Of a stretch of DNA of 64,000 nucleotides, positions 1 to 64,000 are shown piece after piece; the first letter of the stretch is position 1, and each line of letters starts with the position of its first letter. The stretch is taken from positions 1,240,001 to 1,304,000 of the forward strand of contig NW_026943819.1 of the NCBI RefSeq assembly GCF_035594765.1. Direction: 5' to 3'. The position numbers were made by a program, and so were the translations under genes. The notes beneath the pieces are model-generated. The model saw nothing but the letters and a program-made list of their open reading frames with translations. It did not search any database and had not been told where the DNA came from. Source of the stretch: Anolis carolinensis. Taxonomy: Eukaryota.

Positions 1-910
1 GAGAGAGGCCACTCAAGAGCCCTTTTGTCGCTCTCGTCTGGAATGCAGCACCAGAGCCTCCTCACCAGCAAAGCGTCAAGACGCTTCCCTCCTTGTGTTC
101 CAAGTTGCTGCCACTGAGCCGTATTTGAATTCACGTTAACCACAGAAGAGAGAAACGTGGTGTCCTGTGACTCTCCGGTTGTAGCTATGAGGATGTGGGA
201 CAGGCTTATACAGTCAGAAATGAAGCCACGCCGACGATTTCACCAGAAGTATCACTGCCTCCCTTTAATCACCCTCCTAGGAGACACCCTAGACCAGGAC
301 TCTAAAACCTGTGGCCTTCCATGTGTTTTGGACTTCAGTTCCCAGAATTCCTGACCATTTAACAAGCTGGAAAGAGAGGCTTCTGGGGGTTGGAGGCCTA
401 AACACTTGGAGGGCCGTAGGTTGAAGACAATCATGCAGCTATGAACGCCCAGACTGGCAAAATATTTGAATAAGGTTTCAAACTGTGATGATTGTAATGG
501 GACTGAAATAAAGGACGATGCCATAAATGCCTCCCTCTCCCAGTCTTCCTGCTCCCTGGATACTGGGAGCCAGCGTGTCTCCAGTTCAGAAATCACTTTT
601 CACATCTCCTTTGCAAAATGCTTCATTTACACAAACGAGGCATAATATTCCAGACTTAAATTAGCAATACAATATTACAGACAGACATATATAATATACA
701 TATATAATGTACACATTTAAGAAGTAGTGCAACCACCTTTTCCCCTTCTAAGGTGCCAGTCAGCTGCTCTCTCCTGCAGTTGAGGCCCATCGACCCTACA
801 ACGGTGGTGTTAGGCCCCTGTTTTGCTCTCCAAAACTGGGCCGCGACCTCTGTCCTAAAGGCAGGAAATTCCCAGGAAAGTCCATCAGTCCCACCAGAAA
901 GAAAGGCATG

Positions 911-3900
911 CTATAATCCTGGTCCAAAGGGTCCTGCTTTCTCTGCTACTTCAAGGGCTAGTTTCAGGTTCTGATCAAAGAGTTCGCACCTGAAATAGTG
1001 AAAGGGGAAACACATGGATGGCGGCATTCATGCTCCGCAAAAGCATACTCTCCATTACAAAATTTGGATGGAAACTAAATTAGCTCAGTGGGAGAAAACC
1101 TAGCAACATTGCTAGGCTTCTCTGAAACATGAAACTCCCAACAACATGCTGAAGTTCAGAGGCACAATGGGAATATATCTCTGTCATGCCTCACTTCCAT
1201 TGAGGGCCACATCAGCTTCATTATGGCTGCCTTCAAAGGACTGTTGGATCTATGGATCATAGAATCATAGAATAGTAGAGTTGGAAGAGTCTACTATTCT
1301 GTGATTCTATGATCCATGGATCTAACAGTACTTTGAAGGCAGCCATAACGAGGCTGATGTGGCCCTCAATGGAAGTGAGGCATGACAGCGATATGGAGAC
1401 AGAGAGAGAAGGCCAACTATAGATTTGTTTACATAATGGTCAGTACTCTTTCGTTTTTACCCAATTTGGGTCCTCAGATGTTATCGAATGACAGTCCCCA
1501 TCACTTTCAGTGATCCTCCATGTGGATTGGGGATAATGGGAATTGCAACCTAACCACCCTTGTGGCTCTGACGTTATTTTATTTACTACATTTATATCCC
1601 GCTCTTCTCACCCCGAAGGGGGACTCAGAGCGGCTTACAAATCAAATGAACATACACTATATTATTAGCATAGCACAATATAAGTATTAATTACTATATT
1701 GGACTATATCATTATATGGTAATATTATTAGTAATATTACATTTAATATATATAATATATAATTAATATTATATTGTATTATTAGTAGTATAATATTGTA
1801 TTCCGTTATAATACTGTTATCAATATTATATGTATACACATTATATATTTATAAATTATTATAAATTGTGTGTATGTATATATATATGTATATAAAATTA
1901 GCATAGCATGTTGGTATGGCACAGGAGACAAGATGGAACTATCTTTGGGGAAAGATTAAAGGGCATTTTGAGGTCAAGCATCATATCCGCAAGCTTTGTA
2001 TCTAAAATCAAACCCCTCTTTCCTGACATCTTTCCTTCCAGATGTTACTGCATCCCAACTCCCATCATGACGCCTGATGATGACAAATACAGGAGTTGGG
2101 AGTTCAGCATCTGGAGGGCCTCATAAAAGCACATGGTGGGGTGGATTTGGCCCATGGGCCTTGAGTTTGACACACGTGCGCTAGATTTTACATGTCATCT
2201 TAGCCTAACAAAGCCGGACACTTTAGAAATGCGTCAGTAATTCAAAAGTGAGGGAGATCTAGAGCAGATTCCTACCTGATTGGCATCTCCAAGGAGTAGA
2301 AAGGGTTCTTCAGCGCAAAGTCGGAATAGATCTCGTAGATCTTGCGCAGGAGGGCATCGATCCCCGACTGCCTGGGGTCAGCAAGCACCACAAACTTGAT
2401 CCCTGAAGAGACAACGGTGAGCGTTGGGACACGGCTCATGCAAAGCGACGGAAATAATGGGCCTGAAAATGTACATGAGTTTTCCAAACAAAAAGGTACA
2501 ATATTTTGGGGAACCAGGACTGCAGTATCCATACTATCAAGGCACAATATTATGGATCCTGCAAGCCATGCTACCCTTGACTCACTAAAGAAACATGTCG
2601 GTTTGGGACTTGCGGTTTTAGTTCTACAGAACTGAACCCAAACCTGGCTTTTTGTTGTTTAGAAACTGAGCTGCAGGATAACTTTGCATATTTTATAATA
2701 TGTCTCCATCTCCAGTAGTGGCAATAGAAGGCAAACGAAAAGATGAAATCATGTTAGGATGGTTTCTGTTTCTACTGCCATGTTTACAGTTAATTTAGAG
2801 ATGAGATCACAGTTGTTCTTAATACAGATCCAGAACGGCACACGTCTAGACTTCCTATTAGCTTACGAGGAGAATATGTTTGGTGTTCAATAGGTGAAAC
2901 CTAGAAGAGATGCATACAGCCTAAACTATCAATGGTCCCACTCTTCCAGGTCCAGTAATAACTCATGGGTAAGAACAAGGATGAGAACAGAAGGGAAATT
3001 CACTCCTGAAAGAGTTACTATCATGGGGAAAAGGGGTTTCCACTTAAGCTTTCTCTCCAATCCTTGTTTCCACAACAAGCCACATTTTTCAGGGACAGAA
3101 ATGGAGGTGAAATCTTTGGAACAGGGGAAAAGACAGCAAAAGAAACACCACAGGGGTGTTAACCCTTTCCAATGTGATCCAAAGCAATCCACAAGCTTTC
3201 AATGGGGAAGCTATGTACCTATATACATATATATATAATATAATTTACAATAATATTATAATATATTGTATATGCATATAATATTAATAATATTATTTTG
3301 TAATACAATATAATACTAATAATACAATATAATAATGTTAATTACATACTATATATTACATGTAATATTAATAAAGATATGGACCAATTAACTTTTTTTC
3401 TTAAAAAGAACTCGGGGAAACCCCATAAAACAAACAGACTGGGAATTAGTAGAAAATTATTTCAGAAGAATGAAGAAATAATTGATTATTAATAATGGGA
3501 GAAACATTAGGGTCAGAAGGACAATGAGTAATTTTAGAGGAAAGAAATGAGTGGACCCTAACCACTAAGGATTAGAGGAAGTCACCGTATTTTTTTTTAC
3601 TTTTTCTTATTTTATATATATATGAATATTCTTTTTACTATATACATATATATACATACATTTTTCTCTTTTTATTATCTTGCTCTTCTATATTCTTCTT
3701 TCTCTATTTCACCCATCTTTTCTATCACGACATTGTTCCCATACTTTCACTGTATTCTATTGTTAATACTTTAATAAAAGTGATAATAGCAATAATAATA
3801 TTACAATATATTGATATAGTACAATATAGTAATTTATTGCCAGTATTGTGCTATGCTAATAATATAATATTGTACGTAAATTTAATTTGTAAGCCGCTCT

Positions 3901-5753
3901 GAGAAGCGGGGTGAGAAGGGCGGGATATAAATGTATTAAATAAATAAATAAGATAAGATACCTGTTAGGGTCTGAAAGCAGTGGAGCTTGAAGGTGTCAG
4001 TCTCCAGCATCTCGATGCCTGAGCTGCCGGGCTCCGGAGAGAGCTGGGACCCGATGGCAAACAACCTGTGGAGGAAGCAGAGGAAATATGAAGCGGGGTT
4101 GCCTCGCTCTGCGCAGATCCCCACTTCCTTTCCTCCCTCTGCTCCCACTCAACTCACGAGTGGAACATGGAGGCGAGCATGAGCTTCTCGTTGGAGGAGA
4201 GGCGTGGGCGGCCGAAGCGGATGGAGACCGGGTAGTGGGCTGGGTTGGCCAGGTACTCCAAGACGTCTTTCCCATCGGCCGTAAAGCGCCCGCTCACTTC
4301 CGCCCCATTGATGGCTAGCACCGCATGCCCCACTGCAGAAGGAATAAATAATAATAATAATAAGTTTATTTATGCCCTGCCTCCATCTCCCGCGAAGGGG
4401 ACTCGGGGCGGCTCACAGATAATACCAGATAAAAACTATAACAACATACATCAATGAGCAAAAACATACACAAATTATAAAATTGAAACATTAACCTCTT
4501 GAAATAAAAACACACTTAATATGGCATTAAAAACAGCGAAGTTATGGTAATACAGTAGAGTCTCACTTATCCAACATTCACTTAGACAACGTTCTGGATT
4601 ATCCAACGCGTTTTTGTAGTCAATGTTTTCAATACATCGTGATATTTTGGTGCTAAATTCGTAAATACAGTAATTACCACGTAGTTATATACATAGTTTT
4701 AGACCAAAAGCGGGCAACAGCAACTGCATTGTCTGTAGCTTTAAACAACTCCTCCTCCGTACATGAGGCAGGACAGTGTGGGCAAGCATACATATGCCCA
4801 AAAGCATTGGATTTTGACCATATCAAAACATGTGAGACATACAAAACGTACACACCTACCCATACGTACAATAAAACCATGTATACAAAGCATCCTGGCC
4901 TATAGGCCTACCAACCCACTCCTAGGTAGTTGTGCCAATACAGAATAAAGAGATTAAAATTAATTATTCCCTTAAGGTTGATGTGATTGGCTGGATGAAT
5001 AGTAGATTTGGAAGAGACCTCATGGGCCACCCAGTCCAACCCCATTCTGCCAAGAAGCAGGAAATCACATGTTTGAAATGTATATTTTTAATTCATAATG
5101 TATTTTAATAGTTTTAACTGTTTTATGTGCTGTTTTATATTGGTTTGTATGGGCATGTAATTGTTGCCACTGTTGTAAAATAGCTCCATTGTTGATGCGT
5201 TGCCATTATTACATTGCACTTTATTGTCCATTTTAGCTGTGAAACTACCTCTCCCCATTTCGGAATATTTTGCACTTTGGCCTAGATCTATGAATTAGTC
5301 TCCTGTTTTTAACATTTTATGCTGCATGTTGATTTTAATGACTGTTTTATTGACGCTGATGTTTTTATTGTTGGGATAATTGTGTTATTGTTTTGTTATT
5401 GTTATTATATTGTTGTATCGGGCAAGGCCCCATGTAAGCCGCCCCAAGTCCCTTCGGGGAGATGGGGCGGGGTATAAAAAAAAAGTTATTATTATTATTA
5501 TTATTGTAAGCCGCCCCAAGTCCCTTCGGGGAGATGAGGCGGGGTATAAAAATAAAGTTATTATTATTATTATTATAAGCCGCCCCGAGTCCCTTTGGGG
5601 AGATGGGGCGGGGTATATAAAAAAAGTTATTATTATTATTATTATTGTAAGCCGCCCCAAGTCCCTTCGGGGAGATGGGGCGGGGTATAAAAATAAAGTT
5701 ATTATTATTATAAGCCGCCCCGAGTCCCTTCGGGGAGATGGGGCGGGGTATAA

Positions 5754-5784
<31 letters not shown>

Positions 5785-5837
5785 TATAAGCCACCCCGAG
5801 TCCCTTCGGGGAGATGGAGCGGGGTATAAAAATAAAG

Positions 5838-5868
<31 letters not shown>

Positions 5869-6474
5869 AAGCCGCCCCGAGTCCCTTCGGGGAGATGGAG
5901 CGGGGTATAAAAATAAAGTTATTATTATTATTATTATTATTATAAGCCGCCCCGAGTCCCTTCGGGGAGATGGAGCGGGGTATAAAAATAAAGTTATTAT
6001 TATTATTATTATTATTATAAGCCGCCCCGAGTCCCTTCGGGGAGATGGAGCGGGGTATAAAAATAAAGTTATTATTATTATTATTATTATTATAAGCCGC
6101 CCCGATTCCCTTCGGGGAGATGGAGCGAGGTATAAAAATAAAGTTATTATTATTATTATTATTATTATTATTGTAAGCCGCCCTGAGTCCCTTCGGGTGA
6201 GAAGGGCGGGATATAAATATGAGAAATAATAAATAAATTCAGAACATGTTTTTTTTTGTTCCTGAGGGGCTAGGCCTCAACGGAGCCTGCCTGCCTTACC
6301 GCGGATGCCGTCGCGCTGCCCGAAGGCGACGAGGAGGCGCTCGTCGTGGGGGCGGAGGACCAGCTCGAGCGGGAAGCTGAAGGTCTTCTCGGTCTCGGCG
6401 CGCGGGGCGTAGTGCTCCAGCTGGTAGACCAGCCCGCCCGCCTTGTTCACCACGAACACGCTGAAGATGCCCAT
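911..6474 (-). CDS. TRAPPC4: Trafficking protein particle complex subunit 4 (synbindin), 5 coding exons: 6300-6474, 4158-4332, 3962-4065, 2276-2402, 911-989
   Basis: Spliced translation [20 protein letters not shown]...[10 protein letters not shown]...[35 protein letters not shown]...[11 protein letters not shown]...[25 protein letters not shown] matches vertebrate TRAPPC4. All introns are GT-AG with compatible phases; 175+175+104+127+79=660 nt (219 aa). Confidence 0.97.
1175..1394. repeat. Long near-perfect inverted repeat (105-bp arms, 10-bp loop) in TRAPPC4 intron 4
   Basis: 1175-1279 is the reverse complement of 1290-1394 with a few mismatches. Confidence 0.9.
5433..6240 (+). repeat. Tandem array of 11 LINE-3'-end-like units (TAAGCCGCCCC..GTCCCTTCGGGGAGATGG.GCGGGGTATAAAAATAAAG) separated by variable (TTA)n
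   Basis: Units counted directly. Single copies of the same stem-loop tail occur throughout the window; the L2-like assignment is tentative. Confidence 0.85.
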
Positions 6475-6679
6475 CGCCAACCGGGGCCCCTTGACGCCGC
6501 GGAGGAGGCTGAGGCTTCCGCTTCCGCCGGAAGACACCCTCGAAGCCACGCCCCTTCCGGCACCCGCACCGGAAGGGAGCCCTTTTCCGACGGGGTTTCC
6601 TGCCCTGGCCCACGCCGCGCCGTCCTTTCTGGCCGGAAGCCTCTGAAGGAGCAGACGCCTCTCTCCAGACCTCGCCGCC
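6475..6679. promoter_or_regulatory. Bidirectional CpG-island promoter shared by TRAPPC4 and RPS25, with ETS/GABP-type CCGGAAG/CTTCCG motifs and a 5'TOP-like pyrimidine tract (CCTTTCT, 6624-6630)
   Basis: The two start codons are about 205 bp apart, head-to-head. The region is CpG-rich with multiple CTTCCG/CCGGAA motifs, and a pyrimidine tract sits where the RPS25 start site is expected. Confidence 0.85.
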
Positions 6680-9039
<2,360 letters not shown>

Positions 9040-9188
9040 AAAGGTGAGCTGTGCCTGGCAATGGACTTCTAGTCTGTTGTGCTTCTAACACATTAACTGT
9101 TCCTTCAGTGATTGCACAGTTCTGATCAGCCCTCTTTGTTTTGCAGGTCCACCAATGGCTTTTTGACTCTTCTGTACATTTACAAAAA

Positions 9189-9194
9189 AATAAA
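9189..9194 (+). terminator. RPS25 polyadenylation signal AATAAA
   Basis: AATAAA about 42 nt into the terminal non-coding exon, followed by GT-rich sequence. Confidence 0.8.
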
Positions 9195-9349
9195 ATAGTT
9201 TCAATTCCTTGACATGCGTGATGATATGAACTTGGGCGGTTGAGTGTTCTCTGCCTGAAATGTGTCTCTTCCCATGATTGGGCTGATGTGTGTTTTTACT
9301 GGTCATGATATTATGTATGGACCAAATCGAAAATACAAGTTGTGACATC

Positions 9350-9355
9350 TTTATT
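9350..9355 (-). terminator. CENATAC polyadenylation signal (AATAAA on minus strand)
   Basis: TTTATT on the plus strand about 330 nt downstream of the CENATAC stop codon. Confidence 0.6.
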
Positions 9356-9687
9356 TGCACAGTTAAAAGGCATAGAATACATTATCGTGTGGAGCGAAAC
9401 AAATTAAGTTGGCTGGGAGAACATTGTAGTTTTGCTTTGAGGCTCTTGTGGAAACACGTTCACTGGAGTCTCAACATAATTTCAATACAAGTTAAATAGT
9501 TAAACACATGCTAATTGGTCGCAGAAAGAAAACTTCAAACAGCTGTAAATATAAAATCTAACCATAACCACAGTTTAAAACTTGCTTGGGTTTTCCTACT
9601 GATAATATTGATACATCTCTTTTTGCAATTGAATGAAGTGCATTGAATACAGCAGAGGAGCTGGAGACAGGAGATATTCCCTTCCCC

Positions 9688-12600
9688 TCACTCTGTTTTC
9701 GGCTTCTTCCTTTTACTTTGGGGTTTGGCTCCTGCTTCAGCTTTGAACTGATGCCTGGGAAAAAACACATAACCAATGACAGCAAGTTACATGGGTCAAC
9801 AAAAGGACCAGCCTTTCATGCAGCAAATGTAATCTTCCTGTTTACTTTCTTAAATATCCATTCCAAGTACAATTAGGATTCCAGACATGGCCACTTACTT
9901 GAGAGGGAGGCAAAAGTTCTTAGCAACTAAAAGGAAACTGGCAAAGGTCTTGGCACAAAAGGCAAACAAGGCCCCAGTTTAGTTTGAAGATGAGATAAAG
10001 GGGATCCTGTGGCGTCTTTTTAAGCTTTTTTTTAAACATTGTTTTGTTGTGGATTGTAAACTACAATTAATTTCCTAAAATACTGCACTATGTTTGTTTC
10101 AATATATATTTGCATACTGAAACAAACTTATAAAGGCAACAGCTATTTTGAAAAGACAGCTACACAATCACTGCCTTTAAATAATTTACCAAACATACAA
10201 TTCGTATTGGTTTAGCTGTCAAAAGTCACAACCCTTTTCTGCCAAAAGCACCATGAACACACTGGGGTATTTGGAGTGTGTTCCTTGCAGGAATCCGACA
10301 TACATAGCATGTGGCATACCTGGACTGCCACCGCCGGCCGTGGTTCCAGACCCGTCCGAAGGAGGGAAGCCAGCCCTCTCCTGTCTCCGAAGTGTGGTCA
10401 AAGTTGGCACCAACGCGATTGGGAGGGAGTTTCTTCAGCTTCTGCTTCTCTTCTTTGAAAGGGAGGAGGAAAAAAGTCTTGCTTAGACACAGAAACACAG
10501 CCTTGGTTTCTAGCACTTGGGCTGGTGCCCCCGGCCAGGAAGATTCGGCTTGCAGGCAGTCTCAATAGTACTCACTTTCCTTGAGAAATTCCTCATAAGA
10601 AGGCCCAATCTGCCCCTGACTTGCCGCCTCCTCCTCGTCCTCCATCATCCAAGGGGGTTTGGCACCTAAAGAGCCAAAGGGCTGATTTAGCACATGTCTT
10701 TGACACAAAAAACAAAGCAAGTGCATTTTTATTGCATTCTCTTCAAGAAGAAGAGAGAAGAAGTGACTACAGGTGCAACGAGGACCACGATCCTTCTCTT
10801 GTCAGTCTGGAGTATTTCCATCTCTGCTATCGCAGGGCCAAAACCATATTCTGCAATGTTTCAGAAGGAGGAAACAAATCTTTACAGACACACCTGTGTG
10901 AATGTTGCCTCCGCTGGCTGCGTCCTGTATTCAAAACAAGTAAAAGCAAAGTTACACAATTGTTTGAGGGGGATTCTATTAAGGGGATTCACGATGGGTT
11001 TCCTTAAGCAGTATTACTAAGGGAAGAGAGTTACGCTTACAGTTTAGCAGGGTATTATTCCCAGCTTTTACGTATCAACCTGGAACTGGGCTATACCGTA
11101 TTTATTGGGGGCCCTTTGCAGGAAAGGTCAGGGTTTTGTGCTCCACTGCCAAAGAAGTATCTCTGTCTCACGAATTAGACACAATTCATGTTTTGGAGGA
11201 TCTAGAGATGAGAAAAGTGGTCTCATTTCTTCCCACCTGGTGGCCAATGAAAGTCAAAGGCTGCCTTGACTCCAGCCAGTCTGGCTCAGGGTCACTCCTG
11301 TGTAGGAAGCCAGGCTGTCCTCCATGATGCACGGTGCTGCTGCTTGGCTGGGGCTGTTCCTGTTCATCCGTGGCAAAGGCAGAGTCACTACAACACAGGA
11401 AAAGGTCTCAGCCTGGGCAGGGAGCATGTGTGTGCATTTGGGAGTACAGTCAGATGCCAGGAGGCGCACGGGGCTCCCATGGTGTTCAGAGGTGAACATC
11501 CCTCAGAAGGTGATGGTCCCAAGCATGCCTTACCTGAGCTTCTTGGTAAAGCCATTGCCTGCAGCAGCTGCTCCATCACAGGACTCCGTCCCTCTCTGTG
11601 GCTGAGTTTGATTCAGGAAAAAAACACTCGTTCCAAGAGACAACAGTAACCATTGTTCTATAGGAGCCCTCGGTGTAGAATCTCTTAATTCCCATCTACA
11701 GGTTATGACAAAGTGAACTCAACCCCCTTGCAATTGAAGGGTCTGGGAATGCAGGCCTTTTGAGCCTCTTTCCACCCCCTTGCCTTTGGGATGCCGAGTT
11801 GGGAACGAAGGCACACCACAACAACCTGGCAGTGTTTCCAAATAGAGGGGAGAAGATTGGATCCAAAACACAGGAATTAAGAGTATTTCAACCCCCACCC
11901 CCCCAGAGGCCATGACAATCATCTTGTTTTGTATGCTGAAACAGGTCAACATGATTATGCCCCTGAATCCAAGATTAGCAAATGCATTAGGCATCTTAGT
12001 GTCTAATGGGCTGGGACGAGGGAGAGTGGGTGGGTGGGTTCCACAGAGGGACCTGCAACCTGAAATGGTGGATACTGCCCACTGGCCGCCTGGGCAGACA
12101 AACCTCTAAGAGGGCCTGCAGCATCTCCTGGCGCCTCTGCTCTGCCTCTCGGATGCGAGCCGCCTCCTGCAACCAGAGCGGGAAGAGAGCAAAGTGAGTC
12201 TCCGGAGAAGAAGAGCAGCAAACAAAGCCTCCCCCAGAGTGCCACCCTCACCTCTTTGATGGCCTCGTCTTCTTTTTCTTCATAAGCGTCCAGCGCTTTG
12301 GTGAGAGACGCTTTGAAGCTGGAAAAGGAGGGAGAGGTCAGCACATCATTTGTTCATTGCCCAAGGCAAGCACCATTCACACTATAGCTTCTGGGACAGG
12401 AGACTGAAAGCGGAGGTCTTTTCAGTTAATGTGCCCTCTACCTTGACTGAAATGGTGACCATTCTCCCCGCTCCAAAAACCAGGGAATAATAATAAAACT
12501 TTATTTATACCCCGCCACCATCTCCCCACAGGGACTCAGGGCGGCTTACATGGGGCAGAGGCCCAAACAACATAAAGACAAAATATAAGCAACGTAATAC

Positions 12601-15600
12601 AAATCACAATATAAAAAAGATAAAACAGTAATACAATATATCAATTAAAACAACAATACAAGGATAAAATATTGCATTTAAAACACATAAATGGTAAGAC
12701 TGTAATAAATACAGGATAGATTATTTAAAACCCTCTGGAGCTGATTAATTAATGACTGTAAGAAGAGGATAAAATTACTAGAATTTAAACCAGTTACATT
12801 CCCTTCCCTGCATCAGGCCCTGAAGTCAACCAGCAGCAGAGAAGGGCCTCAATCCAAGCAGAGCACTTCCTCTGCACCCAGAAGGTGCCAAGACCTAAGC
12901 CATGCGTCCAGGATTAAAATAACCCTCTCCTCAGAAGCAGGAAGGGCTCCTGCCAGGCAGAGAGAGAACAGCAAACACACTGGACCAATAATAATTATTA
13001 TTATTTATTTATACCCCACCACCATCTCCCCAAAGGGACTCGCAGCTCACAGAAGCAGAAGCATATAAACAATGGTCCCCATTCCATATAAATCAGCTTC
13101 TTATGTTCCTGACACTTTATCCTAAATAGCAAGGCCTACAAATCCCGGCAAAGAATGCACTCACAGCTCATATTCTTCAGGGGACACCAGGAATTTTGCC
13201 TTCAGTTTGGGGTCGGCTTTGTTCTCCCACCAGAAGGCAGCGACTCCTCTCTTGTGTTCGGGGCTTGAAAGAGAAGAAAGACAGACCTGCTATGTTGGAA
13301 AGGCACAGGCTTCTAATAATGCTAGTCAGATTGTATTGTACAACTGTGTGACACTTCTCTAAGCGAGAGGAAAACACATATGGAGGCTCCTTAAATTTGG
13401 TGAGCAGAAAGTGATCAAGGCTCAACCAAAATGCACATGCCTGAAGGTGGTTGGCCCCAGAGCAGTTTTCCAGCCCCAGGGACTATTTATTTATTTATTT
13501 ACAGTGTAGTAGAGTCTCGCTTATCCAACGTAAACGGGCCAGCAGAATGTTGGATAAGCAAATATGTTGGATAATAAGGAGAGATTAAGGAAAAGCCTAT
13601 TAAATTAAACATTAAACATTAAATTAGGTTATGGTTTTACAAATTAAGCACCAAAACATCACGCTATACAACAAATTTGACAGAAAAAGTAGTTCAATAC
13701 ACAGTAATGCCATGTAGTAATTACTGTATTTACGAATTTAGCATGAATATCATGCTAAATATCATGATGTATTGAAAACATTGACTACAAAAATGCGTTG
13801 GATAATCCAGAATGTTGGATAAGCGAGTGTTGGATAAGTGAGACTCTACTGTATTTATATTCCGCCCTTCTCACCCCGATGGGGACTCAGGGCGGATCAC
13901 TATGCACATATAAGGCAAACATTCAATGCCATAACACAGAACAGAGACAGAGACAGACGCAGGCACGGGCTGGCCTCAAACTCATGACCTCTTGTTCAGA
14001 GTGATTTGTTGCAGCTGGCTGCTATCCAGCCTGCGCCACAGCCCAACTAAGCACCTCCCGGGAGACGAAATGCAGGAGAGCAGCAGTCTTTGGTTGGGTC
14101 TGCACTGCCACACGATGCCGGTCCCAATCCAGCCCTTTGCTCGCCCTCTGCTGCTCACCTGGCCATATGCTCCAGGAGGCCGCCATGCAGCACCGCCAGG
14201 GACCCGTGGCTCAGGTGCCGCCGCACTTCCTTCCCACAGCAGGCGCACCAGAACTGCCGCTCGTGCTCCGCTGGGTCATAGGGCACCACTTCAGCGCATT
14301 TCAGCATCTTCCGGGCCGCGTCCACCTGGGTGGAGAATCAAAACAGGGCCAGAGATTGGCAGGTTTTTCTAGAGCCAGAGTTCTTTATTCAATCTCCGCT
14401 CCTACTTGTCTCTGTCACTCATGAATTCCTAAACTCCAGGGATGAAAGACAACTGGCCCAATCAACAAGGAAATACGATTTTTAGCAGCACAAACAGCAT
14501 CACAGACCCACTTTTATTTGGGGGGAAAGGGAGAAGTCACACAAAAAGGGTGCTTTCTCCTTTCTCCTGCGTCAGCAGCCTTTTCTCCATAGATAGGGCT
14601 CACCATTGTGTACAATGTGCCTCCACAACTACTTCTGGCTCACAGCAAACCTAAGGTTCTCTCAGCAAACAGGATCTCTTCTGTTTGAAATACCGCATTT
14701 CTTTGATTCCAAGGCACCACTGATCACAAGATATACACGAATCTCGGTGCCACCAAGACAGAACCTTTATTTAGATATATTTTAAAGCATCAGCTTTTAT
14801 AGATGTTTATATTTTGGGAGAAATAATCAAAAAAATACAGTACTGTGGTAGAATTATCTTAAAATGAATTAAGTTCTTTTTATTGTATATTTATTTGTTT
14901 ATTAGCAACATTTATATCCCGCCCTTCTTACCCTGAAGGGGACTCAGGGCGGTTTACAAGTATATATACATACAATATATTATATTATACGACTATATTG
15001 CAATAATATTAGTAATATTGCATGTAATATATACAATTATAATTGTGAATTATAATAATTATTACATTGTATTACATCATGTTATTATTGATATTACATG
15101 TATATACAATATATTATAATATTTTACTGTGTATTTCACATATCTGTTGAATGTAATAAAGGCTTCTGTAAATATTTAGGATGTGTATGTGCTGTGCCTT
15201 ATTTGACAAATGAGGAGTAGTTAACTGTTTTATTACTGATTTGGAAGATACTTGGAAAATATATCTACGGTTTTAAATGTGGTTAATTTTTTTACTGATT
15301 TGTTTGGCATTGAATTAAGCTGCCTTGAGTCCCCTCGGGTGAGAAAGGCGGGGTAAAAATGTTGCAAATAAATAAATAAATGGTTTCTTTAATAGCTTTA
15401 CACAGGTCTTTGGTTAAAGATTGCCCATCCTCATAACAATTGTGTTTCTTGACCATTTTTGCATCAGTCACACTCTCCTGGTTAATTTGATATGAACTCA
15501 GGGCCTCTCCCATCCCAAATTGATCTCTCAGGAAACTGCAGCACTTTATCTGTTATCTGAGTTTACAACTTTTATAACGTGCACTTTACTTAGTATATTA

Positions 15601-15794
15601 TCATAACCTCGCTGTTTTTAATTCCATGTTTTATTAAGTGTGTTTTTATTTCTAGGAGTTAATGTTTAAATTTTATAATTTGTGTATGTTTTTGCTTATT
15701 GATGTATTGTATATTGTTATTGTTTTTATCTGGTATTATCTGTGAGACGCCCCAAGTCACCTTCGGGGGAGATGGAGGCGGGGTATAAATAAAC

Positions 15795-15846
<52 letters not shown>

Positions 15847-17543
15847 GAGAAGGGAGGAGGAGGAGGAATAAGAAGGAAGGATAGAAGGAGACCACAAGAC
15901 GAAGGGGGGGAGGATAAGAAGAAGACCATAAGAAGAGGAGGAGGAATAAGAAAAAGGAAGAATGGAAGGAGACCACAAAAAGATGAAGATGAGGGAGAAG
16001 AAGGAAGAGGAAGAAAGGAGACCATACGAAGATTAGGAGGACGAATAAGAAGGAAGGAAGGAAAAAAGAGGAAGGAGAAGAAGGAAAGAAGGAAGGGGAT
16101 CAAAAGAAGAAGAGGAGGACGAGGAGGAGGAGGAATAAGGAAAGAAGCCAGATAACCTTCCCACCTTCTCCAACTGACTCTTTGGTGCCAGAGCTAAGAG
16201 GGAGTCAAGAAGAGAGTTCCATCTTGTCTCTTTACATCAGCTGGAGGCCTCTCCCTCCAATAACATGCTATGCTACGTAGTTTTATATATATATATATAT
16301 ATATAACTACGTCAGGGGGAAACCATATATATATATATATATATATATATGGTTTTCCCCTGACGTTAAGTCCAGTCGTGAACGACTCTGGGGGTTGGTG
16401 CTCATCTCCATTTCTAAGCTGAAGAGTCAGCGTTGTCCATAGACATCTCCAGGTCATGTGGCCACAGGCATGACTACATGGAGTGCCATTACCTTCCCGC
16501 CGGAGCGGTACCTATTTATCTACTCACATTTGCATGTTTTCGAACTGCAAGGTTGGCAGGAGCTGGGGCTAACTGCAAGAGCTCATTCCGCTCCCGGGAT
16601 TTGAACCTGGGACCTTTCAGTCTGCAAGTTCAGCAGCTCAGCACTTTAACACACTGTGCCACCAGGGGCCCCAATACAATAATATATAATAATAATAATA
16701 ACATATTGTATTGTACATATACTATTCATAATATTATATTGTAATATGATATAATACTAATAATACAATATAATAATAGTACAGTAGAGTCTCACTTATC
16801 CAACACTCGCTTATCCAACATTCTGGATTATCCAATGCATTTTTAGAGTCAATGTTTTCAATATATCGTGATATTTTGGTGCTAAATTCATAAATACAGT
16901 AATTACTACATAGCATTACTACATATAGAACTACCTTTTCTGCCAAATTTGTTGTTTAACATGATGTTTTGGTGCTTCATTTGTAAAATCATAACCTAAT
17001 TTGATGTTTAATAGGCTTTTCCTTAATGCCTCCTTATTATCCAACATATTTGCTTATCCTACATTCTGCCGGCCCGTTTACGTTGGATAAGTGAGACTCT
17101 ACTGTAATACAATATAATAATAGTAATTATATATTCTATTTTATATGTAATATTACTAATAATATTACAATATATTGATATAATACAATATTGTAATTTA
17201 TTGCCTGTATTGTGCTATGCTAATAATATCATACTGTATGTAAATTTAATTTGTAAGCCGCTCTGAGTCCCCTTCGGGGTGAGAAGGGCGGCCTATAAAT
17301 GTAGCAAATAAATAATAATAAATAACGGAGAATACAAGAAAAAGAAGGAAGGACGGAGAGCAGAAGAAGATGAAGAGGAGGAGGGATAAGAAGGAAGGAA
17401 GGAAGGGTCCTTGCTTTGTGGGCGAGGCGGGCCAGTGTCCCCCGGAGGCGGCGCTGGTGCCCGGCGCTGAAGTGGTGCCTCCTGCGGCCCACGAAGGCGC
17501 TGCGCCCGCACAGGCCGCACCGGAAGACCGGCCCCTCCGCCAT
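9688..17543 (-). CDS. CENATAC: Centrosomal AT-AC splicing factor (CCDC84), 11 exons: 17415-17543, 14159-14325, 13165-13263, 12252-12318, 12104-12166, 11534-11601, 11237-11387, 10894-10924, 10576-10665, 10320-10452, 9688-9754
   Basis: Two N-terminal zinc-finger-like motifs (CGLC...HFSAGH; WCACC...[12 protein letters not shown]), [48 protein letters not shown] and [21 protein letters not shown] match CENATAC/CCDC84. Exons sum to 1065 nt (354 aa), in frame. The intron 1 donor appears to be GC. Confidence 0.94.
16311..16670 (-). mobile_element. Sauria SINE in CENATAC intron 1
   Basis: Reverse-complement match to the 7402-7735 copy. Confidence 0.8.
16782..17104. mobile_element. About 323-bp Tc1/mariner-type MITE (TIR CAGTAGAGTCTCACTTATCCAA, TA flanks); representative of about 15 copies
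   Basis: TIRs and TA duplication are visible. Other copies at about 4553-4690, 6848-7078, 13508-13851, 19881-20671 (interrupted), 27539-27730, 28032-28354, 28931-29253, 29994-30316, 36318-36645, 36862-37174, 37357-37679, 42055-42376, 42626-42948, 58277-58548 and 63036-63358. Confidence 0.85.
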
Positions 17544-17775
17544 CTTGGCCCCGAGGCCTCCCTCCGCGCAACAACAACAACAACAACACCCTCCGCTCAC
17601 TTCCGCCGGCCATTTTGAGCGAGCGGGAGCGGAAGTGAGGCGAAGGCCGCGCGGCGTTTGTCTCCTGAGCTTCCGAGCGCGCGCGCCCTCTGCCGGCCCT
17701 CCCGGGGGTTGCGGGGTGACGTCACCGCTGCCCCTGCAGCCAGGCAAAGCAGGGCAAGCGAGCCACGCCAATGGA
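17544..17775 (-). promoter_or_regulatory. CENATAC CpG-island promoter/5'UTR: CRE palindrome GGTGACGTCACC (17715-17726), ETS sites (17598-17605, 17630-17637), YY1-like motifs, short (TTG)n tract
   Basis: Motifs read directly from the GC/CpG-rich sequence upstream of the ATG. Confidence 0.7.
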
Positions 17776-17779
17776 ACCA

Positions 17780-19180
17780 GATTCAGGAAACAGATTCACC
17801 AATAATATATATTCAGGAAAATATTCACCAAGAATATATATTCAGGAAAATATTCAGGAAAATATTCACCAAGAATATATTCAGGAAAATATTCAGGAAA
17901 ATATTCACCAAAAATATATTCAGGAAAATATTCAGAAAAATATTCACCAAGAATATATTAAGGAAAATATTCAGAAAAAATATTCACCAATAATATATAT
18001 TCAGGAAAATATTCAGAAAAATATTCACCAAGAATATATTAAGGAAAATATTTACCAATAATATATATTCAGGAAAATATTCAGAAAAATATTCACCAAT
18101 AATATATATTCAGGAAAATATTCAGAAAAATATTCACCAAAAATATATTCAGGAAAATATTCAAAAAAATATTCACCAAAAATATATTCAGGAAAATATT
18201 CAGAAAAATATTCACCAAGAATATATTCAGGAAAATATTCACCAATAATATATATTCAGGAAAATATTCAGAAAAATATTCACCAAGAATATATTCAGGA
18301 AAATATTAAGAAAAATATTCACCAAGAATATATTCAGGAAAATATTCAGGAAAATATTCACCAAGAATATATTAAGGAAAATATTCAGAAAAATATTCAC
18401 CAATAATATATATTCAGGAAAATATTCAGAAAAATATTCACCAAAAATATATTCAGGAAAATATTCAGAAAAATATTCACCAATAATATATATTCAGGAA
18501 AATATTCAGAAATATATTCACCAAAAATATATTCAGGAAAATATTCAGAAAAATATTCACCAATAATATATATTCAGGAAAATATTCAGAAAAATATTCA
18601 CCAAGAATATATTCAGGAAAATATTCAGAAAAATATTCACCAATAATATATATTCAAGAAAATATTCAGAAAAATATTCACCAAAAATATATTCAGGAAA
18701 ATATTCAGAAAAATATTCACCAATAATATATATTCAAGAAAATATTCAGAAAAATATTCACCAAAAATATATTCAGGAAAATATTCAGAAAAATATTTGC
18801 AAAAATACCTTCAGGAAAATGTTTGCAAATAAATATTCAGAAAAGTATTTGCAGAAATAACTTCAGAAAAATATTAGCAAACAAATATTCAGAAAAATAT
18901 TTGCAGAAATGCCTTCAAAAAAATATTTGCAAATAATATCTTTATAAAAAAAATATTCACAAAAATTTCTTTATTAAAAAAAATCAGAGAAATATTCACA
19001 AAAAATATCTCCAGAAAAATATTGCAAAAATATATTCCAAAAATGTTAACAAAATATTCGCAAAAATATTAAGAAAAATATTTGCAAAAATACCTTCATA
19101 AAAATATTTGCAAAAATATCTTTCAGAAAAGTATTTGCAGAAATATATTCAGAAACATGTATTTGCAGAAATGTTCACAA
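17780..19180. repeat. AT-rich minisatellite of about 12-13-bp subunits (ATATTCAGGAAA/ATATTCACCAA) forming about 38-bp units that degenerate towards the right
   Basis: Direct inspection of tandem periodicity. Confidence 0.9.
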
Positions 19181-19203
19181 ACACCAGGCGTGGCTTGAAA
19201 GCA

Positions 19204-19209
19204 TTTATT
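19204..19209 (-). terminator. FOXR1 polyadenylation signal (AATAAA on minus strand)
   Basis: TTTATT on plus, about 315 nt after the stop, preceded by U-rich sequence on the transcript. Confidence 0.65.
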
Positions 19210-19524
19210 GTGCAAGGATTTCCTCCAAAAAATAATTCCCCAAAAAGAAGAAAATTATTAAAGTAAATCCCGAGAGGCACTTAGGCAGGCAAGGCGCTCT
19301 TTCTTCAAAGCGCCTTTGGCCAGTGGTTGAGCGCAGCTGCCCCTTCCCGCAGGGGTTGCTCAGCCCGGTCCTGCACGACGGCAGTTGTCCTCACCCCGTC
19401 TGGGCCGCCAGGGCCCTTGGAACGTCCCTGCACTACAACTCCCAGCAGCCGCACATCTGCCGGGCAGAAGGAAGGCCCTGCTTTCACCAACAGCTTCCTT
19501 CTGGATTCATGTACAACATGCGGC

Positions 19525-22500
19525 TCAGAGACCAAAGAGGGGCCTCAAGAGCTCTGGAGGGAGAAGAGGAAGGAGAAGGTCAAGGAGAGGGACAGAGAGA
19601 TCATCCAGCCCAGCCCTTTCTGTCCAATAATGGAAGAACACCATCTAAGCCCTCCCAACAGATGTCCACCCGGCTTCTGCATTGGAGCAGGTGCCGCCTG
19701 ACTCTCAGGCAGCAACAGGTTCCAATGACTTGCAATGTTAAAACACTCTTTTCCTGCAGAAGGGCTTTACTCAGAGGAGTCAGCACCTGGGAGAGGTGCA
19801 CCAGGGCATATGCAGAGTGCCAGGGAAATATTACTATTATTATGTTATTATTATGCTACTATTATTCTACTATTATGTTACAGTAGAGTCCTGCTTATCC
19901 AACCTTCACTTATCCAACATTCTGTATTATCCAACGCAGTTTGCCTTTTAGAAGTCAACTAGCTGTGCCCAGCAACGCATTGCTGTGGCAAAGTGGTGGT
20001 GGTATTGGTTAAAAATGGTTGTGGAATTTTTATTTGATGTTATTTGCAATTTTTTATTAATTTTATTGTAAGTTATATTTTTATTTATTATATTTTATTA
20101 TTTTCTTGTATTATTTAGTTATTTTCTGTTATTATAGTATTTTATTGCATTAATGTTTAGTGTTTTTTATTATTTTTTATTGGGTTGCTAGGAGACCAAG
20201 TTGGAGGAGCTTAGCCTTCTAACTGGCAGCAATTGGATAAAAGCAATTATTCCTCTCCCTGTAATTAGGACTTTTTCTTTTCTTTTTGTTGTATCAACCT
20301 AGAGCCGTGGATGATGGGTTGTGTTGTCAAATTTCGAGGTTGGGGGGCCTGTAGTTTTGTTGTTTTGTGGGTCACCGTGATGCCATCACTCTTTTATATA
20401 TATAGATGTTTTTGTAGTCAATTTTGCAATACATTGCGAAGTTTTGGTACTAAATTCGTACCTACAGTAATTATTACATAATGTTATCATGTATGGAATG
20501 GCTTTTTCTGTCCATTTGTTGTAAAACATGTTATTTTGGTGCTTAATTTGTAAAATCATAGCATAATTTGACATTTAATAGGCTTTTCCTTAATCACTCC
20601 TTATTATCCAACATATTTGCTTATCCAACATTCTGCCGGCCTGTTTATGTTAGATAAGTGAGACTCTACTGTACTAACATGTTACTATCACATTGTTACT
20701 CTGTTACTATTAACACATTACTATCACATTGCTACTGTTACTACTATGTCACTACTAACACATTACTATCACATTGCTACTGTTACTACTATGTCACTAC
20801 TAACACATTACTATCACATTGCTACTCTTTTACTACTATGTTACTAACACATTACTATCACATTGCTACTCTTTTACTACTATGTTACTACTAATACATT
20901 ACTATCACCTTGTTACTATGTTACTACTTTGTTACTACTACATTACTACTATGTTACTATTGTGTTACTATTACCACGCCTGCTCTATTCTGCACCCTGA
21001 ACTCTGTCCTGATGTGCTATCAATATAGATATACTGTACAGACATTAAGAGCAAAGGGGGGCAAGTGGAGGCGAGCCTCCGTGCGCACCGGGTCGGTCCA
21101 TGCTCTGGTGCACGAGGCCCATCTGGTCGGTGGGCAGTGCCTGGGCCTCCTCCCGGAACCGGCGCCGTCCCTCCGAGGTCAGCCGCCAGAGCCGGGACTT
21201 GCGGCTCCCCTCCAGGCAGACAAAGTCCGTGGTCTTCTCGAAGCTGCTGCTGAAGCAGAGGTTGTGCCGGACCGTGTTCTTCCAGCCCTCGGGAGCCGTC
21301 CGGAAGAAGGGGAAGTGCTGCCTGCCGGACAGACAGACAGACAGACAGACAGAGAGGGACAACAAGGGCCCTGCCTTCCTCATGGGGCCAGGAGGCCGGG
21401 CGGGGGGCTCAGACACCTCCGTGGAGTCCTAGAGCGGGAAGGGGCCCCAGAGGACATCCAGCCCAGCCCCCCAAGATGGATGGATGGATGCGTTGATAGA
21501 CAGACAGACAGACATGGGTGGGTAGGTGGATGATAGAATCCTAGAGTTGGAAGGTGCCCCAGAGAACATCCAGTCCAACCATCTTAGATAGATAGATAGA
21601 TAAATAGATAGGGATGGATAATGTAATCCTAGAGTTGGAAGGGGTCCCCAGAGGACATCCAATTCAACCCCCTAAGATAGATAGATAGCGATGGATGGAT
21701 AATGGATGGATGGATACGTTGATAGACAGACAGACAGACAGACATGGATATGGATGGATAATGGAATCCTAGAGTTGGAAGGTGCCCCAGAGGACATCCA
21801 GTCCAACCCTCTAAGATAGATATTTATTTATTTATTTATTTCCAGAATTTATACCCCGCCCTTCTCACCCGGGGGGACTCAGGGCGGCTTACACAGTTGG
21901 CATAGATAGAGGATAGGTAGGATAGATAAATTATAGGAATCCTAGAGTTGGGACACCAGGAGGCCAAGCAACCCAACCCGCTAAGATAGATAGATAGATA
22001 GATAGAAGACAGAAAGCTAGAACTGGTAGGAAGCCCCAGAAATCATCCCATCCAACCCCCTAAGATACATAGACAGATAGGGATAGAAAGACAAAGATGA
22101 CGTAGACACAGACAGATGATTGATAGATAGATGACTGAATTCGAGACTTGGCGAGGGCTCCCAAGGGCCGTCCAGTCCAGCCCCCTAAGAGAGATCCCAG
22201 GCAGACAGAGACAGGTGGGCCCAGGGTACCTGGTGAACTGGTAGATCTCCTGGACGGTGAGGCTGCTGTCCACGCTGCTGCGGAGGGCCAGGCTGATGAG
22301 GATGCAGTAGTTGAGCGGGGGCCGCGGCCACTCCCCTTGGGTCCGCTTCAGCCGCCGGCCGTGGGACCGGAAGGCCTGGGGCTTCTTGGGCTTCGGGGCG
22401 GGGGCGTCCAGGCCCCCCGGGGCCTTTGGGGGACCCCCAGGGCCCGCCCCAGAGGGAGCCTGCAATGCCAAGGAGAACGGTGAGCCCTGGAAGGCCTTCG

Positions 22501-25500
22501 GGGGCCAAGCAGGGGCCAGAGCTGCCCATCCTCATTCAGAAACACCCTTTGGGTCACTTCAAACTGGGCAGTGGGTGGGTGGATGGATGGATAGATAGAC
22601 AAGACAGACAGATGGATAGATAGATAGAGGTCTCCTAGAGTTGGAAGGGATCCCCAGAGGCCATCCAGTCCAGCCACCTAAGGTGGATGAATGGAAGCAT
22701 AGATAGACAGATAGATAAGACAGACAGACATGGATGGATGGATGGATGGATGGATGGAAGGATTGATGGATAGACATGGATGGAAGGATAGACATGGATG
22801 GATGGATTGAAGGATTGAAGGATTGATGGATAGACATTGATGGATAGACATGGATGGAAGGATTGATAGACATGGATGGATGGATGGATTGATGGATAGA
22901 CATGGATGGATGGATGGAAGGATTGGTGGATAGATATGGATGGATGGATGGATGGATGGATAAGACAGACAGACATGGTTGGATAGATGATACAATCCTG
23001 GAGTTGGAAGGGATCCCCAGAGGCCATCCAGTCCAACCAGCTAAGAAGAATGAGTGGATAGATTGATAGAATATTATTAATACTATTATTATTATTATGA
23101 AGAATACCTTCTCTGCTTCACCAGCAGCAGACACGACTGGGTCCTTCTGGGTGCCATCTGGGTCGGAGGGCGGCTCCTGGGGGTCTGCAGGAGGGGCGTC
23201 GCCAGGCGGGGAAGGGGTCTCCGGCACAGAGAAGACCCTCCCGGGGATGGGGCAGACCTTGTTGGGGTCAACCCACATCCACAAATGGGGCTTCACCTCG
23301 GTCCCTGGTAGGAAGGAAGGCAAAGAGGACCCTCAACATCTCCCCGGAAGCCCCCTCCCCAAAATCGTGAGCCCCTGCACTTACTGTGAGCATCCTTTCC
23401 CTCGTCCTTGGGCCTTTCCGGCTGCCTGCCTCCCTCTGGGGCGGCCAGAGAAGCGAGACCTGCGGACAGAGGGGGGGCAAAGGGGGTCTGTCAATGGGGC
23501 AGGGACCCCCACCCCAATGCCCTGCTCTCTTTGCTCAAACTTGGGCCCTCCCTCCCTCCCTCCAGGCCTTGGGCTTCCACTCCCATCATTCCTAACAGCC
23601 AGTAGGAGTGAGCTGGAGGGCTGAAGTTTGCCCATGCCTGCCTTGGAGAGATATAGTTTGGAGAAACACCACCCCATTAAGAGGAGGGTAAAGACTTTGT
23701 GGGACTTCAGCTCCCAGGATTCTTATAGCATCGAGCTGTGGCAGAAATAGAGGTCTCAAACTGCATTAATTCCCCAGTAAGGATGCAATTTAGTTCTGAA
23801 GGACTGGATGGAGCCATGGCAGCAATATAGGTCTCAAACTGCATTAATTCTCCAATACAGATGCATCCCAGTTCTGCAGGACTCCTATAGCATGGAAGAG
23901 TGGCAACTATAGAGGTCTCAAACTGTACTAATTCTCCAATGTAGATGCATCCTAGTTCTGCAACACTGTGTCTCCTGGGATTCCTATATAGTATGGAGCC
24001 ACGGTATCTATAGAAGTCTCAAACTGCATTAATTCCCCAATACAGATGTATTATGGTTCTGCAACACTGTGTCTCCCAGGATTCCTATATAGTATGGAGC
24101 CATGGCAGCAATATAGGTCTCAAACTGCATTAATTCTCCAATACAGATGCATCCCATTTCTGCAGGACTCCTATAGCATGGAGGAATGGAAACTATAGAG
24201 GTCCCAAACTGTATTAATTCTCCAATGTAGATGCATCCTAGTTCTGCAGCACTGTGTCTCCTGGGATTCCTATATAGTACGGAGCCACGGTATCTATAGA
24301 AGTCTCAAACTGCATTAATTCCCCAATACAGATGTATTATAGTTCTGCAACACTGTGTCTCCCAGGATTCCTATATAGTATGGAGCCATGGTAGCTAATG
24401 AGGTCCCAAACTGCATTAATTCTCCAATACAGATGCATCCCATTTCTGCAGGACTCCTATAGCATGGAGGAATGGAAACTATAGAGGTCCCAAACTGTAT
24501 TAATTCTCCAATGTAGATGCATCCTAGTTCTGCAGCACTGTGTCTCCTGGGATTCCTATATAGTACGGAGCCACGGTATCTATAGAAGTCTCAAACTGCA
24601 TTAATTCCCCAATACAGATGTATTATAGTTCTGCAACACTGTGTCTCCCAGGATTCCTATATAGTATGGAGCCATGGTAGCTAATGAGGTCCCAAACTGC
24701 ATTAATTCTCCAATACAGATGCATCCCATTTCTGCAGGACTCCTATAGCATGGAGGAATGGAAACTATAGAGGTCCCAAACTGTATTAATTCTCCAATGT
24801 AGATGCATCCTAGTTCTGCAGCACTGTGTCTCCTGGGATTCCTATATAGTACGGAGCCACGGTATCTATAGAAGTCTCAAACTGCATTAATTCCCCAATA
24901 CAGATGTATTATGGTTCTGCAACACTGTGTCTCCCAGGATTCCTATATAGTACGGAGCCACGGTATCTATAGAAGTCTCAAACTGCATTAATTCCCCAAT
25001 ACAGATGTATTATAGTTCTGCAACACTGTGTCTCCCAGGATTCCTATATAGTATGGAGCCATGGTAGCTAATGAGGTCCCAAACTGCATTAATTCTCCAA
25101 TACAGATGCATCCCATTTCTGCAGGACTCCTATAGCATGGAGGAATGGAAACTATAGAGGTCCCAAACTGTATTAATTCTCCAATGTAGATGCATCCTAG
25201 TTCTGCAGCACTGTGTCTCCTGGGATTCCTATATAGTACGGAGCCACGGTATCTATAGAAGTCTCAAACTGCATTAATTCCCCAATACAGATGTATTATA
25301 GTTCTGCAACACTGTGTCTCCCAGGATTCCTATATAGTATGGAGCCATGGTAGCTAATGAGGTCCCAAACTGCATTAATTCTCCAATACAGATGCATCCC
25401 ATTTCTGCAGGACTCCTATAGCATGGAGGAATGGAAACTATAGAGGTCCCAAACTGTATTAATTCTCCAATGTAGATGCATCCTAGTTCTGCAGCACTGT

Positions 25501-26657
25501 GTCTCCTGGGATTCCTATATAGTACGGAGCCACGGTATCTATAGAAGTCTCAAACTGCATTAATTCCCCAATACAGATGTATTATAGTTCTGCAACACTG
25601 TGTCTCCCAGGATTCCTATATAGTATGGAGCCATGGTAGCTAATGAGGTCCCAAACTGCATTAATTCTCCAATACAGATGCATCCCATTTCTGCAGGACT
25701 CCTATAGCATGGAGGAATGGAAACTATAGAGGTCCCAAACTGTATTAATTCTCCAATGTAGATGCATCCTAGTTCTGCAGCACTGTGTCTCCTGGGATTC
25801 CTATATAGTACGGAGCCACGGTATCTATAGAAGTCTCAAACTGCATTAATTCCCCAATACAGATGTATTATGGTTCTGCAACACTGTGTCTCCCAGGATT
25901 CCTATATAGTACGGAGCCACGGTATCTATAGAAGTCTCAAACTGCATTAATTCCCCAATACAGATGTATTATAGTTCTGCAACACTGTGTCTCCCAGGAT
26001 TCCTATATAGTATGGAGCCATGGTAGCTAATGAGGTCCCAAACTGCATTAATTCTCCAATACAGATGCATCCCATTTCTGCAGGACTCCTATAGCATGGA
26101 GGAATGGAAACTATAGAGGTCCCAAACTGTATTAATTCTCCAATGTAGATGCATCCTAGTTCTGCAGCACTGTGTCTCCTGGGATTCCTATATAGTACGG
26201 AGCCACGGTATCTATAGAAGTCTCAAACTGCATTAATTCCCCAATACAGATGTATTATGGTTCTGCAACACTGTGTCTCCCAGGATTCCTATATAGTATG
26301 GAGCCATGGTAGCTAATGAGGTCCCAAACTGCATTAATTCCCCAATGTAGGTGCATCCTCTAGCATGGAGGAGTGGCAGCAAGACAGGTCTCAAACTGCA
26401 TCAATCCCCCAGTGTGGATGCAGCCTGCTCCTTCCCTTCCCTCTCACTCTTGCCATGCTCAGGGGCACCTCGGGCGCCAGGCCAAGGGGGCGGGGCTGAG
26501 GACCCCAGAGGCCATCCAGCCGGGCCCCTTCCCCCCAGCGTGAGTCACCTTGGGGCGGGGGTCCCAGGCCCAGCTCCGCGGCCATGTCCCAGTCGAGGAG
26601 GCCGCTCCGGAGGTGGAGGCTGGCCCAGAAAGCCCGGCAAGGCAGGTGAAGCTCCAT
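19525..26657 (-). CDS. FOXR1: Forkhead box R1 (FoxN5), 6 exons: 26549-26657, 23385-23459, 23108-23304, 22230-22459, 21089-21321, 19525-19553
   Basis: N-terminal [26 protein letters not shown] motif, forkhead domain [19 protein letters not shown]...IYQFTR|[29 protein letters not shown]...[12 protein letters not shown] and C-terminal ELLRPLFGL*. 873 nt in frame (290 aa), syntenic position. Exon 2 and the exon 4 acceptor were inferred from splice signals and phase. Confidence 0.9.
19959..20406 (-). mobile_element. Non-autonomous Helitron inserted into a MITE
   Basis: The minus strand begins TC (TCTATATATATAAAAG) and ends CTAG, preceded by the hairpin CAGCAA-tgcg-TTGCTG. It sits between A and T with no TSD, and removing it restores the host MITE sequence AGTCAA|TGTTTT. 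Confidence 0.8.
21428..23045 (-). repeat. About 9 short CR1-like 3'-end fragments interleaved with (GGAT)n/(AGAT)n/(AGAC)n microsatellites in FOXR1 introns 3-4
   Basis: Recurring CCTAGAGTTGGAAGG..CCCCAGAGG.CATCCAGTCCAACC units between tetranucleotide tracts. Confidence 0.7.
23700..26420. repeat. Higher-order satellite in FOXR1 intron 1 (about 85-101-bp monomers; 286-bp and 387-bp higher-order units)
   Basis: Marker GTAGCTAATG recurs at 24391, 24677, 25064, 25350, 25636, 26023 and 26309. Confidence 0.9.
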
Positions 26658-29486
26658 CCCAAGCCAGAGGCAGGCGAGGAAGGGGCGGCGGCCCCTTTAA
26701 GACCTCCAGGTGTGCCTGTGGGGAGGGGGCTCCTTCCTGGCTCCCCATTTAAAGGGGAAGGGAGCCAGGGACCCCCACACGCGCCCCTCCCTTCCTTTGC
26801 AGCCAAGGCAGAAATAAGTGAGGTCCCTTTAAAAAAAAGTTTCCTCCAAAGAGAAGTGTCTACAGGTGTGTCCCCTTTTGGGCTGCACCTGGAGGCGGAC
26901 GTGTTTCTGAGCATGTGCAGAGCGCATTCCCAGAGAAGAAGCGCCATCTCCATCACCTTGTTGGGGGTCCAAAATAGGCTTGGGAGGGGAGGGGGGGGGT
27001 CCAAATGGGAAGAAGCCTATTGTCGGGTTTTCCTTGCTCTTCTCCGGTGGATCTTCATGGAAGGAAAGAAGGGGCCACAAGGGGGCGCTGTTGACTCAGG
27101 CCAAGCAGCACCTAGAACCCCCCCCCCTCCCTCCCTCTGGAACCCCCTCCCACAATTAGAAAGAGAGGCCAAACCTGCTTTAATTGGAGACTCAAACCGA
27201 AGAGGCTTCCTTCCTTTCTTTCTTCATTCTCCGGCAATTGAGCTCTTATTCTCTTTGCTTGGCTTTGGGGGGTCTTATTTTTTTTTTGGGTGGGGGGTTA
27301 TGTAGTTCTCCAGAAGCAGGTCACAATTTGGGAGGGGTTGAAGTTCCCTCCCCCCCCCCCCCATCAAGATGACTTTTGAGGCCAGTGTCTTCTCATCTGG
27401 CACTAGATCTATTAATTTTATATTACATGTATAATACAATAATATATAATAATAATAACATATTGTATTATACATATACTATTCATAATATTATATTGTA
27501 ATATGATATAATACTAATAATACAATATAATAATAGTACAGTAGAGTCTCACTTATCCAACACTCGCTTATCCAACATTCTGGATTATCCAACGCATTTT
27601 TGTAGTCAATGTTTTCAATACATCATGATATTTAGCATGATATTCATGCTAAATTCGTAAATACAGTAATTACTACATGGGATTACTGTGTATTGAACTA
27701 CTTTTTCTGTCAAATTTGTTGTATAGCATGATGTGCCATTACCTTCCCGCCGGAGCGGTACCTATTTATCTACTCACATTTGCATGTTTTCGAACTGCTA
27801 GGTTGGCAGGAGCTGGGGCTAACAGCAAGAGCTCATTCCGCTCCCGGGATTTGAACCTGGGACCTTTCAGTCTGCAAGTTCAGCAGCTCAGCACTTTAAC
27901 ACACTGTGCCACCAGGGGCCCCAATACAATAATATATAATAATAATAATAACATATTGTATTGTACATATACTATTCATAATATTATATTGTAATATGAT
28001 ATAATACTAATAATACAATATAATAATAGTACAGTAGAGTCTCACTTATCCAACACTCGCTTATCCAACATTCTGGATTATCCAATGCATTTTTAGAGTC
28101 AATGTTTTCAATATATCATGATATTTTGGTGCTAAATTCATAAATACAGTAATTACTACATAGCATTACTGCGTATAGAACTACTTTTTCTGCCAAATTT
28201 GTTGTCTAACATGATGTTTTGGTGCTTCATTTGTAAAATCATAACCTAATTTGATGTTTAATAGGCTTTTCCTTAATGCCTCCTTATTATCCAACATATT
28301 TGCTTATCCTACATTCTGCCGGCCCGTTTACGTTGGATAAATGAGACTCTACTGTAATACAATATAATAATAGTAATTATATATTCTACTAATAATATTA
28401 CAATATATAGATATAGTACAATATGGTAATTTATTGTCAGTATTGTGCTATGCTAATAATATAATATTGTCCATAAATTTAATTTGTAAGCCGCTCTGAG
28501 TCCTCTGAGAAGGGCGGGATATAAATGAATTAAATAAATAAATAGATCTCAACAAGGCTCTGAAATGATCACCATTTGCATCTTTCCACCACACAAATCC
28601 ATTTATTTATGTATTTATTTACAGTATTTATATTCTGCCCTTCTTTCTCACCCGGAAGGGGACTCAGGGCGGATCACAATGCACATCTACATGGCAAACA
28701 GTCCATGCCATTAAGACAAACGACACACACAGACAGAGACACAGAGGCAGTTGAACATTTTCCAGCTTCCAGCCACGAGCCCTTGATGGAGTACTTCCTC
28801 ATTCCTGGAAGTTTTTATGGTGTCATAAATTAGTTAAATTAGCCTCCCCGCATAAAGCAGTACCTAGAATTTCCTATTCGACAGATGCAATTATCTTTCA
28901 GGCTGCTTAGGTCACCTCGTGTTTACAATACAGTAGAGTCTCACTTATCCAACATAAATGGGCCGGCAGAACGTTGGATAAGTGAATATGTTGGATAATA
29001 AGGAGGGATTAAGGAAAAGCCTATTAAACATTAAATTAGGTTATGATTTTACAAATTAAGCACCAAAACATCATGTTAGACAACAAATTTGACAGAAAAA
29101 GTAGTTCCATACATGGTAATGCTATGTAGTAATTACTGTATTTACGAATTTAGTACCAAAATATCACGATATATTGAAAACATTGACTACAAAAATGCAT
29201 TGGATAATCCAGAACGTTGGATAAGCGAGTGTTGGATAAGTGAGACTCTACTGTATTTATATGGTGCACTTTACCCAGTCTACTTTTACAACCTCTCTGT
29301 TTCAATCCATGTTTTTATTAGTTCTTGTCATTTATTTTTATTGGGTAATGTTTAAATTTTTATAATTGTGCATGTCTCTTGCCTATTGTTGTGCTTTATA
29401 TTGCTATTGTTTTTATTCGGGCTTGGCCCTATGTAAGCCGCCCTGAGCTCCCTTTGGGGAGCTAGAGGCGGGGTATAAAAATAAAA

Positions 29487-29535
<49 letters not shown>

Positions 29536-29865
29536 GGAGCCCCGGTGGTGAAGTGTGTTAAAGCTCTGAGTTGCTGAACTTGCAGACTGAAAGGTCCCAG
29601 GTTCAAACCCAGAGAGTGGAGTGAGCGCCCGCTGTTAGCTCCAGCTTCTGCCAACCTAGCAGTTTGAAAACATGCCAGTGTGAGTACATCAATAGGTACT
29701 GCTCCAGCGGGAAGATAACGGCACTCCATGCAGTCATGCCGGCCACATGACCTTGGAGGTGTCTACGGACAACGCCGGCTCTTTGGCTTAGAAATGGAGA
29801 TGAGCACCAACCCCCAGAGTTGATCACGACTGGACTTAATGTCAGGGATAAACCTTTACCTTTAC
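29536..29865 (+). mobile_element. Sauria SINE, preceded by a (TTA)n tract
   Basis: Same head, body and tail as other copies. Further full or partial copies at about 27735-27920(-), 30331-30530(+), 35666-35955(+), 55690-55980(-) and 60330-60645(-). Confidence 0.8.
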
Positions 29866-30684
29866 CCCAACTATATTAATATATTGTAATATTATTAGTA
29901 ATATTACATACAAAATGTAATACATAATTACTATTATATTGTATTATTAGTATTATATCATGTTACAATATAATATTATGAATATTATATGTACAGTAGA
30001 GTCTCACTTATCCAACATAAACGGGCCAGCAGAACGTTGGATAAGAGAATATGTTGGATAATAAGGAGGGATTAAGGAAAAGCCTATTAATCATCAAATT
30101 AGGTTATGATTTTACAAAGTAAGCATCAAAACATCATGTTAGACAACAAATTTGGCAGAAAAAGTAGTTCAATATGCAGTAATGCTATATAGTAATTACT
30201 ATATTTATGAATTTAGCACCAAAATATCACGATATATTGAAAACATTGACTACAAAAATGTGTTGGATAATCCAGAATGTTGGATAAGCGAGTGTTGGAT
30301 AACTGAGACTCTACTGTATATACAATATGTTGGAGCCCCGGTGGCGCAGTGTGTTAAAGCACTGAGCTGCTGAACTTGCAGACTGAAAGGTCCCAGGTTC
30401 AAACCCCAGGAGTGGAGTGAGCGCCCACTATTAGCCCCAGCTTCTGCCAACCTAGCAGTTCGAAAACATGCCAATGTGAGTAGATCAATAGGTACTGCTC
30501 CAGTGGAAAGGAAACCTATACCTTTTACCTTATTGTTATTAGTTCAACAGCAAGCTAGGCTATTAATGGTTGGGAGCTCAATCCGACCCAGGCTTCGATC
30601 TCATGACCTCTTGGTTAGAAGTGATTTATTGCAGCTGGCTACTAACCAGCTGCGCCACAGCCCGGCTGTAATGACAGTGTGGAG

Positions 30685-32496
30685 CAGGGGTCCTCAAACT
30701 TTTTAAGTGGAGGGCCGATTCACAATCCCTCAGACTGTTAGGGGGCCGGACTAGGATGAAATAGTCCAAAATTAGGATTGTTGTTGTGTGCCTTCAAGTC
30801 ATTTCAGACTTAGGTCAACCCTAAGTCTAAAGTTTAGGACAGAGGCCAGGTCAATGACCTTGGAGGGCCTTAGTTTGGGGACCCCTGATCTAGACGATCT
30901 CATAAGACCATAGGTAAGCAAAGAGAACTCCAAAAACCATCTAGATGGTCTCATAAGACAATCAGTAAGGAAAAGGACCCTCAAAGGCCATCTACATGAT
31001 CTCATAAGGCCATCAAAAGACCATAGGTAAGGAAAGGGACCCTCAAAGGCCATCTAGACGGTCTCCTAAGGCCGTAGCTAAGCAAAGAGACCTTCAAAGA
31101 CCATCTAGATGATCTCATAAGACCACAGGTAAGCAAAGAGAACTCCAAAAACCATCTAGATGGTCTCATAAGACAATCAGTAAGGAAAAGGACCCTCAAA
31201 GGCCATCTACATGATCTCATAAGGCCATCAAAAGACCATAGGTAAGGAAAGGGACCCTCAAAGGCCATCTAGACGGTCTCCTAAGGCCGTAGCTAAGCAA
31301 AGAGACCTTCAAAGACCATCTAGATGATCTCATAAGACCACAGGTAAGCAAAAAGACCTCCAAAGTCCATCTAGATGGTCTCATAAGACCATCAGTAAGG
31401 AAAAGGACCCTCAAAGGCCATCTACATGATCTCATCAGGCCATCAGAAGACCATAGGTAAGGAAAGGGACCCTCAAAGGCCATCTAGACGGTCTCCTAAG
31501 GCCGTAGCTAAGCAAAGAGACCTTCAAAGACCATCTAGATGATCTCATAAGACCACAGGTAAGCAAAAAGACCTCCAAAGACCATCTAGATGGTCTCATA
31601 AGACCATCAGTAAGGAAAAGGACCCTCAAAGGCCATCTACATGATCTCATCAGGCCATCAGAAGACCATAGGTAAGGAAAGGGACCCTCAAAGGTCATCT
31701 AGACGGTCTCCTAAGGCCGTCGCTAAGCAAAGAGACCTTCAAAGACCATCTAGATGATCTCATAAGACCACAGGTAAGCAAAAAGACCTCCAAAGACCAT
31801 CTAGATGGTCTCATAAGACCATCAGTAAGGAAAAGGACCCTCAAAGGCCATCTACATGATCTCATCAGGCCATCAGAAGACCATAGGTAAGGAAAGGGAC
31901 CCTCAAAGGTCATCTAGACGGTCTCCTAAGGCCGTCGCTAAGCAAAGAGACCTTCAAAGACCATCTAGATGATCTCATAAGACCACAGGTAAGCAAAAAG
32001 ACCTCCAAAGACCATCTAGATGGTCTCATAAGACCATCAGTAAGGAAAAGGACCCTCAAAGGCCATCTACATGATCTCATCAGGCCATCAGAAGACCATA
32101 GGTAAGGAAAGGGACCCTCAAAGGTCATCTAGACGGTCTCCTAAGGCCGTCGCTAAGCAAAGAGACCTTCAAAGACCATCTAGATGATCTCATAAGACCA
32201 CAGGTAAGCAAAAAGACCTCCAAAGACCATCTAGATGGTCTCATAAGACCATCAGTAAGGAAAAGGACCCTCAAAGGCCATCTACATGATCTCATCAGGC
32301 CATCAGAAGACCATAGGTAAGGAAAGGGGCCCCCAAAGGCCATCTAGACAATCTCATAAGACCACAAGTAAGCAAAAAGACCTCCAAAGACCAGGTAGAC
32401 TTAGGTCAACCTTAAGTCTAAAGTTTAGGACAGGGGCCAGATAAATGACCTTGGAGGGCCGCATCTGGCCCCCGGGCCTTAGTTTGGGGACCCCTG
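30685..32496. mobile_element. Non-autonomous hAT element (1812 bp) with perfect 8-bp TSD GTGTGGAG, containing about 7 copies of a 215-bp satellite
   Basis: TIRs CAGGGGTCCTCAAACT / AGTTTGGGGACCCCTG; TSD at 30677-30684 and 32497-32504; an extra internal right end finishes at 30887. Confidence 0.88.
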
Positions 32497-32856
32497 GTGT
32501 GGAGGATCGAGATCCTTGCAGTTCTGGAGTAACTCATTTTTGCTTCCCATAGACTTGGCAGCGGGATTTGGCGAACCAGTGCTGCTCTCAGAGACATGAT
32601 CTCAGGTCATAATGCCAGGACAGGGACGGGAAGTGGGGTGCACATGCCTCTGGCCTGCGATGGTGGGTGGCCACACCTGGGCCTTGCACACGCGTGTGTT
32701 GTGTCAGCGCATGCACATGCTTCCGCCCGCCTCCCCTCCCCGCTCCTTTCCCCAATTGGGCACAGGGGGCGGGGCAAATCTGCATTCATTTGCATATGAG
32801 AAAAACAATCCTGCTAAAAATAGGACATGCTTTACTTGGGGTTAGAAAAGGTTCTA

Positions 32857-34480
32857 TGTGCAGATATATATATATGTGTGTGTGGGGGGGTGTGAGCGCA
32901 TGTATCTGCGTGTTTGTGTATGCACGTATGTGTTTGTGTATGCACGTATGTGTTTGTGTATATATATGGGTGCGTGTATATATGCATATATGTGTGTATA
33001 TGCATGCATATCTGTTTATGTGTGTGTATGTAAGTATATGTATGTATTTATATTTGTGTATATGCAAATATGTGTGTATATGTGTATATTTGTGTATACT
33101 GCATATGTGTGTATATATGTAATTTGTCTGTATATGTATCTATGTATGTATATATATGCATATGTGTGTACTGTATATATATGTATGCGTATTTGTTTAT
33201 ATATATATATATGTCTNNNNNNNNNNNNNNNNNNNNNNNNNNNNNNNNNNNNNNNNNNNNNNNNNNNNNNNNNNNNNNNNNNNNNNNNNNNNNNNNNNNN
33301 NNNNNNNNNNNNNNNNNNNNNNNNNNNNNNNNNNNNNNNNNNNNNNNNNNNNNNNNNNNNNNNNNNNNNNTATTTATGTATTTATATGTGTATATAGACG
33401 TATATGGGTGTGAGTATATATGTATGCATTGTGTATATATATATGTGTGTGTGTGTATGTGTGTGTGAATGTGTGTGTGTGCATATGTATATATTTGTCT
33501 ATATGTGTATGTATTTATGTATGTTTATGTGTATATAGATGTATATGGGTGTGAGTATATATGTATGCATTGTGCATATATATATATGCGTGTGTGTGTG
33601 AATGTGTGTGTGTGCATATGTATATATTTGTCTATATGTGTATGCATTTATGTATGTATATGTGTATATAGACGTATATGGGTGTGAGTATATATGTATG
33701 CATTGTGTATATATATGTGTGTATGTGGTATATGTGTGTGTGTGTATATATATAATTTGTCTATATGTGTATGTATTTATGTATGTATATGTGTATATAG
33801 ACGTATATGGGTGTGAGTATATATGTATGCATTGTGTATATATATGTGTGTGTGTGTGAATGTGTGTGTGTGCATATGTATATATTTGTCTATATGTGTA
33901 TGTATTTATGTATGTATATGTGTATATAGACGTATATGGGTGTGAGTATATATGTATGCATTGTGTATATATATGTGTGTGTGTGTGAATGTGTGTGTGT
34001 GCATATGTATATATTTGTCTATATGTGTATGTATGTATGTATGTTTATGTGTATATAGACGTATATGGGTGTGAGTATATATGTATGCATTGTGTATATA
34101 TATATATGTGTGTGTGTGTGTGAATGTGTGCGTGTGCATATGTATATATTTGTCTATATGTGTATGTATTTATGTATGTATATGTGTATATAGACGTATA
34201 TGGGTGTGAGTATATATGTATGCATTGTGTGTATATATGTGTGTGTGTGTGTGCATATGTATATATTTGTCTATATGTGTATGTATTTATGTATGTTTAT
34301 GTGTATATAGATGTATATGGGTGTGAGTATATATGTATGCATTGTGTATATATATATATGTGTGGGTATGTATGTGTGTGTGTGTATATATATGTATGGA
34401 TGTCTGTGCATATGTATATGTGTGCATGTATATATGTAAATATACATATGTGTGCGTCATTGTGTGTTCTGACATACATA
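32857..34480. repeat. Compound (TG/TA) low-complexity tandem repeat, about 120-130-bp period, spanning an assembly gap (33217-33370)
   Basis: Recurring TATAGACGTATATGGGTGTGAGTATATATGTATGCATTG anchor. Confidence 0.85.
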
Positions 34481-34676
34481 CACACCGGACTCAGTCAACT
34501 TAGAATTATGGGTTTGGGATTTGCATTCCAATGCCGCCGCATATTGATCTTTGTACCCTGTGTTTTGGTGTATGTTTCTTTAACAGTGTGTTTTGATATA
34601 TTGTATGTTATTGCATGCATTTGGACTTGGTTGCATCTCTGCCTCAAGCTGTTTAGGTGAGGCAGGTAACATAAAT

Positions 34677-34716
<40 letters not shown>

Positions 34717-35953
34717 CCCCTGCTTTGGAACGGAACCCATGGAAGAGCCCCTTCCTCCTCCTCCTCCGCCTCTTTGCAGGAGCATCTTGGGCTGGTGCGG
34801 ATGCGGATGCTGCTGCTCACTCGGCTGCTTGGGAGGCTCTGGTTTGCTGTTGCCGGGGAAACTATTAGTTGCTAGGTGACCGGAGCATCCTCTACCCTGA
34901 GCCTTTGCATCTCATTATCCCATCATCACAGCCGATCCACCAGACCCCTCCACTCAAGACATAAACAGAAAATACATTGGGTTGCTGTGAGTTTCCCAGG
35001 CTGTATGGCCATGTTCCAGAAGCATTCTCTCCTGACGTTTCGCCCACATCAACGGCAGGCTGTTAGGAATGGTGGGAGCTGGGAGTCCAAAACACCCGGA
35101 GGGCCAAAGTTTGCCCAGGCCTGTTTTAAATGGAAGTTGGCCCTGGATTGTATGGAAATGGGGGTCTCCTTGCTGGACCTTAAAGGTCTGCCTGGTCATA
35201 ACAAAGACAATTGTGATAATAATAATACATATAATATAATAATACATTTAAATATAATAATAGTTAATATAATATAATAATACATTTAAATAAAATAATA
35301 CGTATTATAATATAATAAATATAATATAATATGTTTAAATATAATAAATATTATATAATAATAAATATAATATAATATGTTTAAATAAAATAATACATAT
35401 TATAATATAATAATAGTTAATATAATATAATAATACACTTAAAATAATACATATTATAATATAATAATAATTAATATAATATAATACATTTAAATATAAT
35501 AAATATAATATAATAAGAATAAATATGATATAATACATTTAAATATAATACCTATTATAATATAATAATTAATATAATATAATAATACATGTAAATATAA
35601 CAATGCATATTATAATATGATAATTAATATAATAATACATTTAACGATAATAATAAATATTATTGGGCCCTCAATGGCGCAGCGGGTTAACCCGCTGAGC
35701 TGCTGAACTTGCTGACTGAAAGGTGAAAAGTTTGAATTTGGAAGGCATGGTGAGCTCCCACTGTTAGCCCCAGTTTCTGCCAACCTAGCAGTTAGAAAAC
35801 ATGCAAATGTGAGTAGATCAATAGGTACTGCTCAGGTGGTAAGGCAGTCATGCCAATGGCCACATGACTTTGGAAACTTCTATGGATCGGATCTTGGCCT
35901 TAAAATGGAGATGAGCCCCAACCCGCGGAGTCGGACACGACTAGATTAATGTC

Positions 35954-36013
<60 letters not shown>

Positions 36014-36649
36014 TATACATTATAATAAATATAATTATAATAAAATTATAATATACAACCATTAGAATAATAAATGTAATATAATAATAAATATAATAAA
36101 TATAATATAATCATAAAATATAAAAATTAAAATAAATACAGTGCAATAACTATATTACAATAATAATGATAATAATAATGATAATAATAATAATAATGAC
36201 TCTTAAGCTGGAAGGTGTCCAGAGGAAGAGGGCAACTAAAATGATCAAATGTCTGGAGGCCATGGATCCCTATGAGGAGTGGCTTAAAGAACTGGGTCTG
36301 TTTAGATTGCAGTATTACAGTAGAGTCTCACTTATCCAACATAAACGGGCCGGCAGAACATTGGATAAGCGAATATGTTAGATAATAAGGAGGGATTAAG
36401 AAAAAAGCCTATTAAACATAAAATTACATTGGGATTTTACAAATTAAGCACCGAAACATCATGTTGTACAACAAATTTGACAGAAAAAGCAGTTCAGTAC
36501 ACAGTTATGCTATGTAGTAATTACTGTATTTACGAATTACAAAACATGGCAACATTGACTACAAAAACAATGACTACTAAAAGGCAGACTGCCTTGGATA
36601 ATACAGAACATTGGATAAGTGAAGCTTGGTTGTGAGACTCTACTGTACT

Positions 36650-37177
36650 ATTTATCATGAAGCAGAGGCTGGATGGCCATCTGTCGGGGCTGCTTTGATG
36701 GTGCCTTTCCAGCATGAAGGCAGAATGGGTTGGACTGGATGGCCCTTGGGGTCTCTTCCAACTTTATTATTATTATACAGTCCTAGACATTTGGGAAGAG
36801 AGTCCTAGACACTTGGGAATAATAATAATTATTATTATTACTACTACTACTACTATTACTACAGTTGAGTCTCACTTATCCAGCGTTCTGGATTATCCAA
36901 CGCATTTTTGTAGTCAATGTTTTTAATGCATTGTGATATTTTGGTGCTAAATTCGTAAATACAGTAATTACTACATAGCATTAATGTGTAATGAATTACT
37001 TTTTCTGTCAAATTTATTCCATAACATGATGTTTTGGTGCTTAATTTGTAAAATCATAACCTACTGTATTTTGATGTTTAATAGACTTTTCCTTAATTCC
37101 TCCTTATTATCCAAGATATTCGCTTATCCAAACTTCTGCCAGCCCATTTAGCTTGGATAAGTGAGACTCTACTGTAC

Positions 37178-37214
<37 letters not shown>

Positions 37215-37802
37215 GCTGTTATTTATCAAGAAGCAGAGGCTGGATGGCCATTTGTCGGGGGTGCTTTGATGGTGCCTTTCCTGCATGAAGGCAGAAAGGG
37301 GTTGGACTGGATAGCCCTTGGGGTCTCTTCCAACTCTATTATCATTATTATTATTACAGTAGAGTCTCACTTATCCAACACTTGCTTATCCAACGTTCTG
37401 GATTATCCAACGCATTTTTGTAGTCAATGTTTTCAATACATCATGATATTTTGGTGCTAAATTCGTAAATACAGTAATTACAACCTAACATTACTGCGTA
37501 TTGAACTACTTTTTCTGTCAAATTTGTTGTATAACATGATGTTCTGGTGCTTAATTTGTAAAATCATAACCTAATTTGATGTTTAATAGGCTTTTCCTTA
37601 ATGCCTCCTTATTATCCAACATATTCGCTTATCCAACATTCTGCCGGCCCGTTTATGTTGGATAAGTGAGACTCTACTGTATTGCTATTTATGATGAAGC
37701 GGAGGCAGGGTGGCCATTTGTTGGGGGTGCTTTGATGGTGCCTTTCCTGCATGGAGGCAGAAAGGGGTTGGTCTGGATGGCCCTTGGGGTCTCTTCCAAC
37801 TC

Positions 37803-37860
<58 letters not shown>

Positions 37861-37975
37861 GCTATTTATGATGAAGCAGAGGCTGGATGGCCATCTGTCG
37901 GGGGTGCTTTGATGGTGCCTTTCCAGCCTGGAGGCAGAAAGGGGTTGGTCTGGATGGCCCTTGGGGTGTCTTGGG
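36650..37975 (+). repeat. Four CR1-like 3' fragments interleaved with MITEs and (ATT)n tracts
   Basis: Unit GAAGCAGAGGCTGGATGGCCAT...GGGTTGG.CTGGATGGCCCTTGGGGTCTCTTCCAACT at about 36655, 37225, 37690 and 37870. Confidence 0.7.
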
Positions 37976-37984
37976 AGTCTTGTC

Positions 37985-38600
37985 CGTGGGGAGCGGGTCC
38001 CCCGGAGGCCATCCATCTCTCTCTCTCTCTCTCTGGCAAGGCGGGCCTCGGCGTCGGAAGGAGGGAAAGAGGAAGAGGAGGAGAAGGAGAAGTGGAGCCT
38101 CCTCTTCCTCTCCCTCGCCTGCCTTCCTCCTCCTCCTCCTCCGTCCCTCGGCGTCGCTGCTGCCCGGTGCTTGGCGGAGGAGGAGGAGCCCAGCCCTCGC
38201 TGCCCGCCCGCCCGCCCGCCTGCCCGCCTGCCTCTTCCTCCTCCTTCCTTCCTTCCTTCCTTCCTTCCTTCCTTCCTTCCTTCCTTCCTTCCTGCTGCTC
38301 CTGCGGCGGAGAAGGCAAGGCAGCCATGGGAAGGAGCGGCGGGCAGGGCCGAGGCCGAGGCGGGGGCACCGGGACGCCCTCCTGAGCAGGTGAGTCCGGG
38401 CTCGGAGGGAAGGAAGGAAGGAGGAGGGAAGGAGGGAAGGAAGGAAAGAAGGAGGGAGAAGGAAGGAGGGAAAGAGGAAGGGGACGGGGTCATTGTTCCA
38501 GCCGCCGCCGCGCCGCCCAGGCCGCCCTCCCTCCCTCCTTCCCTTCCTTCTTCCTTTCCTCGCTGTTTTCTCCGCCCGGGAAGGAAGGAAGGAAGGAAGG
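37985..38600 (+). promoter_or_regulatory. CpG island with probable BCL9L first non-coding exon (donor CAG|GTGAGT after 38389)
   Basis: GC/CpG-rich island with a consensus donor, oriented towards the BCL9L coding exons 20 kb downstream. Confidence 0.6.
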
Positions 38601-38729
38601 AAGGAAGGAGGCACCCAAAGGACATCTAGTCCTTAGACAAGCCCAGGGACAAGGGAGGAAGGGAAGGAGGAAGGAGGGAAGGGACCCGGGCCAGGCTGCT
38701 GCTCAGGCCTCGGCGCCAGGGCCAAGCTC

Positions 38730-39562
38730 CTGCCAGGCCTGCCCTTCCTCTTCTTCCTCCTCCTCCTCTGCCCCGTCTTCTTCCTCCTCTTCCTTCTGCA
38801 CTTCTTCCTTCTTGTCCCCTTCCTCCTCCTTTTCCCCATCTTCTTCTTCCTCCCCTTCCTCTTCTTCCTGCTCCTTCTTCTCCTTTTCCTCCTGCTCATC
38901 CTCCTTTTCTTCCTTCTCTTCTCCTCTTCTTCCTCTTGCTCTTCCTCCTTCTCTTCACCTTCTCTTCTTCCTTCTTTTTTCCCTTCTCTTCCCCCTCCTT
39001 CTCCCCTTCCTCTTCTTCCTGCTCCTTCTTCTCCTTTTCCTCCTGCTCATCCTCCTTTTCTTCCTTCTCTTCTCCTCTTCTTCCTCTTGCTCTTCCTTCT
39101 TCTCTTCACCTTCTCTTCTTCCTTCTTTTTTCCCTTCTCTTCCCCCTCCTTCTCCCCTTCCTCTTCTTCCTGTTCTTTCTTCTCCTTTTCCTCCTGGTCA
39201 TCCTCCTTTTTCTCTTCCTTCTTCTCTTCACTTTCTCTTCTTCCTCCTCCCCTTCCTTGTCTTCTTCCTCATTTTCTTCCTTTTCTCCTCCTCCCCCCCT
39301 TTCTCTTCCCCTTCCTTCTTCTCTTCACCTTCTCTTCTTCCTCCTCCTCCCCTTCCTCGTCTTCTTCCTCCTTTTCTTCCTTCTCCCCTTCATCTTCTTC
39401 CTGTTCTTTCTTCTCTTTTTCCTCCAGCTCATCCTCCTTTTTCTCTTCCTTTTTCTCTTCACTTTCTTTTCTCCCTCCTCCTCCCATTCTTTCTCCTCCT
39501 CTTCCTGCTCTTCTTCCTCCTTCTCTTCTTCCTTTTCCTCCCCTTCTTCTTCCCCTTCCCTT
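38730..39562 (+). repeat. About 830-bp polypyrimidine (CTT/CCT) tract with an internal about 151-bp duplication
   Basis: Almost purely C/T on plus; the long ORFs here are low-complexity artefacts. Confidence 0.9.
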
Positions 39563-39889
39563 GTGGATGGCGGGGCATTGGGTGTCCCTTTGGTGAGCAG
39601 CCCAGGGGAAGGACACTCTACCCCTCGATCAGCCTGGCACTTGGACCCTGTTGATGGGGCGACTAGCAAATGGCATCATCTCTCTTGTTGTTGTTGTTGT
39701 TGTTGTTGTGGCCCTTGCCTGGGCCCTCCATGGCCAAGAGTGGCCATCCCTTGGCATGACCTTTGGGCCTCTTTTGCTGCGTGTTGCGTGTATTTCAAGC
39801 CATTCGGCGACCCTGTTGTCATGATGTTTCTTGCCCAGGTCCGTTCCGGAGAGTCCGTCCTCTGGAGCCGAGAGAGTGTGACTTGCCCA

Positions 39890-40213
39890 AGTTACTTTCC
39901 AAATATTATTATTATTACTTACTTTCTCCCTACGGCGACTCACGGCAGCATGAGACCACCTGATGATTTTTTTTTTTTTGCAATATTTATGGTGCTCAAA
40001 TATAGTATCATATATTAGATGTTGCTGTCCTGGGAAACAAACACAAAGTTATATTATTATTAGTATTAGTATTAGTATTATTTACTTTCTCCCTACAGCA
40101 TCTCACAGCAGCATGACACCACCTGATGATATTTTTATTTGCAATATTTATGGTGCCCAAATATAATATAATATATTAGATGTTACCCTCCTGGGAAACA
40201 AACTCAAAGTTAT

Positions 40214-40244
<31 letters not shown>

Positions 40245-40382
40245 CTAGTATTATTTACTTTCTCCCTACGGCAACTCACAGCAGCATGACACCACCTGAT
40301 GATATTTTTATTTGCAATATTTATGGTGCCCAAATATAATATAATATATTAGATGTTGCCCTCCTGGGAAACAAACACAAAG

Positions 40383-40422
<40 letters not shown>

Positions 40423-40696
40423 TACTTTCTCCCTATGGTGACTCATGGCAGCATGACACCACCTGATGATTTATTTATTTTTTGCAAAATTTATGGTGCC
40501 CAAATATATTATAATGTATTGGATGTTGCCTCCCTGGGAAACAAACTCAAAGTTATATTATTATTATTATTATTACTATTATTTACTTTCTACGGCAGCA
40601 TGACACCACCTGATGATTTATTTTTCTGCAATATTTATGGTGCCCAAATATATTGTAATGTATTAGATGTTACCCTCCTGGGAAACAAACACAAAG

Positions 40697-40739
<43 letters not shown>

Positions 40740-40878
40740 TACTTTCTCCCTATGGCGACTCACGGCCGCATGACACCACCTGATGAAATATATATATATA
40801 TATATTGCAATATTTATGGTGCCCAAATATAATATCATATCATAAATGTTGCCCTCCTGGGAAACAAACACAAAATTA

Positions 40879-40939
<61 letters not shown>

Positions 40940-41069
40940 TACTTTATCCCTACGGCGACTCATGGCAGCATGATACTACCTGATGATATATATATATTTT
41001 GCAATATTTATGGTGCCCAAATATAATATAATATATTAGGTGTTGCCCTCCTGGGAAACAAACACAAAG

Positions 41070-41122
<53 letters not shown>

Positions 41123-41310
41123 TGTATGACACAGCAAACAAGATAGATGTGCTGGATTTCGTTTCACAAATTCACAAGTCGATTATTATTATTATTATTA
41201 TTATTATTGTTTACTTATTTACTTTCTTCCTATGGTGACTCACGGCAGCATGACACCACCTGATGATTTATTTATTTTTTGCAAAATTTATGGGAAACAA
41301 ACACAAAGTT
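39890..41310. repeat. Tandem array of 8 units of about 150-200 bp separated by (TTA)n
   Basis: Anchors GCATGACACCACCTGATGA and TGGGAAACAAAC.CAAAGT recur 8 times. Confidence 0.85.
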
Positions 41311-41491
41311 TGAGACATTGTTTACATCTCTGGGGAAAAATGCAAACTGTTGCTGCTTTGAAAACAGTTCTGATAGTTTCTAAATAATTTACTTAACGCT
41401 TGTAACAGTTGCATGGTGTTGTTGTCGCCGCTAATATTAGCAAAATAAGGTTTTAAGAGGGCTTTGAGAGGGTAGAAAGAAGCACATAGGG

Positions 41492-41625
41492 CAGGCATGG
41501 GCAAACTTGGGCCCTCCGGGTGTTTTGGACTTCAACTCCCAGCATTCCTAGCAGCCTACCGGCTGCTAGGAATGCTGGGAGTTGAAGTCCAAAACACCCG
41601 GAGGGCCCAAGTTTGCCCATGCCTG
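41492..41625. mobile_element. 134-bp perfectly palindromic hAT-type MITE (65-bp arms, TACC loop)
   Basis: CAGGCATGGGCAAACT...AGTTTGCCCATGCCTG with exactly complementary arms. Partial copies at about 23535-23641, 35058-35123, 46084-46137, 50798-50850 and 58745-58814. Confidence 0.85.
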
Positions 41626-41778
41626 CCATAAGACAACTAAGCATAATATTAAGGTTATTATTAATAATAAGATTCAATAGGGATACTAGTTTGGGTTATA
41701 ATTTAAATGGGACTCAATATGGATATTGACTTGGATTATAGTTTATATTGGACTCAATAGGGGTACTGATTTGTAGTA

Positions 41779-41811
<33 letters not shown>

Positions 41812-42021
41812 GGATTCCATATGGGTGCCAGTTTGAATTCTGGTTTAAATGGGACTCAACATGTATTCCAGTTTGGATTGCAGTTTATATAGACTCCTGA
41901 TCTGGATTGTAAACAGGACTTCTGGGCATATATATATATAGTACTATTTTGTGTCATACCTTGAATGTTTTGCAAGTTGCCCCAAATCCATCTGGGAGAT
42001 GGTGGCGGGATATAAATAAAG

Positions 42022-42055
<34 letters not shown>

Positions 42056-42459
42056 AGTAGAGTCTCACTTATCCAAGCTAAACGGGCTGGCAGAAGCTTG
42101 GATAAGCGAATATCTTGGATAATAAGGACGGATTAAGGAAAAGCCTATTAAACACCATATTAGGTTATAATTTTACAAATTAAGCACCAAAACATCATGT
42201 TAAACAACAAATTTGACAGAAAAGTAGTTCAGTAGGCAGTAATGCTATGTAGTAATTACTGTATTTACGAATTTAGCACCAAAATATCACGATGTATAGA
42301 AAAAATGGACTACAAACATTCGTTGGATAATCCAGAACACTGGATAAGCGAATGTTGGATAAGTGAGACTCTACTGTAGTACTATTTTGTGTCACACCTT
42401 GAATGTTTTGTGAGTTGCCCCGAGTTCCTCTGGGAGATGGTGGCGGGATATAAATACAG

Positions 42460-42497
<38 letters not shown>

Positions 42498-44069
42498 ATC
42501 AGATTGTAGATAACATTGGACCTGCCGGTTTGGATTGTACTTTAAACCAAACTCGATTGAGGGACTGATTTGGATTATAGTTTAAATAGGACTCGGTATT
42601 GGTTCTCATGTGGATCCCGGATGTACAGTAGAGTCTCACTTATCCAACATTCGCTTATCCAACGTTCTGGATTATCCAACACATTTTTGTAGTCAATGTT
42701 TTCTATACATCATGATATTTTGGTGCTAAATTCATAAATACAGTAATTACTACGTAGCATTACCATGTACTGAACTACTTTTTCTGTCCAATCTGTTTTA
42801 TAACATGAAGTTTTGGTGCTTAATTTGTAAAATCATAACCTAATTTGATGTTTAATAGGCTTCTCCTTAATCTCTCCTTATTATCCAACATATTCGCTTA
42901 TCCAACGTTCTGCCGACCCGTTTATGTTGGATAAGTGAGACTCTACTGTAGTACTATTTTGTGTCAAACCTTGAATGTTTTCTGAGTCACCCCGAGTCCC
43001 TCTGGGAGATGGTGNNNNNNNNNNNNNNNNNNNNNNNNNNNNNNNNNNNNNNNNNNNNNNNNNNNNNNNNNNNNNNNNNNNNNNNNNNNNNNNNNNNNNN
43101 NNNNNNNNNNNNNNNNNNNNNNNNNNNNNNNNNNNNNNNNNNNNCATTGGACCCACCGGTTTGGATTGTACTTTAAACCAACTCGATTGAGGCACTAATT
43201 TGGATTATAGTTTAAATAGGACTCGGTATTGGTTCTCATGTGGATCCCGGATGTATATAGGACTCTGTTTTGGGACCAGTTTGGATTGTGCTTTAAACTG
43301 GATTCAATAAAGGTACTGATGTGGATTATAGTTTCGACTGGATGCAATAGAAGTCCCAATTTGGATCGTGGTTTAAAGAGAACCGAAGAGGGATACTGGT
43401 TTGGATTGTGGTTTAAATTGGGCTCAGTATTGGTACAGATTTGGATTGTGGTTGCAATGGGACTCAGTATCGGTACCAAACTGGATCCTACTGAAACGGG
43501 ACTCACTGTGATTAAGATGATAGAGAAAGAGGATTCAGCCGAGAGAGTGTGACTTGCCCAAGGTCAGCTCATTGGGATCCCAGGTCTGCAAGGTTTGTTT
43601 GGAGGAGCTTTGCCCTTCTTTTCCTTCGAGTCCATCTTGCGTTAAGCGGAGTTTCCGCAGATTTGAACCCAAGCCTCTTGGCATCTACATTGCAGAATCA
43701 ATTGAGTGTGACTGCTCTGAAATGCCATGGCTGAATGCTATGGGATCGTGGGAATTGTAGTTTGCATTCTTGGGCCAGTGAAAGGCCTTGGCAACCCCTG
43801 CGAACCATCGCGCTTTCAAACTGCATTGGTGGGACCGTGCCTTTACCTTTCCGTATGTCTTTGTTATTCCACTGTATTAAAGGCGCTGAATGTTTGCCTA
43901 TCTGTGTATGTCGTAATCCGCTCTGAGTCCACTCAGGGAGATAGAGCAGAATATAAACAAAGTGTTTATTACTATTACTACTATTATAAAGTGGTGCCAA
44001 ACAGTGTTGGTGCAACAGTGTGTGATTCCCAGGCCTGAGCCTGGACGGCTGGACTTGCAAGCCATTCGC

Positions 44070-45290
44070 CAGGATGGCTCTCGTTGGCATGGCTTTCTTG
44101 CAGGACGTTCACCACCGTCGTTGGCTTGAAGGTCCAGTCCTGGTGGCCTTTGGTGCCCTTCTGTCCAGCCAACCCTTGCTTCTGTGTCCAGTGAGTGAGG
44201 CCAGACAGTTGGAAGGTCCACCAGAGATAAGAGAAGTGGTTGAAACAGTGGCCAAGTGTGTGCTGTGCATGTCTTTCTTGCAGGAGGTTTGCCACCGTCA
44301 TTGGTTCAAGTGTCCAGTCCTGGTGGCCTTTGGAGGCCTTCAGTCTGGCCAGCCCTTGCTGCTGTGTCCAGTGAGTGAGACCGGACAGTTGGAGGGCCCA
44401 CCAGAGACGAGAAGTGGTTGAAACTGTGGCCAAGTGTGTGCTGTGCATGGCTTTCTTGCAGGACGTTCACCACTGTCATTGGCTCAAGTGTCCAGTCCTG
44501 GTGGCCTTTGGAGGCCTTCAGTCTGGCCAGCCCTTGCTGCTGTGTCCAGTGAGTGAGGCCGGACAGTTGGAGGGTCACCAGAAACAAGAGAAGTGGTTGA
44601 AACAGTGGCCAAGTGTGTGCTGTGCATGGCTTTCTTGCAGGACGTTCACCACTGTCATTGGCTCAAGTGTCCAGTCCTGGTGGCCTTTGGAGGCCTTCAG
44701 TCTGGCCAGCCCTTGCTGCTGTGTCCAGTGAGTGAGACCGGACAGTTGGAGGGCCCACCAGAGACGAGAAGTGGTTGAAACTGTGGCCAAGTGTGTGCTG
44801 TGCATGGCTTTCTTGCAGGACGTTCACCACTGTCATTGGCTCAAGTGTCCAGTCCTGGTGGCCTTTGGAGGCCTTCAGTCTGGCCAGCCCTTGCTGCTGT
44901 GTCCAGTGAGTGAGACCGGACAGTTGGAGGGTCCACCAGAGACAGGAGAAGTGGCCGAAGAAGCAGCCAAGTGTGTGCTGTGCATGGGACCCTTGCTGCT
45001 GTGTCCAGTGAGTGAGGCTGGACAGTTGGAGGGTTCACTGGAGACAAGAGAAGTGGCCAAGTGTGTGCTGCGCATGGCTTTCTTGCAGGACGTTCACCAC
45101 TGTCATTGGCTCGAGGGTCCGGTCCTGGTGGCCTTAGGAGCCTTGGGAGCCCTTCTGTCCAGCCGGCCCTTGCTGCTGTGTCCAGTGAGTGAGGCCGGAC
45201 AGTTGGAGGGTCCGCCAGAGACAGGGGAAGAGTCCGAAGAAGCAGCCAAGTGTGTGCCGTGTGTGTTTCGGTGGCGCTGAAAGGCCGCCT
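44070..45290. repeat. GC-rich tandem repeat, about 178-180-bp unit, 6-7 copies, in the BCL9L 5' intronic region
   Basis: Anchor GCTGTGTCCAGTGAGTGAG.CCGGACAGTTGGAGGG recurs; a two-unit period of 357 bp is seen. Confidence 0.9.
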
Positions 45291-46574
45291 GTGTCCTCCT
45301 CCTCCTCCTCCTCCTCTTCATCTGTGGCCTGGGCTGACCTCCTCCCTGGCAAAAAGCACACTGGGCAGCGTCCATCCGTCTGCCTTGACCTCTAGTGGCC
45401 CTTCTTTGAGAGTCGGTATCTGGAGATAGAGGGAGGCTTGGGGTGGGGGAGAACATGGGGGTGCTTTTGGGGAGGGGGACGCAGACCCCCGCGTCCTGGG
45501 CGTCCTGGGGCCCCTTTGCCTGCACGGCAAGGCCAGGAAATTGCTGAGTCGCTGCTTTCCAGGCGGCAGGCGGTGACCAGAGCCGGCCTCGGCTGCCAGA
45601 AGCAACAGCCCTGGAATTTCCTCTGCCGGGTGCCAGCTCATCTCAAGCCGGCCAGTGTGTCTGCAGCAACACCGGCAGCAGCAACTCAACCAGGGGAGGA
45701 CGGGCGGGCGGGCGGAGGGGCCGAGGGGCTCCCCGACCTTCCCTTCCTTGGGCCTGGTTCTGATTTCCCTCCTGTTTTGCATTAAGCTGCAAAACAGCCA
45801 TGCCTCCCTCTCTCTGGAGGAGCTCCCCAGGCCGCTGCTAATGAGCCTCTCCTCCTCCTCCTCCTCCTCCTCCTCCTCCTCCTCCTCCTCCTCCTCCTCC
45901 CGGCCAAGCTTTGGCTCCAACTCGGAACATTTTATAGCCTTCTCTGGAGGGAGGAAATGCCAGCAAGGCCTGGCTGTCTCTTGCTTTTTACGAGGGGGTC
46001 CCAGCCGAAAAGGGGAGAGAAAGACAGGAGCCCAAGGAAAGGCTTCGTACTGGGGGCCATAGGGTCCCCGGGGTTCCTCTGGTCCAGGCATGACCAAACT
46101 TGGGCCCTCCCTCCCTCCCTCCAGGTGTTTTGGACTCATTATTAATTTATTTACAACATTTCTACCCCGCCCTTCTCACCCGAGGGGACTCAGGGCGGCT
46201 TCCAACAACAGGCAAAATTCAATGCCAAACAGATCAATAAAACAGCAACAAATTTAAAAAGATTAACAATAATCCATAAAATTATTGACATTAGTCAAGC
46301 TTAAAACATTAGTCAATCTTAAAACTCCCACCATTAAAACTCCCAGCTTCTGGAACTCACAGCAACCCAGCTTAGAGTCCCTTTAATATTATTATTATTA
46401 TCATTATTATTATTATTAATGCGCGCATCATCCAAAAATACATCACACAGTCCTAGACACTTGGGAAGTGTTCGACTTGTGATTTTGTGATATGAAATCC
46501 AGCATGTCTACCTTGTTTGCTGTGTCATAATAAAATAATAATAATAATTTTATAATAACAATAATTAATAATTT

Positions 46575-46625
<51 letters not shown>

Positions 46626-47147
46626 TTGAACTTCAAAGACTCTGGCAGAAACCAGTGCAGGTGGTCCCAGTGGTGATTGGCACATTGGGTGCCATGCCAA
46701 AAGATCTCAGCCGGCATTTGGAAACAAGAGACATTGACAAAATCACGATCTGCCAACTGCAAAAGGCCACCCGACTGGGATCTGCACGCATCATCTGAAA
46801 ATACATCACACAGTCCTAGACACTTGGGAAATGTTCGACTTGTGATTTTGTGATACGAAATCCAGCATATCTATCTTGTTTGCTGTGTCATACAATAAAA
46901 TAATAATAATAATAACTTTATTTTTATACCCCGCCTCTATCACCCCAAAGGAGACTCAGGGCGGCTTACAACAACAGGCAAAATTCAATGCCAAACAGAT
47001 CGATAAAAACAGCAACACATTTTAAAAACATTAACAATACTCCACAAAATTATTGACATTAGTCAAGCTTAAAACATTAGTCAAGCTTAAAACTCCCACC
47101 ATTCCTAACAGCTTCTGTAACTCACAGCAACCCAGCTTAGAGACCCT

Positions 47148-47191
<44 letters not shown>

Positions 47192-47192
<1 letters not shown>

Positions 47193-47337
47193 GCAACTGC
47201 AAAAGGCCACCCTACTGAGATCTGCGCTCATCATCCGAAAATAATCACACAGTCCTAGACACTTGGGAAGTGTTCGACTTGTGATTTTGTGATACGAAAT
47301 CCAGCATGTCTATCTTGTTTGCTGTGTCATACAATAA

Positions 47338-47388
<51 letters not shown>

Positions 47389-47479
47389 TAATAATAATAG
47401 ACACTTGGGAAGTGTTCGACTTGTGATTTTGTGATACGAAATCCAGCATGTCTATCTTGTTTGCTGTGTCATACAATAA

Positions 47480-47531
<52 letters not shown>

Positions 47532-47711
47532 GACACTTGGGAAGTGTTCGACTTGTGATACGAAATCCAGCATGTCTATCTTGTTTGCTGTGTCATACAA
47601 TAAAATAATAATAATAATAATAATAATAATAGACACTTGGGAAGTGTTCGACTTGTGATTTTGTGATACGAAATCCAGCATGTCTATCTTGTTTGCTGTG
47701 TCATACAATAA

Positions 47712-47757
<46 letters not shown>

Positions 47758-47837
47758 GACACTTGGGAAATGTTCGACTTGTGATTTTGTGATACGAAAT
47801 CCATCATGTCTATCTTGTTTGCTGTGTCATACAATAA

Positions 47838-47871
<34 letters not shown>

Positions 47872-47951
47872 GACACTTGGGAAGTGTTTGACTTGTGATT
47901 TTGTGATACGAAATCCAGCATGTCTATCTTGTTTGCTGTGTCATACAATAA

Positions 47952-47997
<46 letters not shown>

Positions 47998-48077
47998 GAC
48001 ACTTGGGAAGTGTTCGACTTGTGATTTTGTGATACGAAATCCAGCATGTCTATCTTGTTTGCTGTGTCATACAATAA

Positions 48078-48114
<37 letters not shown>

Positions 48115-48194
48115 GACACTTGGGAAGTGTTCGACTTGTGATTTTGTGATACGAAATCCAGCATGTCTATCTTGTTTGCTGTGTCATACAATAA

Positions 48195-48249
<55 letters not shown>

Positions 48250-48329
48250 GACACTTGGGAAGTGTTCGACTTGTGATTTTGTGATACGAAATCCAGCATG
48301 TCTATCTTGTTTGCTGTGTCATACAATAA

Positions 48330-48372
<43 letters not shown>

Positions 48373-48549
48373 GACACTTGGGAAGTGTTCGACTTGTGAT
48401 ACGAAATCCAGCATGTCTATCTTGTTTGCTGTGTCATACAATAAAATAATAATAATAATAATAATAATAGACACTTGGGAAGTGTTCGACTTGTGATTTT
48501 GTGATACGAAATCCAGCATGTCTATCTTGTTTGCTGTGTCATACAATAA

Positions 48550-48595
<46 letters not shown>

Positions 48596-48772
48596 GACAC
48601 TTGGGAAGTGTTCGACTTGTGATACGAAATCCAGCATGTCTATCTTGTTTGCTGTGTCATACAATAAAATAATAATAATAATAATAATAATAGACACTTG
48701 GGAAGTGTTCGACTTGTGATTTTGTGATACGAAATCCAGCATGTCTATCTTGTTTGCTGTGTCATACAATAA

Positions 48773-48824
<52 letters not shown>

Positions 48825-48904
48825 GACACTTGGGAAGTGTTCGACTTGTGATTTTGTGATACGAAATCCAGCATGTCTATCTTGTTTGCTGTGTCATACA
48901 ATAA

Positions 48905-48944
<40 letters not shown>

Positions 48945-49030
48945 GACACTTGGGAAGTGTTCGACTTGTGATTTTGTGATACGAAATCCAGCATGTCTAT
49001 CTTGTTTGCTGTGTCATATAATAATAATAA
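47192..49030 (+). repeat. Array of 15 R4/Dong LINE 3'-end units (about 82 bp) separated by variable (AAT)n
   Basis: Unit AGACACTTGGGAAGTGTTCGACTTGTGA...GCTGTGTCATACAATAAA matches the 3' UTR following the ORF stop of the LINE copies at 49870 and 54183. Confidence 0.88.
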
Positions 49031-49811
49031 TAACTTTATTTTTATACCCCGCCTCTATCTCCCCAAAGGGGACTCAGGGCGGCTTACATGGGGCCAAACC
49101 CGAATAAAAACAATAGCAATATAAAACACAACAATAGACAAAAGACATGCACAATTATAAAAATTTAAATAGTAGCCAATAAAAACAAATGACAAGAATT
49201 CATAAAAACATGGATTAAAACGGAGAGGTTGTAAAAATAGACTGGGTAAGGTGCACCCTATAAATATTCTAAACACGAGGTGACTGATAAAATGCTGCAA
49301 ATTCTTGGAAGTGCAAATTGGGATGGAAGTAGTAGACCCTGCTGTGTCTATATCGAGTTGACAAAGGTAAAAAGTGCCCCTTTGTGGTGCTCCGATCCCC
49401 TCCTCCTCCTCCTCCTCCTCCTCCTCCTGCTTCTTCTTCCCCATCCTCTGTTCTTTCTCTTCCTTCCTTCCTTCCGCTCCTCTGACCTACTGAACCAATT
49501 CCTCCTCTTTGAGGCAAGAAGGTGTCTTTCCATCTCTGGTTCCCAGGCCTGGTTCCTTCTGTCTTTTCCCTTCTTTCCCCAATGCAATCTCAAGATTTCT
49601 TTGACTGGGAGGCTTTGCTTTGGACGTTATTCACATTCGGATGCTTCGCCGTCGTGATCCTGTTTCGGCGAATGCATTTGTTTGGGTTGCAAAAACCGGT
49701 GATTTTTATCCGTCACGTTCTATATTTATCAACTTCCCCAGGGCCTGTTGCCGGTGGATCTATTCCCAATAGATAAATAAATAGGGTTGTTTATAGACCC
49801 ATGCTCCACTC

Positions 49812-50672
49812 AAGATAGATATTCTGGATTTCGTATCACAAAATCACAAGTTGAACACTTTCCAAGTGTCTAGGACTGTGTGATGTATTTTTGGATGATG
49901 CGCGCAGATCCCAGCAGGGTGGCCTTTTGCAGTTGGCAGATCGTAATTTTGTCAATGTCTATTGTTTCCAAATGCCGGCTGAGATCTTTTGGCACGGCAC
50001 CCAATGTGCCCATCACCACCGGGACCACCTGCACTGGTTTCTGCCAGAGTCTTTGAAGTTCAATCTTGAGGTCCTGAGAGCGGCTGAGTTTTTCCTGTTG
50101 TTTTTCGTCAATGCGACTGTCACCTGGGATGGCAACATCAATGATCCAAACCTTTTTCTTTTCCACAACTGTGATGTCTGGTGTGTTGTGTTCCAGAACT
50201 TTGTCAGTCTGGATTCGGAAGTCCCACAGTATCTTTCTGTGCTCATTTTCCAATACTTTTGCAGGTTTGTGATCCCACCAGTTCTTTGCTGCTGGGAGGT
50301 GGTACTTGAGGCATAAGTTCCAATGGATCATTTGGGCCACACAGTTGTGCCTCTGTTTGTAGTCTGTCTGTGCGATTTTCTTACAGCAGCTGAGGATATG
50401 ATCAATGGTTTCATCAGTTTCCTTGCACAGTCTGCATTTTGGGTCATCAGCTGATGTTTCGATCTTGGCCTGAATTGCCTTTGTCCTGATGTCTTGCTCC
50501 TGGGCTGCAAGGATCAGGCCTTCTGTCTCCTTCTTCAGGGTCCCATTCGTGAGCCAGAGCAAGGTCTTCTCCTAATCAACTTTTCCTTCAATTTTGTCAA
50601 GGAACTTTCCATGCAATGTTTTGTTGTGCCAGCTGCCAGCTCTAGTTTGTAGTGCGGTTTTCTTGTACTGGT
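49812..50672 (-). mobile_element. 5'-truncated R4/Dong-clade non-LTR retrotransposon (CCHC knuckle + restriction-like endonuclease)
   Basis: CRLCKETDETIDHILSCC, KQRHN, ILWDFRIQTD..PDITVV..IIDVAIP..EKLSR motifs are typical of the REL-endonuclease C-terminus; flanked by (AAT)n. Confidence 0.85.
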
Positions 50673-51439
50673 TTATTATTATTATTTGAAACACAACAAG
50701 TTGAGTCCACAGCAGACACTCTGCTGGCTGTTGTACTGGATCACATTTCGGACACTTCCCATTATTATTATTATTGCTGTTATGATTATTATTAGACCCA
50801 TGGGCAAACTTTGGCCTTCCCTCCAGGTGTTTAGGAGTTCAACTCGCACCATTCCAAAGAGCCTCAGGCCCTTCCTTTTTTTGGTGGTTTCGGGGTTCTG
50901 AACATTGGGGTGTGCATTAGATTGGATGGCGCATTAGACCCGGGTCAGGATGGGTGTTTCCGAGCTCCCTCCTCGTCTGAATACCACCGACTTCCGGGAA
51001 GGTTTCAAGTGAGCCAGACCCGAGTCCCTTTGCCACAGGGTTCGGACGCTGTTTGCTTTTGGGGAGGAGACTCTTGGCGCCGAAGCGCACGGAGAGGTGG
51101 CTCCTGCACCCCGGCCGTGTCTTGGAGAAAAAGCCTGAATTTAGGAGGCTCGGTGGCCGCGCTGTGAGGCCGGGACGAAGAAGTGGCCGTTTGCTCCACT
51201 TGGCGTCCTTCCCAGCCTGCTTTGGAGACGCAGTGGCCTTTGACCCGCAGTACAAACTCAGCCCGGCACGTGGGAGGCCGAAATTGCTCCCAGACCTTCA
51301 GGCTCCAGACGAACAACGACAACGAGCCTCTCTCCCAGCAGCAGCAGAGGACGGTTCCCTCCTCTCTTTGGCTTCACTTCTTTCTTTCTTTCTTTCTTAC
51401 TTTCTTTCTTTCTTTCTTTCTCTGAATCTATCATTCTCT

Positions 51440-52060
51440 TTCTTTACACCTGGGGGTCAGGTGGTGTCCCCAAAGACCCAACCGCACCAGTATTCAAATT
51501 TGAGCATATCAAGTATTTGTCCCAAATTTGGTCCAAATCCGTCGTCGTTTGGGTTCACATTTCTCTCCGGAGATAGGTGAACTACATCTCCCCTGCATCA
51601 CTGTCAATCCCTCCCCAATCCCTCCAGTGTTTTCTGTGGGTCATGGGGGTCCTGTGTGCCAAGTTTGGTCCAATTCCATCGTTGGTGGAATTCAGAGTGC
51701 TCTTTGATTATAGGCGAACTATAAATCCCAGCAACTACAACTCCCAAATCCCAAGGTCTATTTTCCCCAATCTCCACCAGTGTTCCCATTGGGGCATATT
51801 GAGCATTCGTGCCAAGTTTGGTCCCGATCCATCGTAGTTAGTGCTCTCTGGATGTAGGTGAACTACAACTCCCAAACTCAATTTCAATGCCCACCAAACC
51901 CTTCCAGTATTTTCTGTCGGAGTTCTGTGTGCCAAGTTTGGTTCAATTCAATTGTTGGAGTTCAGAATGCTTTTGAGTGTAGGCGAACTATAAATCCCAG
52001 CAACTACACCTCCCAAATGACAAAGTCATTTACCAGTATTCAGATTTGGTTTTCGTTGGA
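51440..52060. repeat. Unclassified interspersed repeat with internal GCCAAGTTTGGTCC / AACTACAACTCCCAAA sub-repeats
   Basis: Internally repetitive and non-coding; family not assignable without a library. Confidence 0.45.
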
Positions 52061-52711
52061 TTGAAGGCTGAATGCTTTTTTAATTTTAACTCTTTGAGCT
52101 GCTCTAACTTCTGAGTCCCACCGAAGTCAGTGGGTGGGGTCTCCTCTTGGAAGCCCTTCTCTCCTCTTTGGTGGCCCCGCTTCCCCCAAACCCAACTTTC
52201 TCTCTTTTTTTGGGGGGGGGGGGGAGATGGCTTTGTTTGTGCTGGGCTGTGGATGGCAGCCGCCCAAGAGGACTGAGTCAGAGCGCTGGCTGGCTGGCTG
52301 GCCGGCCACCAGGAACCACACTCTGGCTTCTCCCTTTCCCTCCCCTTCACATGTTTCCTTTCTTCCTCTCCCCCCCCCCCCATTCCCCCCCCCCACTCCT
52401 CCTCCTGCTCTTAGCGACAGTTTCTTGTGTTCACAACAAAGCCCCGGCTGGGACGGGAGGAGGAGAAGAAGCCTGGGACGCTTGGATCTCTGGCCTCTCT
52501 CCTGCCCCGTGGTTGCCGTGGACCAGGGTTCCCCAGATGGGGCTGCCACGGACACCTCCCACCATCACTTCCCTTAGACTTGGAAGGGACCCCAAGGCCC
52601 ACCTAGTCCGAGACCCCAAGGCCCACCTAGTTCTCCCCCTACCAGGCACAATCAAAGCCCTCCCAACAGATGGCTATCCAACCTCTGCTTAAAAGCCTCT
52701 GGATAAGTAGA

Positions 52712-52749
<38 letters not shown>

Positions 52750-52804
52750 ATAATAATAATAATAATAATCTGCACGCATCATCCAAAAATACATCACACA
52801 GTCC

Positions 52805-52839
<35 letters not shown>

Positions 52840-52843
<4 letters not shown>

Positions 52844-53042
52844 AAACCAGTACAAGAAAACTGCACTACAAACTAGAGCTGACAATTGGCACAGCAAAAC
52901 ATTGCATGGAAAGTTCCTTGACAAAATTGAAGGAAAAGCTGATAAGGAGAAGACCTGGCTCTGGCTCACGAATGGGACCCTGAAGAAGGAGACAGAAGGC
53001 CTGATCCTTGCAGCCCAGGAGCAAGACATCAGGACAAAGGCA

Positions 53043-53088
<46 letters not shown>

Positions 53089-53182
53089 GAAGACCTGGCT
53101 CTGGCTCACGAATGGGATCCTGAAGAAGGAGACAGAAGGCCTGATCCTTGCAGCCCAGGAGCAAGCCATTAGAACAAAGGCA

Positions 53183-53213
<31 letters not shown>

Positions 53214-53307
53214 GAAGACCTGGCTCTGGCTCACGAATGGGACCCTGAAGAAGGAGACAGAAGGCCTGATCCTTGCAGCCCAGGAGCAAGACATCAGGAC
53301 AAAGGCA

Positions 53308-53359
<52 letters not shown>

Positions 53360-53453
53360 GAAGACCTGGCTCTGGCTCACGAATGGGATCCTGAAGAAGG
53401 AGACAGAAGGCCTGATCCTTGCAGCCCAGGAGCAAGCCATTAGAACAAAGGCA

Positions 53454-53490
<37 letters not shown>

Positions 53491-53584
53491 GAAGACCTGG
53501 CTCTGGCTCACGAATGGGACCCTGAAGAAGGAGACAGAAGGCCTGATCCTTGCAGCCCAGGAGCAAGACATCAGAACAAAGGCA

Positions 53585-53624
<40 letters not shown>

Positions 53625-53990
53625 GAAGACCTGGCTCTGGCTCACGAATGGGACCCTGAAGAAGGAGACAGAAGGCCTGATCCTTGCAGCCCAGGAGGAA
53701 GACATCAGGACAAAGGCAGTTCAGGCCAAGATCGAAAAATCAGCTGATGACCCAAAATGCAGACTGTGCAAGGAAACTGATGAAACCATGGATCATATCC
53801 TCAGCTGCTGTAAGAAAATCACACAGACAGACTACAAACAGAGGCACAACTGTGTGGCCCAAATGATCCATTGGAACTTATGCCTCAAGTCCCACCTCCC
53901 AGCAGTAAAGAACTGGTGGGATCACAAACCTGCAAAAGTATTGGAAAATGAGCACGCAAAGATACTGTGGGACTTCTGAATCCAGACTCC
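52840..53990 (+). mobile_element. R4/Dong LINE internal fragment with a sixfold tandem amplification of a about 98-bp segment separated by (AAT)n
   Basis: The WLWLTNGTLKKETEGLILAAQEQDIRTKAI-coding segment repeats at about 52948, 53089, 53213, 53360, 53490 and 53624, then continues into the CCHC region. Confidence 0.85.
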
Positions 53991-54091
53991 TGCTTCTTAG
54001 CGGTGGGTTGGACTAGATAGCCCATGAGGTCTCGTCCAACTCTACTATTCTATGATTCTATGATTCTATGACTCCATCATCATTATTAATA

Positions 54092-54830
54092 ATTATTGTT
54101 ATTTTATTGTACGACACAGCAAACAAGATAGACATGCTGGATTTCATATCACAAAATCACAAGCCGAACACTTCCCAAGTGTCTAGGGCTGTGTGATGTA
54201 TTTTCGGATGATACGCGTAGATCCCAGCAGGGTGGCCTTTTGCAGTTGACAGATTGTAATTTTCTTAATGTCTGTTGTTTCCAAATGCCGACTGAGATCT
54301 TTTGGCATGGCATCCAATGTGCCCATCACCACCGGGACCACCTGTACTGGTTTCTGCCAGAGTCTTTGAAGTTCAATCTTGAGGTCCTGATAGCGGCTAA
54401 GTTTTTCCTGTTGTTTTTCATCAATGCGACTGTCACCTGGGATGGCAACATCCATGATCCAGACCTTTTTCTTTTCCACAACTGTGATGTCTGGTGTGTT
54501 GTGTTCCAGAACTTTGTCAGTCTGGATTCGGAAGTCCCACAGTATCTTTGCGTGCTCATTTTCAAATACTTTTGTAGGTTTGTGATCCCACCAGTTCTTT
54601 GCTGCTGGGAGGTGGTCCTTGAGGCATAAGTTCCAATGGATCATTTGGGCCACATAGTTGTGCCTCTGTTTGTAGTCTGTCTGTGCGATTTTCTTACAGC
54701 AGCTGAGGATATGATCAATGGTTTCATCGGTTTCCTTGCACAGTCTGCATTTTGGGTCATCAGCTGATTTTTCAATCTTGGCCTTAATTGCATTTGTTCT
54801 GATGTCTTGCTCCTGGGCTGCAAGGATCAG
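54092..54830 (-). mobile_element. Second 5'-truncated R4/Dong LINE copy
   Basis: ORF 54183-54863 is nearly identical in translation to 49870-50562; 3' UTR and microsatellite flanks are present. Confidence 0.85.
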
Positions 54831-55979
54831 TATTGTTGTTGTTGTTGTTGTATGACACAGCAATTATTATTATTGTTGTTGTTGTTTTTGTTGTTACTAT
54901 TGAATCCTAGAGTTGGAAGAGACCTCAAGGGCCATCTAGTCCTCTCCCTGCTAGGCACAATCAAAGCCCTCCTGACAGATGGTCATCCAGCCTGTGCTTA
55001 TAAGCCTCTTGATAAGGAAACTCCATCATCATTATTGGCTGTTAGGAATGGTAGGATTTGAAGTCCAAAACACCCGAAGGGCCTGATCTAGATAGATGGG
55101 AGAAGTTGGATAAACTGGAGGATATGGTAGGTGAGAAGGGACAGACAGGGTGGGCATTGTGTGTGTGTGTGTGTTATTTCTTGCTGCTTCCGTCCTGGCA
55201 AAGTGGGGCAGACGCAGAGCCGGGCTTCTCCTTTCCCTTCCCTCCTTGGAGGCTCCTTTGCCGTGTAGTCGTAGTCATTGGCTGGGTCCCACATAACTCC
55301 GCACAGGAGTAAACAAGGAGGAGCCACAGCGCTCCCTTGCGCAACCGAGGCTGGGAGGCTTCCTGGCATGCTTCTCTGGCCCGTCCCTCCCGGAGAACAT
55401 GGCTCTTGCATGCATGCGTGTGCAAACCCAGGGGAACATTGCGCTATCCCACAAAGTTTGGAAAAGGCTCCGTTCCTGGTTCAGAAGTGTTATTTGCTGC
55501 TCAAGTGTGAGCAACAAATTTGAAAGTTGTCGTTCTCCTCCAGAAACTTTGTGGCACAAATCGGTTGAGAGGATTACTAATTCTCTATCAAGAGAATTAC
55601 TAACGGAAAATGCGCTATACCAGGATGTCTCTCCCGCGGAAACAAAGTTTGGGCAGTTTAGTCAACTTTCCCCTTGTCTCTATGATATTAGGTAAAGATA
55701 AAGGTTTTCCCGTAACATTAAGTCCAGTCGTGTCCAACTCGGGGTGTCCGTTGCCAAAAGACATCTCCAAGGTCATGTGGACAGCATGATTGCATGGAGC
55801 GCTGTTACCTTCCCGCCGGAGCGGTACCTATTGATCTACTCACATTTGCATGTTTTCGAACTGCTAGGTAGGCAGAAGCTGGGGCTAACAGTGGGAGCTC
55901 ATCCCTGGATTCGAACCACCAACCTTTCAGTCAGAAAGTTTAGTAACTCAATGGTTTAATCTGCTGTGCCACCAGGGGC

Positions 55980-55995
55980 TCAATAATACTAATAC

Positions 55996-56036
<41 letters not shown>

Positions 56037-56314
56037 TGTTGGCAAAGGCATTCATGGCTGGAATCACTGGATTGATCATCAGATTCGAACCTGAGATCTT
56101 TTGATCAGCAAGTTCAGCAGCTCAATGGTTTAATCTGCTGTGCCACCGGGGGCTCCATAATAATAATAATGATAATGATAATAATAATAATAATGTGGTG
56201 GTGAACGCATTCATGGCTGGAATCACTGGGTTGATCACCGGATTCGAACCTGCGATCTTTCGGTCAGCAAGTTCAGCAGCTCAGTGGTTTAATTGCTGTG
56301 CCATCGGGGGCTCC

Positions 56315-56365
<51 letters not shown>

Positions 56366-56484
56366 TGTTGGCGAAGGCATTCATGGCTGGAATCACTGGG
56401 TTGATCACCGGATTTGAACCTGCGATCTTTCGGTCAGCAAGTTCAGCAGCTCAATGGTTTAATTGCTGTGCCATCGGGGGCTCC

Positions 56485-56553
<69 letters not shown>

Positions 56554-56665
56554 TGTTGGTGAATGCATTCATGGCTGGAATCACTGGGTTGATCACCGGA
56601 TTCGAACCTGCGATCTTTCGGTCAGCAAGTTCAGCAGCTCAGCGCTTTAACTTGCTGCACTACCG
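55980..56665 (-). repeat. Four tandem units containing Sauria SINE head fragments separated by (AAT)n
   Basis: Unit GCATTCATGGCTGGAATCACTGG.TTGATCA.CGGATTCGAACCTG..CAGCAAGTTCAGCAGCTCA repeats at about 56048, 56207, 56377 and 56564. Confidence 0.8.
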
Positions 56666-57530
56666 CATTTAGCAATTACCAGTTAACGAATGATATTTAT
56701 CACCCAGGAGCAAAAGTAGTGTTACATAGTGTTGTTATTTGCTGAACGTGTCGCCCGGTGGGGAGATATTCATGACTTGCATTAAGCAAATATCTGTGCC
56801 AAATTTGGTCCAGTGAATGAAAACACATTCTGCGTATCGGATATTTGCATTACGATTCACAATAGTAGCCAAGTGACAGTTACGAAGTTGCAAGGGAAGT
56901 CATATTATGGTTGGGGGTCACCATAACACGAGGAAGCGTACTAAGGGGTCGCGGCATTGGGGAGGTTGAGCAGCATGGCTTTAAAGGCCAGGGATGGGAA
57001 GGGCTGGGTCTTGCTTCCCCCTCCTCTATTTGCATGCGTCCCTCCGATGCAAACAGGCCTGGGTTGGGCAGCCGGGTGTATAAATATCCCCGGAGTGATG
57101 TGATCTTTCCAGCGGCTATTAATAGGGCCCCCTCTTCCCCAGAGACCCGCGGTGTGGCCGGCACTTAAAGGGACAGGGCGCCCTGGAAAGGACTCCCTCC
57201 ATGGACCGGTCAAGCCACCATGTGCCTCCCACAGCAAGTCCAGGAGGCATCTTTGGCCCTTGAGGTCCAGCTAGCCAAGCAGGGATGGTGGTCAAGCAGG
57301 AGGCGGAGGCCATGGGCTTGTTGCCGCCGGCCGAAGGGGTGAGACCCCCTCTATGGGTGCCCTCCTCCCTGTGTTGCTCCAGGAGGCAGGACGAGCCCGG
57401 CCGGAGGGCAGGGAAGGTCAGTCTGTGGGTCAGCCATTGATGGATGGATGGATGGATGGAAGGAGAGAGAGATACAACTTCCTTACCCTCACCCCAGGAG
57501 CACTGCCTTGGCTTTGCAGTGCCATTAAGA

Positions 57531-57915
57531 AGGGGTCTTATGTTCTGCCGTCCTTTCTTTTCTCGTAGTTTGAGGACAATTGACTTCCATCTCTGTTGTC
57601 TTGGGAGTGTGTCCGTAGGTGGCTGAAGAGACCTATTCTTGACCCGCATGTTCTCCCTTCCGCAGTGAGGACATCGGTTTCCAGACGGTCAGGGTTGGCT
57701 TGACCGGCCTTACTCTTGGCACGTTTCTCCCTTTCGCCCTCCATTCGTGCCTCTTTGAACTCTGCAGCACTGCTGGTCACAGCTGACCTCCAATTAGAAC
57801 GCTCAAGGGCCAGTTCTCAGTGTATATGCCACAGTTCTTAAGGTTGGCTTTAAGCCCATCTTTCAATCTCTTTTCTTGCTCACCAACATTACGTTTCCCG
57901 TTCTTGAGTTTGGGA
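57531..57915 (-). mobile_element. RTE-clade LINE 3' fragment
   Basis: Degenerate translation KRNVGEQEKRLKDGLKANLKNCGI and terminal GRTCGSRIGLFSHLRTH, typical of RTE ORF ends. Confidence 0.7.
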
Positions 57916-57934
57916 GACAGTGATCTTTGGGCAT

Positions 57935-58275
57935 TTGGGCATCCTTTGTTCAGAGTCATTAGCCGTCCCTGGAGCTCCTCTGCCCTCAGAGTGTTGCTTC
58001 CCATCTACTGTTCTGATTTTTGAGTTTTTTAATACTGGTAGCCAGATTTTGTTCATTTTCATGGTTTCCTCCTTTCTGTTGAAGTTGTCCACATGCTTCT
58101 AGTGGATTTCAATGGCTGACATGATAGTTGTTGGTTGTTCGACATGATAGTCTGTGTAGTCCTCCAGGCAAAAGGCAGACCTTTCCAATGCTAATTAAGG
58201 TGATTAACTGCAACATTCATGCTGACTTCCAACTGACAAAGCACTCTTCTCACACCCTGGACTCTCCACAGATAT
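57935..58275 (-). mobile_element. Penelope-like element fragment
   Basis: Translation ..HVDNFNRKEETMKMNKIWLPVLKNSKIR resembles the end of a squamate Penelope GIY-YIG ORF; related terminal fragments at about 34975-35050 and 60720-60800. Confidence 0.6.
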
Positions 58276-58962
58276 ATAGAGTCTCACTTATCCAAGCTAA
58301 ATGGGCCGGCAGAAGCTTGGATAAGCGAATATGTTGGATAATAAGGAGGGATTAAGGAAAAGCCTATTAAACATCAAATTAGGTTATGATTTTACAAAGT
58401 AAGCACCAAAACATCATGTTATACAACAAATTTGACAGAAAAAGTAGTTCAATACGCAGTGATGTTATGTTGTAATTACTGTATTTACAAATTTAGCACC
58501 AAAATATCACGATGTATTGAAAATATTGACTACAAAAATGGCTTGGATATTTATTTATTTATTTATTTGCAGTATTTATATTCCGCCCTTCTTTCTCACC
58601 CCGAAGGGGACTCAGGGCGGATCACATTATCTACATACAGGGCAAACATTCAATGCCCATATACACATAGAACCGAGACAGAGGCAGACGCAGAGGCAAT
58701 TTAACCTTCTCCTGTGACGGCACCTCCTCAACACAGTGGACCTGAGGATGTTGGGAATGGTGGGAGTTGAAGTCCAAAACGCGTGGAGGGAGGGCCAAGG
58801 TTTGCCCATGCCTGGGCTAAAGGGGTGCCGGGGACACTCGACCTGACCCGTGTTCTTCTCTTTTTCTTCTTCCTCGCAGGAGCCTTTCCCTCGGAGGGAC
58901 GCTTCCGCCGCAGGGGCCCGGGGTCTCCTCTAGAGTCGCGGCCCGAAGCCCCAGCCAGTCCA

Positions 58963-60274
58963 ATGCACCCCGACAATAAACTGACCAGCCATGGAAAGAC
59001 GACAGGTAACGGCCCGGGCGCCCCCCCCTCCTCCTCGCAGCCCCACCACGTGAGCCACAGCCCCACCTGCAACCTGGGCGCCAAGGGCGGAGGCGGCGGA
59101 GGCGGAGGCAATGGCGGCGTCGGCGGCAAGGTCGGCAACCCCGGCAGACTGAAAAGCGGCCCCGCTGCCTTTGGGGCCGCCAAGGGCAAAGCCAAGCGGG
59201 AGAGGAGTGTCTCGGTGGACTCGGGAGAGCGGCGGGAAGCCGGCCCGGCGGCCACCGCGCTGGACAAGGAGCCGACAGGTGAGGAGGGGGGCCGGCAGGA
59301 CGCGAGCCCCCCGCCCAGGCCCCTCTCCTCCCCTTTTGCCGCGTGGGGGTGGCGGTGGCGTGGCCTTCCCTGCTTTGGCTCCCCGTCCGCCTCGACACTC
59401 CCCTCTCCATCTCCGCAAGTGGGGGTCTCACGGTGGGACTCCCCCCCCCTTCCTCTCAGGAGAAGTGGCCCCTCGGAGCAAGCGGCGCTGCGTCCTGGAG
59501 CGGAAGCAGCCCTACAGCGGGGACGAATGGTGCTCTGGACCGGACAGCGAGGAGGACGAGAAGCCGCTCGGCGGCGGTGGCGGCACCCACAGTGAGTCCC
59601 TTTCCTTTTCTTTTCTGACCAGGCGCTGGCCTTGCAGCTTCGAAGCCTGGCTGCTTCCTCCCTAGCGGAATCCTTTCTTGGGAGGTGTTAGCTGGCCCTG
59701 ATTGTTTCCTGCCTGGCTGCTTCCTCCCTAGGGGAATCCTTTGTTGGGAGGTGTTAACTGTCCCTGATTGTTTCCTTTCTGGATTCCCCCTCTTTTCTGA
59801 GTGTTGCTCAGACCTGGACACAGCATATTATTCATCAACATGGACACAACATATTATTAAATGCTGATCATTAAATGCTAATCAAGCTGGACAGTTGCAA
59901 TGGCAACATTCACACTTGCCCTCAGTTGCAGTGGGTTCCTCTGTCTCCATGGCAGGCAGACTTTCAAAAGTGTTGTTGTTGTTGTTGACTTTCTAAAGAC
60001 ATACAACAACCCAGTGTTGTTGTTGTTTTGTGGGGACTGTTCTGGGGATTTCTCCTTGCGCACTGCCACCTGCTGGATTCCTGAAGGAAGACAAGCTAGG
60101 GCTAAGGAATCCAGTATCCTGTGGAATATTGGGATTTGTCGTTTTTTGGGGGGTGAAAGGGTTGGGTTGAGTCGTAGTCCGATTGTGGATTGCCTTACTA
60201 GGGCTCTCACTGAACTTGACGTCGCAGGACTGGGATCAAAATGGAATATCTTTGCAATGTGGTTCTTGAGCCAC

Positions 60275-60326
<52 letters not shown>

Positions 60327-63300
60327 GGGTTAGGTAAAGGTTTTCCCCTGATGTTAAGTCCAGTCGTATCCGACTCTGGCTGAAGAGCTGGCATTGTCCG
60401 TAGACATCTCTTAGGTCAAGTGGCCGGCATGACTGAATGGAGCACTGTTACCTTCCCGCCAATAGGAGTAGTACCTATTGATCAATTCACATTTGCATGT
60501 TATTTCACATTTGCATGTTATGAAAATGCTAAGTTGGCAAAAGCTGGGGCTAACAGCTCACCCCGCCCCCCAGATTCGAACCCCAACCTTTCAGTCAGCA
60601 AGTTCAGCAGCTTAATGGTTTAACCTGCTGCGCCATCAGGGGCTCCATAATAATAATAATAATAATAACAACAATAACAACAACAGTAATAATGATGATG
60701 ATGTGTAGTTGAAGTCTTTCCTAGTTGAGGATGTGGACGAAATGTCAGGAGAAAATGCTTCTAGAACATGGCCATACAGCTCGTGAGCCTCACAACAACC
60801 AATTATAATAATAATAATAACAACTTGATTCTTATATGCTAATATATACCCCAAAGGGACTTGAGGCAGCTTGCACACAGCACAAGGTGCCTCAAAACAG
60901 AACATAAAAATGTGTTTTCTGATGGTCTTTGGTGACCCCTCTGAAAGCAGCGCTCATGAACTAATGGTGGTAAGCTACTGTAAACATGGCCAGGCTGTAA
61001 ATAATAGGACAAGGGAATGGGATGAGTGCAAAGCTGCATCCATGGGAAGAGGGCATGGGATGAAGTCTAACCATTGCGTCCCTCCACCTTCTTCCGCATC
61101 CCTTCCCCTCGCAGACTGTAACGCAGCAGAGTCGGCAATGAGCGCTGGCTCCCAGCTGGGCCCCGGATCCAACGCGCTGCCAGCCCTGAGCGAGAGCAAC
61201 GCCGCCGGCCCAACGCACAGCAGCGGACCGGGTCTGCGGCCGGACGCCGGCAACGGCGGAGGGAAGCCGCCGCTCCAGTTTGTCTATGTCTTCACCACGC
61301 ACCTGGCCAACACGTAAGCCTCGGTTTCCCCTTCGGCCTGGAAACGGCTCCCCGTCCTCCCCTGGGGGTCCGGGCGAGTCTCGTCCACCGCTCTCACTTC
61401 CCCCGTGTGTCGTTTCCTGTGCCCACAGGGCCGCCGAGGCTGTCCTTCAGGGCCGGGCGGACTCCATCCTGGGCTACCACCAGCAGCATGTGCCCCGGGC
61501 AAAGCTGGACCAGGTAGGACGCGTCACGGGGGTCGAGATGTAGGGTGGGAATGGCACGAGACTTGTGTCGCAGCTATCAAACTGGGGATCCAAACCTTCA
61601 ACCCCTTCTGCGGAAACTGCACCCTTCGTCCAAGGAGAAAACCCCCCAAAAACAAACTGTCTTTTAGTAAAGAAAGATTTATATGGAAATATATACAAAC
61701 ATAACAGTCCTTGGCTTTTATCAGCAGCTTTCAAACACGAAACAAAATGTTCTTATCTTCAAGCTTTAACCTTTCTGGTTTCTAGACTCTCCGTCTTCAA
61801 ACCTCTCTTCAGTTCCACTTCAATAACAGCAATACCATCATCGCCACCCTCACAATCACATTCACATTCACTAACTCAAGATTTACTCAGTCTCTATGAA
61901 TAGCCCTCAGTCTTTAGCAGGTGTCTTGATTGCTGCTGGTCATACATGGATAGGACATGATTCTTACAAACACTTATCCATTTTCACATAAGAAATGACC
62001 TAAATAATATAAAACTCTGACAACTTGGACTTATTGGAAATAACTGCACCTAGTCTCTGTCAATCTTCTGAACATGTGATATTCATAAGCATTCATGTAA
62101 TGGCACACAGGTAACTCGGCTGTTAGACTGAAGAACCATGTCTTTGAACTGCCAAGGACAAAGACAGGCCACGACAAAAAAATATCTGATTTGCAGAGGA
62201 GGGTTGTTTCTCTGAAGTTGAAATTGCACTTGCCATTGCCCAAAAGATACACACTCCCTTGAAACGTCTTAGTTTAAAATATGCACTCAGAGATTAAAAA
62301 AAAAAGTCTTCTTTGAACAATAATATATCTTGTTTTACTCACATCTTGTATTAATTTGCCATACAGGCAGATTTCTTATTTGAAGTTCAGCTATAGATAA
62401 AATGTAGTTCTCTCTGTGTGTTGAGTACATGGCGTATCATTCTTAATCAATAGGCCATAGTCTTTAAATATAGTTGTACTCACTGAAGTCAATAAGTCAT
62501 ACTTCTCTGCTGGAGTTCAAACAGCAACATGCATCCACCTCCACTGAGGTGTAATAGGAGACTGAATACAAAATGGAGTCCTGCGTCTGAACATGCTCAG
62601 TACAATCGCTGTCTATAACCCCTCTCACACCAAAGAGGTACAGTGTTCCCTCACTACTTCACAGTTCACTTTTCGCGGATTTGGTGTTTCACGGTTTTTC
62701 AATAAACTCTAAAAGACTATTATAAATCATAAAAAATTACGATTTACAGCCTAAGGAAGGGAGGAAGGAGAAGCCAAAGGGAATGAAAAGGAGTCCAAGT
62801 GGCAACGGGAGGAGAAGGAGGCGATTTATCAACACACAGTTGGTTGATAAAGACTTAAAATAGTGTATAACTACTAAAATAATGTATAAGTATTAAAATA
62901 AATATACTGTCCCTACTTCGCGGATTTTCACTTATTGCGGGTGGTCCTGGAACCTAACCCCAGCGATAAGTGAGGGAACACAGTACTGTCAAACTGGCAA
63001 ATCAACATCACACATAGAATACAGGTTAGCAAATACAGTAGAGTCTCCCATATACAAGCTAAACCGGCCGGCAAAAGCTTGGATAAGCAAATATCTTGGA
63101 TGATAAAGTGGGATTAAGGAAAAGCCTATTAAACATCAAATTAGGTTATGATTTTACAAATTAAGCACCAAAACATCATGTTATACAACAAATTTGACAG
63201 AAAAAGTAGTTCAATATGCAGGAATGTTATGTTGTGATTACTGTATTTATGAATTTAGCACCAAAATATCACGATATATTGGAAACATTGACTACAAAAA

Positions 63301-64000
63301 TTGCTTGGATAATGCAGATCCTTGGATAAGCAAGGCTTGGATAAGTGAGACTCTAACGTATATGTATTTGCTAACCTGCATTCTATGTGTATGTTGATTT
63401 GCCAGTTTGACCATAGCTCTTTGGTGTGAGAGGGGTTATAGACAGTGATTGTACTGAGCATGTTCAGACGCAGGACTCCATTTTGTATTCGGTCTCCTAT
63501 TACACCTCAGTGGAGGTGGATGCATGTTGTTGTTTGAACTCCAGCAGAGAAGTATGACTTATTGACTTCAGTGAGTACAACTACAGTAGAGTAAGGTAAA
63601 AGTAAAGGTTTCCCCTGACGTTAAGTCCAGTCATGACTCTACTGTATTAACAAATAAATAGTGGAAGTCTTGGAGGTTGCTATTTCCAACAGGACTGGAG
63701 ATGCCAGCAGCCCTGAAGCACTGGGAGCACTGGGCTGGGTGGAAAGGGATTCACTGCCGGAGGGAGCAAGGCAAGCGTAGCCCCCGTCTCCACACTAACT
63801 GTGTCGTGTATCTGCCCTGCAGGCTCCCCTCCCGAAGGTCCAGCCTCCCGCGGAGCCGCTGCCCATCACGCCGTCGCCGGTCGGGACTCCCCACGCGCCG
63901 CCCAGCAGCCAAGCCCAAGGCCCCCCACCGCCACCTCCTCCTCCTCCTCCAGGAACGCCCTCCCAGCCCCCGGCGGCCCCCGCCCTGCAGGCCCTGGGAC
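58963..64000 (+). CDS. BCL9L: BCL9-like protein (5' part; continues beyond window). Exons 58880-59278 (ATG 58963), 59460 or 59463-59591, 61115-61313, 61429-61513, 63823->64000
   Basis: MHPDNKLTSHGK...KAKRERSVSVDSGERRE, VAPRSKRRCVLERKQPYSGDEWCSGPDSEEDEKP, HD1 region QFVYVFTTHLANT|AAEAVLQGRADSILGYHQQHVPRAKLDQ|APLPKV match BCL9L. GT-AG introns with consistent phases. The frame is open upstream of 58963, so the true start may be in an upstream exon. Confidence 0.93.
62472..63583. mobile_element. Foldback (long inverted-repeat) element with two nested MITEs (about 62641-62983 and about 63036-63358)
   Basis: 62472-62638 plus 62986-63035 is the reverse complement of 63362-63583; the inserts have their own TIRs and TA flanks. 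Confidence 0.75.

Follow-up and report, generated by a model that had tools for sequence, protein, structure and literature searches.

CENATAC intron 5 in Anolis carolinensis is very probably the lizard ortholog of a published autoregulatory splicing switch

Does a minor-spliceosome factor of the lizard Anolis carolinensis carry, within its own gene, a choice between major and minor splicing that could set its level? Loss of CENATAC leads to mosaic variegated aneuploidy, and AT-AC introns need this protein to be spliced, which is why feedback control of this gene matters. The window analyzed here, a 64,000-nucleotide stretch of contig NW_026943819.1 (assembly GCF_035594765.1), contains CENATAC (CCDC84) on its minus strand. 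An earlier sequence-only reading proposed that two donors compete for intron 5 and that use of the minor one leads to a premature stop.

The 11 coding exons join into one open frame of 354 amino acids (Table 1). In an exon-wise family scan, exons 1, 2, 3, 9, and 10 matched Pfam CCDC84 (PF14968) above the curated cutoff and in profile order, and a word search placed exon 10 at 77 to 92% identity to named CENATAC proteins. Together with the exon count, the neighbors are those of a CENATAC ortholog: a forkhead gene upstream and RPS25 and TRAPPC4 downstream. The forkhead-domain exons (PF00250; 21048-22471, minus strand) belong to what is, judged by position, a FOXR1-like gene. The order of CENATAC, RPS25, and TRAPPC4 is the same at bird, crocodile, turtle, and shark loci, with RPS25 and TRAPPC4 labeled by Pfam at loci L002, L006, L007, and L008. 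Read by eye, RPS25 and CENATAC are arranged tail to tail and RPS25 and TRAPPC4 head to head, the latter two occupying ∼6680-9200 (plus strand) and <6480 (minus strand) in the window. At the bonefish locus (L003), a forkhead gene is also found upstream of CENATAC. Elsewhere in the window, an open reading frame at 58783-59595 (plus strand), which we take to resemble an early BCL9L exon, had no Pfam match.

Table 1. Positions in the window of the CENATAC exons and of the elements around intron 5
Feature	Coordinates	Strand	Remarks
CENATAC/CCDC84 coding span	9688-17543	-	11 exons, open frame, 354 aa
Exon 1	17543-17415	-	
Exon 2	14325-14159	-	
Exon 3	13263-13165	-	
Exon 4	12318-12252	-	
Exon 5	12166-12104	-	63 nt; gene model and RNA-type contigs
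Exon 6	11601-11534	-	68 nt; gene model and RNA-type contigs
Exon 7	11387-11237	-	
Exon 8	10924-10894	-	
Exon 9	10665-10576	-	
Exon 10	10452-10320	-	
Exon 11	9754-9688	-	
Weak U2-type donor GAG/GTTTGT, productive; intron from 12103	12098-12106	-	Junction 11601^12104 in run X4
Spacer between donors, 28 nt, joins exon 5 in the U12 form	12076-12103	-	Conserved (26-28 nt)
U12-type donor GTATCCAC, +7 A not T	12068-12075	-	Invariant GTATCCA in 9/9 species
U run and U12-type branch box TTCCTGAAT	11611-11625	-	14 invariant columns, 10/10 species
Shared 3' splice site CAG	11602-11604	-	Used by the U2 junction in X4; invariant
TGA, premature stop of the U12 form	11576-11578	-	
Block of introns 5 to 8	10666-12103	-	Each intron contig-spanned in 4/4 runs

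Two donor sequences stand at the start of intron 5. The sequence-only reading had correctly located a weak in-frame donor on the minus strand (GAG/GTTTGT, with the slash at the exon border), and the second donor that it reported, GTATCCAC, does begin 28 nt downstream, at 12075, agreeing with RTATCCTT from +1 to +6 and differing at +7 and +8. A rice intron with a GTATCCA donor has been classed as U12 type (PMC7367187). The dinucleotide preceding the lizard donor is CA; an AG at -2/-1 would be incompatible with a real U12 donor (PMC10853781).

The acceptor likewise bears out what had been proposed, a U12-like branch box with no pyrimidine tract after it. The box, TTCCTGAAT at 11619-11611, has one mismatch to the TCCTTRAY-type consensus (G for T), and its two candidate branch adenosines, 11613 and 11612, lie at -12 and -11 from the acceptor, inside the 11- to 13-nt optimum for U12 introns (PMC3584512). 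The U run sits upstream of the box, the AG is at 11603-11602, and the stretch from -14 to -4 is 45% pyrimidine, the lowest value among the ten CENATAC introns. The parts of the vertebrate intron 5 switch are thus all present: an in-frame U2 donor, a U12-type donor a short distance downstream, and a common acceptor with a branch box.

Among the ten CENATAC introns, either U12 motif occurs only in intron 5, and GTATCC has 8 copies in the window (both strands, 128 kb) and 1 in the gene body. Under a first-order Markov model fitted to the ends of the CENATAC introns, both motifs would arise jointly by chance in ∼1e-4 of introns, an optimistic estimate given that the motifs were picked after being seen; conservation is the stronger test. 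An AT-rich tandem repeat at ∼17800-18500 and beyond, just upstream of the CENATAC promoter, contains TTCCTGAAT in its unit, so window-wide counts of the branch-box motif are inflated; we take the occurrence of these letters in the repeat as coincidence. Further GT dinucleotides at 12082 (+21) and 12052 (+51) on the minus strand would leave the frame intact (361 and 371 amino acids), and junctions from neither were seen in four RNA-type runs.

We compared loci retrieved from named non-human CENATAC proteins of a tinamou, a brush-turkey, a bonefish, Phrynosoma, two turtles, a crocodile, a shark, and a caecilian. No mammal is among them, and the squamates are the window and Phrynosoma only (rat P0038 and Rhineura P0156 came without a gene record). 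A Peromyscus locus holding exons 9 to 11 only was left out. Counts over 9 species refer to the window plus the eight orthologs with exon 5, and counts over 10 add the shark acceptor. The shark contributes its acceptor only: its N-gapped locus yielded no exon 5, and a GTATCC at L008:4940, considered as its U12 donor, was therefore dropped. The closest of these loci to the window is that of Phrynosoma, an iguanian lizard.

Both donors, the branch box, and the acceptor are kept in all eight orthologs with exon 5, from bonefish to birds, in keeping with the expectation that GTATCC and the branch box would be conserved in amniotes. The U2 donor is invariant as GAG/GTT.GT in 9/9 species, as is the U12-type donor, and the spacer between them is so strongly conserved that all 28 nt are identical in bonefish and Chelonia. 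The 14 invariant acceptor columns are consecutive and cover the branch-box region. From -23 to -3, identity to the window is 76 to 100% for the intron 5 acceptor in the eight orthologs and 5 to 57% for the other CENATAC acceptors outside lizards. Birds have a shrunken intron 5, 119 nt long in the tinamou (L001:5402-5520) and 183 nt in the brush-turkey (L002:6067-6249), with all switch elements intact.

The predicted consequence of the U12-type donor also stood up. It adds 28 nt, shifts the frame, and reaches a TGA in exon 6 of 11, giving models of 192 versus 354 amino acids. This stop precedes the exon 6/7 junction by only 42 nt but the four later junctions by 193 to 447 nt, the last of them by 447 nt; the vertebrate switch calls for a premature stop >50 to 55 nt ahead of a later junction. 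The U12 form runs into a premature stop in 9/9 species at three different spacings. With 28 nt, the shifted frame ends in exon 6; in the crocodile and brush-turkey, the 27-nt spacing is in frame, yet the spacer itself has an in-frame TGA; and in the tinamou, with 26 nt, the stop falls in exon 7 (the start of which is inferred).

Taken together, intron 5 is very probably the lizard ortholog of the published CENATAC intron 5 autoregulatory switch. The analysis directly supports the presence and conservation of the elements, the premature stop, and use of the U2 donor. In the proposed mechanism, U1 at the weak donor (12103) would compete with U11/U12 at the downstream donor (12075) for one acceptor. 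Major splicing would yield full-length CENATAC; minor splicing would add the spacer and shift the frame into the exon 6 stop, with nonsense-mediated decay (NMD) expected. The U run and branch box may also give the major pathway a pyrimidine tract, as suggested in PMC8329584. CENATAC is a minor-spliceosome component, as had been stated, and more precisely belongs to the U4atac/U6atac snRNP (de Wolf 2021, PMC8280824), which would close a negative loop whereby CENATAC falls when minor splicing is strong and rises when it is weak. For this lizard, we infer use of the U12-type donor, NMD, and feedback on the protein level.

The switch is already known: it, its interpretation as feedback, and its conservation as far as lizards have been in print since 2019 to 2021. 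The sequence-only reading suspected a prior report of a U12/U2 switch in human CCDC84, and there is one: human cells produce both forms, and the U12/U2 ratio moves from ∼65/35 in controls to ∼15/85 in TALS (RNU4ATAC) cells (Cologne 2019, PMC6800510). De Wolf 2021 named the autoregulatory circuit, and Appendix Fig. S9A there depicts intron 5 with its shared acceptor and the exon 6 stop, with an alignment of 43 vertebrates (PMC8280824); one lizard is already included, so the surmise of conservation to squamates was right. Later work repeated and extended the human switch (Akinyi and Frilander 2021, PMC8329584; PMC10853781), and the competing donors and feedback logic proposed for the lizard match all four of these accounts. 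Direct minigene proof of the CENATAC circuit was not found in the literature searched. The locus makes modest additions: an independent conservation check, imperfect motif letters that are invariant, an in-frame stop through which the 27-nt archosaur spacing stays unproductive, and a hint that the retention of introns 5 to 8 is coupled.

Set beside published descriptions of human CENATAC, the lizard agrees in gene, intron number, productive U2 donor, unproductive U12 donor, common acceptor, and exon 6 stop, and differs in that the U12 junction, abundant in human cells, is absent from the contigs of four lizard runs. A parallel circuit has been described in plants (de Wolf 2021, Fig. S9B), with support for it from an Arabidopsis preprint (bioRxiv 10.1101/2025.02.25.639993). 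In plant CENATAC/TITAN LIKE, minor splicing of the gene's own pre-mRNA likewise breaks the frame and gives negative feedback, but the AT-AC intron is embedded in exon 3, its retention is productive, and there is no rival U2 donor. The parallel drawn earlier with SNRNP48 and RNPC3 holds in part. There too, U11/U12 acts through U12 motifs on the pre-mRNA of a minor-spliceosome protein and produces an unproductive isoform, but the motifs do not serve as donors: as PMC8329584 relates Verbeeren 2010, the USSE consists of tandem U12 5' motifs that go unused as donors and switch on a U2 acceptor upstream of them. CENATAC has a single such motif, which serves as a donor in human, plus a branch box and shared acceptor; a single RTATCC, rather than a tandem repeat, was found across its ten introns. 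The dual-type 3' splice sites of DRAM2, PFDN5, and KANSL2 also serve one acceptor from a U2 or a U12 donor, but PMC10853781 does not describe these genes as targets of minor-spliceosome feedback.

Four RNA-type runs from four studies bear on this lizard's transcripts. They are not labeled as RNA, but they carry spliced junctions and so are RNA; all consist of assembled contigs, which drop rare forms. Junctions 4/5, 6/7, 7/8, 8/9, 9/10, and 10/11 of the gene model were confirmed in 4/4 runs. The two donors predict two junctions for intron 5, of which the productive one, 11601^12104, appeared in one run of four (X4) and the U12 one, 11601^12076, in none. This absence says little, given that contigs drop rare forms and that three of the runs do not show the productive junction either; the most it suggests is that the U12 form does not dominate in X4 at steady state, which would fit with NMD. 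At 12064, position +12 of the U12-type donor and outside the conserved motif, run X14 carries another base, probably a polymorphism.

In every one of the four runs, contigs also cross each of introns 5, 6, 7, and 8. None spans intron 4 or 9, and the lack of coverage of intron 9 and of the sampled end of intron 3 makes DNA contamination unlikely. This gives a hint of a block of coupled retained introns that begins at the switch intron, and retaining any one of the four leads to a premature stop. A variant of the competing-donor switch builds on this block and could coexist with it: U11/U12 would bind the imperfect sites, block U1, and splice slowly, so that the main unproductive RNA would be a nuclear transcript retaining introns 5 to 8. 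We regard this as unlikely. The idea that minor splicing is slow and traps transcripts in the nucleus is established, RNPC3 feedback operates through nuclear retention, and neither the +7 A of the donor nor the G of the branch box varies across bony vertebrates. Contig depth, however, gives no ranking of isoforms, NMD would keep the U12-spliced form out of sight at steady state, the U12 junction is plentiful in human cells, and short neighboring introns are often spliced out late for other reasons.

That both U12 motifs carry a mismatch to consensus, as had been noted from the start, we count against the preferred reading of a competing-donor switch. The two letters are shared by every species compared (the +7 A in 9), which marks them as a conserved state and not as decay, and they are probably visible in the published logo too. 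A speculative and unlikely reading is that both mismatches and the conserved spacer are kept by selection for binding with slow splicing and that in reptile tissue the switch mostly detains the transcript with introns 5 to 8 unspliced; if true, the published NMD model would gain a retention arm.

The choice might instead be set not by snRNP competition but by a conserved RNA hairpin lying between the donors. It would account for the conserved spacer, and in both birds position +4 of the U2 donor and -1 of the U12 donor covary (U-A to G-C). This double change, however, is one event in GC-rich birds and is attained by 22/500 shuffles, no species folds better than shuffles (z, -1.5 to +0.1), the registers vary between species, and the consensus energy is only -1.0 kcal/mol. 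Unsupported on these counts, a hairpin is a very improbable explanation. Slightly less credible still is that the U12 motifs are decaying relics in this lizard and intron 5 an ordinary weak U2 intron: although it would fit the mismatches and the U2 junction as the only one seen, lizard-specific decay is rejected by the ancestral state of the mismatched letters across species and by 25 acceptor nucleotides identical in the window, Phrynosoma, and Emydura despite intron 5 lengths of 502 nt in the window and 1,250 nt in Phrynosoma.

Two observations lie away from intron 5. At the intron 1 donor (17414, minus strand), the frame needs a GC donor, AAA/GCAAGG, where Phrynosoma, the two turtles, and the caecilian have AAG/GT; lying outside read coverage, it may reflect a weak GC-AG intron, a sequence variant, or an error in the assembly. 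The Peromyscus locus (L009:7983-9009) is a partial CENATAC copy adjoining an apparently intronless RPS25.
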